From positions 23,174 to 87,173 of the forward strand of contig DISH01000004.1 of the NCBI GenBank assembly GCA_002421665.1: 64,000 nt of DNA, written 5' to 3'. The position numbers were made by a program, and so were the translations under genes. Below are positions 1 to 64,000 of the stretch, piece by piece (position 1 is the stretch's first letter; each line of letters begins with the position of its first letter). The notes under the pieces are model-generated. The model saw nothing but the letters and a program-made list of their open reading frames with translations. It made no database searches and had not been told where the DNA came from. Source of the DNA: Candidatus Omnitrophica bacterium UBA6215. Lineage in GTDB: Bacteria > Omnitrophota > Gorgyraeia > Pluralincolimonadales > Pluralincolimonadaceae.

Positions 1-807
1 TTATTCAAGAGACTTTATATCACCGGATATAGGGATGGTTTTGTAGGTATTGTTTGGCATGTGCATAGATGGCATGATGATTTCGGTATAACCGATAAGA
101 TATCTTGGATGGATTTCGACCCCGACTGGGAAAAATCTTATCGATCAGGCCATGTCTTCGCGGATATAATAAGAAACACGAAAAAATCCTATCCCAATGC
201 CAAGCTCGATTTATTTATGCATTCATTAGGGGCGAATTTGGGTTGTTATGCATTAAGAATTCTTTCAGATAACAATGAAAGGATAGTTGATAATTTGATA
301 CTTCATGAAGCGGCGGTTCCCGGGGAAGTATTTACTGGTAAATATAAAACAAAGTTTAATTATCCTGGCTTAGACCCTATTTTGGGGTATCCTTTGATTT
401 TTAGGGCGGGTCTATTTGATAATATTTACGGAGATATCTTTAACATCTTGAAAGAGAAAGTTTACAACACATATTGTGATGAAGATAAAGCAATAAGTGT
501 TGCGCTTCCAGCCGCGGGCTTTCTTGGCCTTTCAACCCCTCTCGAGGATGACTATGAATTTTGTAATCTTGCAACAAGAACGGTTGCTAATAGTAAGTAT
601 GCAGGACTCGGTTGTTCTAAGGTAGATACGCAAAAATATAGCGATAGAATTGTTAATTTCCACGGGCTGATTGATTCTGAAACACATCCTTATGGGATAC
701 GAGACCATGGGAGCCAAACATCAGAGTATTATTTTGACGTTAAGTTTTTCTTCGGATGCATCTACGATCTAAACAAAATGGAAGGATTAAATACTGATAA
801 GGAGTAA
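1..807 (+). CDS. alpha/beta-hydrolase-like (putative lipase/esterase), 5'-truncated at window edge
   Basis: Open frame from nt 1 with no upstream stop (first Met at 61). MHSLGANLG resembles the serine-hydrolase nucleophile elbow. Lies in an AT-rich islet. Confidence 0.5.
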   Translation, partial: LFKRLYITGYRDGFVGIVWHVHRWHDDFGITDKISWMDFDPDWEKSYRSGHVFADIIRNTKKSYPNAKLDLFMHSLGANLGCYALRILSDNNERIVDNLILHEAAVPGEVFTGKYKTKFNYPGLDPILGYPLIFRAGLFDNIYGDIFNILKEKVYNTYCDEDKAISVALPAAGFLGLSTPLEDDYEFCNLATRTVANSKYAGLGCSKVDTQKYSDRIVNFHGLIDSETHPYGIRDHGSQTSEYYFDVKFFFGCIYDLNKMEGLNTDKE

Positions 808-811
808 ATGT

Positions 812-1807
812 ATGATAAAGAAAATAGTCTTTTGTACAATTTTCCTAACAGGATTTATGTGGTTTAACAGCAATACCTATTCTGTGCCGATTAAAATTAT
901 CCACCCTATCGATGTTTCTGGTAAGGTATTAGATCAAAATGGCAATCTTTTTACCGGTGACGTTGAAATTTTACTTAATGTAGGAATCGGGGTATTGGAT
1001 TACGAGTTGCCGGATTTACAAGGCCAGACGGAGTACAAAAAATACAAAATACAACTGCATGATGGTACATTTTCCTGGAAAGGCGAAGGTTCGGACGTAA
1101 CCGTAAAAGCGGTAAAGGAAGGTTACTATAGCACTAAGATAGATGTCCACGAAAGTCCTCTTGGCGAAGATATACAACAAATTATTGATGAGGCGCGCGA
1201 CCAAGGGTGCGGACCAGATGATTTATTTGAGAAATTTATGCATAATATGGTTGTTAAGCGCGACGATATCGTTATTCATCTTATTCAAAAAGGTACTCCG
1301 GTTAAGCTTGAATATGTTGGAGACGCTGATATTCCCAGTATAAATAGCAAAAAATCCTCAGGCAAGCAATGCGGGTGGTCTTTTGACAAGAAATGGTACT
1401 TTCCGGTTGATGGGGATGTCCCTGTGGATATCATACGCGGTATCAATGAAAATAAAAAACGCACCTATACCATAAAAGAACCGGGCGGTTTTGTTTATTT
1501 CGAAGGATACCCTGTTCTTGAGAGTGAAAATAAGGATTATTATCCATACGCTTCCTTCGATCTGATGACTGAAGCCCCGGAGACAGGGTATATTTCGACA
1601 TTTACCCCTGCAGAGCATAGGCCTACTTTTAGGGGCAATAGTTTCTTTTGCTATTTTAAGACCCCCGATGGCAAATATGGCAAGATATGTTTTGAAGGTG
1701 ACTTTAGCTACTACATCAATCCCGACGGCTCAAGGAACCTTGAGGCGGGGGAAGTAGTGAAGAAGTATCCCATAAATCCGATTGAGGCAAATAGACACAA
1801 GCGTTAA
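812..1807 (+). CDS. secreted/membrane-anchored hypothetical protein (signal peptide)
   Basis: Strong AGGAG SD 7 nt upstream. Hydrophobic N-terminus MIKKIVFCTIFLTGFMWF. No recognisable family. Same AT-rich islet, 4 nt after the upstream stop. Confidence 0.5.
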   Translation: MIKKIVFCTIFLTGFMWFNSNTYSVPIKIIHPIDVSGKVLDQNGNLFTGDVEILLNVGIGVLDYELPDLQGQTEYKKYKIQLHDGTFSWKGEGSDVTVKAVKEGYYSTKIDVHESPLGEDIQQIIDEARDQGCGPDDLFEKFMHNMVVKRDDIVIHLIQKGTPVKLEYVGDADIPSINSKKSSGKQCGWSFDKKWYFPVDGDVPVDIIRGINENKKRTYTIKEPGGFVYFEGYPVLESENKDYYPYASFDLMTEAPETGYISTFTPAEHRPTFRGNSFFCYFKTPDGKYGKICFEGDFSYYINPDGSRNLEAGEVVKKYPINPIEANRHKR

Positions 1808-1948
1808 TCTAACATTTCGGTAAAAATGCCACCGCCCGCGAGATGGTCTCCCCCGGCTGTGTATTCTTGGTGAATAATGATTATGATGAGTCGAATGTAA
1901 ACCCAAAAATTTTTATAAGCGGAAAAAGAATAGAGAAAGAAGGTAAAA

Positions 1949-3013
1949 ATGAAATACAAAATGGATCTCGTAAGCCCCGCCGTTTTCATCGGCAAACAGG
2001 GCAAGGGAGTCATAAGTTTCGGTTCCGGGCAGCCGGACCTGCCTCCGCCCAAAGAGGCCATACAGGGAATAGATATCCGTAAGGACCTTAGGTACGGCCT
2101 GATACAGGGAGAATACCCGCTCAGAGAGGCGCTGTCCAATGAATACCCGAATTCCACCGCGGATAATTTTGTCATAACCAACGGCGCCTCCGAAGCGCTT
2201 GACCTGATCTTCCGCGCGTGGGGCAAGGGGAAAGTGCTGCTCCCGAAGCCGTATTATTATTCTTACCTGCCGCTTGTGGAAATGGCGGGCATGGAGCCGG
2301 TATTCACCGATCTTGTAGAAGGCAGGATAGATATAGATGACTTCAAGAAGAAGATAAAAGGCTGCAAGGCGGTCCTGATAAATTCCCCGTCGAACCCTAC
2401 GGGCCGTGTCGAATTGATAGAGACCCTGAAAGAGATAGAGAAGATAACCGCTAAACTCGGCGTGTATGTCATCTCCGACGAAGTCTATAAGGACCTGATA
2501 TACGAGAGGGAGAACTACCATATAAAGGGCGGGCACGTCATTACGGTAAATTCCTTCTCTAAGACCTATGCCATGTGCGGGGTAAGGGTAGGTTACCTTT
2601 GGAGTTCCGACAAAAAAGTGGTCGATGATGTCATCGAGCTCAAGACCCACACCTCGATGAACACGAACCTCGTCGGGCAGGATATGGCCCTCAGGGCGAT
2701 GGCCGTCCCCAAAAAATACGTGATAGACCAGAAGGAGATATGGCGCAAGCGGAGGGACAGGATATACAACGGTTTCTGCGAGCTCGGTTTTGACCTGTGG
2801 CGGCCCGAGGGGGCTTTTTACATATTCCCGAAATGCAGGAACGCTAGGGAATTCCTCGCCACGCTGTTCCTGAAATATAAGGTGATATTCTATCTGGGGG
2901 AGTGGTTCGGCGCACCCGACCGTATCAGGCTCAGCTATGCCCTTGATGAGGCCCAGATAGACAAGGGGCTGGAGTGTATAAAGGCGGCGATGAAGAAGGT
3001 ACGGTGCCTCTAA
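1949..3013 (+). CDS. class I/II pyridoxal-phosphate-dependent aminotransferase
   Basis: NSPSNPTG and SFSKTYAMCGVRVGY (PLP-lysine) motifs typical of aspartate/aromatic aminotransferases. Confidence 0.85.
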   Translation: MKYKMDLVSPAVFIGKQGKGVISFGSGQPDLPPPKEAIQGIDIRKDLRYGLIQGEYPLREALSNEYPNSTADNFVITNGASEALDLIFRAWGKGKVLLPKPYYYSYLPLVEMAGMEPVFTDLVEGRIDIDDFKKKIKGCKAVLINSPSNPTGRVELIETLKEIEKITAKLGVYVISDEVYKDLIYERENYHIKGGHVITVNSFSKTYAMCGVRVGYLWSSDKKVVDDVIELKTHTSMNTNLVGQDMALRAMAVPKKYVIDQKEIWRKRRDRIYNGFCELGFDLWRPEGAFYIFPKCRNAREFLATLFLKYKVIFYLGEWFGAPDRIRLSYALDEAQIDKGLECIKAAMKKVRCL

Positions 3014-3029
3014 GCGGCATAAAGATAGA

Positions 3030-4370
3030 ATGACACTATTAGTCAAGGACAGGGTATTCCCCACCATATTGCGCATGGCCGTCCCGATGCTTGCAGGGAC
3101 GTTCGCGATAAACGCATATAACCTCGCGGATACCTGGTTTGTATCCCGGCTCGGTACGGATGCTCTCGCCGCTATTTCGTTCACTTTCCCCGTAGTCATG
3201 ATGATAGGGTTCATAATGCGCGGGTTAAGCACGGGTGCCATGACGGTAGTCGCACACGCGCTGGGAAGCGGCAAACAACGGACCGCCGCGCGCATAACGA
3301 CCCACGCGGTTTTCCTATCATCTGCGGTATCTTTAGTACTTACCGTCGCCGGTATCCTTACTATAAAGCCGGTCTTTTCGCGGCTCGGGGCTTCGGGGGA
3401 AGTCCTCGCGCTCGCGCAGCAGTACATGGGTATATGGTACTGCGGGCTGGTAATACGCGTAGTGCAGGTTATGTTCGCCGATATAATCATAGGGACGGGA
3501 AATACCAAAGGCGTCAGCCTTTTGATGGTCTCCGGCACGGTGATGAACTGCATACTGGATCCGGTCATGATCTTTGGCCTGCTCGGTTTCCCCAAGATGG
3601 GTATGTACGGCGCCGCCCTGGCCACGGTAATTTCAGAGACATTCGTCCTTCTATTCGCGCTGTACCTTGTCCATAAGAAACACTGCCTTATATTGTTCTC
3701 TTCACATACCCGCCTTAGGATAGCGGCGTCATGGCGCAGGATATTGCATATCGGGATACCATCTACGTTAAGCTCCGTCCTTACGCCGATATCGGCGGCT
3801 ATCGTAATAAAGATAGTTTCCGGGTTCGGCCAGGCCGCGGTAGCCGCGGTCGGCGTCGCCGGAAGGATGGAGATGTTCGCTTTCATGATACCGATGACTG
3901 TAGGCATGTCTCTGGTGCCGTTCATAGCCCAGAATTACGGAGCGGGCCGGTTTGACCGGATACAGGCAGTCCGTAAAGGCGCCATGCTGTTCGCATTGGT
4001 CTTCGGTTTTGCCGCAGCTTTCGTATTCCTTTTCATCGCGCGGCCGCTCGGCACGCTCTTCTCGTCGGATGCCGAGGTTGTGAATATCCTGGTAAGGTAT
4101 ATATACATAACGTGTTTCGGCTACGGGTTCCTCGAAGTGCACCGTTATGCCACTTTCTGTATGACCGGAATACATAAGCCGGTCTCTTCGGCCATACTCA
4201 CCGGTATAAGGGTCATAGTATTGATGGTCCCGCTGGCCTATTTCGGCTCGAGGTTTTTCGGCGTCACGGGTGTCTTTTTGGGCAGGTTATTTACCGATAT
4301 AACCTCGGCCGTTATCGGGATCATATGGACGGGTAAAGTCCTCTCTGGGGCTTCAGGCGTTCCCAGATAA
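3030..4370 (+). CDS. MATE family efflux transporter
   Basis: About 12 TM segments. N-terminal RMAVPMLAGTFAINAYNLADTWFVSRLG is typical of MATE/NorM. Confidence 0.85.
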   Translation: MTLLVKDRVFPTILRMAVPMLAGTFAINAYNLADTWFVSRLGTDALAAISFTFPVVMMIGFIMRGLSTGAMTVVAHALGSGKQRTAARITTHAVFLSSAVSLVLTVAGILTIKPVFSRLGASGEVLALAQQYMGIWYCGLVIRVVQVMFADIIIGTGNTKGVSLLMVSGTVMNCILDPVMIFGLLGFPKMGMYGAALATVISETFVLLFALYLVHKKHCLILFSSHTRLRIAASWRRILHIGIPSTLSSVLTPISAAIVIKIVSGFGQAAVAAVGVAGRMEMFAFMIPMTVGMSLVPFIAQNYGAGRFDRIQAVRKGAMLFALVFGFAAAFVFLFIARPLGTLFSSDAEVVNILVRYIYITCFGYGFLEVHRYATFCMTGIHKPVSSAILTGIRVIVLMVPLAYFGSRFFGVTGVFLGRLFTDITSAVIGIIWTGKVLSGASGVPR

Positions 4371-4405
4371 TACTTGCCTCTTCCCGTCCGCGGCTATATA
4401 ATCAT

Positions 4406-5098
4406 TTGCATATGGATAGAAGGTTTGTTGTTATAAAAGAGCATTTCGAGAAGGCCGCGAAAGATTTTGATAAGCATTTTATCAGGTTCGCGCCCGGATA
4501 CGAAGAGGCCATAGAGGCCCTCGTCTCGGCCATACCTTTTTCCGGCGGGGGCAGGATAAACGTCGCCGACCTCGGATGCGGCACAGGAAACATAGCCGCG
4601 GCAGTCCTTAAAAAATACCCTAATGCCCGCATCAGCTGCATTGACCTGAGCGAGAGGATGATATCCCTTGCGAAAGCCAAGCTCTGCGGTTTCAAAAATG
4701 TTGAATTCCATGCGGGTGATCTGCGCGGCTATAAATTCACGCGCAAATATGATGCCGTGGTCTCCTCGCTTGTCCTGCATCACTTCGAAGGTAAAGATAA
4801 GGAACTACTCTATAAGAAGGTATACGGTTGTCTAAAAAAAGGCGGTGTTTTCTGCAACTCTGACATTACTCGGGGTTCGACGGCGTATTTGCAGGATATG
4901 TATATCGAAAAGTGGGTAGAGTTCCTGCACAAAGGTTGTTCCCGGGCAGAAATAAAGAATACTCTTAAGAACCACAAAAGGGAAGACCGTCCCGCCCTCC
5001 TCATGGATGAACTTAAGGCCCTCGCCAGGGCCGGGTTCAGGGATATAGACGTGGTTTACAAGCGTTATTATTTTTCCGTCTACGGCGGGGTTAAATGA
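4406..5098 (+). CDS. class I SAM-dependent methyltransferase
   Basis: VADLGCGTGN motif I; about 230 aa Rossmann methyltransferase. Confidence 0.8.
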   Translation: MHMDRRFVVIKEHFEKAAKDFDKHFIRFAPGYEEAIEALVSAIPFSGGGRINVADLGCGTGNIAAAVLKKYPNARISCIDLSERMISLAKAKLCGFKNVEFHAGDLRGYKFTRKYDAVVSSLVLHHFEGKDKELLYKKVYGCLKKGGVFCNSDITRGSTAYLQDMYIEKWVEFLHKGCSRAEIKNTLKNHKREDRPALLMDELKALARAGFRDIDVVYKRYYFSVYGGVK

Positions 5099-5180
5099 AC
5101 CGTTTTTCGGAATCCAGGGGTGTTACGGTAATAAATTATTGTGTTTTAAGGGTTGTTTGTTGATCGGAAAGGAGCCTGCT

Positions 5181-6770
5181 ATGCAGCGTTCGGAAGAGGA
5201 AAAGAGTTATGAAGCCCTGAGCCCGTTCGAATTAAAGAACAAGCTGATCAGTATGGCCGAGACGAACCGCGAAAGGATCATGCTGAATGCCGGAAGGGGC
5301 AATCCCAACTGGGTCGCGATAGCGCCCAGGGAGGGGTTCCTGCAATTCGGAATGTTTGCGCTATCCGAGTCCCAGCGTTCGCCCCACAGGCCCGGGTTGG
5401 GGACGGTCGCGCAGAAAGAAGGGATATCAGAAAGGTTCAGGAGTTTCCTGGCCGGCAAGAAAGGGGAGCCGGGCATAGAGTTCCTGTCCGGCGCATTTGA
5501 ATATGTCACCGGGGATATGAAGATAAACGGCGACGAATTCCTGAACGAGATGGTCGATGCCACCCTCGGCGACCACTATCCTACGCCCGACAGGATGCTT
5601 GAGATCTGCGAAAGAATAGTACACAGGTACCTTGAACAGGAGATGCTGGGTTTTGCGCCTGTCGGAAGGTTCGACCTGTTTGCCACCGAAGGCGGTACCG
5701 CAGCGATGGATTATATCTTCACGAGCCTGTCCGAGAATAAGCTCATACATAAAGGCGATAAGATAGCGCTGGGTACGCCGATATTCACTCCCTATCTTGA
5801 GATACCCAGGCTTAACGATTATGAACTTGTCGAATTGGAGATAAAACAGGACGAGAATTCGGACTGGCAATATCCCGATTCGGAGATCGAAAAGCTGGCC
5901 GATCCTTCCGTCAAGGCATTCTTCCTGGTAAACCCCTCTAACCCGACATCCGTAAGCGTCCAAAGACGATCGCTCGATAAGGTAGCGGAACTGGTAGATA
6001 CGCGCCGGAAAGACCTTATAATACTTACCGACGATGTATACGGTACTTTTGTTGACGGTTTCAGGTCCCTGGCCGCGGTTGCCCCGCGCAATACGATCCT
6101 GGTCTATTCTTATTCCAAATATTTCGGAGCCACCGGGTGGCGTCTCGGTGTAATAGGCATACATGAGGACAGCGTCTTTGATAAGCGGATAGCCGCACTT
6201 CCGGCCTATGACAGGGAAGAACTGCATGCCCGCTATTGTACCGTCGAGCTCGATCCCGACAACATGAAGCTTATCGACCGTATGGTAGCGGATTCGCGTT
6301 CCGTGGCCTTGCACCATACCGCGGGGCTCTCTACGCCGCAGCAGGTGATGATGGTGATGTTCTCCCTGCAATGCCTCATGGACAAGGAAGGCAACTACAA
6401 GAAGTTGACGCAGGATATCGTCAAGAAACGCTTCGAGGCCCTTTATTCCGCTCTTGGGGTAAAGGCCCCGGACGACGAATATGACGCGCGTTATTATACG
6501 ACTATCGATATACCCGAACTGGCCGGAGTCAGATACGGGGCGGATTTCGCGGATTATATGACCGGGAATTTCGAGCCTATAGATTTTGTCTGGCGCTTGG
6601 CGGAAGAGAAATCTATAGTGCTCATGGACGGCGGAGGTTTTGATGCCCCCAATATGTCTGTAAGGGTCTCGCTGGCCAATCTCGATGACAGCGACTATAC
6701 GCAGATAGGCAAAGGAATAAGCGAATTGCTAGAGGACTATTATATGACCTGGAAAGGGTCCAAAAAGTAG
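5181..6770 (+). CDS. asdA: aspartate 4-decarboxylase (aspartate aminotransferase family)
   Basis: About 529 aa. LSPFELKNKLI N-terminus, NPSNPTS and YSYSKYFGATGWRLG motifs match AsdA/AspD. AAGGAG SD precedes ATG 5181 (ORF track starts at in-frame 5139). Confidence 0.8.
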   Translation: MQRSEEEKSYEALSPFELKNKLISMAETNRERIMLNAGRGNPNWVAIAPREGFLQFGMFALSESQRSPHRPGLGTVAQKEGISERFRSFLAGKKGEPGIEFLSGAFEYVTGDMKINGDEFLNEMVDATLGDHYPTPDRMLEICERIVHRYLEQEMLGFAPVGRFDLFATEGGTAAMDYIFTSLSENKLIHKGDKIALGTPIFTPYLEIPRLNDYELVELEIKQDENSDWQYPDSEIEKLADPSVKAFFLVNPSNPTSVSVQRRSLDKVAELVDTRRKDLIILTDDVYGTFVDGFRSLAAVAPRNTILVYSYSKYFGATGWRLGVIGIHEDSVFDKRIAALPAYDREELHARYCTVELDPDNMKLIDRMVADSRSVALHHTAGLSTPQQVMMVMFSLQCLMDKEGNYKKLTQDIVKKRFEALYSALGVKAPDDEYDARYYTTIDIPELAGVRYGADFADYMTGNFEPIDFVWRLAEEKSIVLMDGGGFDAPNMSVRVSLANLDDSDYTQIGKGISELLEDYYMTWKGSKK

Positions 6771-6779
6771 GAGGCCTGT

Positions 6780-8468
6780 ATGTGGCATGATATCCTGGAG
6801 ATTATGCGCAACAACCCCGAGTTGGTGCTTTTCCTGGCGCTTGGCATAGGATATTTCGCCGGAAAGAGGGTCAAGATCTTCGGCTTCACCCTGGGCTCGA
6901 CCGCTTCGGTGCTTCTTGCCGCGATATTGGTCGGTCAGGTCGGTATAGCCATACCGCCGCTTCTTAAGAACATAAGTTTCGGCCTGTTCATATTTACCGT
7001 CGGGTACAAGGTCGGCCCGCAGTTCTTCGGTTCTTTGAAGAGGGACGGCCTGAATTATCTCTGGCTGGCCGTAGCGGTGGCATTGACGTCGTTGGTAACG
7101 GCTTACGCCATAGGAAAGATCGCCCATCTTGACAAGGGGACCACTGTGGGCATGTTCGCCGGTTCCATGACGACTTCGGCGGCCCTGGGTACGGGCAGCG
7201 ACGCCGTAAAACATCTTGACCTTAAACCGGAGGAGAAGAGCACCCTCGATTCGAATATGGCGGTGGCATACGCCATCACATATATATTCGGCACCGCCGG
7301 CACTATAATACTCATAAAACTCTCGCCCGCGATATTCAGGATAGACCTTAAGTCCGAGGTCAGGAAGCTCGAGGAACAGATGGGCGGCTCCCAGTCTGAT
7401 GATGAAGAGAACCAGGGGACGTTCTCCTGGACGCAGCGGCTTGATATGAGAGCTTTCAGGGCCCTTAACGGCGCGGTAATAGGCAAGAGTATCTCCGGGA
7501 TAGAGGAACTTTTGCCCGACCGGGTCGCTATCGATAAGATCAAAAGGGCCGACCGGGTGATCGAGACCGCCCCGGAGACGGTCGTCTCACGCGATGACAT
7601 ATTATTGGTGTTGGGACCGACCTCCCGTATGGTGGACGCCGGAGAACTCATCGGCCCGGAGATAGACCGCGCCGCCGTTACCGATATAACCGGCGAGGTC
7701 ATTGATGTGTGCGTGCTTAACAGGAATGTGGCGGGAAAAACGCTCGGCGAGCTTGGGAAATTGAAACTTGCCCACGGGTTATTCCTTCGAAAGATCACGA
7801 GACAGGGCCACGATATCCCGATAATGCCCGGGACGACTGTGCATAAATGCGATATACTCCAGGTAACAGGCGCCAAGGAAGACGTAGAGAAGGCCATATC
7901 TTTCCTGGGATATCCCGAGAGGCCCACTACCGTTACGGACCTTGTCACCGTAGCCGTCGGTTGTATCGCGGGTACTCTGATAGGCCTTATAGTCGTTCCT
8001 GTCTTCGGCATTCCGATTACGCTTGGCGCGGGCGGCGGCATACTTGTCTCCGGTCTCCTGTGCGGCTGGCTTAGGTCTATGCACCCTACTTTCGGACAGA
8101 TACCCGGCGGCGCGCAATGGATACTGGGAGACCTCGGGTTGAACCTTTTTGTGGCTTGTGTCGGTGTGACCGCCGGTCCTCAAGCTTTCCACGCTATAAA
8201 GACTACGGGCCTGTCGGTCTTCATAGGCGGGATGATCGTAACCACCTTGCCTGTTGTTGTTGTCATGCTGCTTGGCCTGAAAGTCCTCAAGGTTAACCCT
8301 ATATTATTGTTGGGCGCTGCGACGGGTTCGCACAACTGCACTGCTTCGTTGAACGTGGTCATAGAGGCTTCCGGGAGCCCGTTGGCGGTTTTGGGCTACG
8401 CTGCGCCTTACGCGTTCGCGAACGTCCTTTTGACCGTCTGGGGCACTATTATCGTAAACCTTATGTGA
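6780..8468 (+). CDS. aspT: aspartate:alanine antiporter (AAEx/AspT-YidE-YbjL family)
   Basis: 562 aa. Duplicated membrane domains separated by a cytoplasmic TrkA_C-like region. Immediately downstream of asdA, as in described aspD-aspT operons. Confidence 0.75.
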   Translation: MWHDILEIMRNNPELVLFLALGIGYFAGKRVKIFGFTLGSTASVLLAAILVGQVGIAIPPLLKNISFGLFIFTVGYKVGPQFFGSLKRDGLNYLWLAVAVALTSLVTAYAIGKIAHLDKGTTVGMFAGSMTTSAALGTGSDAVKHLDLKPEEKSTLDSNMAVAYAITYIFGTAGTIILIKLSPAIFRIDLKSEVRKLEEQMGGSQSDDEENQGTFSWTQRLDMRAFRALNGAVIGKSISGIEELLPDRVAIDKIKRADRVIETAPETVVSRDDILLVLGPTSRMVDAGELIGPEIDRAAVTDITGEVIDVCVLNRNVAGKTLGELGKLKLAHGLFLRKITRQGHDIPIMPGTTVHKCDILQVTGAKEDVEKAISFLGYPERPTTVTDLVTVAVGCIAGTLIGLIVVPVFGIPITLGAGGGILVSGLLCGWLRSMHPTFGQIPGGAQWILGDLGLNLFVACVGVTAGPQAFHAIKTTGLSVFIGGMIVTTLPVVVVMLLGLKVLKVNPILLLGAATGSHNCTASLNVVIEASGSPLAVLGYAAPYAFANVLLTVWGTIIVNLM

Positions 8469-8489
8469 ACCATTATCAAAGGAGGAAGT

Positions 8490-9539
8490 ATGAAAGCGGT
8501 CAAGTGCGCGATATGCTGCATGGTATTTTTAGCGTTATCAGTCCCGGTATCCTTTGCGGAACTGCCGACCGTGGTCATCGTTACTACCGGCGGGACGATA
8601 GCCGAAAAGACGGATGCCAAGACCGGCGGCGCAGTTCCGGCCGTTTCCGGCAAGGACCTTATTGCCGCAGTCCCCGGACTGGATAAGATCGCCCGGATCG
8701 AGGTGGTTAACCTGTGCAACATAGACAGCTCCCAGATGACGCCCGAAATGTGGGCCCAGCTTTCTAAGACCGTGGATGCGCATCTTGCCGGACCCAAAGT
8801 AAAAGGAGCTGTCGTTACCCATGGCACGGATACCATGGCCGAAGGGGCGTATTTCCTGGAACTTACGCTCAAGAGCGGTAAGCCCGTGGTTTTTGTCGGA
8901 GCGATGCGCGATGCTTCAGAAGTTTCACCCGACGGCCCGGCCAATATACTCAATGCCGTTACACAGGCATGTTCCGAAGAGGCGCGGGACTGGGGTGTAA
9001 CCGTTACGCTTAATGAGTATATAAATTCCGCCAGGGATGTCGTAAAGACCAATTCGACCAATGTCCAGACCTTTGACTCGGGTGAAAAGGGTTATCTCGG
9101 GTATATAGCCATGGGCAGGGTCATCCGTTATAACAGCGCCCCGCCCGTCCGGAAATTGCCTATTCCGGATAAATTGCCGGATGTCGCGTTTTTGAGCACG
9201 TATGCGGGCGATGACGGCTCATTCGTCCGTTTTGCGGCGGACCATGGCGCGAAAGGTATTGTAGTCGAAGCCGTAGGCGCGGGTAACGTGAATGCCGGTG
9301 TATATGAAGCCGTAAAATACGCTATATCTAAAGGTATACCTGTAGTAATAACTACAAGGGTATATCACAGCGGGGTATGGCCGATGTACGCAGACCAGGG
9401 CGGAGGTGAGACCCTGGAAAAGGACGGCGCTATATTGGCCGGCGACCTGCCCGGACCCAAGGCAAGGCTCCTGCTTATGCTAGCCATAGCGAAGGAAAAA
9501 GGCGATACGTCGAAGATAAGGGGATATTTTACGAGGTGA
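8490..9539 (+). CDS. ansB: L-asparaginase type II (periplasmic, signal peptide)
   Basis: Signal peptide. VVIVTTGGTIAEK and VVTHGTDTMAE asparaginase motifs. Confidence 0.85.
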   Translation: MKAVKCAICCMVFLALSVPVSFAELPTVVIVTTGGTIAEKTDAKTGGAVPAVSGKDLIAAVPGLDKIARIEVVNLCNIDSSQMTPEMWAQLSKTVDAHLAGPKVKGAVVTHGTDTMAEGAYFLELTLKSGKPVVFVGAMRDASEVSPDGPANILNAVTQACSEEARDWGVTVTLNEYINSARDVVKTNSTNVQTFDSGEKGYLGYIAMGRVIRYNSAPPVRKLPIPDKLPDVAFLSTYAGDDGSFVRFAADHGAKGIVVEAVGAGNVNAGVYEAVKYAISKGIPVVITTRVYHSGVWPMYADQGGGETLEKDGAILAGDLPGPKARLLLMLAIAKEKGDTSKIRGYFTR

Positions 9540-10726
9540 TACGGTGCAGGGCCGCGACGGCCTGCATTCTTTTGTCTTTGATATCTTTGCCGGGCGTATT
9601 ATTCGCAGGGGATTGGTCAGGCCTGCGGGATTCCCTTCGTGACGCAGGCGTAGATATCTCATTGAATTATACCACCGATATAAGCGGCAATCCTGCGGGC
9701 GGCCTTGACCGGACCGTCGTGTATTCAGGGTTCCTTTCCCTTTCGACCGTGCTGGACCTTGAAAAGATATTATCCATAGACGGGTTATCGCTTAAGATCG
9801 GCAACTATCTCGCGAGCGGTCGCGATATATCCGTTTCCATCGGTTCTTACTACAGCCCGCAGCAAGTCTATACATCCGGCGATTATTATTTCGGCGTGCT
9901 GGACCTTTCCAAGTCGATGTTCGACGATAAGCTGGACCTCGAGGCAGGACGCCTGTTTGCCGGGGATGTGTTCGCGGTCTCTCCGATGTTCCAGTATTAC
10001 CTCACAAGTGCCGTGGACGGAAGGCTGGCCGCCATACCGTCGGACATATTTTTTCCTCATTACCGTTCCACCGCCTGGGGCGCCAGGGCGACTTTCCGGC
10101 CGGAGACGGATTGGAGTTTTATTACCGGCATCTATAATGCCGATCCGAGCGTTGCGGACCCCGGGAAGAACGGTTTGGATTTCAGTTTCAGGACGGATAA
10201 AGGTTACCTTGCCGTGGGGCAGGTCAATTACAGGAAAGGGCAGGAAAAAGAAAGCCCCGAAGCCCCGGGAGGGATATCTTTCGGCGGATATTATGAATCA
10301 AGCAGTTTTGCGTACCTCTCGGACCCGGATGTCCGGGTCCGCGGCAATTACGGGTTTTATGCTACGGCGGATAAGATGATATACAGGGCGGATTTGCACA
10401 GAGGGCTGAGCGTATGGGGCGCAGGCATGTATGCTCCGCGGGATGAGATAAACCCGCAGACCTATCAGGCCGCCGCGGGCCTTATCTACCAGGGATTGCC
10501 GCCCGGCCGCAGCAATGATGTTACGGCTTTTTGTTTTGTCCTCGGCCATTTCAGCAATGATATGGAAGGACGCTCCGAAGAGATGATAATAGAACTCGAC
10601 CACAGGTTCCAGTTGACCCCGTGGTGTTATGTTACACCGGACTTGCAATATATCATAAAGCCGAACGGGATGGCCGACATAGACAATGCCCTGGTCCTGG
10701 GTTTCGAGGCAAGTTTTGATTTTTAA
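9536..10726 (+). CDS. OprB-family (carbohydrate-selective-like) outer-membrane porin
   Basis: GTG start overlapping the ansB stop. Signal peptide. C-terminal LQYIIKPNG...FEASFDF beta-barrel signature. Paralogous to 52593-53942. Confidence 0.65.
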   Translation: MIRCRAATACILLSLISLPGVLFAGDWSGLRDSLRDAGVDISLNYTTDISGNPAGGLDRTVVYSGFLSLSTVLDLEKILSIDGLSLKIGNYLASGRDISVSIGSYYSPQQVYTSGDYYFGVLDLSKSMFDDKLDLEAGRLFAGDVFAVSPMFQYYLTSAVDGRLAAIPSDIFFPHYRSTAWGARATFRPETDWSFITGIYNADPSVADPGKNGLDFSFRTDKGYLAVGQVNYRKGQEKESPEAPGGISFGGYYESSSFAYLSDPDVRVRGNYGFYATADKMIYRADLHRGLSVWGAGMYAPRDEINPQTYQAAAGLIYQGLPPGRSNDVTAFCFVLGHFSNDMEGRSEEMIIELDHRFQLTPWCYVTPDLQYIIKPNGMADIDNALVLGFEASFDF

Positions 10727-10739
10727 GCCGGTCCGGTAA

Positions 10740-12029
10740 TTATGTTTGTTCCATCGTGTGCACGTCGAAACTCAATCTCCGCAACTGCCTGGCAAACCCT
10801 GCCGTAAGACCGACTATCAATAACGTTACTATCCCTCCCGCGGCTACGCATGGGATGGTTCCTATCCATGCGGCTACCATACCGCTCTCGAAAGCCCCCA
10901 GTTCATTCGAGGCGTATATGAATATGCCGCTTGCCGAGGCGATACGTCCGCGCAATTCCTCCGGGGAGAGCAGCCTCAGGACGGAGCGCCTTATCACCAC
11001 GCTCACCCCGTCGAATACGCCGCTGAAGAACAACGCGGCCATCGAGAGCAGGAAATTCTTCGAAAAGGCGAATACGATTATCGATACCCCGAAGCCGGCT
11101 ATGGCCAGGAGCAGGTTACGCCCGGCTCGCCCTATCGGCGGATGCCGGGTGGCCATCAGGGTTATTATCAAGGCCCCTAAAGACGGAGCGGCGTTCAACA
11201 GGCCGAGCCCCCTGGCGCCGACATGCAATATGTCATTGGCGTATATCGGCAAAAGTATTATTGCCCCGCCGAAGAATACGGAGAAGAGGTCGAGTGCCAT
11301 GGATGCCCAGAGAGGTTGTGTCTTGAAAAGAAAACCCCACCCGACGGCAATGCCTTTTAATATAGGGTCTTTCCTTTGCGGAATGTGCTGGTGCTTTGGG
11401 GGTATCGCAAGAGTAAAGATCCATGAGAGTATGAATCCGGCGGTTATGATGATATAAGAACCCGGGGCGCCCCAGGCGGCGAATATAAAACCTATTGCCG
11501 CCGGCCCGATGACCGAGCAGCTTAACCATGTACTGCTTATCCATGAAGAGGCGTTAACGGTCAGGCGTTTCGGGACAACCTGTGCCTCGAAGGCGGTATT
11601 CGCGGGGTCCGCGAACCCGCGGGCAACTCCCGCCGCGAATATCATGGCATAGAGGCCGGGCAGCGAACGCACGCTTGCCTGCCAGGAGATCGCGGCAAGC
11701 AGTACCGTGCACACGCATGAGACCGCGCGGGTCACGAGTATGATCCTGCGCCGGTCAACATGGTCCGCGACGTAACCCCCGAAAGGAGCTATGGATATGG
11801 CTGGTATGGCCTCAACGAGACCGAGCCATCCGAGGGAAAGGGCGCTGTGCGTTATCTGGTATATCTGGAAACCTATCACTACCGCGAGGGCCCGGCTCGC
11901 GAGGGTGAAAAACCCTACGGAACCGATGAAGAGGCGTATATCGGCTACCTTGAGGGCATCCGTGAAATGATGTTGTTTATTATGGATGGACATTGCTAAT
12001 AAGATATACTTTCCGGAGGTATTTTGCAA
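10740..12029 (-). CDS. MFS transporter
   Basis: 429 aa, 12 TM. Divergent from the TetR gene. Confidence 0.75.
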   Translation of the reverse strand: MQNTSGKYILLAMSIHNKQHHFTDALKVADIRLFIGSVGFFTLASRALAVVIGFQIYQITHSALSLGWLGLVEAIPAISIAPFGGYVADHVDRRRIILVTRAVSCVCTVLLAAISWQASVRSLPGLYAMIFAAGVARGFADPANTAFEAQVVPKRLTVNASSWISSTWLSCSVIGPAAIGFIFAAWGAPGSYIIITAGFILSWIFTLAIPPKHQHIPQRKDPILKGIAVGWGFLFKTQPLWASMALDLFSVFFGGAIILLPIYANDILHVGARGLGLLNAAPSLGALIITLMATRHPPIGRAGRNLLLAIAGFGVSIIVFAFSKNFLLSMAALFFSGVFDGVSVVIRRSVLRLLSPEELRGRIASASGIFIYASNELGAFESGMVAAWIGTIPCVAAGGIVTLLIVGLTAGFARQLRRLSFDVHTMEQT

Positions 12030-12074
12030 GCGGTAACGCTTCCCCGGAGGCTTGCGGATAAAATAAATCAGGCC

Positions 12075-12117
12075 TTGACAAAAATATAAAGTATGCTATA
12101 ATTATGTAGTTAACTAC
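12075..12117 (+). promoter_or_regulatory. sigma70-like promoter (TTGACA-16-TATAAT) followed by perfect 12-bp palindrome GTAGTTAACTAC (candidate TetR operator)
   Basis: TTGACA at 12075-12080, TATAAT at 12097-12102, palindrome at 12106-12117. Located in the divergent MFS/TetR intergenic region. Confidence 0.5.
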
Positions 12118-12134
12118 AAAAAAGGCCGGTGATC

Positions 12135-12794
12135 ATGAGAGGAAAAGAATACCCGTTACGGGCGATCAAGCACGCGAAGACAAGGCTCGCGATAATGAGG
12201 GCGTTCATGGAACGGTTGAAAAGAGACCGTTTCGAAAGCATTTCCGTAGCGAAGGTCTGCGAAGACGCTGAAGTCGCACAGGGCACGTTCTTCAACTATT
12301 TCCCGGAAAAGATAGATGTCCTGGCTTATTACCTGCGGTTGACTATGGCGAAGATGATCTGGACCGCGGAAAGAAAGTCTGTCGCGGGCAAATACCTTGC
12401 GAAGATAGAGGCTGTCTTTTCCCAGGTATCCAAAGAGTGGGAGAACAGCAACCTTTCCTGCCAGATACTTTCCGTCCTGCTCGGGCAGACGGAAAGGCCC
12501 AAGTGGGTCGAGATATCCGGTGTGGAGAAGAGAATGGCTTTCCCCCGCTGCGAAGGCATAGAGGATACCGCCGATGAATGTTTTGGCGGATGGTTAAAGA
12601 AATGCATATCATCGGCGATAAAGAGCGGGGAATTGCCCCCGAAAGCCGATCAGTCGGATATCCTGGTATCATTGACGACGCTCATGTTCGGGACATTCCT
12701 GTCTGTCCGGTTCCATGGCTGCGGACGCCGCGACTATCATTATAAACGTCAACTCCATATTCTGTGGAATAGTATGGGAGTGAAAGGATCATAA
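12135..12794 (+). CDS. TetR/AcrR family transcriptional regulator
   Basis: N-terminal HTH (ISVAKVCEDAEVAQGTFFNYF). Alternative GTG start at 12129. Confidence 0.8.
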   Translation: MRGKEYPLRAIKHAKTRLAIMRAFMERLKRDRFESISVAKVCEDAEVAQGTFFNYFPEKIDVLAYYLRLTMAKMIWTAERKSVAGKYLAKIEAVFSQVSKEWENSNLSCQILSVLLGQTERPKWVEISGVEKRMAFPRCEGIEDTADECFGGWLKKCISSAIKSGELPPKADQSDILVSLTTLMFGTFLSVRFHGCGRRDYHYKRQLHILWNSMGVKGS

Positions 12795-12795
12795 A

Positions 12796-13962
12796 ATGAG
12801 TACCCGTTCCATGCAGTGCGGTTTTTTGAGCAGGAGTTACATGCTGGTGTTCGCGGCAGTCTTCCTGGTTTCGGGATGTGCCCGCAACGCCAATAAACAA
12901 GTCCAGCAGAAAGGCCCGGAGGTCAAGGTCGCTACCATAGAGACGGAGCGCGTTATCCTTACCAGCGAACTGCCGGGTCGCACTGCGGCATCCAGGGTAT
13001 CGGAGATAAGGCCGCAGGTAAGCGGGCTCATAATAAAACGCGCTTTTGAGGAAGGTTCTTTTGTCCACGAGGGGGACCTGCTTTACCAGATAGACCCTGT
13101 TCATTACAAGGCGGCTTATGACCAGGCCAAGGCTGCCGTTTCCATGGCCGAAGCGAACCTTCCGGCGGTGCGTTCTCGCGTAGACCGCTATAAGGAACTT
13201 GTCGCGAGCCATGCCATAGGCCAACAGGAATACGACGACGCGCTTGCCGCCTTAAGGCAGGCTGAGGCGCAGCTCGAGGTCAGCAAGGCGGCCCTGGAGA
13301 TAGCGGAGATCAAGCTTTCGTATACCCCTATCAAGGCGCCGATATCCGGCCGCATAGGCCGTTCAAACGTGACCGAAGGCAGTATGGTCGTTGAGTACCA
13401 GCAGATGCCGCTTGCTACCATACAGCAACTGGACCCCATATACGTGGATGTCACGCAGTCGACCGCGGAGATGCTCAAACTCCAGGGGCGCATGAAGGAG
13501 GGGACATTCAAGGTCGACAGTGACGGGCAGAGCAAAGTGAAGATAATAAAAGAGGACGGTTCCGTCTACCCTATAGAGGGGATGCTTGAGTTCCGCGACG
13601 TTTCCGTCAGCCCGACGACGGGTTCCGTTATCCTCAGGATAGTCGTTCCTAACCCTGACAGCATGCTGCTGCCTGGTATGTTCGTCAGGGCCATACTTAT
13701 CGAGGGTTATATAGATAAAGGCATACTCTTGACGCAGACCGCTGTCAGCCGCGACCAGAAGGGTCAGCCCTATGTGTGGCTGGTTGACGCTGATGGTAAA
13801 GCCGAGATGAGGATAGTAACGGTCGATCGCGCTATCGGGGACAAATGGCTTGTCTCGTCCGGGCTTTCATCCGGCGACCGCGTGATAATAGAGGGGATAC
13901 AGCGCGTACGTAACGGCGTCCCCGTCGTGATCGCTGCTCCAGAAGCGGCGAAAGCGCAATAA
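12796..13962 (+). CDS. RND efflux periplasmic adaptor (membrane fusion protein, AcrA/MexA-like)
   Basis: Lipoprotein-like N-terminus; coiled-coil and beta-barrel MFP architecture. Confidence 0.85.
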   Translation: MSTRSMQCGFLSRSYMLVFAAVFLVSGCARNANKQVQQKGPEVKVATIETERVILTSELPGRTAASRVSEIRPQVSGLIIKRAFEEGSFVHEGDLLYQIDPVHYKAAYDQAKAAVSMAEANLPAVRSRVDRYKELVASHAIGQQEYDDALAALRQAEAQLEVSKAALEIAEIKLSYTPIKAPISGRIGRSNVTEGSMVVEYQQMPLATIQQLDPIYVDVTQSTAEMLKLQGRMKEGTFKVDSDGQSKVKIIKEDGSVYPIEGMLEFRDVSVSPTTGSVILRIVVPNPDSMLLPGMFVRAILIEGYIDKGILLTQTAVSRDQKGQPYVWLVDADGKAEMRIVTVDRAIGDKWLVSSGLSSGDRVIIEGIQRVRNGVPVVIAAPEAAKAQ

Positions 13963-13974
13963 CGGGGGCATTAA

Positions 13975-16900
13975 ATGTTATCTAAATTTTTCCTGAAACG
14001 ACCGGTCTTTGCCTGGGTTATCGCGATAGTCATGATGGCCTTGGGCATACTGTCCATATATAACCTGCCGATATCCCAGTATCCGCCGATAGCGCCGCCT
14101 TCTATAGCGATCACGGCAAATTATCCGGGAGCGTCTGCCGAGACCGTCGAGAATAGCATAACCCAGATAGTAGAGCAGAAGATGACCGGTTTTGACGATC
14201 TGCTCTATATTTCCGGCACCAGTGATTCTTCCGGTTCGGCGCGCATTGAATTGACTTTCAAACCCGGTACCAACCCGGACTTGGCGTGGTCCAAGGTCCA
14301 GAACAAGCTCCAGCTTGCCATGCCCAGCCTTCCGGATGTCGTTCAGCGTTCTGGTGTAAAGGTAAGCAAGTCGACCAAGAACTACCTTATCCTGGTCGGA
14401 CTTGTCTCCGAGGACGGCAGTATGGACGGTAACGACCTCCAGGACTACGCGGCATCCAACCTCGAAAAAGTGCTCGCGCGTGTCCCGGGTGTCGGAGAAG
14501 TAGAGGCCTTCGGCTCGCAGTACGCGATGCGCCTGTGGCTGAATCCCGAAAGGCTTACGGATTATAACATGACGATAGAGGACGTTGCCGCCGCGCTCAA
14601 GACCTATAACGTCGAGGTTTCAGCCGGACAGTTCGGCGGCGCACCCGCTGTCGAGGGCCAGAGGTTAAACGTCTCGATCATTGTGCAGAACCTCCTTCAG
14701 ACCCCCGAGGAGTTCGCCGCTATACCGCTTCGCATCGATCCGGACGGTTCCATAGTCCGCGTAAAGGATATCGGCAGGGCCGAGCTCGGTACCGAGATAT
14801 ATGACATCAAGTCTTTTTATAACGGCAAACCCTCATGCGCGCTTGCCATAAGGCAGGCGCCGGGAGCCAATGCCCTGGATACGGCGAAGGCCATCAAGGA
14901 AAAGATAAAGGAACTCGAGAACTATTTCCCGAAGGGTATGAAGGTAGTCTATCCTTACGATACTACCCCGTTCATCGAGGTCTCCATACACGAGGTTACC
15001 AAGACTCTCTTCGAGGCGGTCATCCTCGTATTCCTTATAATGTGGCTGTTCCTGGGCAATATGCGGGCCACCCTTATACCGACCATAGCCGTCCCGGTCG
15101 TATTGCTGGGAACATTCGCGGTCCTTAGTTTCTTCGGATATTCCATAAATATGCTTACGATGTTCGCAATGGTCCTTGCCATCGGCCTGCTTGTCGATGA
15201 CGCCATCGTCGTTGTCGAGAACGTAGAACGTATCATGGGCGAGGAAGGTATCTCGCCGATGGAAGCGACAGCCAAGTCCATGGAACAGATAACCCCGGCG
15301 TTGATAGGTATAGGCCTGGTCTTGACCGCGGTCTTCGGGCCCATGGCGTTCTTCGGCGGATCCACGGGCGTCATATACCGCCAGTTCTCGGTGACTATTG
15401 CCGCCGCTATGTTACTTTCAGTGCTGGTTGCGTTGGTCCTTACCCCGGTGCTCTGTGCTTATATGCTAAAGCCCGTAGCCAAGGGGCATGAGGCTGCTGA
15501 GGAGACCACCAGGCTGGTCAAGCCTTTTATGCAAGGGTTCGACAGGGGTTTCTCACACTTCAGGAACGGTTATGAAAAACTCGTGAAGAATGCGCTGTCG
15601 AAGAAGAAGCGTTACCTGGCGGTCTTCCTTATTATAGTGGCCCTGATGGTGCTTCTTTATATGCGCATGCCGACGAGTTATCTGCCGGATGAGGACCAGG
15701 GCATACTTATGGCCCAGATCCTGCTTCCTACGGGTTCTACCCTTGAACAGACCCAGGCTGTTGCAGATGAGGTCCAGGATTATTTCAAGAAGAACGAGAA
15801 GGAGGCGGTCGAGTCATGCCTGACGATCACGGGTACGGGTTTTTCGGGCAGGGCGCAGAATAACGGAATGGTCTTCGTGAAACTCAAGGATTGGAAAGTG
15901 CGCAACAAGCCCGGTCTGAAGGTAAAAGCCGTTGCCGGCAGGATGATGGGGGCTTTCGCGAGGAATACCAAGGCTATCGTGTACGCCTTCCCGCCGCCTT
16001 CGGTTACCGAGCTCGGTAACGCCAGGGGTGTTGACTTCCAGCTGCTGGATCGCGGCGGTCTCGGCCACTCGGCTTTAATGGATGCGCGAAACCAGCTCCT
16101 GGGTATGGCGTCCAAGGACAACCGTTTGGCGAGCGTGCGTCCTAACGGCATGGAGGATGTTCCCGAATTTAGGGTTGATATAGATTGGGAGAAAGCCGGC
16201 GCGCTCGGCGTGCCGATAAGTTCGATCCATAACACGATATCGGCGGCCTACGGAAGTTCTTACGTGAATAATTTCATACAGTCCGGCCGCGTGAAAAAAG
16301 TCTTTGTGCAGGCGGACGCCCCGTACCGCAGCCAGCCGTTGGACCTGAACAAGCTTTATGTTCGCAACACCTCAGGGAAGATGGTGCCGTTCTCCTCGTT
16401 CGCGTCTACGCACTGGACATCAGGATCGCCTCGGTTGGAACGTTTTAACGGTTTTTCGTCAATGAATATCTGGGGCGAGCCCGCTGCAGGAAGGAGTTCC
16501 GGAGAGGCGATGAAGGCTATGGAGGATATCGTGGGGAAATTGCCGCAGGGGTTCGGTTATGACTGGACGGGGTTGTCATACCAGGAACGCCAGTCGGCCT
16601 CGCAGAGCGGCCCGTTGTACGCTTTCTCGATATTCGTCATCTTCCTGTGCCTGGCCGCCCTTTATGAGAGCTGGCCTATCCCGATAGCGATATTGCTTGT
16701 ATTGCCGCTCGGCGTAATAGGCGGTGTTATCGCCTCGACGATGCGGGGACTTTCAAACGACGTATATTTCCAGATCGGCCTGTTGACGACGCTCGGTCTT
16801 ACGACAAAGAACGCCATACTTATCGTCCAGTTCGCGAAAGCCGGGGTGGAGGAAGGGATGGGCCTGGTCGAAGCGGCCGTCGAAGGCACCAGGCTGCGTT

Positions 16901-17112
16901 TGAGGCCTATTATGATGACCTCGCTCGCGTTCGGTTTCGGCGTCCTGCCTTTGGCTATGGCCACCGGAGCGGGAGCGGGCGCCATGGTCGCTATAGGTAC
17001 CTCGGTCCTGGGAGGCATGGTTACCGGTACGCTGCTTGTAATACTTTTCGCGCCGCTTTTTTACGTTCTCATAGAGAAGACGATCGGCAAAAAGAAGGAT
17101 AAAAAGCCGTGA
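13975..17112 (+). CDS. RND multidrug efflux permease (AcrB/MexB family)
   Basis: 1045 aa, 12 TM with two large periplasmic loops; typical AcrB N-terminus MLSKFFLKRPVFAWVIAIVMM. Confidence 0.9.
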   Translation: MLSKFFLKRPVFAWVIAIVMMALGILSIYNLPISQYPPIAPPSIAITANYPGASAETVENSITQIVEQKMTGFDDLLYISGTSDSSGSARIELTFKPGTNPDLAWSKVQNKLQLAMPSLPDVVQRSGVKVSKSTKNYLILVGLVSEDGSMDGNDLQDYAASNLEKVLARVPGVGEVEAFGSQYAMRLWLNPERLTDYNMTIEDVAAALKTYNVEVSAGQFGGAPAVEGQRLNVSIIVQNLLQTPEEFAAIPLRIDPDGSIVRVKDIGRAELGTEIYDIKSFYNGKPSCALAIRQAPGANALDTAKAIKEKIKELENYFPKGMKVVYPYDTTPFIEVSIHEVTKTLFEAVILVFLIMWLFLGNMRATLIPTIAVPVVLLGTFAVLSFFGYSINMLTMFAMVLAIGLLVDDAIVVVENVERIMGEEGISPMEATAKSMEQITPALIGIGLVLTAVFGPMAFFGGSTGVIYRQFSVTIAAAMLLSVLVALVLTPVLCAYMLKPVAKGHEAAEETTRLVKPFMQGFDRGFSHFRNGYEKLVKNALSKKKRYLAVFLIIVALMVLLYMRMPTSYLPDEDQGILMAQILLPTGSTLEQTQAVADEVQDYFKKNEKEAVESCLTITGTGFSGRAQNNGMVFVKLKDWKVRNKPGLKVKAVAGRMMGAFARNTKAIVYAFPPPSVTELGNARGVDFQLLDRGGLGHSALMDARNQLLGMASKDNRLASVRPNGMEDVPEFRVDIDWEKAGALGVPISSIHNTISAAYGSSYVNNFIQSGRVKKVFVQADAPYRSQPLDLNKLYVRNTSGKMVPFSSFASTHWTSGSPRLERFNGFSSMNIWGEPAAGRSSGEAMKAMEDIVGKLPQGFGYDWTGLSYQERQSASQSGPLYAFSIFVIFLCLAALYESWPIPIAILLVLPLGVIGGVIASTMRGLSNDVYFQIGLLTTLGLTTKNAILIVQFAKAGVEEGMGLVEAAVEGTRLRLRPIMMTSLAFGFGVLPLAMATGAGAGAMVAIGTSVLGGMVTGTLLVILFAPLFYVLIEKTIGKKKDKKP

Positions 17113-18500
17113 AGATAAAATATTCGATATCTGTTATAGTGTTGTCCGTATTATTGGGCGGTTGTTCGCTTATACCGAAATATACCAGGCCCGAGACGAA
17201 GGTTCCGGCCGCGCTTCCGGCAGGGCCTGCCGGTTCGCAGGATGCCCTTTCCGCGCAAGACCTGAAATGGCAGGAGGTCTTCCCGGACGGAAAACTGCAA
17301 AAGATCATCGGCATTGCCCTCGAGAACAATATGGACCTTAGGATAGCCATATTGAATGTCGAAAGGGCCCGCGCCCTTTACGGCATACAGCAGGCCAGGC
17401 TTTATCCTGCCCTGACCGGTTCCGCTTCCGGGAGCACGCAGCATGTGCCCGCGGACCTTTCCTCGAGCGGCAGGGAAATGTCATATGACCAGTACAGCAT
17501 AAACCTGGGCATAGTATCGTGGGAGGTGGATCTTTTCGGGCGTATAAGGAGCCTCAAGGAACAGGCCTTGGAAGAATATCTTGGCAGCGAACAGGCGCGC
17601 CGCGCAGCACAGGTAGCCGTTATAGGCGAAGTTGCCCGGGCGTATTATGTCTTGGCTGCGGACCTCGAGAACCTGAAGTTGGCCCAGGCTACGCTCGAGA
17701 CCCAGAGGAGCGTATACGGTGTAATATACCAAAGGTTCGACAAGGGCCTTGCGACCGAACCCGACCTTCGCCGTTCGCAGACGCAGGTGGACACCGCGGT
17801 CAGGGATATAGCCCGTTATACCGAATTTGTGATGCAGGACAAGAACGCCTTGAACCTGATCGCCGGTTTTACGGTATCGGAGGATTTGCTCCCGTCCGAC
17901 TTGGAGTGCGTGAAACCTCCGAAAGAAATATCTCCGGGCTTGTCTTCCGGGGTACTTTTGCGCCGGCCCGATATTATGGAAGCCGAGCACAGGCTAAAGG
18001 CTTCTTACGCCAATATAGGCGCCGCGAGGGCGTCGTTCTTCCCTCAGATATCGCTTACGACACTCGCCGGAAGTGCGAGCAGCGATCTTTCGGGCCTTTT
18101 CAAGTCCGGGGCGGGCGCGTGGAGTTTTGCCCCCCAGGCGGCAATGCCTCTCTTTGACATGAGGGTGCAGGCGGCTTACAGGGTAAGCGAAGCCGATCGC
18201 GATATTGCCGTCGCGCAGTACCAAAAAACGATACAAACAGCCTTCAGGGAAGTCGCGGATACGCTGGCTGCCCGCAGTACAATAGACCAGCAGGTCTCCT
18301 CTCAGGAATCGATAGTCGAGTCCGAGCAGATCATATATGATCTTTCCAACAAAAGGTATGTCCAGGGCATTGACGATTACCTTAGCGTCCTTGACGCGCA
18401 GCGCTCACTTTATACGGCGCAGAAAGCGCTTACCGAGCTTCGTTATTCCAAGCTGGTAAGCCAGGTCAGGCTCTACACCGTGCTCGGCGGAGATCTGTGA
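17109..18500 (+). CDS. RND efflux outer-membrane factor lipoprotein (OprM/NodT family)
   Basis: Lipobox LLGGCS; start overlaps the RND stop; TolC-like repeats. Confidence 0.85.
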   Translation: MKIKYSISVIVLSVLLGGCSLIPKYTRPETKVPAALPAGPAGSQDALSAQDLKWQEVFPDGKLQKIIGIALENNMDLRIAILNVERARALYGIQQARLYPALTGSASGSTQHVPADLSSSGREMSYDQYSINLGIVSWEVDLFGRIRSLKEQALEEYLGSEQARRAAQVAVIGEVARAYYVLAADLENLKLAQATLETQRSVYGVIYQRFDKGLATEPDLRRSQTQVDTAVRDIARYTEFVMQDKNALNLIAGFTVSEDLLPSDLECVKPPKEISPGLSSGVLLRRPDIMEAEHRLKASYANIGAARASFFPQISLTTLAGSASSDLSGLFKSGAGAWSFAPQAAMPLFDMRVQAAYRVSEADRDIAVAQYQKTIQTAFREVADTLAARSTIDQQVSSQESIVESEQIIYDLSNKRYVQGIDDYLSVLDAQRSLYTAQKALTELRYSKLVSQVRLYTVLGGDL

Positions 18501-18576
18501 CAGGCGGATGGCGTTTCCGATGCTTGCGGGAATGTCCTGAAGAGCGTAACCTTCCGAAAGGCCGTAAAAATTTCAG

Positions 18577-18625
18577 TTGACATCTCCGGTTCCGGATGAT
18601 ATATAATTTATGAACAGATGTTCAT
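18577..18625 (+). promoter_or_regulatory. promoter (TTGACA ... TATAAT) with palindromic operator ATGAACA-N2-TGTTCAT upstream of the second tetR
   Basis: TTGACA 18577-18582; -10 near 18602-18607; palindrome 18610-18625. Confidence 0.5.
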
Positions 18626-18664
18626 TTATTAGATATCGTTTCGGAGGGTGATATAGAGATCGCA

Positions 18665-19270
18665 TTGAACAGGAAAGAGAGAGACAGGAGGCTGCGCAGG
18701 TCGGATATCTTCGTGGCTGCGGAGCATGTGTTCGCCCTCAAGGGCTACCGCGGGGCGACCATAAGAGACATTGCCAAGAAAGCCCAGTACGCGATAGGAA
18801 CGGTCTATCTGTATTTCAGGGACAAAGACGAGCTGTATATGTCGCTCTTCGCAGATAAGCTGCAGGATATGCTGTCTGTGGTCGAAAAAAAGATATTATC
18901 CGCGGAGGACGCGAGAAGTAAGTTCGAGCTGTTCGTGCGTGAATTTCTTGCATATTTCGAGGAGAACCAGAATTTCTTCCGTATGTATGTGATAGAGGCT
19001 GATAACATGATGGTTGCCGAGAAGAGCATAAGGAATACGCAGATAGGCCGGAAATTCGAGAAATATATGGAAGAGATAGTCGAACAGGCCCAGAAGGAAG
19101 GGACGATAAGCAGGGATTACGACGCGCAGCAGGTCATGGATATCTTTACTGCCATAATGAAAACCTTTGTCCTTAAATGGTTCAGGCAGAAAAAAAGGGG
19201 CAGGGGAAGCCTTACGGAGATGTCGGATATAATCTTAAAGTGTCTTTTAAATGGAGTATCCGCTAAATAA
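18665..19270 (+). CDS. TetR family transcriptional regulator
   Basis: TTG start. HTH region ATIRDIAKKAQYAIGTVYLYF. Confidence 0.75.
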   Translation: MNRKERDRRLRRSDIFVAAEHVFALKGYRGATIRDIAKKAQYAIGTVYLYFRDKDELYMSLFADKLQDMLSVVEKKILSAEDARSKFELFVREFLAYFEENQNFFRMYVIEADNMMVAEKSIRNTQIGRKFEKYMEEIVEQAQKEGTISRDYDAQQVMDIFTAIMKTFVLKWFRQKKRGRGSLTEMSDIILKCLLNGVSAK

Positions 19271-19302
19271 CAGCCTACCCGTCCGTATAGAAATTAAATA
19301 CC

Positions 19303-19353
19303 TTGACAAGACCACAAAGCAATGGTACATTCATTATAATGAACAAGTGTTCA
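19303..19353 (+). promoter_or_regulatory. promoter (TTGACA-17-TACATT) with second copy of operator ATGAACA-N2-TGTTCA upstream of the tolC-emrAB operon
   Basis: TTGACA 19303-19308; palindrome 19339-19353 nearly identical to the 18610-18625 site. Confidence 0.5.
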
Positions 19354-19391
19354 GAAATAGATATGTATGTTCACAAAAATAAAGTCCTTGA

Positions 19392-20738
19392 ATGAGAAAT
19401 AGAATTCTAATCGCGATAATCTTGTTTCTCATGGCGGTCGTTTCGACTGCGGCCCCCGAAGAGAAGACCGGACGCGTGTTGACACTGCGCGACGGGATAT
19501 CTATTGTCCAGAAGGATAGCCGTCTCATAAAGATATCCTCGTATGACGACGAGATGGCCTTCCAGAGTTCTATGATGGCCCGTTCGGCGCTCCTGCCGCA
19601 GCTTAACGCCGGCGCATCCAAGATCTATAACAGGAATAAATCCGAGATGAAATTCGCAGGTATAGAGGTCCCGACCTCGGACAAGAACACATATTCATTC
19701 GGCATAAAAGTCTACCAGACACTCTTCGATTTCGGCAAGAGCCTGTCGAATTACCGCGCCTCTAAGGAATATCTCGAAGCTGCGAAGATCCGCAGTGAAA
19801 GCGTCAAGCGTGTAGCCACCCTCGAGTTCATAACCGCTTATTTCGACCTTTTGGAGACTGAGAGAATGATAGAGGTTGCGCAGAAAGAGGTTGAAAGCCT
19901 TGCTTCTTACATAAAAGATATGGAACATCTTTATGAACAGGGAGTGATAGTAAAGAACGACCTGCTCCCGGCAAAGGTAAAACTTGCTGATGCCAAACAG
20001 AAACTTATAGTCGCACGCAATGGCAGGGAGATTGCTGAGGCCCGTCTGAACAATATCCTTGCTTTTCCGTTGGATGAAAGACTAATCGTCCGCGATATAA
20101 ATATGAAGCTGCCCCAGTACCCGGGTATAGAAGAAGCGTGGAATACTGCCGAAGGGCAGAGGCCGGAGATATTTTTTTATAACAGTAGGATAAAGTCGTC
20201 CGAGGCGAGCGCACGGGCCAAAGCTGTCGAGAACCTTCCGATAGTGTATGCAGAGGGCGGATATACTTACGCGAAGAACAGCTACCAGGTCCACGAAAAC
20301 AATCTCTCGGGCGGGATTGGTGTCAAGATGAACCTGTATGACGGCGGCCTGGCGCGGGCCGACTTGATGAAGGAAAGGGCCTTGCAGAACCAGATAAAGG
20401 AAGAAAAGGGCAAGGTCATAGAAGATATAAAACTGGAAGTGGAGGACAGCCATCTCGGTCTGAAGAATGCATGCGAAAAGGTATCCGTGGCGTCCGAGGC
20501 GATCGGCCAGGCGGACGAGAACGTCCGCGCATTCCGTGCGAAATATGCGGCGGGGGTCGCCACATCCACGGATGTTCTGGAGGCGATAACGCTCCAGACG
20601 AGGGCGCAGACGAATTATTACGGGGCGGATTACGAGATGAAAAGGGATTACGCGAAGCTTATGTATTCGATGGGTATCGACCTCGCGCTGGTATACGGGA
20701 CTATGGAGGAGAAAAATGAACCCGCAGAACGTCAATAA
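19392..20738 (+). CDS. TolC-family outer-membrane efflux protein
   Basis: Signal peptide; two TolC repeats; 448 aa. Confidence 0.8.
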   Translation: MRNRILIAIILFLMAVVSTAAPEEKTGRVLTLRDGISIVQKDSRLIKISSYDDEMAFQSSMMARSALLPQLNAGASKIYNRNKSEMKFAGIEVPTSDKNTYSFGIKVYQTLFDFGKSLSNYRASKEYLEAAKIRSESVKRVATLEFITAYFDLLETERMIEVAQKEVESLASYIKDMEHLYEQGVIVKNDLLPAKVKLADAKQKLIVARNGREIAEARLNNILAFPLDERLIVRDINMKLPQYPGIEEAWNTAEGQRPEIFFYNSRIKSSEASARAKAVENLPIVYAEGGYTYAKNSYQVHENNLSGGIGVKMNLYDGGLARADLMKERALQNQIKEEKGKVIEDIKLEVEDSHLGLKNACEKVSVASEAIGQADENVRAFRAKYAAGVATSTDVLEAITLQTRAQTNYYGADYEMKRDYAKLMYSMGIDLALVYGTMEEKNEPAERQ

Positions 20739-21576
20739 GAAAAAGAACATAATATTTTCCGCCGTGATAGGCGTGGTCGTCATCATTGTCGGGGCGAGCG
20801 CCTTAAAAGGCATGGGCCGGGTCTCCACGGATGACGCGTTCATAGAGGGCAGGATACACCAAATAGCTCCGAAGATCCCCGGGACGGTGCTGGCGGTCCC
20901 GATCGAGGACAACAGCCAGGTCAAGAAAGGGGACCTGCTGGTGGAGATCGATCCCGTAGATTATCAGTTGAGGGTCAACGAGGCCAAGGCGGCCCTGGAT
21001 ATGAGCAAGGCGGCTTACGAACAGGCGGGACGCGACAGGGACCGCGCCGAGTCCCTTTACAAGGAAGAAGTATACCCCAAGCAGAGATATGAGAACGCGC
21101 AGACCGCTTATGACCTCGCAAAGGCGCAATATGATACCGCCGAGGCCCAGTTGAATATCGCGCAGCGCAACCTCGAATATGCCAGGATATATGCCCCTTC
21201 CGACGGTCACGTGGCGAAGAAATCGGTAGAGACCGGCAATCAGGTACTTCCGGGCCAGGCCCTTATGGCCGTTGTATCGAACGATATGTGGGTGGTCGCG
21301 AATTTCAAGGAGACGCAATTGAAGAACGTCCGGCCGGGTCAGGAGGTCAGGATAAAGGTCGATACTTACCCGGGCAAGGTCTTCAACGGTCATGTGGACA
21401 GCATCCAGCGCGGGACCGGCTCCAAGTTCAGTCTTTTCCCTCCGGAGAATGCCGCGGGTAATTACGTGAAGGTGGTCCAGAGGATACCTGTCAAGATAGT
21501 CTTCGACGGGAACCCGGCGGAAAGGTATAACCTTAGTGTGGGCATGTCGGTCGTGCCTGAGATATCGGTGCGGTAA
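20716..21576 (+). CDS. HlyD/EmrA-family periplasmic adaptor
   Basis: Single N-terminal TM; coiled-coil and lipoyl/beta-barrel domains; overlaps the upstream gene. Confidence 0.8.
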   Translation: MNPQNVNKKKNIIFSAVIGVVVIIVGASALKGMGRVSTDDAFIEGRIHQIAPKIPGTVLAVPIEDNSQVKKGDLLVEIDPVDYQLRVNEAKAALDMSKAAYEQAGRDRDRAESLYKEEVYPKQRYENAQTAYDLAKAQYDTAEAQLNIAQRNLEYARIYAPSDGHVAKKSVETGNQVLPGQALMAVVSNDMWVVANFKETQLKNVRPGQEVRIKVDTYPGKVFNGHVDSIQRGTGSKFSLFPPENAAGNYVKVVQRIPVKIVFDGNPAERYNLSVGMSVVPEISVR

Positions 21577-23114
21577 TGGAACAAACGGCCGCGGCGGACG
21601 GGACCGAAAAATGGCGCCCGAAGTATAACCCGTGGTGGATCTGCCTTGCTGTTATGTCTGCGACAATAATGGAGATCCTGGATACGACTATCACGAACGT
21701 CGCCATGCCGCACATTGCCGGAAGCCTCGCCGTAACGACCCATGAAGCCACATGGGTGCTTACAAGCTATCTTGTCTCTAATGCAATAATCCTGCCTTCC
21801 ACGGCGTGGTTCAGCGGGTTTTTCGGGAGAAAACGTTTTTTTATGACCTGCATCATCCTGTTCACTGTGGCCTCTTTATTGTGTGGTTTCGCGAATAGCC
21901 TCGGATTTTTGCTTCTCGCACGGGTTTTTCAGGGCCTGGGCGGAGGCGCGTTGATGCCAATATCGCAGGCGATTCTTCTTGAGAGCTTTCCAAAAGAGAA
22001 ACACGGCACGGCAATGGCGGTTTTTGCCATAGGCGTCGTTATCGCGCCTATTTTAGGCCCTCTTATAGGCGGGTGGCTTACCGATAATTTTTCATGGCGC
22101 TGGGTGTTCTTTATCAATCTGCCTACCGGGATATTCGCGCTGTTACTGACGAACATGTTCATAGAGGATCCTCCGTATGTCAAAAAAGAAAGCACGATGA
22201 TAGACCGTATAGGTTTTGCACTGATGGCTATCGGTTTGGGGACCCTGCAGGTAGTGCTTGACAAAGGACAGGAGGTCGATTGGCTCCAATCGGCCTGGCT
22301 TTGCAGGTTAAGCATAGTCACCGTTGTCTCGCTTACGGCGTTCATATTCTGGGAATTGCGTGTAAAAAACCCCGTAGTGAACCTGCGTATCCTGAAAGAC
22401 AGGAATTTTTCCGGCGGGTTGGTGGAGGCCCTGTTCCTCGGCGCGATAATGTACGGAGTTTTAACGCTGGTGCCTCTCTTCTACCAGACGCTGTTGGGTT
22501 ACACCGCATATTCGAGCGGGCTGGTATTTGCCACTTTCGGGATAGGCTGTCTCATAGGTTCCGTAGCCGCGGGATTTTTGACCAATCATTTTGACGGGCG
22601 CATACCTTTTGCCATGGGGTTGGTGGTTGTCAGTATAGGGATTTTTTCACTGGGGATAATTAATTTGCAGATGGCCATGTATAGCAGGTTCCTGTCAAAT
22701 GTCATCAGCGGTTTCGGTTTTATGACGGCATTCATTCCGTTGTCGGTTATCGCCGTAGGGCACTTGAATAACAAAGATATGGGAAACGGAACGGGGCTTT
22801 TTAACCTGATGCGCAATATAGGAGGAAGTATAGGCATAGCCATAACTACCACTATGCTTTCGCGTATGGGGCAGGTCCACCAGACTTTCCTTACCGGACG
22901 CCTCACGCCGTACGACCCGGTTTACCAGCAGACGGTCAGGGCGGCAGGTCCGGAGATAGCTAACGGGCTTATTTATAAAGGGCTATTGCAGCAGTCTTCG
23001 CTGCTTGCATATATCGATGTTTTCCGTTTTTTCGGGGTTGTCGCCGTTATTTGCGTATTTTTGACCGTTATTTTCCGCAGGGTTAAAAATGCGGGAACGG
23101 TTATGGTTCATTAA
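21576..23114 (+). CDS. MFS DHA2 (EmrB/QacA) drug efflux transporter, 14 TM
   Basis: 512 aa. Conserved N-terminal region MSATIMEILDTTITNVAMPHIAGSL. Confidence 0.85.
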   Translation: MEQTAAADGTEKWRPKYNPWWICLAVMSATIMEILDTTITNVAMPHIAGSLAVTTHEATWVLTSYLVSNAIILPSTAWFSGFFGRKRFFMTCIILFTVASLLCGFANSLGFLLLARVFQGLGGGALMPISQAILLESFPKEKHGTAMAVFAIGVVIAPILGPLIGGWLTDNFSWRWVFFINLPTGIFALLLTNMFIEDPPYVKKESTMIDRIGFALMAIGLGTLQVVLDKGQEVDWLQSAWLCRLSIVTVVSLTAFIFWELRVKNPVVNLRILKDRNFSGGLVEALFLGAIMYGVLTLVPLFYQTLLGYTAYSSGLVFATFGIGCLIGSVAAGFLTNHFDGRIPFAMGLVVVSIGIFSLGIINLQMAMYSRFLSNVISGFGFMTAFIPLSVIAVGHLNNKDMGNGTGLFNLMRNIGGSIGIAITTTMLSRMGQVHQTFLTGRLTPYDPVYQQTVRAAGPEIANGLIYKGLLQQSSLLAYIDVFRFFGVVAVICVFLTVIFRRVKNAGTVMVH

Positions 23115-23120
23115 GAAAGG

Positions 23121-24311
23121 TTGGAGATATTGAAGAGACATTATTGGATCATAGCGGTTGTTCTTGTCCTTTCCGGATGCGCTACCGTGCGCCACGCGTT
23201 GCCCGAAGGGATGCAGGACTGCGCTACAGTCTCCGGCATGAAAGACATAAGGGTATACAGCGGCAACCCCACGGAATATTTCAGGAAAGACCTAATCAGC
23301 TTGATAGATGCCAAGGTCCCGGGCCGGGAATACTCCATGCTTGCCATATCCGGAGGCGGCGCCAACGGGGCATACGGGGCAGGGCTGCTTAAAGGGTGGA
23401 CAAGATCCGGCACCCGGCCTGTATTTACCGTTGTTACCGGCATAAGTACGGGTGCGATCATAGCGCCGTTCGCTTTTCTGGGCGGTGATTATGACGGGGC
23501 GCTGGAAAAGTTCTATACCCAATATTCCACCAAAGACATCATGACGATAACACTGCCTTTTGTCAATTCTTTCGCGTCCCCGAGGCCCTTGAAGAAGAAT
23601 ATCGATAAATATTTTGACATGGCTTTATTGAAAGAGATCGCCTCGGAATACAGTAAGGGCCGCAGGCTCTACATAGGTACCGCGAATCTCGATGCCCAGA
23701 AGCTTGTGATATGGGACATGGGAAAGATAGCCTCGATAGGTGATGACAGGGCCCTGGCGCTGTTCAGACAGGTGATCCTGGCGTCGTCGTCCATACCGGT
23801 AGCGTTCCCGCCCGTGTATTTCAAGGTTGAATCCGAAGGCAAGACTTATGATGAAATGCATGTTGACGGCGGCGTGGTAAAACAGGTCTTCTTCCTTTAT
23901 GAGGTCGCGCAGGGTATGGGAAAGGCCATAAAAGAGAGACGGTCGGACATCAGAGGTTTTCGTTATAAAATATACATAATAAGGAACGGCTATGCGGATT
24001 CGATATGGAAAGAGGTCCCCAATGACCTTTCGGCGATAGCCGAGAGGACTATGGATACCATGATAAACGCGCAAGGGGTGGGTGATATCTACCAGCTTTA
24101 CGCTTTTTCGAAATTAGGAAACGGGGACTTTAACCTTGCCTATATACCTGCCACCCATATCTCTAACGCCAGGGAACCCTTCGATCCGGTAGAGATGCGC
24201 AAACTCTTCGCATTGGGCTATGATGAGGCTGCGGCGGGATACAACTGGAAGAAAGTGCCGCCGGGGTTCAGCCTGGAAGAAACGACTAACAACCCGGAGA
24301 TACCGAGATGA
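23121..24311 (+). CDS. patatin-like phospholipase (lipoprotein)
   Basis: TTG start. Lipobox LSGCAT. Oxyanion GGGANGAYGAG, nucleophile GISTG, catalytic DGG. Confidence 0.8.
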   Translation: MEILKRHYWIIAVVLVLSGCATVRHALPEGMQDCATVSGMKDIRVYSGNPTEYFRKDLISLIDAKVPGREYSMLAISGGGANGAYGAGLLKGWTRSGTRPVFTVVTGISTGAIIAPFAFLGGDYDGALEKFYTQYSTKDIMTITLPFVNSFASPRPLKKNIDKYFDMALLKEIASEYSKGRRLYIGTANLDAQKLVIWDMGKIASIGDDRALALFRQVILASSSIPVAFPPVYFKVESEGKTYDEMHVDGGVVKQVFFLYEVAQGMGKAIKERRSDIRGFRYKIYIIRNGYADSIWKEVPNDLSAIAERTMDTMINAQGVGDIYQLYAFSKLGNGDFNLAYIPATHISNAREPFDPVEMRKLFALGYDEAAAGYNWKKVPPGFSLEETTNNPEIPR

Positions 24312-24550
24312 AACTATTCGACGAGATCAAGAGCATTATAAGCGAACAGATAAACATGCCGCCCGACAGGATAGAACCTAAGTCAATTTTGGCCGAAAGT
24401 CTTTTTATGGATTACGTGGATATCATACAACTGGCTATAAAGCTTGAGATAAGATACGGCATCGAGCTGCCCGACAGCGAGATCGACGGCATAGTCACCG
24501 TCCAGGACCTGGTCGATCACATAAGCGCTAAGGTCCGGACGCTTCCTTGA
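24308..24550 (+). CDS. acyl-carrier-protein-like small protein
   Basis: 80 aa, ATGA-coupled to the patatin gene. ACP-like helices with an ESL in place of the DSL phosphopantetheine site. Confidence 0.5.
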   Translation: MKLFDEIKSIISEQINMPPDRIEPKSILAESLFMDYVDIIQLAIKLEIRYGIELPDSEIDGIVTVQDLVDHISAKVRTLP

Positions 24551-24584
24551 CATAAAGCCCGTAAAGTTCTAACATATCATTACA

Positions 24585-24962
24585 ATGTCCGGTGACAAAA
24601 GGACCATCCTGGTCGTAGAAGACGACCCCCTGAGCATGAGATTGACCGTTGACCTGCTCCAGGCCAACGGTTTCAACACTTTGGACTGCCGCGACGGGAC
24701 CGCCGCGCTTGAAACGCTCAAGGCATCCTCTCCCGATATGATACTGCTAGATATCAATATGCCGGGGATGAGCGGTTTTGAGGTCCATGAAAAAATAAGG
24801 CAGGACAGGCGTTTTGACGGTATCAAGGTCATCGCACTGTCCGCGTCCGTCATGAAAGAGGAAGAGGACAGGATAAGGAAAGCGGGCTTCAGTGATTTCG
24901 TCCCCAAACCGCTTGACACAAAAGGCCTTGTCAGGAAGATAAAGGAGTATCTCGGCGAATGA
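24585..24962 (+). CDS. response regulator, receiver domain only
   Basis: ILVVEDDP...MILLDINMPGMSGFEV receiver motifs; no output domain. Confidence 0.85.
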   Translation: MSGDKRTILVVEDDPLSMRLTVDLLQANGFNTLDCRDGTAALETLKASSPDMILLDINMPGMSGFEVHEKIRQDRRFDGIKVIALSASVMKEEEDRIRKAGFSDFVPKPLDTKGLVRKIKEYLGE

Positions 24963-26080
24963 GAGATGACCTGGAGATCCAATACCGCGAACTGATGGAA
25001 AATGCCAACAGCATCATACTGCGGATGGATACGAAAGGCAACGTGACATATTTTAACAGGTTCGCGGAGAACTTCTTCGGTTTCAGGCAGGAAGATATCC
25101 TCGGAAAGAACGTCATAGGCACGATAGTCGCCCCGGCCGACCTCTCCGGGAAAGACCTGCGGGCCATGATAGATGACCTCGTGCACCACCCCTCCACTTA
25201 CATGAGCAATGAGAACGAGAATATCCTCCGGAGCGGGAAGCGCGTATGGATATCGTGGACGAACAAGGCGATACTCGACGAAGACGGAAGGCCTGTAGAA
25301 GTGCTGGCCATAGGGAATGATATAACGAAGCTCAAGGAAGCCGAGGCGCAGATATTGAAGGCGAAAGAAGCCGCCGAAAGCGCCAATAAAGCAAAGAGCT
25401 CTTTCCTGGCGAACATGTCGCACGAACTCAGGACCCCGCTCAATGCCATAATCGGTTTTTCGGAATTAATGAAGGACGGGACTGCCGGGCCGCTGAACGA
25501 AAAACAAAAAGAATATATAGGTTATGTATGGGAGAGCGGCAAGCACCTGCTGTCTCTCATTAACGATATCCTTGACCTTTCGAAAATAGAAGCGGGCAAA
25601 ATGGAACTTGAGCTCGGCGAGTTCGACCTCAGGGACCTGATAAAGAAAAGCCTTACGTTCGTATCCGAAAGGGCAAATAAGCACGGAATAAGCCTTTTGA
25701 CCGAGATAGCCGGCGGCGTGGGCACGGTCAGGGCCGATGAACGCAAGGTCAAGCAGGTAGTCTTCAACCTGTTATCCAACGCCATGAAATTTACGCCTGA
25801 CGGCGGCAAGATCGGTATCGAGGCAAAGGAAGATGCCGGCATGGTCAAGGTCTGTGTTTGGGATACGGGCATAGGCATAGAGGACTCGGACAAGGGAAAG
25901 GTTTTTTCCGAGTTCGAACAGATAGACAGCGAATATTCGCGCAAATATGCCGGTACGGGTTTAGGTATGCCGCTTAGCAGGAAGTTTATCGAGCTGCACG
26001 GCGGGAAGATGTGGTTTGAGAGCGAAGGCAAAGGCAAGGGCACACGTTTTTATTTTACTCTGCCGTTCCGGGCAGGTTAA
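24959..26080 (+). CDS. PAS-domain sensor histidine kinase (cytoplasmic)
   Basis: PAS domain, H-box SHELRTPLN, HATPase N/G boxes; no TM segments. Confidence 0.85.
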   Translation: MRDDLEIQYRELMENANSIILRMDTKGNVTYFNRFAENFFGFRQEDILGKNVIGTIVAPADLSGKDLRAMIDDLVHHPSTYMSNENENILRSGKRVWISWTNKAILDEDGRPVEVLAIGNDITKLKEAEAQILKAKEAAESANKAKSSFLANMSHELRTPLNAIIGFSELMKDGTAGPLNEKQKEYIGYVWESGKHLLSLINDILDLSKIEAGKMELELGEFDLRDLIKKSLTFVSERANKHGISLLTEIAGGVGTVRADERKVKQVVFNLLSNAMKFTPDGGKIGIEAKEDAGMVKVCVWDTGIGIEDSDKGKVFSEFEQIDSEYSRKYAGTGLGMPLSRKFIELHGGKMWFESEGKGKGTRFYFTLPFRAG

Positions 26081-26094
26081 AAGGAGGTAATGCG

Positions 26095-26469
26095 ATGGCC
26101 AAGGTCCTTTTGATCGATGATGATGCAATGTTGCTTAAACTTTATTCCGAGATATTATCGAAAGATGGCATCTCTGTATTGACCGCTAACGACGCGAAGA
26201 AAGGGTTTGACCTTGCGGCAGCAGAGGCGCCGGACCTGATACTGCTGGACATAATGATGCCGGAAGTCGACGGGACAAAAGTGCATGAAAGCCTCTCCCG
26301 GAATGAGAAGACGAAAGGGATCCCTATAGTGTTCCTTACCGCGCTCGTGAAAGAAGAAGAGGTCGAGGCCGGGGGCGGAAAGATCGGCGGCCTTAATTAT
26401 ATATCGAAATCTACGCCGAAAGGGAAATTTGTCGCCAAGGTCAAAGAGATCCTTTCGGGAAGCAGATAA
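26095..26469 (+). CDS. response regulator, receiver domain only
   Basis: LLIDDD...LLDIMMPEVDG receiver motifs. Confidence 0.85.
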   Translation: MAKVLLIDDDAMLLKLYSEILSKDGISVLTANDAKKGFDLAAAEAPDLILLDIMMPEVDGTKVHESLSRNEKTKGIPIVFLTALVKEEEVEAGGGKIGGLNYISKSTPKGKFVAKVKEILSGSR

Positions 26470-26474
26470 GACCG

Positions 26475-27299
26475 ATGCCGTTGAGGCGGGTTGCTGCGGT
26501 CCTTTGCGCCGCTTTTGCGGTATCAGGCTGCGCGAGCCTTTCCTATGACCCCGGCGATGAGCCGGGGTTCTCGAAAAGACTCATACGCGGCCGTGACTTC
26601 ATATTGTTCTCATGCATAAAAGTTGAAAGTCCGGGAGAACCGTTGACCGTATATATCGAAGGCGACGGGAGGGCATGGGTGACTCGTTATGAGCCTTCAC
26701 GCGATCCTACGCCGTTGAACCCGCTCGCTATGGAATTAGCCGGCCGGGACCCTTCGCCGAACGTTGCATACCTGGCGCGGCCCGGACAATACCCCTCGTT
26801 GGGGGCTTCCGAATGCGACGCGAAGTACTGGATGTCCAAGAGGTTCGCTCCCGAAGTGATAGATGCCATGGATTCTGCGGTCAGTTCGCTCAAGGAGGCG
26901 GCGCAGGCATCATCGGTCTTGTTGGTGGGATATTCCGGAGGCGCTGCGGTTGCCGTACTCGTTGCCGCGCGCCGGGATGACGTAGCTGCTTTGCGGACGG
27001 TATGCGGCAACCTGGATTGCTCGGAGGTAAGCAGGTATAATAAAGTAAGCCCGCTTGCAGGTTCTCTGGACCCTATAGATGAGGCGGAGAAAGTTTCAAA
27101 GATCCCCCGGCGCCATTTTATAGCATCCTCCGACAAGATAATACCTTTTTCCGCGGCTGAAAGATTTGCCGATAAGTCGGGTGACACTGCGCACAGGAGT
27201 ATCAGCGTTATCGAGGGGACTACCCATTATTCGGGCTGGGGAGAAAAGTGGCGCCGGCTGCTTGCCGAGCCGCTGTATAAGTTTCCGGAAGAGAGTTGA
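26475..27299 (+). CDS. alpha/beta-hydrolase lipoprotein
   Basis: Lipobox VSGCAS; GYSGG nucleophile elbow. Confidence 0.6.
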   Translation: MPLRRVAAVLCAAFAVSGCASLSYDPGDEPGFSKRLIRGRDFILFSCIKVESPGEPLTVYIEGDGRAWVTRYEPSRDPTPLNPLAMELAGRDPSPNVAYLARPGQYPSLGASECDAKYWMSKRFAPEVIDAMDSAVSSLKEAAQASSVLLVGYSGGAAVAVLVAARRDDVAALRTVCGNLDCSEVSRYNKVSPLAGSLDPIDEAEKVSKIPRRHFIASSDKIIPFSAAERFADKSGDTAHRSISVIEGTTHYSGWGEKWRRLLAEPLYKFPEES

Positions 27300-27312
27300 T
27301 AGAGGAAGAGGC

Positions 27313-27963
27313 ATGAGGATAAAGACAGTTATTTTTTTATCTGCATTGCTGGCCTTGGCCGCGGCCGGTTATTGCGAATCAGCCCCCGAGGACCTGGTCA
27401 GGGCCGCCTGGAAAGGCGACCTTCCGGCCGTTAAAGATCTTGTAAACAAAGGCGCCAATGTGAACGGTAAGGTGAATTACAGCGGCACAGCCGTCCAATA
27501 CGCTGCAGAACAAGGCCATTTAGATATTGTCGAGTTCCTGATAGATAAAGGCGCCGATATCAACGCCAAGACAGATAACGGTATAACCGCGCTAATCCTG
27601 GCATCCCAGAGGGGTCACATTGAGATCGTAAAATTGCTGATAGATAAAGGCGCCGAAATGGATGTAAAAGCGACCGATGACGGTACCACTGCGCTTATAT
27701 GGGCTTCGCAGCGCGGATATCTGGATGTTGTCAAGGCATTGATCGCCGGGGGCGCGGACGTGAATATCAAAGCGAATAACGGGGCAACGGCCCTGTTTGC
27801 CGCGGTCAATAACGGTTACCTTGACATAACCGAGGAGCTCATAGATAAAGGTGCCGACGTGAACGCGCAGCTGAGCGACGGCACGAAGCTTTTGACGGTA
27901 GCGAAGGAGAAGAAATATAACGAGATAGCCCAGGAACTTATAAAGGCCGGAACCAAGAAATAG
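27313..27963 (+). CDS. signal-peptide ankyrin-repeat protein
   Basis: SD GAGGAAGAGG precedes ATG 27313. Signal peptide MRIKTVIFLSALLALAAAG. About 5 ANK repeats (GHLDIVEFLIDKGADINAK...). The ORF-track start at 27166 overlaps the upstream gene and is rejected. Confidence 0.75.
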   Translation: MRIKTVIFLSALLALAAAGYCESAPEDLVRAAWKGDLPAVKDLVNKGANVNGKVNYSGTAVQYAAEQGHLDIVEFLIDKGADINAKTDNGITALILASQRGHIEIVKLLIDKGAEMDVKATDDGTTALIWASQRGYLDVVKALIAGGADVNIKANNGATALFAAVNNGYLDITEELIDKGADVNAQLSDGTKLLTVAKEKKYNEIAQELIKAGTKK

Positions 27964-28007
27964 ATATGGTATAATAAATAGCCATTGTTGGGTCTATTGG
28001 AGGATAC

Positions 28008-28682
28008 GTGAGGAGAAGATCGTTTAGCGCCGTAATATTGGTCGCCTTGTCTGTTGCGACCTGCCAGGCATCGCCTGCTGCCATATCCAGGGGGGAGAAG
28101 ATATCCTATTGCGTAAGCCCCGCAGGCAACGCGGAATACGAAGACATGGGGCTAGTGGATTACCGCGGCAGGACCTATTGGCTTGTCACTTTTCGGACTT
28201 CGCTTACCGGTTTCAACGACCTGGAGAAGATATACGCCGATCCGGATACCGGCATGCCGTTGATAGTAGAAAGGGATGTGCGTTGGCCTCTTAACAGGGA
28301 GTTCCTTGTGGAAGAGTATGATTCCCGGAACAATTCCCTTGTGGTCAAGAAATACCAGAATAACAAGATTTCCGATGAGTTAAAGTTCACCTCTAACGGG
28401 CCGTACCATAATGCGATACTGCTGCCTTTTTACCTGCGCCGCGTAAAGGACCTTCATGTGGGCTGGAGCATGGTCGTCCGTTTGCGCGAGGAATATACCG
28501 TTACCCTGGTAGGTATTGACGAGATAAAAGTCAACAATGCCAGGATGGCCGCTTACCACTTTACGAGCAAACCGGAGAAGTTCGAAATATGGGTAAGCAG
28601 GGATGATGAGCGTTTGCCCGTGCTTATAAAAGGAACGGTCGGGTGCAGTCTTTCGATGCTTCGCCATTCCGGCGCGGACTAA
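28008..28682 (+). CDS. secreted hypothetical protein (DUF3108-like?)
   Basis: GTG start, signal peptide, no recognised catalytic motifs. Confidence 0.45.
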   Translation: MRRRSFSAVILVALSVATCQASPAAISRGEKISYCVSPAGNAEYEDMGLVDYRGRTYWLVTFRTSLTGFNDLEKIYADPDTGMPLIVERDVRWPLNREFLVEEYDSRNNSLVVKKYQNNKISDELKFTSNGPYHNAILLPFYLRRVKDLHVGWSMVVRLREEYTVTLVGIDEIKVNNARMAAYHFTSKPEKFEIWVSRDDERLPVLIKGTVGCSLSMLRHSGAD

Positions 28683-28705
28683 AAAAGGACGGGGATCTGT
28701 CTATC

Positions 28706-29965
28706 ATGAAAAAACTCTGTATTCCGGCGGTATTAGCTGCCCTTGCGCTGGTATCCCCGGTTGGCGCGGAAATCGCCTTTAACGCCTCAGACAGGGTGCT
28801 TGTGCTTGCCCCGCATCCCGATGATGAAGCTATAGGCGCCGCCGGCGCGATTAAACGGGCCGTTGATGCCGGCGCTTCGGTCAATGTCGTTTGCCTGACA
28901 AACGGCGATAACAACGAGATAGCTTTTCTTGTATATAAGAAACACCCCGTTCTGTCTTCCAAGGGCCTTATAAGGATGGGAGAGGCCAGAAGAAGAGAGA
29001 CGATAGCTGCCATGGACTCTATGGGTATCGCCGAGAACAATATCAGTTTCCTGGGCTATCCCGATTTCGGCACTCTTGCTATATTCACCGGATACTGGGG
29101 CGATACAAAGCCGTACGAAGCTATGCTTACCAAACAGAAGAAAGTACCGTATCCCGAGGCAGTCTCTTTCGGGGCCCCTTACGTGGGCGAGAGTATCCTT
29201 AAAGACATAAAACAGGTATTGACCGGTTACAAGCCGACCGTTATATTCGTATCGAACCCGGCCGATTCCAATTCCGACCATAAAGCGCTCTACCTTTTCT
29301 TGCGTGTTGCCTTGTGGGACCTGGAGGGATCAATGGGGCCTGTTAAGGTCTATCCATATATAGTGCATGTTTCCGGCTGGCCGGCGCCGAAGGGTTACCA
29401 CCCGGCGATGGACCTCAAGGCCCCGGCAGAGTTGAGGAGCCTTTCGTGGGAGACCGTCGGTCTTTCCGGTACCGAGATAGACTCAAAGCATACGGCCATA
29501 TCGAAATACAGGAGCCAGATCGAATACGACCCGCCGTACCTTTTCTCTTTCGCAAGGAAGAATGAGCTTTTTGGGGATTATCTCCCGCTTTACCTTGGAA
29601 GCGGTCTTAGTAACGGTTTATACAGGCTGGCCGGGGACAGGTTATTGATAACCATCCAGCAGGCAAGCGGTGATGATAAGGACAGGGACTTTACCGTGTA
29701 TTTAGCGGGATACAGGAAGGGAGAGGATTTTTCCCGGATGCCGAAACTTCATATAAGGATAGACCAGGACGGGCTTCATTGCAGGGACAAATACTGCCGT
29801 TTATATGCTAAGGATATTTCCCTGACGGAATCGGGCAGGAGCTTGACGATTAGCGTCCCGCTCTCGACCTTGGGCTTTCCGGACCGCGTTCTGGCCCATG
29901 TATCGGGCAGGACAGAGAAGATGGCGGCGGATGATACCAACTGGCGCGTTCTGGAACTCGAATGA
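28706..29965 (+). CDS. PIG-L/LmbE-family deacetylase, secreted, with C-terminal extension
   Basis: Signal peptide MKKLCIPAVLAALALVSPVGA. VLVLAPHPDDEAIGAAG zinc-deacetylase motif. Confidence 0.7.
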   Translation: MKKLCIPAVLAALALVSPVGAEIAFNASDRVLVLAPHPDDEAIGAAGAIKRAVDAGASVNVVCLTNGDNNEIAFLVYKKHPVLSSKGLIRMGEARRRETIAAMDSMGIAENNISFLGYPDFGTLAIFTGYWGDTKPYEAMLTKQKKVPYPEAVSFGAPYVGESILKDIKQVLTGYKPTVIFVSNPADSNSDHKALYLFLRVALWDLEGSMGPVKVYPYIVHVSGWPAPKGYHPAMDLKAPAELRSLSWETVGLSGTEIDSKHTAISKYRSQIEYDPPYLFSFARKNELFGDYLPLYLGSGLSNGLYRLAGDRLLITIQQASGDDKDRDFTVYLAGYRKGEDFSRMPKLHIRIDQDGLHCRDKYCRLYAKDISLTESGRSLTISVPLSTLGFPDRVLAHVSGRTEKMAADDTNWRVLELE

Positions 29966-29975
29966 GGGGCTTGTA

Positions 29976-31013
29976 ATGAAGAAGGATACCAGGGAATACG
30001 AGATAGGGAATAAAAACGTGGACAAGCTGATAGACCGGCTTACGTGCGAATCCTGTTCTCGCGAGACCGAATATCTTATCAGGGAGATACTGACGACCGC
30101 GGTTAAATTGGGCATGGAGTCCGGCGATGAAGGGGACCTGAAACTTGTAAATAATGCGCTTAAGGAATTGCGATATTCGTTCAAGATATTCACCCCTTAC
30201 AGGGACGTGAAGAAGGTCATAATATTCGGGTCGGCGAGGACCAGGAAGACCTCGCCGGAGTATAAAACGGCCGAGATCTTTGCCAGGAAGATGACTGACA
30301 AAGGATATATGATAGTTACCGGAGGCGGGCCGGGTATCATGGAGGCGGGCAATAAAGGGGCCAGGGCGGGTAAGGAATTCGCGCTCAATATCAGGCTTCC
30401 TTTTGAACAGAAGCCGAACCCGTTCATCTACGAAAAGAACAAGATAATCAATTTCAAGTATTTCTTTACCAGGAAACTCGTATTCATCAAGGAGACGGAT
30501 GCTACCGTCCTGTTTCCCGGCGGGTTCGGTACCAACGACGAAGGTTTCGAAATGCTGACTCTCGTACAGACGGGCAAGTCCAGGCCCAGACCGATAGTCA
30601 TGATGGAACCCGAGGGTTCCTCGTATTGGACACAGTGGAAGCGTTTTGTACGGGACCAACTGGAAGGCAACGGGTTCATAGATAAAGAAGACCTCAGCCT
30701 GTTCCGTATAGCCAGGACCGCCGATGAAGCCGCCGGGTATATCGAGGGTTTTTATAAAGTCTATCATTCGATACGCTACGTTTCGGGTCTTACGGTCCTC
30801 AGGTTGAACAAGAAACTCTCGAGCTCCGCGCTGGACAGGCTGAACAGGGATTTCAGGGACATCCTCACCAAAGGGGAGATAGGGCTTTCGCCTCCGACCG
30901 ATAAAGAGGTCCGCAGCAACGAGTATCTTGGCCTTCCCAGGCTGATAATGAACTTCAACATGCGCAATTACGGAAGGCTCTATGAGATGATAGAGGTCAT
31001 AAACAGGAGCTGA
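29976..31013 (+). CDS. LOG-family (TIGR00730) Rossmann protein, long form (PpnN-like nucleotide 5'-monophosphate nucleosidase?)
   Basis: IIFGSARTRK...GGGPGIMEAGNKGA...PGGFGTNDE LOG motifs, with N- and C-terminal extensions. Confidence 0.65.
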   Translation: MKKDTREYEIGNKNVDKLIDRLTCESCSRETEYLIREILTTAVKLGMESGDEGDLKLVNNALKELRYSFKIFTPYRDVKKVIIFGSARTRKTSPEYKTAEIFARKMTDKGYMIVTGGGPGIMEAGNKGARAGKEFALNIRLPFEQKPNPFIYEKNKIINFKYFFTRKLVFIKETDATVLFPGGFGTNDEGFEMLTLVQTGKSRPRPIVMMEPEGSSYWTQWKRFVRDQLEGNGFIDKEDLSLFRIARTADEAAGYIEGFYKVYHSIRYVSGLTVLRLNKKLSSSALDRLNRDFRDILTKGEIGLSPPTDKEVRSNEYLGLPRLIMNFNMRNYGRLYEMIEVINRS

Positions 31014-31029
31014 TCCGCAGGGGACCGCC

Positions 31030-32145
31030 ATGGACACCTTAGAAAAGCTTGCGACACTTTCCAGGGATTCGCGCTATGACCTTGCCTGTTCATGCGCTAC
31101 GGCGGAGAACGAGCACCGGCGCCGCTCGCGCGACGATAAATGGATATATCCGGTCATCCTTCCGGACGGGGGGACCACCTACCTGTTCAAGACATTGCTC
31201 TCCAACGAATGCATAAATAATTGCAGATACTGTCCCCTCAGGGTTGGCAGCGACACTTGCCGCTGCTCGATGACACCCGAGGAGACCGCAACGGCTTTTC
31301 TGGATTATTATAATTCAGGAAGGGTAACGGGACTATTCCTGAGCAGTGCGGTCTCGCGCAATCCCGACTCCACCATGGAACTGATAAACCGTACCGCATC
31401 CCTTCTGCGCAGGTCCGGGTTCAGGGGTTATATACATCTTAAGGTGATCCCGGGTGCTTCCGATGCCGCCATAACGCACAGTGTTTCACTTGCCAGCGCG
31501 GTTTCCCTGAACATAGAAACTGCCGGAGAGGAGAACTTCATGAGCCTGAGCGATACCAAGCATTACATGCGCGATATAATCGGCCCTATAAAATTGATAA
31601 GCCGCCTGACGGCAAAGGGCTGCCGTTATGATAGGGTCAAGCAGACAACGCAATTTGTCGTGGGGGCTTCCCGCGAGACAGACCGGCAGCTTATAAGCTA
31701 CTCTTGGAACCTGTACAGGAACCTGGGCTTGAGCCGAATTTATTTCAGCGCTTACCAGCGCGGTTGCGGGTCCCCGGACCTGCCGGGCGAAAATTCCCCC
31801 GTTACTAATGCAGAATTACTTGCAAGGGAGCACAGGTTGTATCAGGTGGACTGGCTGATGCGGAAATATGGTTTCCGCGGCGACGAAATACCCGTGGGCG
31901 TTGACGGGAACCTGTCTCTTGAGACGGACCCTAAAGAGATGTGGGCCAGGGCTCATCCCGAATTTTTCCCGGTGAACATAAATACTGACGGCAAACAGCG
32001 GTTGTTACGCGTCCCGGGTTTCGGGAAGATCATGATAGACAAGATATTAACGGCCAGGGGTTCGGGCTCCAGGATACGTTCTTTGGATCAACTTGGAAAG
32101 GTTGGCAGGGTCATGGGCAAGTCCCGGGGTTATATCACGTTCTGA
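31030..32145 (+). CDS. radical SAM protein with C-terminal helix-hairpin-helix (putative DNA modification/repair radical SAM)
   Basis: CINNCRYC (CxxxCxxC) radical SAM motif. C-terminal GFGKIMIDKIL HhH-like. Confidence 0.55.
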   Translation: MDTLEKLATLSRDSRYDLACSCATAENEHRRRSRDDKWIYPVILPDGGTTYLFKTLLSNECINNCRYCPLRVGSDTCRCSMTPEETATAFLDYYNSGRVTGLFLSSAVSRNPDSTMELINRTASLLRRSGFRGYIHLKVIPGASDAAITHSVSLASAVSLNIETAGEENFMSLSDTKHYMRDIIGPIKLISRLTAKGCRYDRVKQTTQFVVGASRETDRQLISYSWNLYRNLGLSRIYFSAYQRGCGSPDLPGENSPVTNAELLAREHRLYQVDWLMRKYGFRGDEIPVGVDGNLSLETDPKEMWARAHPEFFPVNINTDGKQRLLRVPGFGKIMIDKILTARGSGSRIRSLDQLGKVGRVMGKSRGYITF

Positions 32146-32169
32146 AAAACCTTGCCATAGCGGCAGATA

Positions 32170-32199
32170 GCCACTATAATGAAAACAGTGGCATTTTTT
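32170..32199 (+). terminator. candidate Rho-independent terminator
   Basis: GCCACT-11 nt loop-AGTGGC followed by ATTTTTT, 25 nt after the radical SAM stop. Confidence 0.4.
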
Positions 32200-32302
32200 A
32201 AAGGGTCCGGGAACAGCAACGTTCCCGGAGGGATTTGATGGTCGGGCCGCCATCTCTGTTGTAATATAGGGAAGGCGTTTTTTATTTTAGGGAGGTTTTA
32301 TC

Positions 32303-33358
32303 ATGTCTGAGAAGATCTTAACGAGCCTTAACGGATTATCCGTATATATCCTGCCCGTAGGAGTATGTCTGGTTACGGTCATTCTGGGTTATATTGTCAG
32401 GAGCGTGATATTCAGGAGATTCCTGCACTGGGCGAGCAAAACCAAGACCGATATAGACGACATAATAATAATTTCGACAAGGACACCGTTCTTGGTATGG
32501 TGCCTTATGCTTGGCATATATTTCGGCCTGGAAGTCTCCCATATACCGAAGGAATGGGTAAGGGTATGCGGCAAGGCCCTTTTCGTTTTGGGTTCCCTCT
32601 CGGTCATGATGGTCCTCTCTAATATCTCCGCCAGATTCATAGCGGCGCGGTCCGCCAAGTTCGAATCGGCGCTCCCGGTAACTTCTCTTACCCAGAATGT
32701 AAGCCGTATAGTGATATTCGGCATAGGTCTGCTCCTTATACTCAATACGCTGGGCATAGCGATAACCCCGATACTGGCTACTTTGGGAGTTGGAGGTCTT
32801 GCCGTGGCCCTGGCGCTCCAGGATTCGTTATCCAACCTGTTTGCAGGGTTCCACATAGTTGCTTCCCGGCAGATCAAGATAGGCGACTACGTGAGGCTCG
32901 AAAGCGGGGAAGAAGGCTATGTTTCCGATATAACCTGGAGAAGCACAAAGATAAGGATGCTCGCGAACAACGTGATCCTTGTCCCGAATGCCAAACTGAC
33001 GCAGGTTATCACTACCAATTATTACCTTCCCGAAAAGGAGATGGCCGTGCTCGTGAACCTTGGGGTCCATTACGGCAGCGACCTTAAGAAAGTCGAAAGG
33101 GTTACCTGCGAAGTAGCCAGGGAAGTAATGAAAGAGGTGACCGGAGGCGTAGAAGGGTTCGAGCCGTTCATCCGTTACCATACATTCGGTGATTTCAGCA
33201 TAAATTTCAGTGTAATAATGAGGGCCAGAGAGTTCGTGGACCAGTACCTTATAAAACATGAGTTTGTTAAGAGACTCCACGAGAGGTATAATAAGGAAGG
33301 TATAGTGATACCATATCCGATAAGGGCGATCAATAACGAACAGGAAAGGACCCGGTAG
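32303..33358 (+). CDS. MscS-family mechanosensitive channel
   Basis: TM domain plus the conserved IKIGDYVRL...VILVPNAKL beta-domain. Confidence 0.85.
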   Translation: MSEKILTSLNGLSVYILPVGVCLVTVILGYIVRSVIFRRFLHWASKTKTDIDDIIIISTRTPFLVWCLMLGIYFGLEVSHIPKEWVRVCGKALFVLGSLSVMMVLSNISARFIAARSAKFESALPVTSLTQNVSRIVIFGIGLLLILNTLGIAITPILATLGVGGLAVALALQDSLSNLFAGFHIVASRQIKIGDYVRLESGEEGYVSDITWRSTKIRMLANNVILVPNAKLTQVITTNYYLPEKEMAVLVNLGVHYGSDLKKVERVTCEVAREVMKEVTGGVEGFEPFIRYHTFGDFSINFSVIMRAREFVDQYLIKHEFVKRLHERYNKEGIVIPYPIRAINNEQERTR

Positions 33359-33359
33359 C

Positions 33360-35594
33360 ATGAGACGTATCCTGCTATTCGTTTTGCCTATACTCATAAT
33401 CGCCGCGACCATATTTACCGTCTTCGGCATCTTCCAGGTCAACTTCGAGGAAAGCAAGCTGATGGATGACCTGCAAAGGAAAGCCAGGACCGTTGCAGAA
33501 AGCACCGAGCTCTCGGCCCGGTATATCCTGCTGAACAACGACCTCAGGTCAGCTAACCGTCTTACCGAGAGTTTCCAGAAGAGGGAAAGGCTGCAAGGTT
33601 GTGTCATATACGACAAGGCCGGTAATATCGTCTCAATAACCTCAAGGATATCGGATTGGGGCCACAAGGACAAGCCTTACATAAAGGAGACCCTGGAGAG
33701 CGGGGTCCCCAGGGCCGCTATGGAGAAGTTCAGGGAATATTCCGTTTACAGCTACGTCCTGCCTATACTCGACGATGATAAGAACGTCCTTGGGATCGTA
33801 GAGGTAATATATGACACTTCTTACGTCTTCTCGATCCTGACCGAGTTATGGAAGCACATAAGCACCGCCCTGATAACCCTCGTGGTATCGATAGCCCTTA
33901 TCGCCCTTTTGCTCCAAAGGCAGATATTCATATTGCCTATCCTGCAGTTGACGGAGTGGTTCCACAGTTTCCAGAAGGGCGAGACCGATGCGCAGCATCC
34001 CATAATAAAAGAGAAAGGCGCTTTCGGTAAACTTGCAAGTGAAGTAGAGCAGATAGCCCTGAGCCTGAGGATCGCGCGCAAGACCATCTCCGATAAAGCG
34101 CAGGTACGCCTGCAGAAAGAAGAACTCTGGACCGAGGACAAACTCAAGAACCTCGTTCTTGCCAAGCTTGGAGAGAATGCCCTCTACGTGGTATCGAACA
34201 GGGAGCCGTATATGCATGTCATCGAGGATGCTACCGGCAAGGCTAAATGCATCCGTCCGGCAAGCGGTGTTGTTACGGCGATAGATCCTATAATGCGCGC
34301 CTGCGGCGGGACATGGATAGCCCATGGTAGCGGTAACGCCGACAGGAAGTTCGTCAATTCCAAGAATAAGCTTCCGGTCCCTCCCGAGGACAACCGTTAT
34401 ATCCTGAAAAGGGTATGGCTGTCCAAGGAAGAGGAGCAGGGATACTATTACGGTTTTTCCAACGAGGGGCTTTGGCCGCTTTGTCATATAACGCATACGC
34501 GCCCGGTCTTCAGGGACGAGGATTGGGAGATGTATAAGAAGGTCAACCAGAAGTTTGCGGATGCCGTCCTGGAAGAACTGCCGTCCAAGAACCCGTTCGT
34601 GTTCATACAGGATTACCATTTTACCCTGTTGCCCAAGATGATAAAAGAGAAACAGCCGAATGCCACCATTGCGCTCTTTTGGCATATACCGTGGCCCAAC
34701 CCAGAGATATTCGCCACGTGCCCTTACCAAAAGCAGATACTCGACGGCATGTTGGGGTGCGACCTGATAGGGTTCCATGTCCAGTTCCACTGCAACAACT
34801 TCCTGGATACGGCGAACAGGTTCCTAGAATCGAGAGTGGATACCGAGAGGTTCGCCATAGTCCGCGCAGGGAAAGAGACCCTTGTCCGGGCGTTCCCGAT
34901 AAGCGTTGATAACTTCATGGAAGAGAAGGCGAAACAGGATGTAGCGGATGCGAAGAGCCTGATAGAAGAATTCGAGCTCAAGGACAAGATAGTAGCGGTT
35001 GGCGTAGAGAGGATAGATTACACAAAGGGTCTCGTCGAGAGGATAACCGCCGTAGACCGTTTCCTCGAGAAGTATCCCCAGTATAAACGTAAATTCGTAA
35101 TGGTACAGCTCGCGGCGCCCAGCAGGACCCATATCAAGCGCTACCATGACTTGATGGCAGAGATAGACGAGGCTGTCGAAAAGGTCAACTGGAAGCATTC
35201 GGACGGCAGCTGGAAGCCTATAATATACCTGAAGAAGCATTTTTCGCCCGAAGAGATAAAGCCTTATTTCGCAATGGCGGATATATGCATGGTCAGCTCG
35301 CTTCACGACGGGATGAACCTTGTAGCAAAGGAATATGTCATATCGAACAAGGAAATGAACGGTGTATTGATATTGAGCCGTTTCACGGGCGCAGCAAAGG
35401 AGTTGGCCGACGCGGTCCAGGTAAACCCGTATTCCATCGAAGAGTTCTCGGACGCGATAAAGACGGCTATAGAGATGCCGGCCGAAGAGAAGAGGAAACG
35501 CATGGAGAACATGCGCAATATAGTAAAAGAGAACAATATATATAAGTGGGCCGGCAGCATAATGACCGAGCTAACCTCTTTGAAGAAGGAATGA
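33360..35594 (+). CDS. otsA: membrane sensor (TM-Cache-like-TM-HAMP-like) fused to alpha,alpha-trehalose-phosphate synthase (GT20, OtsA)
   Basis: C-terminal about 470 aa is GT20 with hallmark ALFWHIPWPNPEIF. N-terminal about 270 aa has two TM helices flanking an extracytoplasmic domain and an amphipathic HAMP-like linker. Confidence 0.8.
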   Translation: MRRILLFVLPILIIAATIFTVFGIFQVNFEESKLMDDLQRKARTVAESTELSARYILLNNDLRSANRLTESFQKRERLQGCVIYDKAGNIVSITSRISDWGHKDKPYIKETLESGVPRAAMEKFREYSVYSYVLPILDDDKNVLGIVEVIYDTSYVFSILTELWKHISTALITLVVSIALIALLLQRQIFILPILQLTEWFHSFQKGETDAQHPIIKEKGAFGKLASEVEQIALSLRIARKTISDKAQVRLQKEELWTEDKLKNLVLAKLGENALYVVSNREPYMHVIEDATGKAKCIRPASGVVTAIDPIMRACGGTWIAHGSGNADRKFVNSKNKLPVPPEDNRYILKRVWLSKEEEQGYYYGFSNEGLWPLCHITHTRPVFRDEDWEMYKKVNQKFADAVLEELPSKNPFVFIQDYHFTLLPKMIKEKQPNATIALFWHIPWPNPEIFATCPYQKQILDGMLGCDLIGFHVQFHCNNFLDTANRFLESRVDTERFAIVRAGKETLVRAFPISVDNFMEEKAKQDVADAKSLIEEFELKDKIVAVGVERIDYTKGLVERITAVDRFLEKYPQYKRKFVMVQLAAPSRTHIKRYHDLMAEIDEAVEKVNWKHSDGSWKPIIYLKKHFSPEEIKPYFAMADICMVSSLHDGMNLVAKEYVISNKEMNGVLILSRFTGAAKELADAVQVNPYSIEEFSDAIKTAIEMPAEEKRKRMENMRNIVKENNIYKWAGSIMTELTSLKKE

Positions 35595-36394
35595 TGGTAT
35601 ATCTTTTCTCGCGCGAAGAAGAGATAAGGAAACGGATAGCAAAAAATTTCGTCTATCTATTCCTGGATTACGACGGCACGCTTACGCCTATAGCAGATAC
35701 GCCCGACAAGGCCCTGTTACCCGATGGTACGCGCAGCCTGTTGCGCGAGCTATCTAAGGTGCGCGGATGCAGACTGGCGGTAATAAGCGGAAGGTCTCTT
35801 AAAGATATAAAGAGGATGATCGGGCTGGAAGGCATAGTGTATTCAGGTAACCATGGGCTCGAGATAGACGGGCCGAAGCTCAAGTTCGAAAGCGTGGTTC
35901 CGCCCGGTTTCAAGAAGCTGATCAAGGATATAAAGTCCGCGCTGCGCATCAGGCTTGCGGGGGTAGACGGGCTGATATTTGAAGACAAGGGCCATACCTT
36001 AAGCGTCCATTACCGTATGGCGGACAGCCGTCAAATGCCTTTGGTGAAATCGGTTTTCCGTGAGATTACGGCTTGTCATTTGGCCGGCGGCAAGATAAAG
36101 ATAAAGACCGGGAAGATGATGCTGGAAGTCCGGCCTCCAATAGAATGGGACAAGGGCCGGTCAGTAATGTGGCTGCTCGCGAGGCAGAAGTTCATATCGC
36201 CGGAGGAACCGGTGATGCCGGTATACATAGGCGATGATGTGACCGATGAGGACGCGTTCTCTGCCCTGGGGAACAGGGGGTTGACGGTTTTTGTCGGCAA
36301 ACCCGGTAAGTCCGGAGCGAAATATTACCTGAAAGACCATAATGATGTAACGAAATTCCTGGGGTTGGTCAGGGACATCAAGAAGGCGGGATAA
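35592..36394 (+). CDS. otsB: trehalose-6-phosphate phosphatase (HAD, OtsB)
   Basis: FLDYDGTLTPIA motif I and GDDVTDE motif; start overlaps the otsA stop. Confidence 0.85.
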
Positions 36395-36395
36395 T

Positions 36396-37067
36396 ATGCA
36401 GGAACTGCAGAAAGCTAAAGAGCCGTTCGTATTTTATACCAGGATGCACTTATCCGAGCTTACGGGCCTGAGGGCTTCGACGCTCAACCAATTGTTACAG
36501 CTGGTCAAGGAGGTCAACGGTTCATGCATTTACCATCATACCCACAGGTTCCTCCAACAGCACCAGCACCTTTCTCCGGAACCTCCCAACGATTTTGCCT
36601 ACTGGGTGACCGAGGTCCTGGGTGAGGATGAACTTGGCGAGAAGCTGGCCAGCATAGACGTGATACAGTTCAACACGATCCGCAGCCTTAGGGAAAAGAT
36701 AGCCGAGACCATAGAATCATACCTTGCCGAGAACCCGATGGCCAAGGTCAGGTTTTCGAAAGAGAACGAGGAATTCCATTTCATGAAATCGATAAGTTTC
36801 GTCATGCCTACGAAATATGTCGCCCATGACCTTAACGATTTCGTGGAGATACTCGGGAAGATAACCATAGATTCCATATATTACCATATCTTCGAATCAC
36901 GCCTAAGGCTCGAAAAGAACGCGAACGATTTCAGCAACTGGTTCCTGACCTCTCTGGGCGATGACCGGCTTGCCGCGGAGATATCGAAACTTGATCCTTA
37001 CACGTTTACGCTTGAAGGGCTGAGGAACAGGGTCATACGCATAGTCAAAATAAGGATAGATTCCTGA
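36396..37067 (+). CDS. hypothetical protein with internal tandem repeat, embedded in the trehalose operon
   Basis: Two about 45-aa repeats (NDFAYWVTEVLGEDELGEKLASIDVIQF... and NDFSNWFLTSLGDDRLAAEISKLDPYTF...). 2-nt gaps to both neighbours. Confidence 0.5.
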   Translation: MQELQKAKEPFVFYTRMHLSELTGLRASTLNQLLQLVKEVNGSCIYHHTHRFLQQHQHLSPEPPNDFAYWVTEVLGEDELGEKLASIDVIQFNTIRSLREKIAETIESYLAENPMAKVRFSKENEEFHFMKSISFVMPTKYVAHDLNDFVEILGKITIDSIYYHIFESRLRLEKNANDFSNWFLTSLGDDRLAAEISKLDPYTFTLEGLRNRVIRIVKIRIDS

Positions 37068-37069
37068 AG

Positions 37070-38281
37070 ATGGCAAAAATAGAGGAATATATACCTATAG
37101 TCGGCCAGCCTATAATAGACGACCTGAGGCTGTTGGCCGAGAAGCTCAGCGGCAAGGTGGTCCAGAACATCAACTCCACTTCGGTCGGCGGCGGCGTAGC
37201 CGAGATACTTAACAGGATGGTCCCCCTGCTTAAGGAGCTGGGTGTCGACGCGCGCTGGGACCTTATAAAAGGGGGAGAGCAGTTTTTCGAGGTTACCAAG
37301 AAATTCCATAACGCGTTACACGGGGTGAATATCGAGGTCTCGAAAGAGGATTTCGACGTTTTTCTCGAGACAAGCCGGACGAACATGAATGAGATGAACC
37401 TTTACGGGGATATAGTTTTTGTCCATGACCCCCAGCCCGTGGCGCTTGTCGACAAGAAACAGGACAAGAAATGGGTCTGGCGCTGTCATGTGGACGTATC
37501 CGAACCCAGCGAGGAGGTCTGGCAGTTCCTCAGGGGCTTTATTGACAAGTACGATTCCGCGGTATTTTCGGCGCCGGCGTTTTCCCAGAAGTTGCCCATA
37601 AGGCAGTTCCTGATATCTCCTTCGATCGACCCGTTGAGCGACAAGAACAAGGAACTGCCGCAGGAGACGATCGACGCGGTTCTCAGGAAATACGGCATCC
37701 CGTCCGATAAGCCTATAGTAACCCAGATATCGCGTTTCGACAGGCTAAAGGACCCGTTGGGCGTCATTAAGGTGTATAAACAGGTAAAGAGATATTCCGA
37801 TTTCAGGCTCATCCTTGCCGGAGGCGGCGCCACTGACGATCCCGAGAGCGCCGAGGTCCTTTTAGAGGTCAGGGAGGCTGCGAAAGACGACCCCGACATA
37901 CACGTCCTGCTGCTGGCGCAAAACGACATAGAGATAAATGCCTTACAAAGGGCCTCTACCGTAATAATGCAGAAGTCCATAAGAGAAGGTTTCGGTCTGA
38001 CCGTTTCCGAAGCTTTGTGGAAGTCCAAACCTATGGTTGCCTCGAATGTCGGCGGCATACCCCTGCAGATCGCCCACAAATATTCCGGCCTGTTATGCAA
38101 TTCGATAGAAGGGGCAAGTTTCGCCCTCAAACAGCTGCTCAACAGCCCGGATTACGCTCGCAGGCTCGGCGAGAACGGCAGGGAGCACGTAAAGAACAAT
38201 TTCCTCATAACCCGCCATCTCAAGGAGTACATGCTCCTGTTCCTTTCGCTTTACCACGCCGAAGATGTAGTCTACTTATGA
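37070..38281 (+). CDS. treT: trehalose glycosyltransferring synthase (TreT, GT4)
   Basis: N-terminus NSTSVGGGVAEILNRMVPLLKELGVDARWDLIKG...FFEVTKKFHNALHG closely matches archaeal/bacterial TreT. Confidence 0.75.
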   Translation: MAKIEEYIPIVGQPIIDDLRLLAEKLSGKVVQNINSTSVGGGVAEILNRMVPLLKELGVDARWDLIKGGEQFFEVTKKFHNALHGVNIEVSKEDFDVFLETSRTNMNEMNLYGDIVFVHDPQPVALVDKKQDKKWVWRCHVDVSEPSEEVWQFLRGFIDKYDSAVFSAPAFSQKLPIRQFLISPSIDPLSDKNKELPQETIDAVLRKYGIPSDKPIVTQISRFDRLKDPLGVIKVYKQVKRYSDFRLILAGGGATDDPESAEVLLEVREAAKDDPDIHVLLLAQNDIEINALQRASTVIMQKSIREGFGLTVSEALWKSKPMVASNVGGIPLQIAHKYSGLLCNSIEGASFALKQLLNSPDYARRLGENGREHVKNNFLITRHLKEYMLLFLSLYHAEDVVYL

Positions 38282-39408
38282 CAGTAACAGGGTCCGCCGA
38301 TATAGCCGTTATAGGCGCGGGCGTCGTAGGACTTGCTGTATCCTCGAAACTGGTTTCGTCGGGCCGCGAGGTATTCCTTATCGAGAGGCACGATTCCTTT
38401 GGCCGCGAAACGAGTTCCAGGAACAGTGAAGTTATACACGCGGGTATTTATTATCCCGCGGACTCCCTGAAGAGAAAAACTTGTGTCGAAGGCAATAGGC
38501 TGCTTTACGAGTATTGCGCGCAGAACCGCATCCCGCACAGGAAGACAGGCAAGCTTATAGTTGCTGCCAGCGAAGACGAGGTGCCGGACCTCAAGGCCCT
38601 TTTAGAGAAGGGCATAGGCAACGGCGTTGCAGGGCTGGAGATGCTCTCCAAGAAAGATATAGGCGGCATGGAGCCGGAAATTCGCGCTGCCGCGGCGATA
38701 TTTTCCCCGGATACAGGCATCATCGATACGCATTCTCTCATGAAAGACCTCGAGCGCAAATTCAAGGGCGGCGGGGGGACCCTTTCCTATAATACCGATG
38801 TCCGTTCCATAGAGAAGACAAAAGGCGGATATAAGGTAACCGTAAATGATGCCGACGGCAGCTTGACCGTCCTGCAGGCCAGAGTCCTTGTCAATTGCGC
38901 AGGGCTTGATTCGGGGAGGATCGCCGCAATGACAGGACTTGATATCCCTGAATACAGGATAAGACCGTGCAAAGGCGATTATTTTCGCCTGAACCCGTCG
39001 AAGGCAAAGCTTATCGGCCGCCTTGTGTATCCCGTGCCAAAAAAGAAAGGCGCCGGCCTGGGGATACACGCGACACCCGATCTCGGGGGAGGGGTAAGGT
39101 TGGGTCCGGACGAGGAGTATGTCTATAATATAGATTATAAAGTAGATGTTTCGAAGAGCAATGATTTTTACGAAAGCGTAAAGACTTTCCTTCCGTTTAT
39201 TACGCCGGACGACCTGAGCCCGGACACTTCGGGAATAAGGCCGAAACTCCAGGGACCGGGAGAAGATTTCAGGGATTTCGTGATAAGGGAGGAATCAGAC
39301 AGGGGATATCCCGGCCTGGTCGACCTTATCGGTATAGAATCGCCCGGCCTGACCGCGTGCCTTTCCATAGCCTGCATCGTCAAAAAAATTCTTGATACCA
39401 TAGATTGA
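38278..39408 (+). CDS. FAD-dependent oxidoreductase, L-2-hydroxyglutarate oxidase/dehydrogenase (LhgO) family
   Basis: IAVIGAGVVGLA dinucleotide fold and SRNSEVIHAGIYYP motif. ATGA overlap with treT. Confidence 0.7.
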   Translation: MTVTGSADIAVIGAGVVGLAVSSKLVSSGREVFLIERHDSFGRETSSRNSEVIHAGIYYPADSLKRKTCVEGNRLLYEYCAQNRIPHRKTGKLIVAASEDEVPDLKALLEKGIGNGVAGLEMLSKKDIGGMEPEIRAAAAIFSPDTGIIDTHSLMKDLERKFKGGGGTLSYNTDVRSIEKTKGGYKVTVNDADGSLTVLQARVLVNCAGLDSGRIAAMTGLDIPEYRIRPCKGDYFRLNPSKAKLIGRLVYPVPKKKGAGLGIHATPDLGGGVRLGPDEEYVYNIDYKVDVSKSNDFYESVKTFLPFITPDDLSPDTSGIRPKLQGPGEDFRDFVIREESDRGYPGLVDLIGIESPGLTACLSIACIVKKILDTID

Positions 39409-39427
39409 ATTCACTATAATATCACCT

Positions 39428-41194
39428 ATGTCTACACCTCTGAAAAAATGGGTCGAAGAACAAGCCAAGCTCACCAAACCCGACAGGATAATCTGGTGCG
39501 ACGGTTCCGAAGAAGAGACCCGCAGGATACTTGAGATAGGGATCAAGGAAGAGAAGATCGACGGGCATCCCGTCTTCAGGGAACTTAACCAGAAGACCTG
39601 GCCGGGCGCTTATTACCATATGAGCCACCACACGGATGTCGCTCGTACGGAGCACCTGACCTTTGTCTGCCATCCCGATAAGGATACGGCCGGCCCTAAC
39701 AATAACTGGATGGATCCCGGCGAGGCCAAGGCCCTTTTGACCAAAGTCTCCGACGGCTGCATGAAAGGAAAGACGATGTATGTCCTTCCTTACATGATGG
39801 GCCATCCGGATTCGCCTTATGCCAAGGCATGCATCCAGATCACAGATGTCTCATATGTCGCGGTAAGTATGCGCATCATGACCCGCATGAGCAAGAAGGT
39901 CATAGACAAGATAGGCGACCGCCACGATTTCGTCAAAGGTCTGCATTCGGTAGGTGACTTCGACCCGGCAAAAAGGTACATAATGCATTTCCCGGACGAG
40001 CATTTTGTGTGGAGCATAGGTTCCGGTTACGGCGGCAACGCCTTGCTGGGCAAGAAATGTTTTTCGTTAAGGCTCGCGTCGTGGCTGGGTTACCAGGAAG
40101 GATGGCTTGCGGAACATATGGTCATCCTGGGAGTCGAGAGCCCGGAAGGGGAGACCACTTATATTACGGCGGCCATGCCTTCGGCTTGCGGAAAGACGAA
40201 CCTTGCTATGCTCGAGTCCGCGCTGCCGGGTTACAAGATCCGGACCATAGGCGACGATATTGCGTGGCTCAACATAGGCCCGGACGGCAAGCTTTATGCA
40301 ATAAATCCCGAAACGGGGCTCTTTGGGGTCGCCCCGGGGACATCGAAGAAGACCAACCCTAATATGCTTAAGACCCTTAAGGGCAGAAAATTCTTTCCTA
40401 CGCTTTTTACCAATACCGCTTTGGATACCGATAAGAACGAACCGTGGTGGGAAGGCCTTGACGGCCCCGTACCGGATAACCTGTTGGATTGGCAGGGGCA
40501 TGCCTGGAAGCCCGGCAGTGAAAAGAAGGCCGCGCACCCGAATTCCCGTTTTACCGCGTCGATATATAATTGCCCGATGCTTTCGAAAGAATTCGACAAT
40601 CCTTCGGGAGTGCCGATATCCGCAATAATTCTCGGCGGGCGCAGGACGCATCTTATACCGCTTGTTACCGAGGCGTTGAACTGGGAGCAGGGCGTGTTCC
40701 TTGGCGCCAGGACGGGTTCCGAGACTACAGCCGCGGCCGCGCATAAAGTCGGCGTGCTCCGCAGGGACCCCATGGCCATGCTTCCTTTCTGCGGATACAA
40801 TATGGGCGACTATTTCAGCCATTGGCTGAATATAGGCCGTCGCATGCATAACCCCCCGAAGATCTTCGCCGTTAACTGGTTCAGGACGAACGATGAAGGC
40901 AAGTTCATGTGGCCGGGCTTTGGCGAGAATATACGCGTCCTGAAATGGGTGATCGAGAGGGTAAACGATAAAGTAAAGGCGAAAGAGACCCCGATAGGCC
41001 TTGTCCCTTACGCGAAGGACCTTGATTTGACGGGCCTTGATATATCCAAGAAAGACCTGAATAAATTGCTCGAGACGGACGCAGATGAGTGGGGAGCCGA
41101 ATTGGACGACATCGAAGCCTTCTTCAATAAGTTCGGCGACCGGCTTCCTGACGAGTTACGCCGGCAGCTCAAGGCATTAAGGGCGGCTTTCTGA
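39428..41194 (+). CDS. pckG: phosphoenolpyruvate carboxykinase (GTP)
   Basis: 588 aa; kinase-1a AMPSACGKTNLAML; typical N-terminus. Confidence 0.9.
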   Translation: MSTPLKKWVEEQAKLTKPDRIIWCDGSEEETRRILEIGIKEEKIDGHPVFRELNQKTWPGAYYHMSHHTDVARTEHLTFVCHPDKDTAGPNNNWMDPGEAKALLTKVSDGCMKGKTMYVLPYMMGHPDSPYAKACIQITDVSYVAVSMRIMTRMSKKVIDKIGDRHDFVKGLHSVGDFDPAKRYIMHFPDEHFVWSIGSGYGGNALLGKKCFSLRLASWLGYQEGWLAEHMVILGVESPEGETTYITAAMPSACGKTNLAMLESALPGYKIRTIGDDIAWLNIGPDGKLYAINPETGLFGVAPGTSKKTNPNMLKTLKGRKFFPTLFTNTALDTDKNEPWWEGLDGPVPDNLLDWQGHAWKPGSEKKAAHPNSRFTASIYNCPMLSKEFDNPSGVPISAIILGGRRTHLIPLVTEALNWEQGVFLGARTGSETTAAAAHKVGVLRRDPMAMLPFCGYNMGDYFSHWLNIGRRMHNPPKIFAVNWFRTNDEGKFMWPGFGENIRVLKWVIERVNDKVKAKETPIGLVPYAKDLDLTGLDISKKDLNKLLETDADEWGAELDDIEAFFNKFGDRLPDELRRQLKALRAAF

Positions 41195-41271
41195 TATCTT
41201 AAATCTGAGGTCATGACCTAGTCCCGCTATTATAGAGGCAGCGGGACATCCAGACCCTCTCTCTACAGGTC

Positions 41272-42381
41272 ATGATAGTACTTATCCAATTTGAAAATTC
41301 CCCTTTACTTTTCCGCGATCCGGTCCGCGTCATAACCTGCCGCGACCCTTCCTGCCTTTTTGATTCTTTCAAGCGCATAGAAGAGGCCGTCGCGGGCGGA
41401 TATTACGTCGCGGGCTATCTTTCCTATGAGGCGGGTTATTGCCTGGAGGAGAGCCTTGGGGCGCATGTTCCCGGAAGTTTCCCGTTGCTGCAAATGGGGG
41501 TATACACCGGTCCTCGCGTCGAGCGGGTCCCGAGCCCGCCGCCTCAGCCCGCAATATCGTTCTCGGATATTCGCCTCAATATCTCCTATGATGAGTATTT
41601 CTCGGATATATGCGCCATACGCGAACATATTTCTGACGGAGATGTCTATCAGATAACTTATTGCATAAAATTCCTTTTCGGTTTCCGCGGGGACCCGTTC
41701 ACGCTTTACAGGCTGCTGTTAAGGGAACAACCTGTGCCTTACCCCGCGTATATAGAAGCGGACGGCCGTTATATACTTTCATTGTCGCCGGAGATGTTCA
41801 TAAACAAGAGAGCCTCGAGGATCGTGACGAAACCCATGAAAGGTACATGGCCGAGAGGGATGAATGCCGTCTCGGATATCATTGCCGGTATCCGCTTCAA
41901 GCGCGACGGCAAGAACAGGGCCGAGAACGTGATGATAGCCGACCTGCTCAGGAATGACCTCGGCAAGGTCGCCGGTAAGATCAAGGTCCCCAGGCTATTC
42001 GAGATAGCTAAGTACAGGAAATTGCATCAGATGACCTCTACCGTTACCGGTGAAATGGACAACCGTGCGCCTTTCATCGACATCTTCTCGTCGTTATTCC
42101 CGTCCGGCTCTGTTACCGGCGCTCCCAAGATACGGGCGATGCGGATAATAAAGGAACTCGAGAACGAGGAGCGCAGGATATACACGGGGACCATAGGTTA
42201 TATAACCCCGCAAAGGGATATGTTCTTTAATGTGCCTATACGCACTTTGCTCCTGGAGGACGGCGCAGGGGAGATGGGCGTCGGAGGAGGCATAGTCTGG
42301 GATTCTACCCCTAAGGGAGAATGGGATGAAGGGCTGCTGAAGGCAAGGTTTCTTACAGATTATGCGAATAATATGCTATAA
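41272..42381 (+). CDS. chorismate-binding enzyme (aminodeoxychorismate/anthranilate synthase component I-like, short form)
   Basis: SPEMF...KGTWPRG...IADLLRNDLGKV...PSGSVTGAPKIRAM chorismate-utilising enzyme core. Lacks the usual N-terminal domain. Confidence 0.7.
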   Translation: MIVLIQFENSPLLFRDPVRVITCRDPSCLFDSFKRIEEAVAGGYYVAGYLSYEAGYCLEESLGAHVPGSFPLLQMGVYTGPRVERVPSPPPQPAISFSDIRLNISYDEYFSDICAIREHISDGDVYQITYCIKFLFGFRGDPFTLYRLLLREQPVPYPAYIEADGRYILSLSPEMFINKRASRIVTKPMKGTWPRGMNAVSDIIAGIRFKRDGKNRAENVMIADLLRNDLGKVAGKIKVPRLFEIAKYRKLHQMTSTVTGEMDNRAPFIDIFSSLFPSGSVTGAPKIRAMRIIKELENEERRIYTGTIGYITPQRDMFFNVPIRTLLLEDGAGEMGVGGGIVWDSTPKGEWDEGLLKARFLTDYANNML

Positions 42382-42388
42382 TACATAA

Positions 42389-43834
42389 ATGAAATATAAT
42401 CATGCTTTATTCCTGAATCCTTATATCGAGAGCAATAATACCAGTATCATGAAACTTTTTCCCCCAACAGGGCTCGAATATGTTGCGACGAGTGCCAAAG
42501 GGCTGGTCAAAAAGATCACCTTGCTCGACCTAAGATACGAAAAAGAACTATCCGACAGCAGGAAACTGTTTGATTTTATCTCGAAAGAGATCGATATAGT
42601 CTGCGTCACTATCGGTTGGGACCGTCAGTTCAAGGAAATATGCGAACTGCTTAACCGGATGCCTTCCGGTATCCCATTGATTGTCGGGGGGTATAAGGCG
42701 ACGGAGATGGCGGATGAACTCTTTAAGATATGCCCGGGCATAACGGTCATTGTCCGCGGAGAGGGGGAGGAGACCATCAAAGACATATTTAACGGTCTTC
42801 CCTTAAAGGACATCCCCGGAATATCATACAGAGAGTCCGGAAAGGTGGTCCATAACAAGAACAGGATACTGGCGGATATAAATGATATATCATCGCCTGA
42901 CAGGTCCCTTAGGGCTAACCGGTACAGTCTCTCGGTAAACGGGATAGCGGTTACGGGCCTGACGTTTGATTCCATATTGAGCGCGAGGGGCTGCCCGCAT
43001 AATTGTAAATTTTGCACGTTCAGCCTGAATCCCCTGGGTCAACGCAGGACCTATACTGCGCGCAGCGTGGACTCGGTTATCAGGGAGATAGAAGGCATAT
43101 CCGCAGAGGTGATCCTTTTCAGCGACGATAATCTGTTTGCCGATCCGGTAAGGGCCGAAAGGATCTGTGACGGGATTATCAGCCGGGGCATCAGAAAACG
43201 TTTTATTGCCCAGGCGCGTATAGAGATATTCAAGCATTCTTCGTTACTGGATAAAATGGTCAAGGCAGGATTCAAGGCGCTTTTGATAGGTATCGAGTCG
43301 CCGAATGACCGCATACTTGCGCAACTCAACAAGGGTTTTGATTCCGCTACGATAAGAAAAGCGTTTAAAGTGCTTAAGCGCTACCCCATGTTTTATAACG
43401 GTTATTTTATTTACGGGAATATCGGCGAGACGAAGGACGAGATGTTGTATATACCTGAATTCGCGAAAGAGATAGGATTAGATTTTATATCGTGCAACAA
43501 ATTAAGGATAGAGCGGTTCTCGCCGTTAAGGGCTATAGCGGAAAATACCCCAGGGTATCATATTACGGAGAAAGGTGAGCTCTATTCAGATACCTATAGC
43601 CACGCGTCGCTCAAGAAGATAGGGAGGACAATAAAATTTTCTTTCTATACGCCGGCGCGTTTCATAGGAGTATTTTGGAAGTGTATTTTCAGCAACAGGT
43701 TTTTATCGTTCTGGGAGTTGATTTCCCTTGTCGGGGTAATGCCCAGGATTATTGCAAGCGCAATAGTGCGTGATTTACGCAAGGGTAGGCTTACGGATTC
43801 GCTTAAAAGGACTTTCGTGATCAACAGGGCCTGA
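42389..43834 (+). CDS. B12-binding domain radical SAM protein
   Basis: N-terminal B12-binding-like region plus CPHNCKFC radical SAM motif. Confidence 0.75.
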   Translation: MKYNHALFLNPYIESNNTSIMKLFPPTGLEYVATSAKGLVKKITLLDLRYEKELSDSRKLFDFISKEIDIVCVTIGWDRQFKEICELLNRMPSGIPLIVGGYKATEMADELFKICPGITVIVRGEGEETIKDIFNGLPLKDIPGISYRESGKVVHNKNRILADINDISSPDRSLRANRYSLSVNGIAVTGLTFDSILSARGCPHNCKFCTFSLNPLGQRRTYTARSVDSVIREIEGISAEVILFSDDNLFADPVRAERICDGIISRGIRKRFIAQARIEIFKHSSLLDKMVKAGFKALLIGIESPNDRILAQLNKGFDSATIRKAFKVLKRYPMFYNGYFIYGNIGETKDEMLYIPEFAKEIGLDFISCNKLRIERFSPLRAIAENTPGYHITEKGELYSDTYSHASLKKIGRTIKFSFYTPARFIGVFWKCIFSNRFLSFWELISLVGVMPRIIASAIVRDLRKGRLTDSLKRTFVINRA

Positions 43835-43862
43835 TGGACACGGGGCCAGGGGGAGCCGGAAA

Positions 43863-45098
43863 ATGCATAAAAATATCCATAAAGAAGGACCTGAGCAGCC
43901 AGCGCGTAGTTTTTACGGCCTGGGGATAGCCCCAAGGATACTAAGTATACTCGAGCGCATGAAGTTCAGCGTGCCTACGCCTATCCAGTTCAAGGCTATA
44001 CCGCTGGCCATAGAGGGCAAGGATGTAGTTGGTATAGCCCAGACCGGGACAGGCAAGACCCATTCATTCGCGATACCCATGGTACAGCGTCTCGCGCAGG
44101 TAAAAGGCAAAGGTCTTGTCCTCGCGCCTACCCGTGAACTGGCATTGCAGATCGACGAGGTCTTTAAGGTGCTCGCGCACGCTTTCGGCATGAAGACCGC
44201 CTGCCTTATTGGGGGAGCCTCAATGCACGAACAGTTGCGCGCGTTACGCAGGAACCCGCGCATCATCGTAGCGACGCCGGGGAGGCTCTTGGACCATCTC
44301 GAACAACGCAACCTGTCGCTTGGCGATGCCGGAATGCTTGTCCTTGACGAGGCGGACCGTATGCTCGACATGGGATTTGCCCCCCAAATAGAAAAGGTAT
44401 TGCGCTACCTTCCCAAAGAGAGGCAAACGATGCTCTTTTCCGCGACACTTCCAAGGGAGATAATGCAGATGGCTTCCCGGGCCATGAAGCTTCCCATTTC
44501 CGTGGAAGTAGCCCCGTCGGGGACAGCCGCGGAAAAGGTTACGCAGGAGCTTTTTATAATACCTCAGGAATCCAAGATGATCCTGCTCGGGAAATTAATG
44601 GAACAATACCATGGTTCCGTGTTATTGTTCTGCAGGACCAAGCATGGCGCGCGTAAGATAGCAAAATCGGTCAGGAATATGCGGATAAGCGCGGCCGAGA
44701 TACATTCCAACCGTTCCTTGGGCCAGAGGAGGGAAGCCCTTGAGGGTTTCAAGTCCGGGAAATACAGGGTCCTTGTCGCTACCGACATAGCTGCCAGGGG
44801 CATCGATGTCGCGGGGATAGAATTGGTGATAAATTATGACATTCCCGAGGATGCGGGTAATTATGTACACCGGATCGGCAGGACCGGCAGGGCCGGGCAT
44901 AAAGGGCATGCCATATCATTTGCCACCCCGAGCCAGAGCAGGGATGTGCGCAATATCGAAAAGCTTATAAGGTCTACACTTATGGTTTCCCGCCATCCTG
45001 AGATTGCCCATGCCGAATTTGAAAGCCAAAGCCCAATGGCTAAGCCAAGATACGTCTTCAAGCAAAGGAGATTCAGGCGTTACAGCCGCAGGCCCTGA
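43863..45098 (+). CDS. DEAD-box ATP-dependent RNA helicase (RhlE-like)
   Basis: AQTGTGKT, DEAD, SAT and HRIGRTGR motifs; basic C-terminal tail. Confidence 0.9.
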   Translation: MHKNIHKEGPEQPARSFYGLGIAPRILSILERMKFSVPTPIQFKAIPLAIEGKDVVGIAQTGTGKTHSFAIPMVQRLAQVKGKGLVLAPTRELALQIDEVFKVLAHAFGMKTACLIGGASMHEQLRALRRNPRIIVATPGRLLDHLEQRNLSLGDAGMLVLDEADRMLDMGFAPQIEKVLRYLPKERQTMLFSATLPREIMQMASRAMKLPISVEVAPSGTAAEKVTQELFIIPQESKMILLGKLMEQYHGSVLLFCRTKHGARKIAKSVRNMRISAAEIHSNRSLGQRREALEGFKSGKYRVLVATDIAARGIDVAGIELVINYDIPEDAGNYVHRIGRTGRAGHKGHAISFATPSQSRDVRNIEKLIRSTLMVSRHPEIAHAEFESQSPMAKPRYVFKQRRFRRYSRRP

Positions 45099-45107
45099 TT
45101 TAATATC

Positions 45108-45136
45108 TTGACGCGGCGGCGTTACTTATCTATAAT
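45108..45136 (+). promoter_or_regulatory. consensus sigma70-type promoter TTGACG-17-TATAAT upstream of pit
   Basis: TTGACG 45108-45113; TATAAT 45131-45136. Confidence 0.5.
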
Positions 45137-45160
45137 ATTTTTTGTTCAGGCCCGATATAT

Positions 45161-46141
45161 ATGACAATAACCGTCCTTTTTCTGATCCTGCTCGCATTAT
45201 TGTTCGATTTTTTGAACGGTTTTCACGATTCGGCTAACTCAATAGCTACGATCGTGTCAACCAGGGTCCTTTCGCCGCGCCACGCAGTATTGTGGGCGGC
45301 GTTTTTTAATTTTGTGGCTTTCCTTTTCTTCGGCCTTCATGTAGCCAATACCATAGGCAAGGGTATCATAGACATTGCCATAATAGATAACGGCATCATT
45401 TTTGGCACGCTGATCGGCGCCTGCGGATGGAACATCATAACCTGGTATTTCGGCCTTCCGACCAGTTCGTCGCATGCCCTTATGGGCGGGCTTATAGGGG
45501 CCGGCATGGTCAAAGCTGGGAGCGGCGCGCTGGTCTGGAGCGGCATAATGAAGACAGCGGCATTTATAATCGTCTCCCCGGTACTCGGGCTTGTGCTGGG
45601 TCTTCTGTTCGGTGTCGGGGTTTATTGGGTGTTCCGCAAGAGCGCCCCGCTGAAAGTAGACAACATATTCAGGAAGGGCCAACTTGTGTCCGCGGCAGCT
45701 TACAGCCTCGGCCACGGAGGCAATGATGCCCAGAAGACAATGGGTATCATTGCCAGTCTCCTGTTCAGCGCCGGGCTCCTCGGCAAGGAGTTCCATATAC
45801 CCTTTTTCGTGGTCATAATGTGCCATGCCGCGATAGCGCTCGGTACCATGTTCGGCGGATGGCGTATTGTCAAAACGATGGGACAGAAGGTCTCCAAGCT
45901 CAAGCCGGTCGACGGTTTTTGCGCAGAGTCAGGCGCGGCCATTACCCTGTTCATGTCTTCGGCGCTGGGTATACCGGTAAGTACTACCCATACCATAACA
46001 GGAGCTATAATGGGAGTAGGTTCCCTTAGGCGCCTTAGTGCCGTGCGCTGGGGCGTTGCCGGACAGATCGTGTGGGCATGGATACTGACGATCCCGTGCT
46101 CGGCGCTGATCTCGGCTTTGGCCTACAGCCTGGTCAAATGA
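45161..46141 (+). CDS. pit: inorganic phosphate transporter, PiT (PHO4) family
   Basis: LNGFHDSANSIAT signature present twice (N and C halves). Confidence 0.85.
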   Translation: MTITVLFLILLALLFDFLNGFHDSANSIATIVSTRVLSPRHAVLWAAFFNFVAFLFFGLHVANTIGKGIIDIAIIDNGIIFGTLIGACGWNIITWYFGLPTSSSHALMGGLIGAGMVKAGSGALVWSGIMKTAAFIIVSPVLGLVLGLLFGVGVYWVFRKSAPLKVDNIFRKGQLVSAAAYSLGHGGNDAQKTMGIIASLLFSAGLLGKEFHIPFFVVIMCHAAIALGTMFGGWRIVKTMGQKVSKLKPVDGFCAESGAAITLFMSSALGIPVSTTHTITGAIMGVGSLRRLSAVRWGVAGQIVWAWILTIPCSALISALAYSLVK

Positions 46142-47538
46142 GATATTACCATTCCCTGTTCGGCGGTTTCCGAGCCAAGGTCACCATAGCGTTTGTCCTG
46201 TCTCTTTTCTTCGTCGCAGTCCTTAGCAATTTCCTGCTTTACAGGTACAGCTATAATTCCCGCTTCTCGCAGTTAAGGGAAGAACTCGAATTTGTCGCCC
46301 AGACCGCTGCCCTCGGGGTCGACGAGAAAACCCTCACGCAGGTTCCGCTTGACCGTAAAGGCATAGAAAGCCCCGAATACGAAAAGATAGCAGGGCAGTT
46401 AAGGAGGATCAAGAATTCCAATCCCCAGATAGTCTTCATATATACCATGACCGCGACCGGAGAGGACGGTAAATGGCGGTTCATCGTAGACCCCGATCCT
46501 TCCGGCAGGGAGAAGAGGGAAGACGGGCCGACTGCTTATCCGGGAGATACATATGACGTTTCGCGTTTCCCGGATATGAAAAAGGCCCTCGAAAGGCCGT
46601 CCGCCGATACTAAGCTTATGGAAGATGAGTGGGGTGTCACGCTTTCAGGTTATGCGCCAATACGCGATGACAGCGGCAGAACGGTAGCCATCCTCGGCAT
46701 AGATATGAGCGCTAACAAGGTCAGGGATATGGCCAAAGACCTGAACCGCAGGGCCCTGTTGGTGCTCCTTCTCGGGATATTCGTGGCGGCGGTGCTCGGC
46801 CTGCTGGTGGGAAAGAGTACCACCGACCCGATCAGGAAACTCGAGGAAGCAACCGAGAGGATCTCCTCCGGAGATTTCAAGTACAGGGTAGATATCAGGG
46901 GCAATGATGAGATCAGCCGTCTCGGAAAGGCCTTCAACCGGATGGCCGAGAGCATATCGGAATCGAGGAAAGCCCTGCAGGATTATTTTTACAGGATAGT
47001 CCAAACCCTTGCGCGCAGCATCGAAGCCAAGGATACATATACCAAAGGCCACTCGGACAGGGTCGCCGAGTACGCGAGGAAGATAGCCGTGGAGATGGGT
47101 CTCTCCGAAGAGGAAGCCGAGATGCTCAAGAGCGTAGCCGAGTTGCATGACATAGGAAAGCTCGGTATCGAGGAGAGCATATTGAACAAGGACGGAAAAC
47201 CGTCTCCGGAAGAATGGGAGATAATCAAGGAGCATCCCAAGACAGGCGAAGAGATACTTACGCCCGTCTTTCTTGACAAGAAGAAACTGGCCATAGTAAG
47301 GTCGCATCACGAAAGATATGACGGCAAGGGCTATCCCGACGGCCTAAAGGGCGACGAGATAGATATACTCGCCCAGATAGTCTCGGTGGCCGACTCATAT
47401 GATGCCATGACCTCAAAGCGTGCTTACAGGAATTCCCTTGGCAAGGCCGCCGCGATAGAGGAATTGATGAAGAACAGCGGGACACAGTTCAACCCCAAAG
47501 TGGTCGAGGCTTTCCTCAGGGTTCTCGAAAGGGAATGA
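46138..47538 (+). CDS. membrane HD-GYP phosphodiesterase with TM-Cache-TM-HAMP sensor
   Basis: ATGA overlap with pit. KGHSDRVAEY...LHDIGKLGI...HHERYDGKGYPDGL HD-GYP motifs. Confidence 0.8.
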   Translation: MRYYHSLFGGFRAKVTIAFVLSLFFVAVLSNFLLYRYSYNSRFSQLREELEFVAQTAALGVDEKTLTQVPLDRKGIESPEYEKIAGQLRRIKNSNPQIVFIYTMTATGEDGKWRFIVDPDPSGREKREDGPTAYPGDTYDVSRFPDMKKALERPSADTKLMEDEWGVTLSGYAPIRDDSGRTVAILGIDMSANKVRDMAKDLNRRALLVLLLGIFVAAVLGLLVGKSTTDPIRKLEEATERISSGDFKYRVDIRGNDEISRLGKAFNRMAESISESRKALQDYFYRIVQTLARSIEAKDTYTKGHSDRVAEYARKIAVEMGLSEEEAEMLKSVAELHDIGKLGIEESILNKDGKPSPEEWEIIKEHPKTGEEILTPVFLDKKKLAIVRSHHERYDGKGYPDGLKGDEIDILAQIVSVADSYDAMTSKRAYRNSLGKAAAIEELMKNSGTQFNPKVVEAFLRVLERE

Positions 47539-48008
47539 CCTACCGCAGGATATGGTGTATAATGGCAGACCATAGAAAGTTCATGGGAGAGGCGGTGAAG
47601 GAGGCCCTCAAGGGACTTAGAGAGGGCGGTATACCAATAGGTTCCGTCCTGGTAAAAGACGGGCGTATAATAGGCCGCGGGCACAACAGGCGCGTCCAGA
47701 AGAAATCCGCCGTACTTCACGCCGAGATAGATTGTCTTGAGAATGCCGGGCGCTTAAAGGCCCGGGACTACGGGAAATGCGTTTTGTATTCTACGTTGTC
47801 GCCTTGCGATATGTGCACGGGCGCCATCCTGTTATATAAGATACCCGTCATAGTGATCGGCGAGAACAGGACTTTCAAGGGTCCCGAGGCGTATTCGAAG
47901 AGGCGGGGCATAAAGGTCGTCAACCTCGATATGAAGGAATGCAGGGATATGATGGACAGGTTCATCCGGGAAAACCCGCGTCTTTGGAATGAAGATATCG
48001 GGGTCTGA
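47535..48008 (+). CDS. cytosine deaminase (yeast Fcy1-type, CDA fold)
   Basis: GRGHNRRVQKKSAVLHAEIDCLENAGRL...TLSPCDMCTGAIL closely mirrors Fcy1. Possible alternative start at 47565. Confidence 0.75.
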   Translation: MTYRRIWCIMADHRKFMGEAVKEALKGLREGGIPIGSVLVKDGRIIGRGHNRRVQKKSAVLHAEIDCLENAGRLKARDYGKCVLYSTLSPCDMCTGAILLYKIPVIVIGENRTFKGPEAYSKRRGIKVVNLDMKECRDMMDRFIRENPRLWNEDIGV

Positions 48009-48031
48009 CCCTTAACTAAGGAGAAATAGAA

Positions 48032-48985
48032 GTGTTCAGGGAAAAGATAAAAGTTCTCGATTGCACTATAAGGGACGGCGGACTTATAAATAAGCATGAT
48101 TTCGACTTCAAGTTCGTCCGCGCGGTTTACAAGGCCCTGTCAGAATCAAAGATAGATTACATGGAGATAGGGTACAAGAATTCAAAGAAACTCTTCTCGG
48201 ACAAGGAATACGGGCAATGGAAATTCTGCGATGACGACGTTATAAATAAGGTCATAGAGGGCATAGAATCCGACACGAAGGTTTCCGTAATGGTGGATGT
48301 CGACCGCGTTGACATCGATGACATTAAACCCAGGAAAGAAAGCCCGGTCTCGATGGTGCGCGTAGCATGTTACGTAAAGGATATAGACAAGGCGATATAT
48401 CTTGCGAACGTATTTGCCGATAAAGGTTATGAGACCACGATCAACATAATGGCCATATCCAGGGCCCCCGACAACGAGCTTACCGAGGCGTTCCATCAGC
48501 TTGAGGAGGAGTGCAAGGCCGGGGTTATCTATCTTGTCGACAGTAACGGCGCCCTTTACCAGGAGACGACAGAACTGCTGGTCAAGAAGGCCAAGGGCAT
48601 AATAAAGACGAAAGAGATAGGCATTCATGCCCATAACAACCAGCAGCTCGCTTTTGCCAATACCATAGAAGCCGTTATCCACAACGCGAATTATATAGAC
48701 GGCACGGTATACGGCCTCGGAAGGGCGGCGGGCAACTGTCCCCTCGAACTTATACTGGGTTTCCTTAAGAACCCCAAATTCGATATACGTCCCGTCCTTG
48801 AACTGATCTCCAAAGAGTTGATACCCCTGCGAGAGAAGATGGAATGGGGATACATCATACCTTATGCTATCACCGGCATCCTGGACGAACATCCCCGCGC
48901 TGCCATGGCGCTGCGCAACAGCGAAAAAAAGGATGATTACAGGGAGTTCTACGAAAGCCTGATGGGGCATGGAGAAAACCAGTAA
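48032..48985 (+). CDS. HMGL-like (pyruvate carboxyltransferase / DRE-TIM aldolase) family protein
   Basis: LDCTIRDGG N-terminal motif of HMG-CoA lyase/isopropylmalate-synthase-like TIM barrels. Confidence 0.55.
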   Translation: MFREKIKVLDCTIRDGGLINKHDFDFKFVRAVYKALSESKIDYMEIGYKNSKKLFSDKEYGQWKFCDDDVINKVIEGIESDTKVSVMVDVDRVDIDDIKPRKESPVSMVRVACYVKDIDKAIYLANVFADKGYETTINIMAISRAPDNELTEAFHQLEEECKAGVIYLVDSNGALYQETTELLVKKAKGIIKTKEIGIHAHNNQQLAFANTIEAVIHNANYIDGTVYGLGRAAGNCPLELILGFLKNPKFDIRPVLELISKELIPLREKMEWGYIIPYAITGILDEHPRAAMALRNSEKKDDYREFYESLMGHGENQ

Positions 48986-51167
48986 TATATCGAAGAAGAG
49001 GATAAGGCTTGTCGCCCTGCTATTTATCGGCGTCTGCATTTTTTACGTTCTTTTCTGCCAGGCCGTCAATAAATTCCTCATACCGCGCGTAGTCATACCC
49101 AAAGTCAGGGAATACCTTGAGTCCGGGTTGACGGCCCCGTTCAGGGTTTCCGTAGGCGACATTAGTTTCGAGCCGGTCAGCGGGTTCCTGCTCAAGGATG
49201 TCCGCCTTTATACTTCACAGGGATCCCCCCTTAATTACGTTGCCGCATCTGAAAAAGTCGATGTAGACCTGGAATGGTATAAGCTTTTATTCGGACGGAT
49301 AGAGATAAAGCGATTCGACATGATGGGAGCGGATTTTGTGGTATCCCGCGATTCCAGCGGGGCCTGGGATTTCGCTCCGCTTTTTGCCGTGGATTTCGGC
49401 AGCGACAAGAAGTTCCGTAAGTTCAACGTCTGCGTAAAGGAGTTCAGGATGCTCGACGGCACCCTCAGGTATTCCGACCGCCTTATTCAGGGCAATACCA
49501 TCGACAGGACTTTCGGGATAACGAGGGCCTCGTTCACGGGCGACAGGAACGGCCATTACAACCTTGTCCTGCTCTGCACATCCCTTGACGACAGGCAGGA
49601 TTCCGTATCGTTCCTCATGGATTACATCCCTCGCGATCGTTCGGGAAAAGGCTCCATAGGGATAAGGACCTCAAGCATAAACGATTATTGGGACTATTAT
49701 CTCGACGATATATTTAAGCCATGGTCTATGCGCGCGGGTATAGCCGACCTGAAAGCTGATTTCAGTTTTGATGTAAGCGGCGTAAGCCTCAAGGGATCAT
49801 ACGCGATCAAGGACGGGGAATTGAGATACGGGGACTTCCTGGCTAAATGCGAAGTTTCTGTACGGCACGAGCTGGATTGCCCGCCGAAAGGCGCTCCGCT
49901 GTCTTGCGCGCAGGCGGTATTGACCGGGATCGAGATGTCGGCGGGGAAAAATACTTTTTTCACCGGAGGCAGATGCATCGCTTCGGTCAGCGGCGGGCAG
50001 ATAGAGGTGGCTTCGCTTACGGGCAGCCTTTTTGGCAAACCTGTCTCCTATAAGGGAAAGGTGTCAGGGGAAGAGCCTATAAGCGTCGACATGGAGGGCG
50101 ATATCTGCGGTTTACCCAACGCGATCGATATGCAATTCCCCGGCCCGGGCAAGGCCAAAGCGCAACTCAGGGTCCTGACCTCGGGATCAGCGCTTATCGT
50201 GGACGCAGATACGGGCAGCCTTGATAACCTCGAATTCCGTTTCAAGGTCTCCGGAGGAGCAGAGATTTCGGAGATAGGACCGGTATTCGGCATCAGCAAA
50301 GACGATATGTCGGGAAAGATTACCGCCTCCGGCGAGCTGACGGGAGAGCTTGACCGCGCCGAGACCTTCAACGGCAGCCTGGGCCTCAAGTTGAACGATT
50401 TCTCCGTTCTCGGTATAAAGCCGAAGGACTGTTCATTCTCTTCGAAGATAGAGAACGGGTTGTTTGACGGGAGTATACCGCAGTTCGACTTCTATGGAGG
50501 CACAGCCGAGGCGCAAGTCAGGCTGGATTCCGGGAAGTGGGGGTTTGAATTGGACCTCGATAAGTGCGACCTCGAGGAGGCCTCGCATGACAGCCCGCAT
50601 CTTGCGGGAATAAAAGGCGTGGTAAGCGCCAACCTGGCCTGCATCGGCCGGTGGGACAGGTCAGAACCTGCTTCAGGCGGCGGTTATCTCAATGTTTCGA
50701 ATTGCAGTTTCAAGTCGGCCCCGATCTTTAAAGCAGCGGAGCAGGGTATAGGTTCGGTTGTCGGCGGGTTCAGCATGCCGGATTTCAAACAGATAAAGAC
50801 CGTATTAAAGATAGCCAACAGGAAAGTCTCTATCCAGGGGGACTGCAGCGCTCCACTTATGAGGCTGGAGATATCCGGTACGTATGACATCAACGGATCG
50901 GTCGAGATGACGGCCGGCGCCAATGTTTCGCAGATGAACCCGATAAGGACGGCAAGGCAGATAATACTGCCGGTAACGATAAGCCTGGACATGGTCAGGG
51001 ACGGTATAGTGGTCCAGATAACCGGCAAATGGCCCGACCTGAAACAGCAGACCGTGATAAAGCCGCTCAGGGGTTTTGGGGAACTTTTCGGGTTTATGAA
51101 CAGCCTGTCATTAAAGAGGTATAAACTTGATGAGCTCTGGGCACAAGAGACAGCACCTTCTAAATAA
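48969..51167 (+). CDS. AsmA-like large envelope protein (N-terminal TM anchor)
   Basis: 732 aa, single N-terminal TM, Gly/Ser-rich beta-rich body. Confidence 0.45.
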   Translation: MEKTSNISKKRIRLVALLFIGVCIFYVLFCQAVNKFLIPRVVIPKVREYLESGLTAPFRVSVGDISFEPVSGFLLKDVRLYTSQGSPLNYVAASEKVDVDLEWYKLLFGRIEIKRFDMMGADFVVSRDSSGAWDFAPLFAVDFGSDKKFRKFNVCVKEFRMLDGTLRYSDRLIQGNTIDRTFGITRASFTGDRNGHYNLVLLCTSLDDRQDSVSFLMDYIPRDRSGKGSIGIRTSSINDYWDYYLDDIFKPWSMRAGIADLKADFSFDVSGVSLKGSYAIKDGELRYGDFLAKCEVSVRHELDCPPKGAPLSCAQAVLTGIEMSAGKNTFFTGGRCIASVSGGQIEVASLTGSLFGKPVSYKGKVSGEEPISVDMEGDICGLPNAIDMQFPGPGKAKAQLRVLTSGSALIVDADTGSLDNLEFRFKVSGGAEISEIGPVFGISKDDMSGKITASGELTGELDRAETFNGSLGLKLNDFSVLGIKPKDCSFSSKIENGLFDGSIPQFDFYGGTAEAQVRLDSGKWGFELDLDKCDLEEASHDSPHLAGIKGVVSANLACIGRWDRSEPASGGGYLNVSNCSFKSAPIFKAAEQGIGSVVGGFSMPDFKQIKTVLKIANRKVSIQGDCSAPLMRLEISGTYDINGSVEMTAGANVSQMNPIRTARQIILPVTISLDMVRDGIVVQITGKWPDLKQQTVIKPLRGFGELFGFMNSLSLKRYKLDELWAQETAPSK

Positions 51168-51555
51168 AAAAATATACTACCACGATACCGATTGCGGGGG
51201 AGTGGTGTATTACGCGAATTACCTGAAATACCTTGAGGAAGGCCGTACGGAGTTTCTCGGGTCTCTTGGTATAAATGCTCCCGATTACGCGCGCAAGGGC
51301 GTAGTTTTTCCGGTGGTGCGCATTGAAGCCGATTACAAAGCCCCGGCCCGTTACGGCGACAAGATAACTGTCTTGACCTCGCTTGAAAAGGCGGGCAGGG
51401 CTTCGGTCATGTTCTGCCAGCAGGTAAAGAGGGATGACATACTGCTTTTTTCCGGAATCGTGACATTGGCCTGCGTAGACAGCCGCATGAAGACCCGCCC
51501 CATGCCCGCAGAGATAAGAGAGAAGATCGAAGAATGGATATCAGCAGGCGCATAA
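51127..51555 (+). CDS. acyl-CoA thioesterase, YbgC/4HBT hotdog family
   Basis: YHDTDCGGVVYYANYLKYLEEGRTEFL motif. Confidence 0.8.
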   Translation: MMSSGHKRQHLLNKKIYYHDTDCGGVVYYANYLKYLEEGRTEFLGSLGINAPDYARKGVVFPVVRIEADYKAPARYGDKITVLTSLEKAGRASVMFCQQVKRDDILLFSGIVTLACVDSRMKTRPMPAEIREKIEEWISAGA

Positions 51556-52508
51556 AAAAACTTTCCCTCGTATTGGCAGTAGCCGCTATCCTGGCGGCGA
51601 TAAGCTTTCTGGCATGGCTCAACCACAGGGATTTTGAGCGGGCCATGTTGAAGCAGGCGCGGAAACAGCTGCATATCATAGCGAAGTCCGAGGCCCAGAG
51701 CATAGAGGAATACATGAGCGACATCCACCGCGAGATGGAGATACTCTCTTCCGAAGGGATAGTCCGGTCGGCTGTCAGGGGCAGGGACGTTGATTCCGCG
51801 GTTTTTCAAGAGGTCCTTTCAGGCGCTTATGAAGATACCAAGTCGCTCGTGGAGGCCTTATATCTTATGGATGCGGAAGGCAGGATCATTGCGTTTGCCC
51901 CGCCGGGGATCAAGCCCTCCGAGGGCGGTCTTTTATCGTGTACCGACGTAAAAGAGATGCTCTCCGGGAAAAGGTCGTTTACGACCGGAGTATTCATGCA
52001 AGCGCCCCGGGACAGGGTCGTGGCGGCGCTTTGTCCCGTGTTTGACGGTCCGGATTTCGCCGGGTTCTTGAGGGCTGTCATATCCGTGGACAGGATAGAG
52101 GCGCTTGTTGCGCATATAAATACGGAAAAGGATATCAACATAGAGATCTTCGACGAGAACGGAATGGTCATAAATTACGTCGGAGAGAATGTGATAACCC
52201 GCCCGGTCTCTGCTTCCGTACCCATAAAGGTCGGTTCCGAGAACTGGTCTGTAAAAGTAACTATGGATTACGCTGCCATAGTCAATCCTATAAATAAGAA
52301 CGCGCGTGATAACCTGATCTTCGTGTGTTTTGTCCTGATAGTCCTGGGCGCAGCCGGAACGGTTCTCTACCGGATAGAAAAGAGGAACGCCGAGCTGTCC
52401 ATATCCAAGACAGTGGCCGACCTGATAAATAAGCAGCTGCATCTGGAGATCGATAAGCGCCGCGAGATAGAGAGAAAACTCAAAGATTGCATGAGGGGAA
52501 GGCAGTAA
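51534..52508 (+). CDS. membrane Cache-like sensor protein without output domain
   Basis: TM1, about 250-aa extracytoplasmic domain, TM2, then a short coiled-coil tail. Confidence 0.5.
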   Translation: MDISRRIKKLSLVLAVAAILAAISFLAWLNHRDFERAMLKQARKQLHIIAKSEAQSIEEYMSDIHREMEILSSEGIVRSAVRGRDVDSAVFQEVLSGAYEDTKSLVEALYLMDAEGRIIAFAPPGIKPSEGGLLSCTDVKEMLSGKRSFTTGVFMQAPRDRVVAALCPVFDGPDFAGFLRAVISVDRIEALVAHINTEKDINIEIFDENGMVINYVGENVITRPVSASVPIKVGSENWSVKVTMDYAAIVNPINKNARDNLIFVCFVLIVLGAAGTVLYRIEKRNAELSISKTVADLINKQLHLEIDKRREIERKLKDCMRGRQ

Positions 52509-52592
52509 AGATAGCCCTTGACACCGGATAACGGTTATATTATAAATAGAAATGTTTTCTATTTATAACCTGTGGGACAGGAGGTACGTACC

Positions 52593-53942
52593 ATGCGTTG
52601 TCTGCCGTTATTGCTATTGTCTGCCGCTCTATGCGCGCCCAGCCCTTTATACGCCGACGAGGCTGCCGTCATGGACAGGCTGAAGGCCCTTGAGCAGAAG
52701 ATCGACGTCCTGGAGAAGAAGCTTTCAGACCAGGAAAAATGCATGAAAGACCAGGAGTCGTGCATAGCCGACCAGCAGAAGAAGATCTCGGAATACGAGG
52801 CGAAATTCAAGGACATGGACCAGCAGCTCCACAGGCAGACCGGCCCGGAGACCCTCGTTACGGACGGGCTTAGGATAGGCGTGGGGGCTACAATGGTCGT
52901 CCAGGGTACTGATAACACGAATGCCACCGAAGAGAAGAAGAATTCAAAGGCAGACGCATCTTTCTCCGAAGACATAACAATATTGAAAGAGTTCGAAGGC
53001 CTCAACAGCCAGGCCTTTATCCATCTTGAGGCGGGCCAGGGCGCCGGGCTGACCAACGACCTTTCTCTCTACAGTAACGTGGATTACGATGCCAATGACG
53101 AGGAAAATGTCACGGTATCGGAAATATGGTATGAGCAGGGCCTCTTTTCGGACAAGGCCCTCCTGACTTTCGGAAAACTTGACCCGACGGCCTATTTCGA
53201 TAACAACGAAGCGGCCAACGACGAGACCACCCAGTTCCTGAGCGACATATTCCGCAATAATCCCGCTATCGAGTTCCCGGATAACACCCTCGCCATAAGG
53301 GCGGCGGCCATTCCGGTCGATTGGCTCGAGCTGAATTACGGCGTATTCGACGGCGACAGCGACTGGGACGATATAGGCGATAATCTTTTCAATGTCGGCC
53401 AGGTTACCTTCAAGACCGGGTTCTTCGGACTCCCCGGCAATTACAGGTTCTTCGGCTGGTCCAACAAGTCGCGACATACGAAATGGCTTGATCCGGCAAA
53501 GGAGAAGGAAGGGGCCTATGGTTTCGGCTTAAGCTTCGACCAGAAAGCCAACGATATCATAACCCTCTTCGCGCGATACGGGTGGCAGAATCCCAAGGTA
53601 TTCAATCCTGACATAACGGCTTCGGGGGACCTGAATTACTCGCTTAAGCATTCATGGAGCGCGGGCCTTCAGATAGAGGGCAAGCCCTGGAATAGGGAGA
53701 ACGATGTTTTTGCCCTGGCGGTAGGCCAGGCGATACCTTCGAAAGATTACAAGAGCGCTTTCGATACTCCGCTTGAATGCAAGAGCGAAGGCCACCTGGA
53801 AGCGTATTACAGGTTCCACATAAACGACCATCTTTCCGTTAGCCCGGACCTGCAATATATATGGAATCCTTTCGGAAAGGACATAGCCGACGACACGGAA
53901 GGAATATTCGTCTACGGGTTAAGGACGCAGGTGGATTTTTAA
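52593..53942 (+). CDS. OprB-family porin with N-terminal coiled-coil
   Basis: GGAGG SD, signal peptide, coiled-coil (LKALEQKIDVLEKKLSDQEK). C-terminal DLQYIWNPFG...YGLRTQVDF. Paralog of 9536-10726. Confidence 0.65.
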   Translation: MRCLPLLLLSAALCAPSPLYADEAAVMDRLKALEQKIDVLEKKLSDQEKCMKDQESCIADQQKKISEYEAKFKDMDQQLHRQTGPETLVTDGLRIGVGATMVVQGTDNTNATEEKKNSKADASFSEDITILKEFEGLNSQAFIHLEAGQGAGLTNDLSLYSNVDYDANDEENVTVSEIWYEQGLFSDKALLTFGKLDPTAYFDNNEAANDETTQFLSDIFRNNPAIEFPDNTLAIRAAAIPVDWLELNYGVFDGDSDWDDIGDNLFNVGQVTFKTGFFGLPGNYRFFGWSNKSRHTKWLDPAKEKEGAYGFGLSFDQKANDIITLFARYGWQNPKVFNPDITASGDLNYSLKHSWSAGLQIEGKPWNRENDVFALAVGQAIPSKDYKSAFDTPLECKSEGHLEAYYRFHINDHLSVSPDLQYIWNPFGKDIADDTEGIFVYGLRTQVDF

Positions 53943-53964
53943 AGTTAGAAGGCCTGATCGCAGC

Positions 53965-54006
53965 GCAAATCCCAGGTAAAAAAATACTTGGGATTTGCGT
54001 TTTTTG
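53965..54006 (+). terminator. Rho-independent terminator
   Basis: GCAAATCCCAGGT / ACTTGGGATTTGC 13-bp stem (1 mismatch), A-rich loop, then GTTTTTTGA. Confidence 0.7.
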
Positions 54007-54059
54007 ATGTATAATTTACCAGTAGTTCCCGACACCGGCCAAAGAATGGGGAGGTCCGC

Positions 54060-55037
54060 ATGAAAAATAAAGCCTTGATCCGCGGTGCAGTGGTTTTGTC
54101 ATTGTTATTCTGCATGAATTCCATTTTTGCTTCAGACTGGTTCGTCAGTAAACAGGACAGGGTCGCCAAGAGAGACCTGCAGCTCCAGGAACTGCAGGAG
54201 AAATTCCATTGGTGGCCTACCGATGCCCAGCCGTCGCCTGTAAAAGACGCGGACATGGGAGGTTACTGGTGGATGCCAACCCAGCCCGGCGCTTCTACCC
54301 CGTGGGGAAACAGGGGTTATATATATGTATATAAGCTCATCTATGATTATAAGGCCGATGAATTGCCCCCGGCACAGCCTAAGGAACTAAGGCCTTCGCT
54401 GCTTATAAAGAACATAAAGAAGAACGTCAAGATATATTTCGATTATGACAAGGCCGCCATACGCGACGACGCCAGGAAGATACTGGATAATGCCGTATGG
54501 ACCCTCAAGCATAACCCGGAATGCAGCATTCTTATAACCGGAAACTGCGACATACGCGGCAGCGAGAAGTATAACGAGAAGCTTGGGCGCCGCAGGGCCG
54601 AGGCGATCAGGCAGTACATGGCCGATAATGGCATATCCGAAAGCTCCATCAAGATAGTCAGCCGCGGAAAACTGGATGCCGTTGCCCCGGTAACGGACCT
54701 GGTCGGTATGCAGAAAGACCGCAATGCCCAGTTCATGATAGCCGAGGTAGAGGAGGTCATGATACCGGCCCCCGACGAAGCCCCCGTGGAGATATCCGAC
54801 GCGACAAAAGTCTCTGAAAATAGGTACCTCCTGGAAGAAGAGAAGAACGTGGAGAGCAGGGTCAGGGTTTCCACGAGGGAATACACGGTAAAGAAAGGGG
54901 ATACCTTATCCTCGATAGCCAAACAAGAACTTGGCAAGGCCAATAGGTGGAAATATCTTTACGAGATCAATAAAGACAGGATCAAAGACCCGAACAAGCT
55001 TAAAGCGGGCACAAAAATAATCATTCCCATAGAATGA
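54060..55037 (+). CDS. OmpA-family protein with C-terminal LysM domain
   Basis: Signal peptide. OmpA_C core (NCDIRGSEKYNEKLGRRRAEA). LysM (YTVKKGDTLSSIAK...GTKIIIP). Confidence 0.8.
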   Translation: MKNKALIRGAVVLSLLFCMNSIFASDWFVSKQDRVAKRDLQLQELQEKFHWWPTDAQPSPVKDADMGGYWWMPTQPGASTPWGNRGYIYVYKLIYDYKADELPPAQPKELRPSLLIKNIKKNVKIYFDYDKAAIRDDARKILDNAVWTLKHNPECSILITGNCDIRGSEKYNEKLGRRRAEAIRQYMADNGISESSIKIVSRGKLDAVAPVTDLVGMQKDRNAQFMIAEVEEVMIPAPDEAPVEISDATKVSENRYLLEEEKNVESRVRVSTREYTVKKGDTLSSIAKQELGKANRWKYLYEINKDRIKDPNKLKAGTKIIIPIE

Positions 55038-56626
55038 AATTTATCGAAATTGTGAACACTCCCCGGTTCCGTCTTCGCCTGCTGTTGGCCGTTTTTGCGG
55101 CGCTGGTTGCCGCTAGATTAGCGGTCCATGCCTTCGGGGTCTCTCTCGGCTATCTCTATCTTATACTGATATGCCTTGGGGGTCTCTGGTTCGGGTACAA
55201 GGGCGGCATCCTTTCGGCCACCGCCGCTTCCGCCGTATTCCTCTTCGAGATAAGCCTTTACCGCGATTGGCCCCTCAGGGATGCAGTGGCCGGAAACTCG
55301 CTTTCGCGGATATTTTTCTATTACCTGGGCGGCCTGGTCATGGCAATGCTCGCCGATGCCGAAAGGCGGTTCAGGAGCGGCAACCTCAAGAAATTCCTGT
55401 CGGCGAAGAAAAAGAAGATATTCACAGATGAGCCCCTGTCCACCAGGGACAGGTTCCTCGATGTAACTTCATCGAACAAATTCCGCATATGGTTCCTGAT
55501 ATGCGGTTTTCTGGTATTTGTCGGGATAAGGCTGGGTTCGCACGCTTTCGGGTTTTCTCTGGGTTATCTCTATCTTACACTTGTCTGTCTTGCGGGGTTT
55601 TGGTTCGGGCTGCCGGGGGGCCTTATCTCTGCTGCGGCTGCATCGGCCATATTTTTCGCGGAGGTAAACCTTTTCCCCGATTGGCCCCTCAGGGATGTCG
55701 TTGTCAAAAGCATGTATCTTAGGATGCTCTTCTTTTTCGCGGGCGGTATCGCGATGTCATTCCTGTCAGAGATGGACAGGCAGTTGAGGGAGAAGCTCAA
55801 AGAACTCGCCAGGTACGATGAGCTCACCAATTGCGTAAATTTCAGGTGGATAATGGAGATCCTGGCCAGCGAAATAAACCGCTGCCGCCGTTACCATAAA
55901 GAGATGGCGGTCATAATGATGGACATCGACCATTTCAAGGATATAAACGACAAATTCGGGCATGTCGCCGGCAACAAAGTTCTCAGGGAGTTCGCTGCGA
56001 CCGTGAAGGCCAATGTGAGGAACGTGGATATAGTAGGCAGGTACGGGGGAGAGGAGTTCCTTATCGTCCTGCCCGAGGCCAACCATAAGCAGGCCCTCAG
56101 GGTCCTCGAGAGGGTAAAGAGCAAAATGGTTGAGATGAAATTGCCTTTTAATATGGCCGAAGATGGGCTAAAGCCTGTCCTTCATTTCAGCGCAGGCATC
56201 GCATCCTTCCCGCTTAACGGAAAAGGCCTTGAGGAGATAATTAACGTTGCCGACAGGGCGCTGTACCAGGCGAAATCCGGAGGCCGGAACCGCATAATAG
56301 TCGAGAGGAGGAGGTTCATCAGGATAAAGCCCCTGTCGAGCCTTAACGTGGAATTTTCGGAACCCGTATCCGATAAAGATCTTAAGGTAGTGGAGATAGT
56401 CAATATCTCCGAGAGCGGGATACTGGCCGTCTTAGGCAGCCAGACTCAATGCGAGGAGATCATCTGCAGGATACACCTGCCCGGCAAGAATTCCAAGACT
56501 GAATTGAAGTGCAAGGTTGTCCATAAGGAGCGTCCCGATAAAGACCTCTACCTTATGGGGATGTATTTTATGAATGCCGATCCTTCCCTGAAGGAGGCGC
56601 TCTCCGCCCTGGCAGGCGTCAAATGA
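55034..56626 (+). CDS. diguanylate cyclase (GGDEF) with duplicated N-terminal membrane module and C-terminal PilZ domain
   Basis: RYGGEEF active site; two about 90-aa homologous TM modules; PilZ-like C-terminal about 110 aa. Confidence 0.75.
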   Translation: MKFIEIVNTPRFRLRLLLAVFAALVAARLAVHAFGVSLGYLYLILICLGGLWFGYKGGILSATAASAVFLFEISLYRDWPLRDAVAGNSLSRIFFYYLGGLVMAMLADAERRFRSGNLKKFLSAKKKKIFTDEPLSTRDRFLDVTSSNKFRIWFLICGFLVFVGIRLGSHAFGFSLGYLYLTLVCLAGFWFGLPGGLISAAAASAIFFAEVNLFPDWPLRDVVVKSMYLRMLFFFAGGIAMSFLSEMDRQLREKLKELARYDELTNCVNFRWIMEILASEINRCRRYHKEMAVIMMDIDHFKDINDKFGHVAGNKVLREFAATVKANVRNVDIVGRYGGEEFLIVLPEANHKQALRVLERVKSKMVEMKLPFNMAEDGLKPVLHFSAGIASFPLNGKGLEEIINVADRALYQAKSGGRNRIIVERRRFIRIKPLSSLNVEFSEPVSDKDLKVVEIVNISESGILAVLGSQTQCEEIICRIHLPGKNSKTELKCKVVHKERPDKDLYLMGMYFMNADPSLKEALSALAGVK

Positions 56627-58091
56627 TCAACTTCCGGTCCTTAACCAGAGGGTTTTCCTTTATTTCCTTAGATACTGATTCGCTCAGGCCGGGTTTGCCC
56701 AGTTTAAAATACATGTAATTCTTGTATCCTTCCACACCGGGCTGGTCGAAAGCATTTATCCCCAGGAGCTCGCCTTCAAAAGCCGTGGCCATTTCGAAGA
56801 AGAAGAGGAGCGCGCCCCAATGGTAAGCCGACACTTCAGGCATTATGACGGTGCAATTCGGCCTGGATTCCCTGACAAGCGCCCACTCGGTGGCTTCCTG
56901 CGCAAGACCCATGAGGCCGGAGTACTTCTTGCCCGATAAGATACCGTTGCCTGACGGTATCCTCAATTCCCGCGCGAACTTTTCCACTCGGATAAATGTA
57001 ACCGCCTTATTATTCATTCCCTCGATGTTATTTTGCTGTATCGAATGCAGGTCATTTGTGCCGCGCGCGGATATCGGGGTACGTCCGACGTTGACCGTCC
57101 TGCCGTTTTCATTTATCCACGCTTCTCCGCCGTCCCGGGATTTTTCCACTTTCCTGGCGTATTTTTTCCCGAGGCTCTCGGCCAGCATCTGTATATACCA
57201 GTCGGCGGTAGATTTCAGGGTTTCGGAGAAGGGCATCAATATAGCTATGTCTTTGCCTTTCATCCTGTAGAGTATCGTGTGGAGCGCTGCATACATATAT
57301 GCCGGGTTCTTGTATACGTCCGGAGTTGAGCAACGCTTTGACATATCCGCGGCGCCCTTCAGGACCTTGCGTATATCCACGCCTATTATTGCCAGGTGGA
57401 GCAGGCCCATATTGAATTCCGAGAAACGCCCTCCGACGCCCTTCATAAGAGGCAGGCTCCTGAAGCTTAGCCTGTCTTTTTTCTGTTCGGCATCCACGGT
57501 TTTCCTGAGACTGCCGGAAGCCGGGTCGGTTATGGCGAAGACCTGCCTGCCGTAGCGTTTGCCGATGCTTTTCCTGAGCCATTCCTGTACGGCTATGAAG
57601 GCCGCTTTTGTCTCGGTCGTCTCTCCGGACTTGGATATTACTACCACGAAAGTTTTCTTGGGGTTCAGGTTCTTCAGCAGGACGCTTAAGGTGTCCGGGT
57701 CAAGGTTGTTTCCCTCGAAGTATACGCGCGGCCTGTTTCCCCTGGCCCCTGCGAAATCGTTATAATAGGGGGAGCAGAGCGCGTCCTGGGCGGCCTTGAG
57801 CCCGAGGTATGAACCGCCTATGCCGAGCGATATGACGTTCTCGTATTTTTTTGCTATTTCATTACCGAGTTTCCGGATCGCCTCGACGGTTTTTTCGTCC
57901 TGGAAGGGCAGGCGCGCCCACTCCAGGCCTATGCATATCCTGGAGGCCTTGTCCGAAAGGACGCCGCTTAAATGATCGTGCGCCTCCTTGATAGAGTAGG
58001 AGAGGGCCTCGAGCTCGGATTCATCGACGCCGTGCCCGTTCCCTACACGGGCCCCGAACATATTATTGAAGTCAAACCTGATCTTGTCCAT
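56619..58091 (-). CDS. pgi: glucose-6-phosphate isomerase
   Basis: 490 aa; FDQPGVEGYK PGI signature; SIS domains. Confidence 0.75.
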   Translation of the reverse strand: MDKIRFDFNNMFGARVGNGHGVDESELEALSYSIKEAHDHLSGVLSDKASRICIGLEWARLPFQDEKTVEAIRKLGNEIAKKYENVISLGIGGSYLGLKAAQDALCSPYYNDFAGARGNRPRVYFEGNNLDPDTLSVLLKNLNPKKTFVVVISKSGETTETKAAFIAVQEWLRKSIGKRYGRQVFAITDPASGSLRKTVDAEQKKDRLSFRSLPLMKGVGGRFSEFNMGLLHLAIIGVDIRKVLKGAADMSKRCSTPDVYKNPAYMYAALHTILYRMKGKDIAILMPFSETLKSTADWYIQMLAESLGKKYARKVEKSRDGGEAWINENGRTVNVGRTPISARGTNDLHSIQQNNIEGMNNKAVTFIRVEKFARELRIPSGNGILSGKKYSGLMGLAQEATEWALVRESRPNCTVIMPEVSAYHWGALLFFFEMATAFEGELLGINAFDQPGVEGYKNYMYFKLGKPGLSESVSKEIKENPLVKDRKLII

Positions 58092-58168
58092 GGGAGGATC
58101 CTTTCTGTTTTTGGTTTGCCTATTTTACTACTCTTTGATACAATAAATCAACAAAAAGGAGTCTCGCC

Positions 58169-59614
58169 TTGACGATAGAAGCAGGGAAGAAACCTTTATT
58201 GTTCACCTTCCGGGCCAAGACAGCGATACTTATAGTACTGTCGATGGTCCTTGTCGTATCCGTTACGAACCTTTTCGTATACCGCTACCTGCTCGATTCG
58301 GAAATGAATTCCATGCGCAACGACCTCAGGACCATTGCGAGGTCCGCGGCGTTCAGGATAGATGCGGAAGCCTTAACTAAGATCCCTCTTAATCCCGGCG
58401 GGGTCAATACCCAGGAATACAGGATAGTATCCGAAGAGCTGAAGAGGATCATAAGGCAGAACCCGGACATAAAATATATCTACACCCTTACTTCTTCCGA
58501 CAGGAAAGGCATGCTCAGGTTTATCGTTGACCCTATATTGCCGACCCGCGAACAGCAGAGCAGGGGGTTGTCTTCCAAGCCGGGAGATCTCTACGACGCT
58601 TCCAGGTATCCCGAGATGCTCAAGGCATTTGAGGGCCCTACCTCAGACAGGAAGATAGTAATAGACGAGTGGGGGGCCGCTCTTTCCGGATACTCTCCCA
58701 TATTCGACAACGAGGGGAAAGCCGTTGCTATAGTCGGCGTTGATATAACCGCGGACGAAATATACGCCAGGCAAAAAGAGGTGCGCAACCGCGCCATGAC
58801 GGCAATGGCTGTCGCCGTGGCGTTCTCCATCCTATTGGCGATATTCCTCTCGAGGAGAATATCCGGCAAGCTCGTCAAGCTCCTGGAAGGTTCTCGCCAT
58901 CTGGCGAGCGGCGACCTTGGGTACAAGATAGACCTTGAAGGCGCCGACGAATTAGGAGAACTCGCAACGTCTTTCAACCAGCTGGCTTCCAAGCTCAGCG
59001 AGTCCAAAAAAGACCTTTTATCGTATTTCTACAGGGTAGTGCAATCGTTTGTCCGTATACTCGAGGCAAGGGACAGCTATACCAAGGGCCATTCCGAGAG
59101 GGTCGCCGAATACGCCGAGAAGATAGCCCTCAGGATAGGCCTTCCGAAGGAAAAGATAGAGCTGTTGAAGAAGGCGACTCTCCTCCATGATATAGGTAAG
59201 CTGGGCATCGAAGAGAGGATACTCAACAAGAGGGAACCCCTTAGCCAGGCCGAATGGACCGAGATACGCAAACATCCCGTTATCGGAGAGAATATACTTA
59301 AACCCGTCCTTTTGACAGGGGAGATGCTCGACATAGTCCGCAGCCACCACGAACGTTATGACGGCAAGGGCTATCCGGACGGATTAGCCGGTGACAAGAT
59401 AAACATCCTGTCCTCTATAGTTACCGTTGCCGATTCCTACGATGCCATGACCTCCGCAAGGGCTTACAGGCCTCCGTTGAACAGGCAGCAGGCCATAGAT
59501 GAGCTCAGGAGGAATAAGGGCTCGCAGTTCAATCCAAGGGTCGTCGATGTCCTTATAGAGATCCTGGAAGAAGAGAAGCGCGGTCAGGACAAGGCGCGGA
59601 AAAATAACGATTGA
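58169..59614 (+). CDS. membrane HD-GYP phosphodiesterase with TM-Cache-TM-HAMP sensor (paralog of 46138-47538)
   Basis: TTG start. KGHSERVAEY...LHDIGKLGI...HHERYDGKGYPDGL. Confidence 0.8.
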   Translation: MTIEAGKKPLLFTFRAKTAILIVLSMVLVVSVTNLFVYRYLLDSEMNSMRNDLRTIARSAAFRIDAEALTKIPLNPGGVNTQEYRIVSEELKRIIRQNPDIKYIYTLTSSDRKGMLRFIVDPILPTREQQSRGLSSKPGDLYDASRYPEMLKAFEGPTSDRKIVIDEWGAALSGYSPIFDNEGKAVAIVGVDITADEIYARQKEVRNRAMTAMAVAVAFSILLAIFLSRRISGKLVKLLEGSRHLASGDLGYKIDLEGADELGELATSFNQLASKLSESKKDLLSYFYRVVQSFVRILEARDSYTKGHSERVAEYAEKIALRIGLPKEKIELLKKATLLHDIGKLGIEERILNKREPLSQAEWTEIRKHPVIGENILKPVLLTGEMLDIVRSHHERYDGKGYPDGLAGDKINILSSIVTVADSYDAMTSARAYRPPLNRQQAIDELRRNKGSQFNPRVVDVLIEILEEEKRGQDKARKNND

Positions 59615-59679
59615 TAAAAGGTCCGGATGGTGATAGAATCACTTTCCTAAATCCTTCATAAAACCTTCAAGGAGCCATA

Positions 59680-60306
59680 ATGTTCGATCTTATTCTAAAA
59701 GGCGGCCCGCTCATGGCGCCGATAATCCTGGGTTCGGTCGTGGGTTTCGCTATCGTCGTCGAGAAGTTCATGGAATTGAAAAGCCTTAAGACCGATTCCT
59801 ACAGTTTCATACAGGAGGTCTTCCATTGCCTTAAGGCCAACAGGGTACAGATGGCCCTGGACCTTTGCGAGGAGAACAGCAAATACCCGATAGCCGCGGT
59901 CTTCAAGGTAGGCATAGAGCGGCGCTATATGGCCCCGCAGAGGCTGGAGAAGATAATGGAGCAGGTGGGCAATAACCAGATACAGAAGGTAGAAAGATAC
60001 CTTGGAGCCATGGCATCGATAATCAGCATCGAACCGCTCCTGGGTTTTCTCGGTACCATAACAGGCCTCATACAGGCCTTTATGAGCTGGGAACGTGCCG
60101 GGGCCAACATAACCGTCAGCGCCCTTGCGGCCGGCATCTACCAGGCCATGATAACCACAGCAGCCGGGCTCGCGATAGCCATACCGCTTTTCCTTTGCTA
60201 CAACTATTTCATAAGCCGTATTAAGTATATGTCGAACGAGCTCACCAACCATTCCGTGCAGTTCATAGAGCTCATGATAGAGATGAAGGAGGCGGGTAAG
60301 CTGTGA
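59680..60306 (+). CDS. exbB: MotA/TolQ/ExbB proton-channel protein
   Basis: 3 TM; conserved C-terminal TolQ/ExbB region. Confidence 0.8.
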   Translation: MFDLILKGGPLMAPIILGSVVGFAIVVEKFMELKSLKTDSYSFIQEVFHCLKANRVQMALDLCEENSKYPIAAVFKVGIERRYMAPQRLEKIMEQVGNNQIQKVERYLGAMASIISIEPLLGFLGTITGLIQAFMSWERAGANITVSALAAGIYQAMITTAAGLAIAIPLFLCYNYFISRIKYMSNELTNHSVQFIELMIEMKEAGKL

Positions 60307-60746
60307 AGATCCGCGGCAGGAGGGATTTCCTCTTTAACCTCGAGAACGTGGCCATAACGGATATCATTATGAACATGTTCATCTTCTTCTTTATCTCCTT
60401 TAGCCTCCTGTATACTTTCAGCCCGCAACGTATACAGAAGCTTGACCTTAAACTTCCCGAAGCCAATAACATAGTCCCGCTCGAGGACAAGGGCCAGATC
60501 AACGTATCCATAACCGGCCAGGGCGCCTATTACGTGGATAAGGACAAGGTTACCCTGGACGGGCTCAAGGAGAAGGTGGCGGCCAAATACAAGGCCAATC
60601 CCAAATCCGCCGTTATACTGCGCGCCGATAAGGCCGTGCGTTTCAAGCAGATAGTCAACGTGCTGGATATACTTACCGAACTTAAGGTCTCGCGCCTGAG
60701 CATAGCGGCCATAAGCGACAAATCCGGCGTAACGGTAAGCGAGTGA
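60303..60746 (+). CDS. exbD: ExbD/TolR biopolymer transport protein
   Basis: Single TM (DIIMNMFIFFFI) plus periplasmic domain; overlaps the exbB stop. Confidence 0.8.
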   Translation: MKIRGRRDFLFNLENVAITDIIMNMFIFFFISFSLLYTFSPQRIQKLDLKLPEANNIVPLEDKGQINVSITGQGAYYVDKDKVTLDGLKEKVAAKYKANPKSAVILRADKAVRFKQIVNVLDILTELKVSRLSIAAISDKSGVTVSE

Positions 60747-60750
60747 AGCA

Positions 60751-61305
60751 GTGAGCGTTGTTGCCGTTTTTGCCGTAGCGGTTGGTTTGGCTATGGATGC
60801 TTTTGCCGTATCGGTTGCCAGCGGTGCGGTAATAAAACGCCGACGTTTGCATAACGCCGCCAGGTTCGGACTGTTCTTTGGCGGGTTCCAGATGGCGATG
60901 CCAGTCATCGGATGGGCTTTGGGGGTGCATTTCAGGAAGTTTGTGGGAGGAGTGGACCACTGGGTAGCTTTCGGGCTCCTGGCTTTCATCGGGTTCAGGA
61001 TGATATACAACTCATTCAAGATAAACGGTCCGAAAGCGGACTGTAATTTCGGCCCGGAACGCATGGTCCTGCTTTCAATAGCCACGAGCATCGATGCCCT
61101 TGCCGTCGGGATAAGTTTCGCGTTCCTGGATATCTCTATAGCGGCGCCTGTAGCTGTAATAGGCGCCGTAGCTTTTATCTTTTCATTCGCCGGATTTCTG
61201 ATAGGGGCAAGCGTGGGTAATTTTTTCGAGAACAAACTGGAAGCGGCGGGCGGTATTATACTGATAGTAATAGGGATAAAGATACTGTTGGAGCATCTGT
61301 GCTGA
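60751..61305 (+). CDS. mntP: manganese efflux pump MntP
   Basis: GTG start. LAMDAFAVS and IDALAVGISFAF paired motifs of the MntP/YebN family. Confidence 0.75.
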   Translation: MSVVAVFAVAVGLAMDAFAVSVASGAVIKRRRLHNAARFGLFFGGFQMAMPVIGWALGVHFRKFVGGVDHWVAFGLLAFIGFRMIYNSFKINGPKADCNFGPERMVLLSIATSIDALAVGISFAFLDISIAAPVAVIGAVAFIFSFAGFLIGASVGNFFENKLEAAGGIILIVIGIKILLEHLC

Positions 61306-61306
61306 G

Positions 61307-61858
61307 ATGAAGACCTTAAAGCTTAAACCCATAGATGTCACACAAAAGATACTGCTCAAACTCGAAAATAAGGGCTTGATCAGGACGTTGCGCCCTACCC
61401 TCAAGATACTGCGGCGAAAGCACAGGGACGGACTGGTGGATACCATATATTCGTCCCCGGTCGAGCACGGCACCCATAAGCTCATATGCATACGCTCGGA
61501 CAATACCTCAAGAATAATGCTCAACTCGCATCCTCACCACGAGGAATTCATAATGATAAATAACACGGGATTGAAGCTCAAGCCCGTGTGTATGGTCATC
61601 GGACTTTGCAAACACCGCGAAATGGAGCGCAAGGCCGGGCAGGGGAGGCTGGGGCCAAAAGATTTCCTAATGCTGCGGCTTAAATACAACGACCATAAGA
61701 CCTGCATCTTCACGATGCTCAAGGAGACCCCTCACTGTGAGATCTCCGAGCCGGGCAGGGGCAGGCCCTCTATATTCTTCGTAAGCGAACCGACCAATCT
61801 TCCCATGCACCACCTCAAGCTGGAAGGCTACAGGTTCGAGGTTGGACGTAAAAGATGA
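61307..61858 (+). CDS. hypothetical His/Cys-rich protein
   Basis: 183 aa with HPHHEE, CKHRE and HCE clusters. Tightly packed between mntP and the CcdA-like gene. Confidence 0.4.
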   Translation: MKTLKLKPIDVTQKILLKLENKGLIRTLRPTLKILRRKHRDGLVDTIYSSPVEHGTHKLICIRSDNTSRIMLNSHPHHEEFIMINNTGLKLKPVCMVIGLCKHREMERKAGQGRLGPKDFLMLRLKYNDHKTCIFTMLKETPHCEISEPGRGRPSIFFVSEPTNLPMHHLKLEGYRFEVGRKR

Positions 61859-62559
61859 ACATAGACTCCCAATCTATCCTTAGCGCGGTGAATTCCCATT
61901 CATTCTCGACTTTTATCGTGGTATTCTGGGCCGCCGCTGTTTTGAGCCTGGTCTCGTGCACTATTATAAGGATACCCATCGTCGTAGGCCTCATAGGCGG
62001 TGCGGTCGACTCCAAGAAGAAGGCATTCCTGCTGACATTGTCGTTCGTGGCCGCTCTCGTGCTCAGCTATACCATGCTGGGCATACTGTTGGGGTATATA
62101 GAGAGCTTTGCCGCAAAGATGATCGGGATCAGCCGTTATATCTATTATTTTGCCGGTATCGTTATACTGGCGGTAGGCCTGCGGATGGCTGGCATCCTCA
62201 AGGCGAGGTTCATCGAAGTGTTCGAGGCCAGAGCTTTCGACATACGCCAGAAGGGTATCGCGGGCGCTTTCATATTAGGTTTTATGTTCGTGCTATTCGA
62301 GGCTCCTACATGCCCGGTCTGCGGGCCTTTCCTTATAATTATAGTCGGGCTGGGGGTAGTCAAGAGCAATTTCTGGTATGCCGTCGCGCTTTTCTTTACA
62401 TACGCCCTCGGCCAGAGCCTGCCGATATTGCTCGTGGGTATCTTCAGCGGCATAGTCAAATACCTGCATCCCAAGGTAGAGGCGGTCGAGCGTGTTGCGC
62501 CGGTGATCGGAGGGAATATACTGATAGCCGCGGGGATACTTTTACTTATACTGGGTTGA
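61855..62559 (+). CDS. cytochrome c biogenesis CcdA/DsbD-like transmembrane thiol-disulfide transporter
   Basis: 6 TM; Cys in TM1 and a CPVC-containing segment. Confidence 0.6.
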   Translation: MNIDSQSILSAVNSHSFSTFIVVFWAAAVLSLVSCTIIRIPIVVGLIGGAVDSKKKAFLLTLSFVAALVLSYTMLGILLGYIESFAAKMIGISRYIYYFAGIVILAVGLRMAGILKARFIEVFEARAFDIRQKGIAGAFILGFMFVLFEAPTCPVCGPFLIIIVGLGVVKSNFWYAVALFFTYALGQSLPILLVGIFSGIVKYLHPKVEAVERVAPVIGGNILIAAGILLLILG

Positions 62560-62561
62560 CG

Positions 62562-63044
62562 ATGAAACTTCCTGAGAATGCAAAGAGGATATTGATGACG
62601 CTCGCGGTCATGGCCGTGCTGTTCACCGTCTCGCGGCCTTATACAGCCTATCTCCTTTATAAGAGGGCCGGTGACTATATGAGCGCTTCGCTTATACTTG
62701 ATGCCGCCAGGTCATACAGAAAATCCCTCGCCTTTGACAGCAGGGACGTGGATGCCCGTACCTGGCTCGCTTATTGCTACAGCCTTCTCGGCATGACCGA
62801 TAAGGCCCTGGCCGAATATAATACCGCGATAGCCCAAGACCCGGACAACGTCATGGCATATTTTGACCTGGGAGTCATATACAAGGATATGGGCGAAACG
62901 GAGCTTGCCAGGAAGATGTTCATTAAGGGCAGGGATTGCCGCCAGAGCGTCAATACTATCGATCTCAACTACAGGTTCTATACCAGGTCCTGCCGCCATA
63001 TGCTGAATATAATGGACAAGACATCCGCGAATACCGAGCCCTGA
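62562..63044 (+). CDS. TPR-repeat protein (N-terminal TM anchor)
   Basis: TPR-like repeats (ARTWLAYCYSLLGMTDKALAEYNTAIAQDPDNVMAYFDLGVIYKDMG). The ORF-track start at 61956 overlaps the upstream gene and is rejected. Confidence 0.6.
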   Translation: MKLPENAKRILMTLAVMAVLFTVSRPYTAYLLYKRAGDYMSASLILDAARSYRKSLAFDSRDVDARTWLAYCYSLLGMTDKALAEYNTAIAQDPDNVMAYFDLGVIYKDMGETELARKMFIKGRDCRQSVNTIDLNYRFYTRSCRHMLNIMDKTSANTEP

Positions 63045-63047
63045 CAC

Positions 63048-63076
63048 TTGACATACTCCCCGGTTTATGCTATATT
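63048..63076 (+). promoter_or_regulatory. sigma70-type promoter TTGACA-17-TATATT upstream of the hndA-like gene
   Basis: TTGACA 63048-63053; TATATT 63071-63076. Confidence 0.45.
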
Positions 63077-63136
63077 AACACCATCGTTCCCCACCTAAAG
63101 CCTAAATTAAATCAAACTTCGGAGAAAGAAGCTATC

Positions 63137-63619
63137 ATGCAAGAAGAAAAATTATCTGCCGATATCGAGAATATCGTCAAGAAATGGGAGGGCAAGAAGG
63201 GCAGCCTCATAATGATCCTCCACGATATCCAGAACCTTTACGGATACGTCCCGCGTTCGACGTCCCTGCAGCTTTCGAAGTACATGGATGTCCCGCTTGC
63301 GAGGATCTACGAGGTTATAACCTTCTATCACTTCTTTAAGCTGGAGCCGCCGGGGAAGCATCTTGTCCAGGTATGCATGGGAACAGCCTGCTACCTGAAG
63401 GGAGCTTCCGACCTGCTTCTCGAGCTTCGCAACATACTCGGCGTAAATGAGGGCTGCACGAGCAATGACGGCCTTTTCCACCTTGAGGTGGTAAGGTGCC
63501 TGGGTTGCTGCGGCCTCGCGCCGGTAGTAAAGATCGACGAAAAGGTCTACAGCAAGGTCACCAAGGACCGGATCGCCGACATCCTGGCTGAATATGAGGA
63601 GGAAGCGGTCGCGAAATGA
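63137..63619 (+). CDS. NuoE/HndA/HoxE-like thioredoxin-fold [2Fe-2S] subunit
   Basis: CMGTAC...CLGCCGLAPV four-Cys 2Fe-2S motif of NADH-quinone oxidoreductase subunit E-type proteins. Confidence 0.75.
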   Translation: MQEEKLSADIENIVKKWEGKKGSLIMILHDIQNLYGYVPRSTSLQLSKYMDVPLARIYEVITFYHFFKLEPPGKHLVQVCMGTACYLKGASDLLLELRNILGVNEGCTSNDGLFHLEVVRCLGCCGLAPVVKIDEKVYSKVTKDRIADILAEYEEEAVAK

Positions 63620-63969
63620 ACAAATTAACCAAAGAATCCCTTGATAATATAGCCAAGCAGTCCCGTAAGGAAGAGAAGAACTGGATAAAGGTCGGTATGT
63701 CCAGTTGCGGAATAGCCGCCGGTGCAGACGAGGTCCTAAAGGTACTTATAGAGGAAGCCAAGAAGCGCAATATCCAGGTTAACATCAAGAAATGCGGTTG
63801 TGTCGGCATGTGCTCCGTAGAACCTCTTGTCGAGGTCAATGTCGAAGGTATGCCGAGGGTGACCTACGGCAGGGTCAACAAGGATGTAGCTATCCAGATA
63901 CTCGAAGATCATATACACAACCACAGGCTGGTCAACGACCACATATACGACATACAGGTAAAGAAATAA
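63616..63969 (+). CDS. HndB-like thioredoxin-like [2Fe-2S] ferredoxin domain protein
   Basis: MSSCGIAAG...KCGCVGMCSVEP motif. Confidence 0.65.
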   Translation: MNKLTKESLDNIAKQSRKEEKNWIKVGMSSCGIAAGADEVLKVLIEEAKKRNIQVNIKKCGCVGMCSVEPLVEVNVEGMPRVTYGRVNKDVAIQILEDHIHNHRLVNDHIYDIQVKK

Positions 63970-64000
63970 TGGAAAATAAGATAATATACGTAAGAGATAC
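63969..64000 (+). CDS. start of next operon gene (likely hydrogenase/NADH-dehydrogenase flavoprotein subunit), 3'-truncated
   Basis: ATG overlapping the TAA stop (TAATG); MENKIIYVRD...; only 10 codons visible. Confidence 0.3.
   Translation, partial: MENKIIYVRD

Follow-up and report, generated by a model that had tools for sequence, protein, structure and literature searches.

The gene analysed here lies at 55034..56626 on the forward strand of the window, by which we mean the whole 64,000-nucleotide stretch of DNA under study. Its 530-residue product consists of two tandem modules, each with four predicted transmembrane (TM) helices, followed by a GGDEF domain (residues 259-420) and a PilZ domain (residues 424-526). 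A sequence-only reading had described this open reading frame as a GGDEF diguanylate cyclase, and it is present as described, with support from Pfam and TIGR00254. The database protein P0126 is identical to the window protein, and MFA5094468.1, which differs by one amino acid, carries the NCBI name 'diguanylate cyclase [Candidatus Omnitrophota bacterium]'. All of the component parts are known, and the protein has already been annotated automatically in NCBI. What sets apart this small, unstudied family is the doubled membrane module together with an unusual active-site residue. New here are the Asn that is found family-wide at the position of PleD D344, and the OmpA-LysM gene whose translational coupling upstream is seen in 4/4 orthologous loci. 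With the Asn residue, the double module and the GGDEF-PilZ fusion set aside, this is an ordinary signalling protein of an uncultured phylum. The locus is made up as follows.

46072..47538, + strand: upstream HAMP and HD-GYP paralog, with 48% identity to the one downstream
53962..54015, + strand: terminator-like hairpin with a 17-bp stem and a T-run, 3' of the OprB porin gene (consensus scan only)
54060..55037, + strand: OmpA and LysM gene, 325 aa, with an N-terminal signal-like sequence (Pfam, sequence)
55034..56626, + strand: whole cyclase gene, 530 aa, ATG start (open reading frame list)
56619..58091, - strand: convergent glucose-6-phosphate isomerase gene, sharing 8 nt with the 3' end of the cyclase gene; conserved in L001-L004
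58169..59614, + strand: downstream HAMP and HD-GYP phosphodiesterase paralog, HD and GYP motifs intact

The TGA of the OmpA-LysM gene overlaps the ATG of the cyclase gene (ATGA), an arrangement that recurs in the orthologous loci L001-L004, and the two genes form a probable operon. This pairing is not a family-wide trait, as single-module members and the proteins P0035 and P0132 are found in other contexts. The hairpin overlaps a promoter-like site, which precedes the OmpA-LysM gene and likewise comes from the consensus scan only. MotA/ExbB-ExbD genes are conserved downstream, and the downstream HAMP and HD-GYP gene is also found in L001, L002 and L004. The cyclase gene had been said to sit between two HD-GYP paralogs. 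These do flank it, but they are not adjacent, one lying about 7.5 kb upstream and the other 1.5 kb downstream. Both carry the HDIGK and HHERYDGKGYP motifs, with HD_5/HD profile scores of 118.6 and 109.6 bits. The true start of the upstream paralog is probably later than the listed GTG, judging by the L001 ortholog, which is called at 464 aa. The sequence-only reading had overlooked the conserved OmpA-LysM coupling, as well as the intact I-site, the Asp-to-Asn change and the DUF4118 affinity that are described below.

The membrane module

The N-terminal half of the protein hosts the following features.

55049..55378, + strand: module copy 1, aa 6-115, four predicted TM helices, DUF4118-like (self-alignment, module HMM, hydropathy and charge)
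55265..55283, + strand: 19-mer copy 1, encoding D78-W-P-L-R-D83 in the TM3-TM4 loop
55379..55462, + strand: basic inter-module linker, aa 116-143, within a loop (109-149) with 12 K/R
55463..55798, + strand: module copy 2, aa 144-255 (self-alignment, module HMM)
55679..55697, + strand: 19-mer copy 2, encoding D216-W-P-L-R-D221

Tandem copies had been proposed at residues of about 33-120 and about 171-258. The copies are real and in fact larger, with residues 2-115 aligning ungapped with residues 140-253 at 52/114 identical amino acids (46%, E 9e-34 in the self-alignment). The duplication is also visible when the DNA is realigned, where the copies are 58.7% identical. Every family-invariant residue is kept in both copies, and the subfamily is characterized by the motifs HAFGxSLGYLY, GxWFG..GG and DWPxRD. 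Single-module relatives, with which a comparison had been suggested, do exist; copy 2 is the counterpart of the single module in these proteins of ~400 aa.

The module resembles DUF4118 (PF13493) of the KdpD-type histidine kinases, which spans ~110 residues, as the module does, and has four hydrophobic helices, as predicted for the module, directly before an output domain. A profile of the module finds matches of which 22/71 carry Pfam DUF4118, including DUF4118-HisKA and DUF4118-SpoIIE proteins, and the match coordinates coincide with the Pfam DUF4118 call in P0179, P0182 and P0187. The window protein itself stays below the Pfam gathering score (15.9 vs 28.4 bits), and a DUF4118 match at E<=0.01 is seen in only 4/45 relatives. 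The module subfamily also differs from DUF4118 in its own motifs and, in the window protein, in its tandem arrangement. On the strength of the profile matches the module is a divergent DUF4118-type domain. It is rare, with 85 cluster representatives among 1.84 billion. A word-index search with the module alignment gave three fragments only, and an exhaustive profile search was used instead. The tandem DUF4118-like module is found in several lineages. A profile search of PDB sequences gave no significant match to a solved relative of the module.

Two other assignments were rejected. The MASE1 profile (PF05231) scores 19.5 bits against a threshold of 29.8 and covers only profile positions 187-257 of 299. 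The N-terminal 145 aa of PilZ-less relatives are not a decayed first module, since this region is a soluble domain without module signal.

Hydropathy and the positive-inside rule fit four TM helices per module with both ends cytoplasmic. From the hydropathy and the linker's 12 K/R, we place the N and C termini of each module in the cytoplasm, so that the HAFGxS and DWPLRD loops would be periplasmic. The linker is predicted to be cytoplasmic and disordered, and AF2 pLDDT falls below 50 at residues 118-135. In the DSSP string of the AF2 model TM2 and TM3 run together as one long helix. Long helices of this kind hint at a three-TM inverted-repeat topology, which we rejected because the N-terminus, like the linker with its 12 K/R, seems to be cytoplasmic.

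A membrane-embedded cyclase has been solved by cryo-EM, the 6TM-GGDEF protein ImcA of Pseudomonas aeruginosa (8wcn), in which the TM domain is needed for activity and the partner protein IsmP is the regulator (PMC10904736). About 370 columns align between ImcA and the window protein, but ImcA has a 6TM fold, lacks a PilZ domain and is regulated by a partner, and it is only an analogue because the RMSD is ~16 A. The tandem DUF4118-like module could shed light on the way in which membrane modules govern cyclase domain pairing.

The GGDEF and PilZ domains

The C-terminal half hosts the catalytic and the candidate ligand-binding features.

55808..56293, + strand: GGDEF domain, aa 259-420 (Pfam, TIGR00254, Foldseek)
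55973..55975, + strand: codon of Asn314, at the PleD Asp344 position (guanine recognition), motif DIDHFKDINDKFGHVAGN
56018..56029, + strand: I-site R329-N-V-D332, five residues ahead of GGEEF, with IVGRY between
56045..56059, + strand: GGEEF active-site motif, aa 338-342
56303..56611, + strand: PilZ domain, beta-barrel and C-terminal helix, aa 424-526 (Pfam, AF2, fold matches)
56309..56323, + strand: PilZ RxxxR motif, R426-R-F-I-R430
56402..56419, + strand: PilZ [D/N]hSxxG motif, N457-I-S-E-S-G462

The GGDEF assignment is secure by profile, with 150 bits for PF00990 (threshold 23.8) and 168.4 bits for TIGR00254 (threshold 37.4), and AF2 models the fold with a pLDDT of about 85-94 across the domain. 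Its best structural matches by Foldseek are solved cyclases (5llx, PleD, WspR and DgcR, E about 1e-13). It has in common with PleD, WspR and DgcR the fold, the residues for metal and phosphate, and the GG[DE]EF motif with an RxxD I-site that lies five residues upstream of it. The GGEEF had been called intact, and it is found at the expected residues; the metal and phosphate residues D297, K302 and N305 (PleD D327, K332 and N335) are present and vary little or not at all within the family. All 45 relatives carry GG[DE]EF, in the GGEEF form in 37/45, and the Arg and Asp of the I-site are invariant (45/45). Differences from PleD, WspR and DgcR are that a membrane module replaces the REC domain as the sensor, that a PilZ domain is appended and that an Asn takes the place of the guanine-binding Asp.

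The PilZ domain, which had been suspected from the sequence, is matched by PF07238 at residues 424-525 with 30.1 bits (cut-off 22.5), and a match is found in 43/45 relatives (best E 1.1e-12). Of the motifs named beforehand RxxxR is present; the other, 'DxSxGG', is not, as it misquotes the canonical [D/N]hSxxG, which N457-I-S-E-S-G462 fits. Across the 45 relatives R426, R430, the [N/D] at position 457 and G462 are invariant, and S459 is kept in 44/45. A profile search of PDB sequences found no significant match to a solved relative of this region; confirmation of the fold came from comparing structures. The AF2 model of the C-terminal 112 residues has a pLDDT of 84.5, and DSSP on the AF2 models gives a beta-barrel of six strands and a C-terminal helix. 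Its best PDB matches are c-di-GMP-bound PilZ domains, those of BcsA (4p00), Alg44 (4rt0/4xrn), PlzA (7mie), MotI (5vx6) and PP4397, which have RxxxR, [D/N]hSxxG and the six-stranded barrel with C-terminal helix in common with the window protein (TM-score 0.58-0.68). By profile and predicted fold, this is a genuine PilZ domain with both motifs for binding c-di-GMP.

The RxxxR segment starts about two residues past the last GGDEF strand. In PilZ proteins this segment is described as folding around the ligand and pulling the neighbouring domain onto the barrel (Benach et al. 2007, as cited in PMC10333796). Unlike in BcsA, Alg44, PP4397, PlzA and MotI, the domain that adjoins RxxxR here is the one that would itself produce the ligand.

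The GGDEF(Asn)-PilZ unit is also found behind a single module, behind PAS and behind dCache-HAMP-PAS (P0051, P0055), and PilZ therefore travels with the cyclase, not with the sensor. Fusions of PilZ with GGDEF were catalogued by Amikam & Galperin 2006 (as cited in bioRxiv 10.1101/814665), and PilZ-GGDEF proteins of saprophytic Leptospira appear in a census (PMC5932348). These likewise combine a c-di-GMP synthase with a PilZ receptor in a single chain, but they are uncharacterised proteins known from censuses. PilZ comes first in the Leptospira label, whereas PilZ in the window protein is C-terminal and abuts the GGDEF domain, behind a tandem DUF4118-like N-terminus. Our literature search found no paper using the term 'GGDEF-PilZ', found 'PilZ-GGDEF' only as a census category, and found no functional study of a PilZ-GGDEF fusion. 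The family gives a compact example in which to ask why an enzyme with an I-site should also bear a dedicated high-specificity product receptor; feedback tuning, bistability and local output are candidate answers.

Proposed function and its alternatives

We infer that the GGDEF domain makes c-di-GMP from GTP. The product is not certain, because Asn314 replaces an Asp that is reported to be essential for guanine binding and activity (PMC7288161). We give about even chances to the following proposal: the protein is an inner-membrane diguanylate cyclase whose product is bound in cis at the I-site and the PilZ domain, with PilZ feeding back on catalysis. Product sensing in cis is in itself a plausible and reasonable reading of the architecture. 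The modules would anchor the enzyme, and would either respond to a cue from the membrane or envelope or determine how the cyclase domains pair. The enzyme's c-di-GMP would be bound in cis, at the I-site as well as by the linker and barrel of PilZ. By analogy with other PilZ proteins, this binding could dock PilZ on the GGDEF domain, and the docked PilZ would restrain the GGDEF-GGDEF encounter required for catalysis. PilZ would then be a second layer of product feedback, probably tuned differently. The flanking HAMP-HD-GYP enzymes would degrade c-di-GMP, and the presumably co-transcribed OmpA-LysM protein may hint at a link to the cell envelope.

One difficulty is that the intact I-site already accounts for product inhibition, which may make another inhibitory site superfluous. 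In PleD and WspR-type enzymes feedback needs no more than the I-site, so PilZ may have a different role. It is possible, if distinctly the less favoured view, that PilZ is an output and not a brake, with locally made c-di-GMP feeding the protein's own PilZ domain, which binds or regulates a membrane partner. The protein would then be a self-contained local signalling unit in which PilZ acts as in BcsA, Alg44, YcgR and MotI. The nearest structural matches are indeed effector PilZ domains, and the conserved OmpA-LysM gene upstream and MotA/ExbB-ExbD genes downstream are envelope-related candidates. However, no candidate cytoplasmic partner is a conserved neighbour of family members of both types, two-module and single-module, and the near-zero linker between GGDEF and RxxxR favours direct mechanical coupling to the cyclase.

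All family members that were read have Asn at the PleD D344 position (85/85). Generic GGDEF domains have Asp there in 63/63 and 84/86 cases, and Asn in 0/63 and 1/86 (about 1%). These controls include 80 unrelated loci from a whole-protein scan of a genome collection, drawn by the generic MMDIDHFK pattern; the scan returned no orthologs among these 80 GGDEF loci. GTP specificity is set by this Asp, and a Ser in its place leads to cGAMP synthesis in the Hypr GGDEF enzymes (PMC6456294), of which GacA and Bd0367 are substituted at the same base-recognition position as the window protein. The I-site of GacA stays c-di-GMP-specific although its product is cGAMP (PMC6456294). By this analogy PilZ and the I-site could be inputs for c-di-GMP made elsewhere, with an Asn314 GGDEF of altered or relaxed specificity, and the protein would translate the level of c-di-GMP into control over another cyclic dinucleotide. 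We regard this as unlikely, also in the form in which the Asn alters the product, e.g. by letting ATP or another purine NTP be accepted, and PilZ and the I-site then read c-di-GMP as inputs. Hypr enzymes are defined by Ser/Thr at position 348 of GacA combined with GGDEF exclusively (PMC6456294); the window family has Asn and mostly GGEEF, and the window protein, with Asn and GGEEF, is not a member. Furthermore, Asn is still able to form hydrogen bonds with guanine through its side chain, the motifs of both HD-GYP neighbours are canonical, and our literature search found nothing on Asn variants at this position. If this form is correct, Omnitrophota and relatives would possess, in the GGDEF(Asn)-PilZ cassette, a cross-talk device that links c-di-GMP to another cyclic dinucleotide. 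The invariant Asn at a GTP-specificity position provides a simple, testable hypothesis on the substrate choice of GGDEF domains.

That the GGDEF domain is weak or dead, leaving a membrane c-di-GMP receptor with two sites (I-site and PilZ), agrees with the loss of the reportedly essential Asp but is very improbable, as conservation of D297, K302, N305 and GGEEF to this degree is atypical of degenerate GGDEF receptors.

Age of the module duplication

The exact 19-mer GATTGGCCCCTCAGGGATG had been reported twice within the gene, and it does occur precisely twice, 414 nt (138 codons) apart, with no match in 100 shuffles. It was taken as a sign of a relatively recent intragenic duplication, and this part of the sequence-only reading does not stand. 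The repeat encodes the conserved DWPLRD loop, and in the other three orthologs (L002-L004) the two copies use differing synonymous codons there, so that the identity is limited to the window lineage; for these reasons the 19-mer is uninformative on the age of the duplication. A recent origin or an assembly artefact is hardly credible: apart from the exact repeat, it can appeal to identical codons at identical residues (26/49, somewhat above the 17.7 expected), but it has to contend with copies that share only 46% of their residues and 47% of their third codon positions, that are both fixed in all orthologs down to 67% identity (67-96%, on 15 independent contigs), and that are orthologous between proteins, N-terminal copies clustering with N-terminal and C-proximal with C-proximal ones. 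Judged by the codon identities, the grouping of the copies among orthologs and the 19-mer comparison, which rule out a recent event, the module duplication is old.

Domain architecture and ligand sites

The gene of interest encodes two membrane modules followed by a GGDEF and a PilZ domain:

55034-56626, + strand, ORF of a membrane GGDEF-PilZ protein of 530 aa

Pfam assigns residues 259-420 to GGDEF (150 bits) and residues 424-525 to PilZ (30.1 bits against a cut-off of 22.5), which bears out the C-terminal PilZ domain proposed in an earlier, sequence-only reading. The membrane part matches MASE1 and DUF4118, both below threshold, and the NCBIfam label is a generic GGDEF domain only. By translation we located an I-site (R329-N-V-D332), the GGEEF active-site motif (residues 338-342), intact as had been said, and two PilZ motifs, R426-R-F-I-R430 and N457-I-S-E-S-G462. 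The first is the RxxxR that was anticipated; in place of an anticipated DxSxGG, the second has the canonical form [D/N]hSxxG described by Galperin and Chou (bioRxiv 10.1101/814665). Leaving aside a substitution at Asn314, the protein belongs soundly to the GGDEF and PilZ families and remotely to DUF4118.

Three independent lines support a predicted PilZ domain of the canonical c-di-GMP-binding type. The Pfam PilZ model is matched by 43 of 45 family members (best E 1.1e-12). Across a 45-sequence alignment R426, R430, N/D457 and G462 are each conserved in 45/45 and S459 in 44/45. The last 112 residues are modelled by AlphaFold as a beta-barrel with a C-terminal helix (pLDDT 84.5), and the top PDB matches of this model are all PilZ domains (BcsA 4p00, Alg44 4rt0/4xrn, PlzA 7mie, MotI 5vx6, PP4397 and MrkH; TM-scores 0.58-0.68). 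A sequence-profile search of the region against the PDB gave no significant match, consistent with the sequence divergence for which PilZ domains are known.

PilZ-GGDEF fusions are already known, of which this protein is a variant: they were listed by Amikam and Galperin in 2006, as quoted in bioRxiv 10.1101/814665, and have been counted in saprophytic Leptospira (PMC5932348). A literature search found no functional study of them. What is new is the combination of a tandem DUF4118-like sensor, an Asn-type active site and a PilZ domain fused in cis.

The active-site asparagine and the possible role of PilZ

The full-length model (pLDDT 80.6) best matches solved cyclases, including 5llx, PleD, WspR, DgcR and DosC, and the family shows no variation in the metal and phosphate residues or in the I-site. 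Asn314 (55973-55975), placed by the motif DIDHFKDINDKFGHVAGN, occupies the position of PleD D344, which recognises guanine by its Watson-Crick edge; the earlier reading did not mention this residue. Asparagine is found there in 85/85 family GGDEF proteins examined, among them some that lack PilZ and some whose sensor is a PAS or dCache domain. Aspartate is found in all 63 generic GGDEF matches and in 84 of 86 GGDEFs from 80 unrelated genomes; the other two are an Asn in an Actinomycetes MAG (L009) and a Ser in an Acidobacteria MAG (L085), the latter possibly a Hypr-type enzyme.

The aspartate has been described as essential for activity (PMC7288161) and as the driver of GTP specificity, and the cGAMP-making Hypr enzymes are defined by Ser or Thr together with GGDEF (PMC6456294). 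Our literature search returned nothing on asparagine at this position. Unlike Hypr enzymes the present family has Asn, and because it mostly carries GGEEF (37/45) we rejected its membership of that class. Hydrogen bonding to guanine is still possible for an asparagine side chain, and the protein has two c-di-GMP sites, so c-di-GMP is its likely product. Asn314 may bear on nucleotide specificity, and of the leads from this work the Asn signature lends itself best to testing.

About two residues lie between the final GGDEF strand and the RxxxR motif. This segment, in PilZ proteins that have been characterised, stays flexible until it folds around c-di-GMP, and then pulls the adjacent domain onto the barrel; the domain drawn in here would be the cyclase itself. 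For this reason the most economical reading, and one that we would back about as readily as doubt, is that PilZ acts as a product-dependent clamp, additional to I-site inhibition. Appreciably less probable, though worth keeping in view, is that PilZ serves a local output. It is improbable that c-di-GMP instead feeds into an enzyme whose specificity is altered. That the protein is a catalytically dead receptor, with its GGEEF intact, we consider very improbable.

The tandem module and its history

The internal duplication of the membrane module is real: residues 2-115 and 140-253 align without gaps (46% identity, E 9e-34), and the DNA realigns in the same register with 58.7% identity, or 47% at third positions. 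Identical residues share a codon in 26/49 cases, where codon usage predicts 17.7. The 19-mer GATTGGCCCCTCAGGGATG does occur exactly twice, as previously stated, 414 nt apart and in 0/100 shuffles. It codes for a conserved loop, D-W-P-L-R-D, and is also common to both copies in the 96%-identical ortholog L001; in the other three orthologous loci (L002-L004) the synonymous codons differ between copies. The probability of all six codons coinciding is ~0.007. Given these codon comparisons, the 19-mer is no mark of youth, and is best read as coincidental or as a short conversion tract confined to one lineage.

Six two-module database proteins (514-532 aa) are 67-96% identical to the query, and about 50 relatives of ~400 aa have a single module before GGDEF-PilZ. 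When all module copies are placed in a neighbour-joining tree, a distance tree over ~110 residues, the N-terminal copies of two-module proteins form one clade and the C-proximal copies another, which includes the single module of the relative P0007; nearest-neighbour lists agree. On this tree the duplication is older than the divergence of the two-module orthologs, and the earlier description of it as relatively recent falls. Between the window protein and its remoter orthologs the N-terminal copy is 61-66% identical and the C-proximal copy 72-78%; the former thus evolves faster, yet keeps all family-invariant residues. The tandem pair may form an intramolecular pseudo-dimer, altering how two GGDEF domains meet.

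Tandem modules also precede GGDEF-PilZ in other lineages (P0035, at L089 1406-2905, and P0132, P0133, P0134 and P0135). The P0035 copies cluster together and with those of P0132, apart from the query clade, which suggests at least one additional duplication, although a single older duplication followed by losses may explain this instead.

Searched exhaustively with a profile of 35 module sequences, a set of 1.84 billion proteins yielded only 85 cluster representatives at E<=1e-3 (49 at E<=1e-10). A Pfam scan of 71 matches gave GGDEF 32, PilZ 16, HisKA 22, DUF4118 22 and SpoIIE 3. In three proteins (P0179, P0182 and P0187) the match coincides with residues that Pfam assigns to DUF4118, a membrane domain known from KdpD-type kinases; by this overlay the module is a rare, divergent branch of DUF4118. 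It differs from DUF4118 at large in its own motifs (HAFGxSLGYLY, GxWFG..GG and DWPxRD), an invariant Glu in TM3 and an invariant Arg in TM4. Each module has four hydrophobic segments by hydropathy; in the AF2 model DSSP merges TM2 and TM3 into a single helix. The inter-module loop has 41 residues, 12 of them K/R, and the model shows disorder at residues 118-135. Under the positive-inside rule, each module would have its two ends in the cytoplasm and the conserved loops HAFGxS and DWPLRD in the periplasm.

Six relatives without PilZ (P0049, P0052, P0053, P0058, P0136 and P0138) have a soluble N-terminal domain of ~145 aa, with one weak STAS match, before module-GGDEF(Asn), so this core pairs with differing accessory domains. 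A 19.7-kb JGI contig carries a split copy of the GGDEF-PilZ protein, P0122 (401 aa) and P0125 (92 aa), probably through a frameshift or sequencing error; P0125 is the PilZ end, annotated separately under the automatic name 'flagellar brake protein YcgR'.

Gene neighbourhood

Database protein P0126, found on 15 contigs, has the same sequence as the query; MFA5094468.1, 'diguanylate cyclase [Candidatus Omnitrophota bacterium]', departs from it at a single residue. Upstream of the query gene lie:

53962-54001, strong terminator-like hairpin (17-bp stem and T-run) after the OprB porin gene; consensus match only
53988-54015, promoter-like site overlapping the hairpin, ahead of the OmpA-LysM gene; consensus match only
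54060-55037, OmpA+LysM protein gene with a signal-like N-terminus, its stop overlapping the cyclase start (ATGA at 55034-55037)

The OmpA+LysM gene (323-325 aa) directly precedes the cyclase, stop and start overlapping, in 4/4 orthologous loci, and is absent beside single-module relatives. The hairpin and promoter-like site between OprB and OmpA-LysM would fit a two-gene operon. In all four loci the cyclase gene and a convergent phosphoglucose isomerase gene run into each other at the 3' end, with an overlap of 8 nt in the window (56619-56626) and 4 nt in L002-L004, leaving no space for a terminator between them. Single-module members have a conserved context of their own (M16 peptidase, RsfS, cyclase, ROK, transaldolase, LptD), and P0007 and the P0035/P0132 group have yet others. 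No second GGDEF or PilZ gene is present in the 64-kb window.

A HAMP-HD-GYP gene follows in L001, L002 and L004, with a receiver-domain gene ahead of it in two loci; L003 reaches its contig edge before this position. The upstream HAMP-HD-GYP gene is also found in L001 and L003. The window's two HD-GYP proteins are 48% identical, with HD and GYP motifs intact. The listed GTG start of the upstream gene (46072-47538) overlaps a PHO4 transporter gene by ~70 nt; the true start is probably downstream, since the L001 ortholog is called 24 codons shorter. A 324-aa protein at 51534-52508 lacks an output domain and consists of a dCache_1 sensor, one more hydrophobic segment and a short coiled tail; its L001 ortholog is of equal length, so truncation is unlikely.
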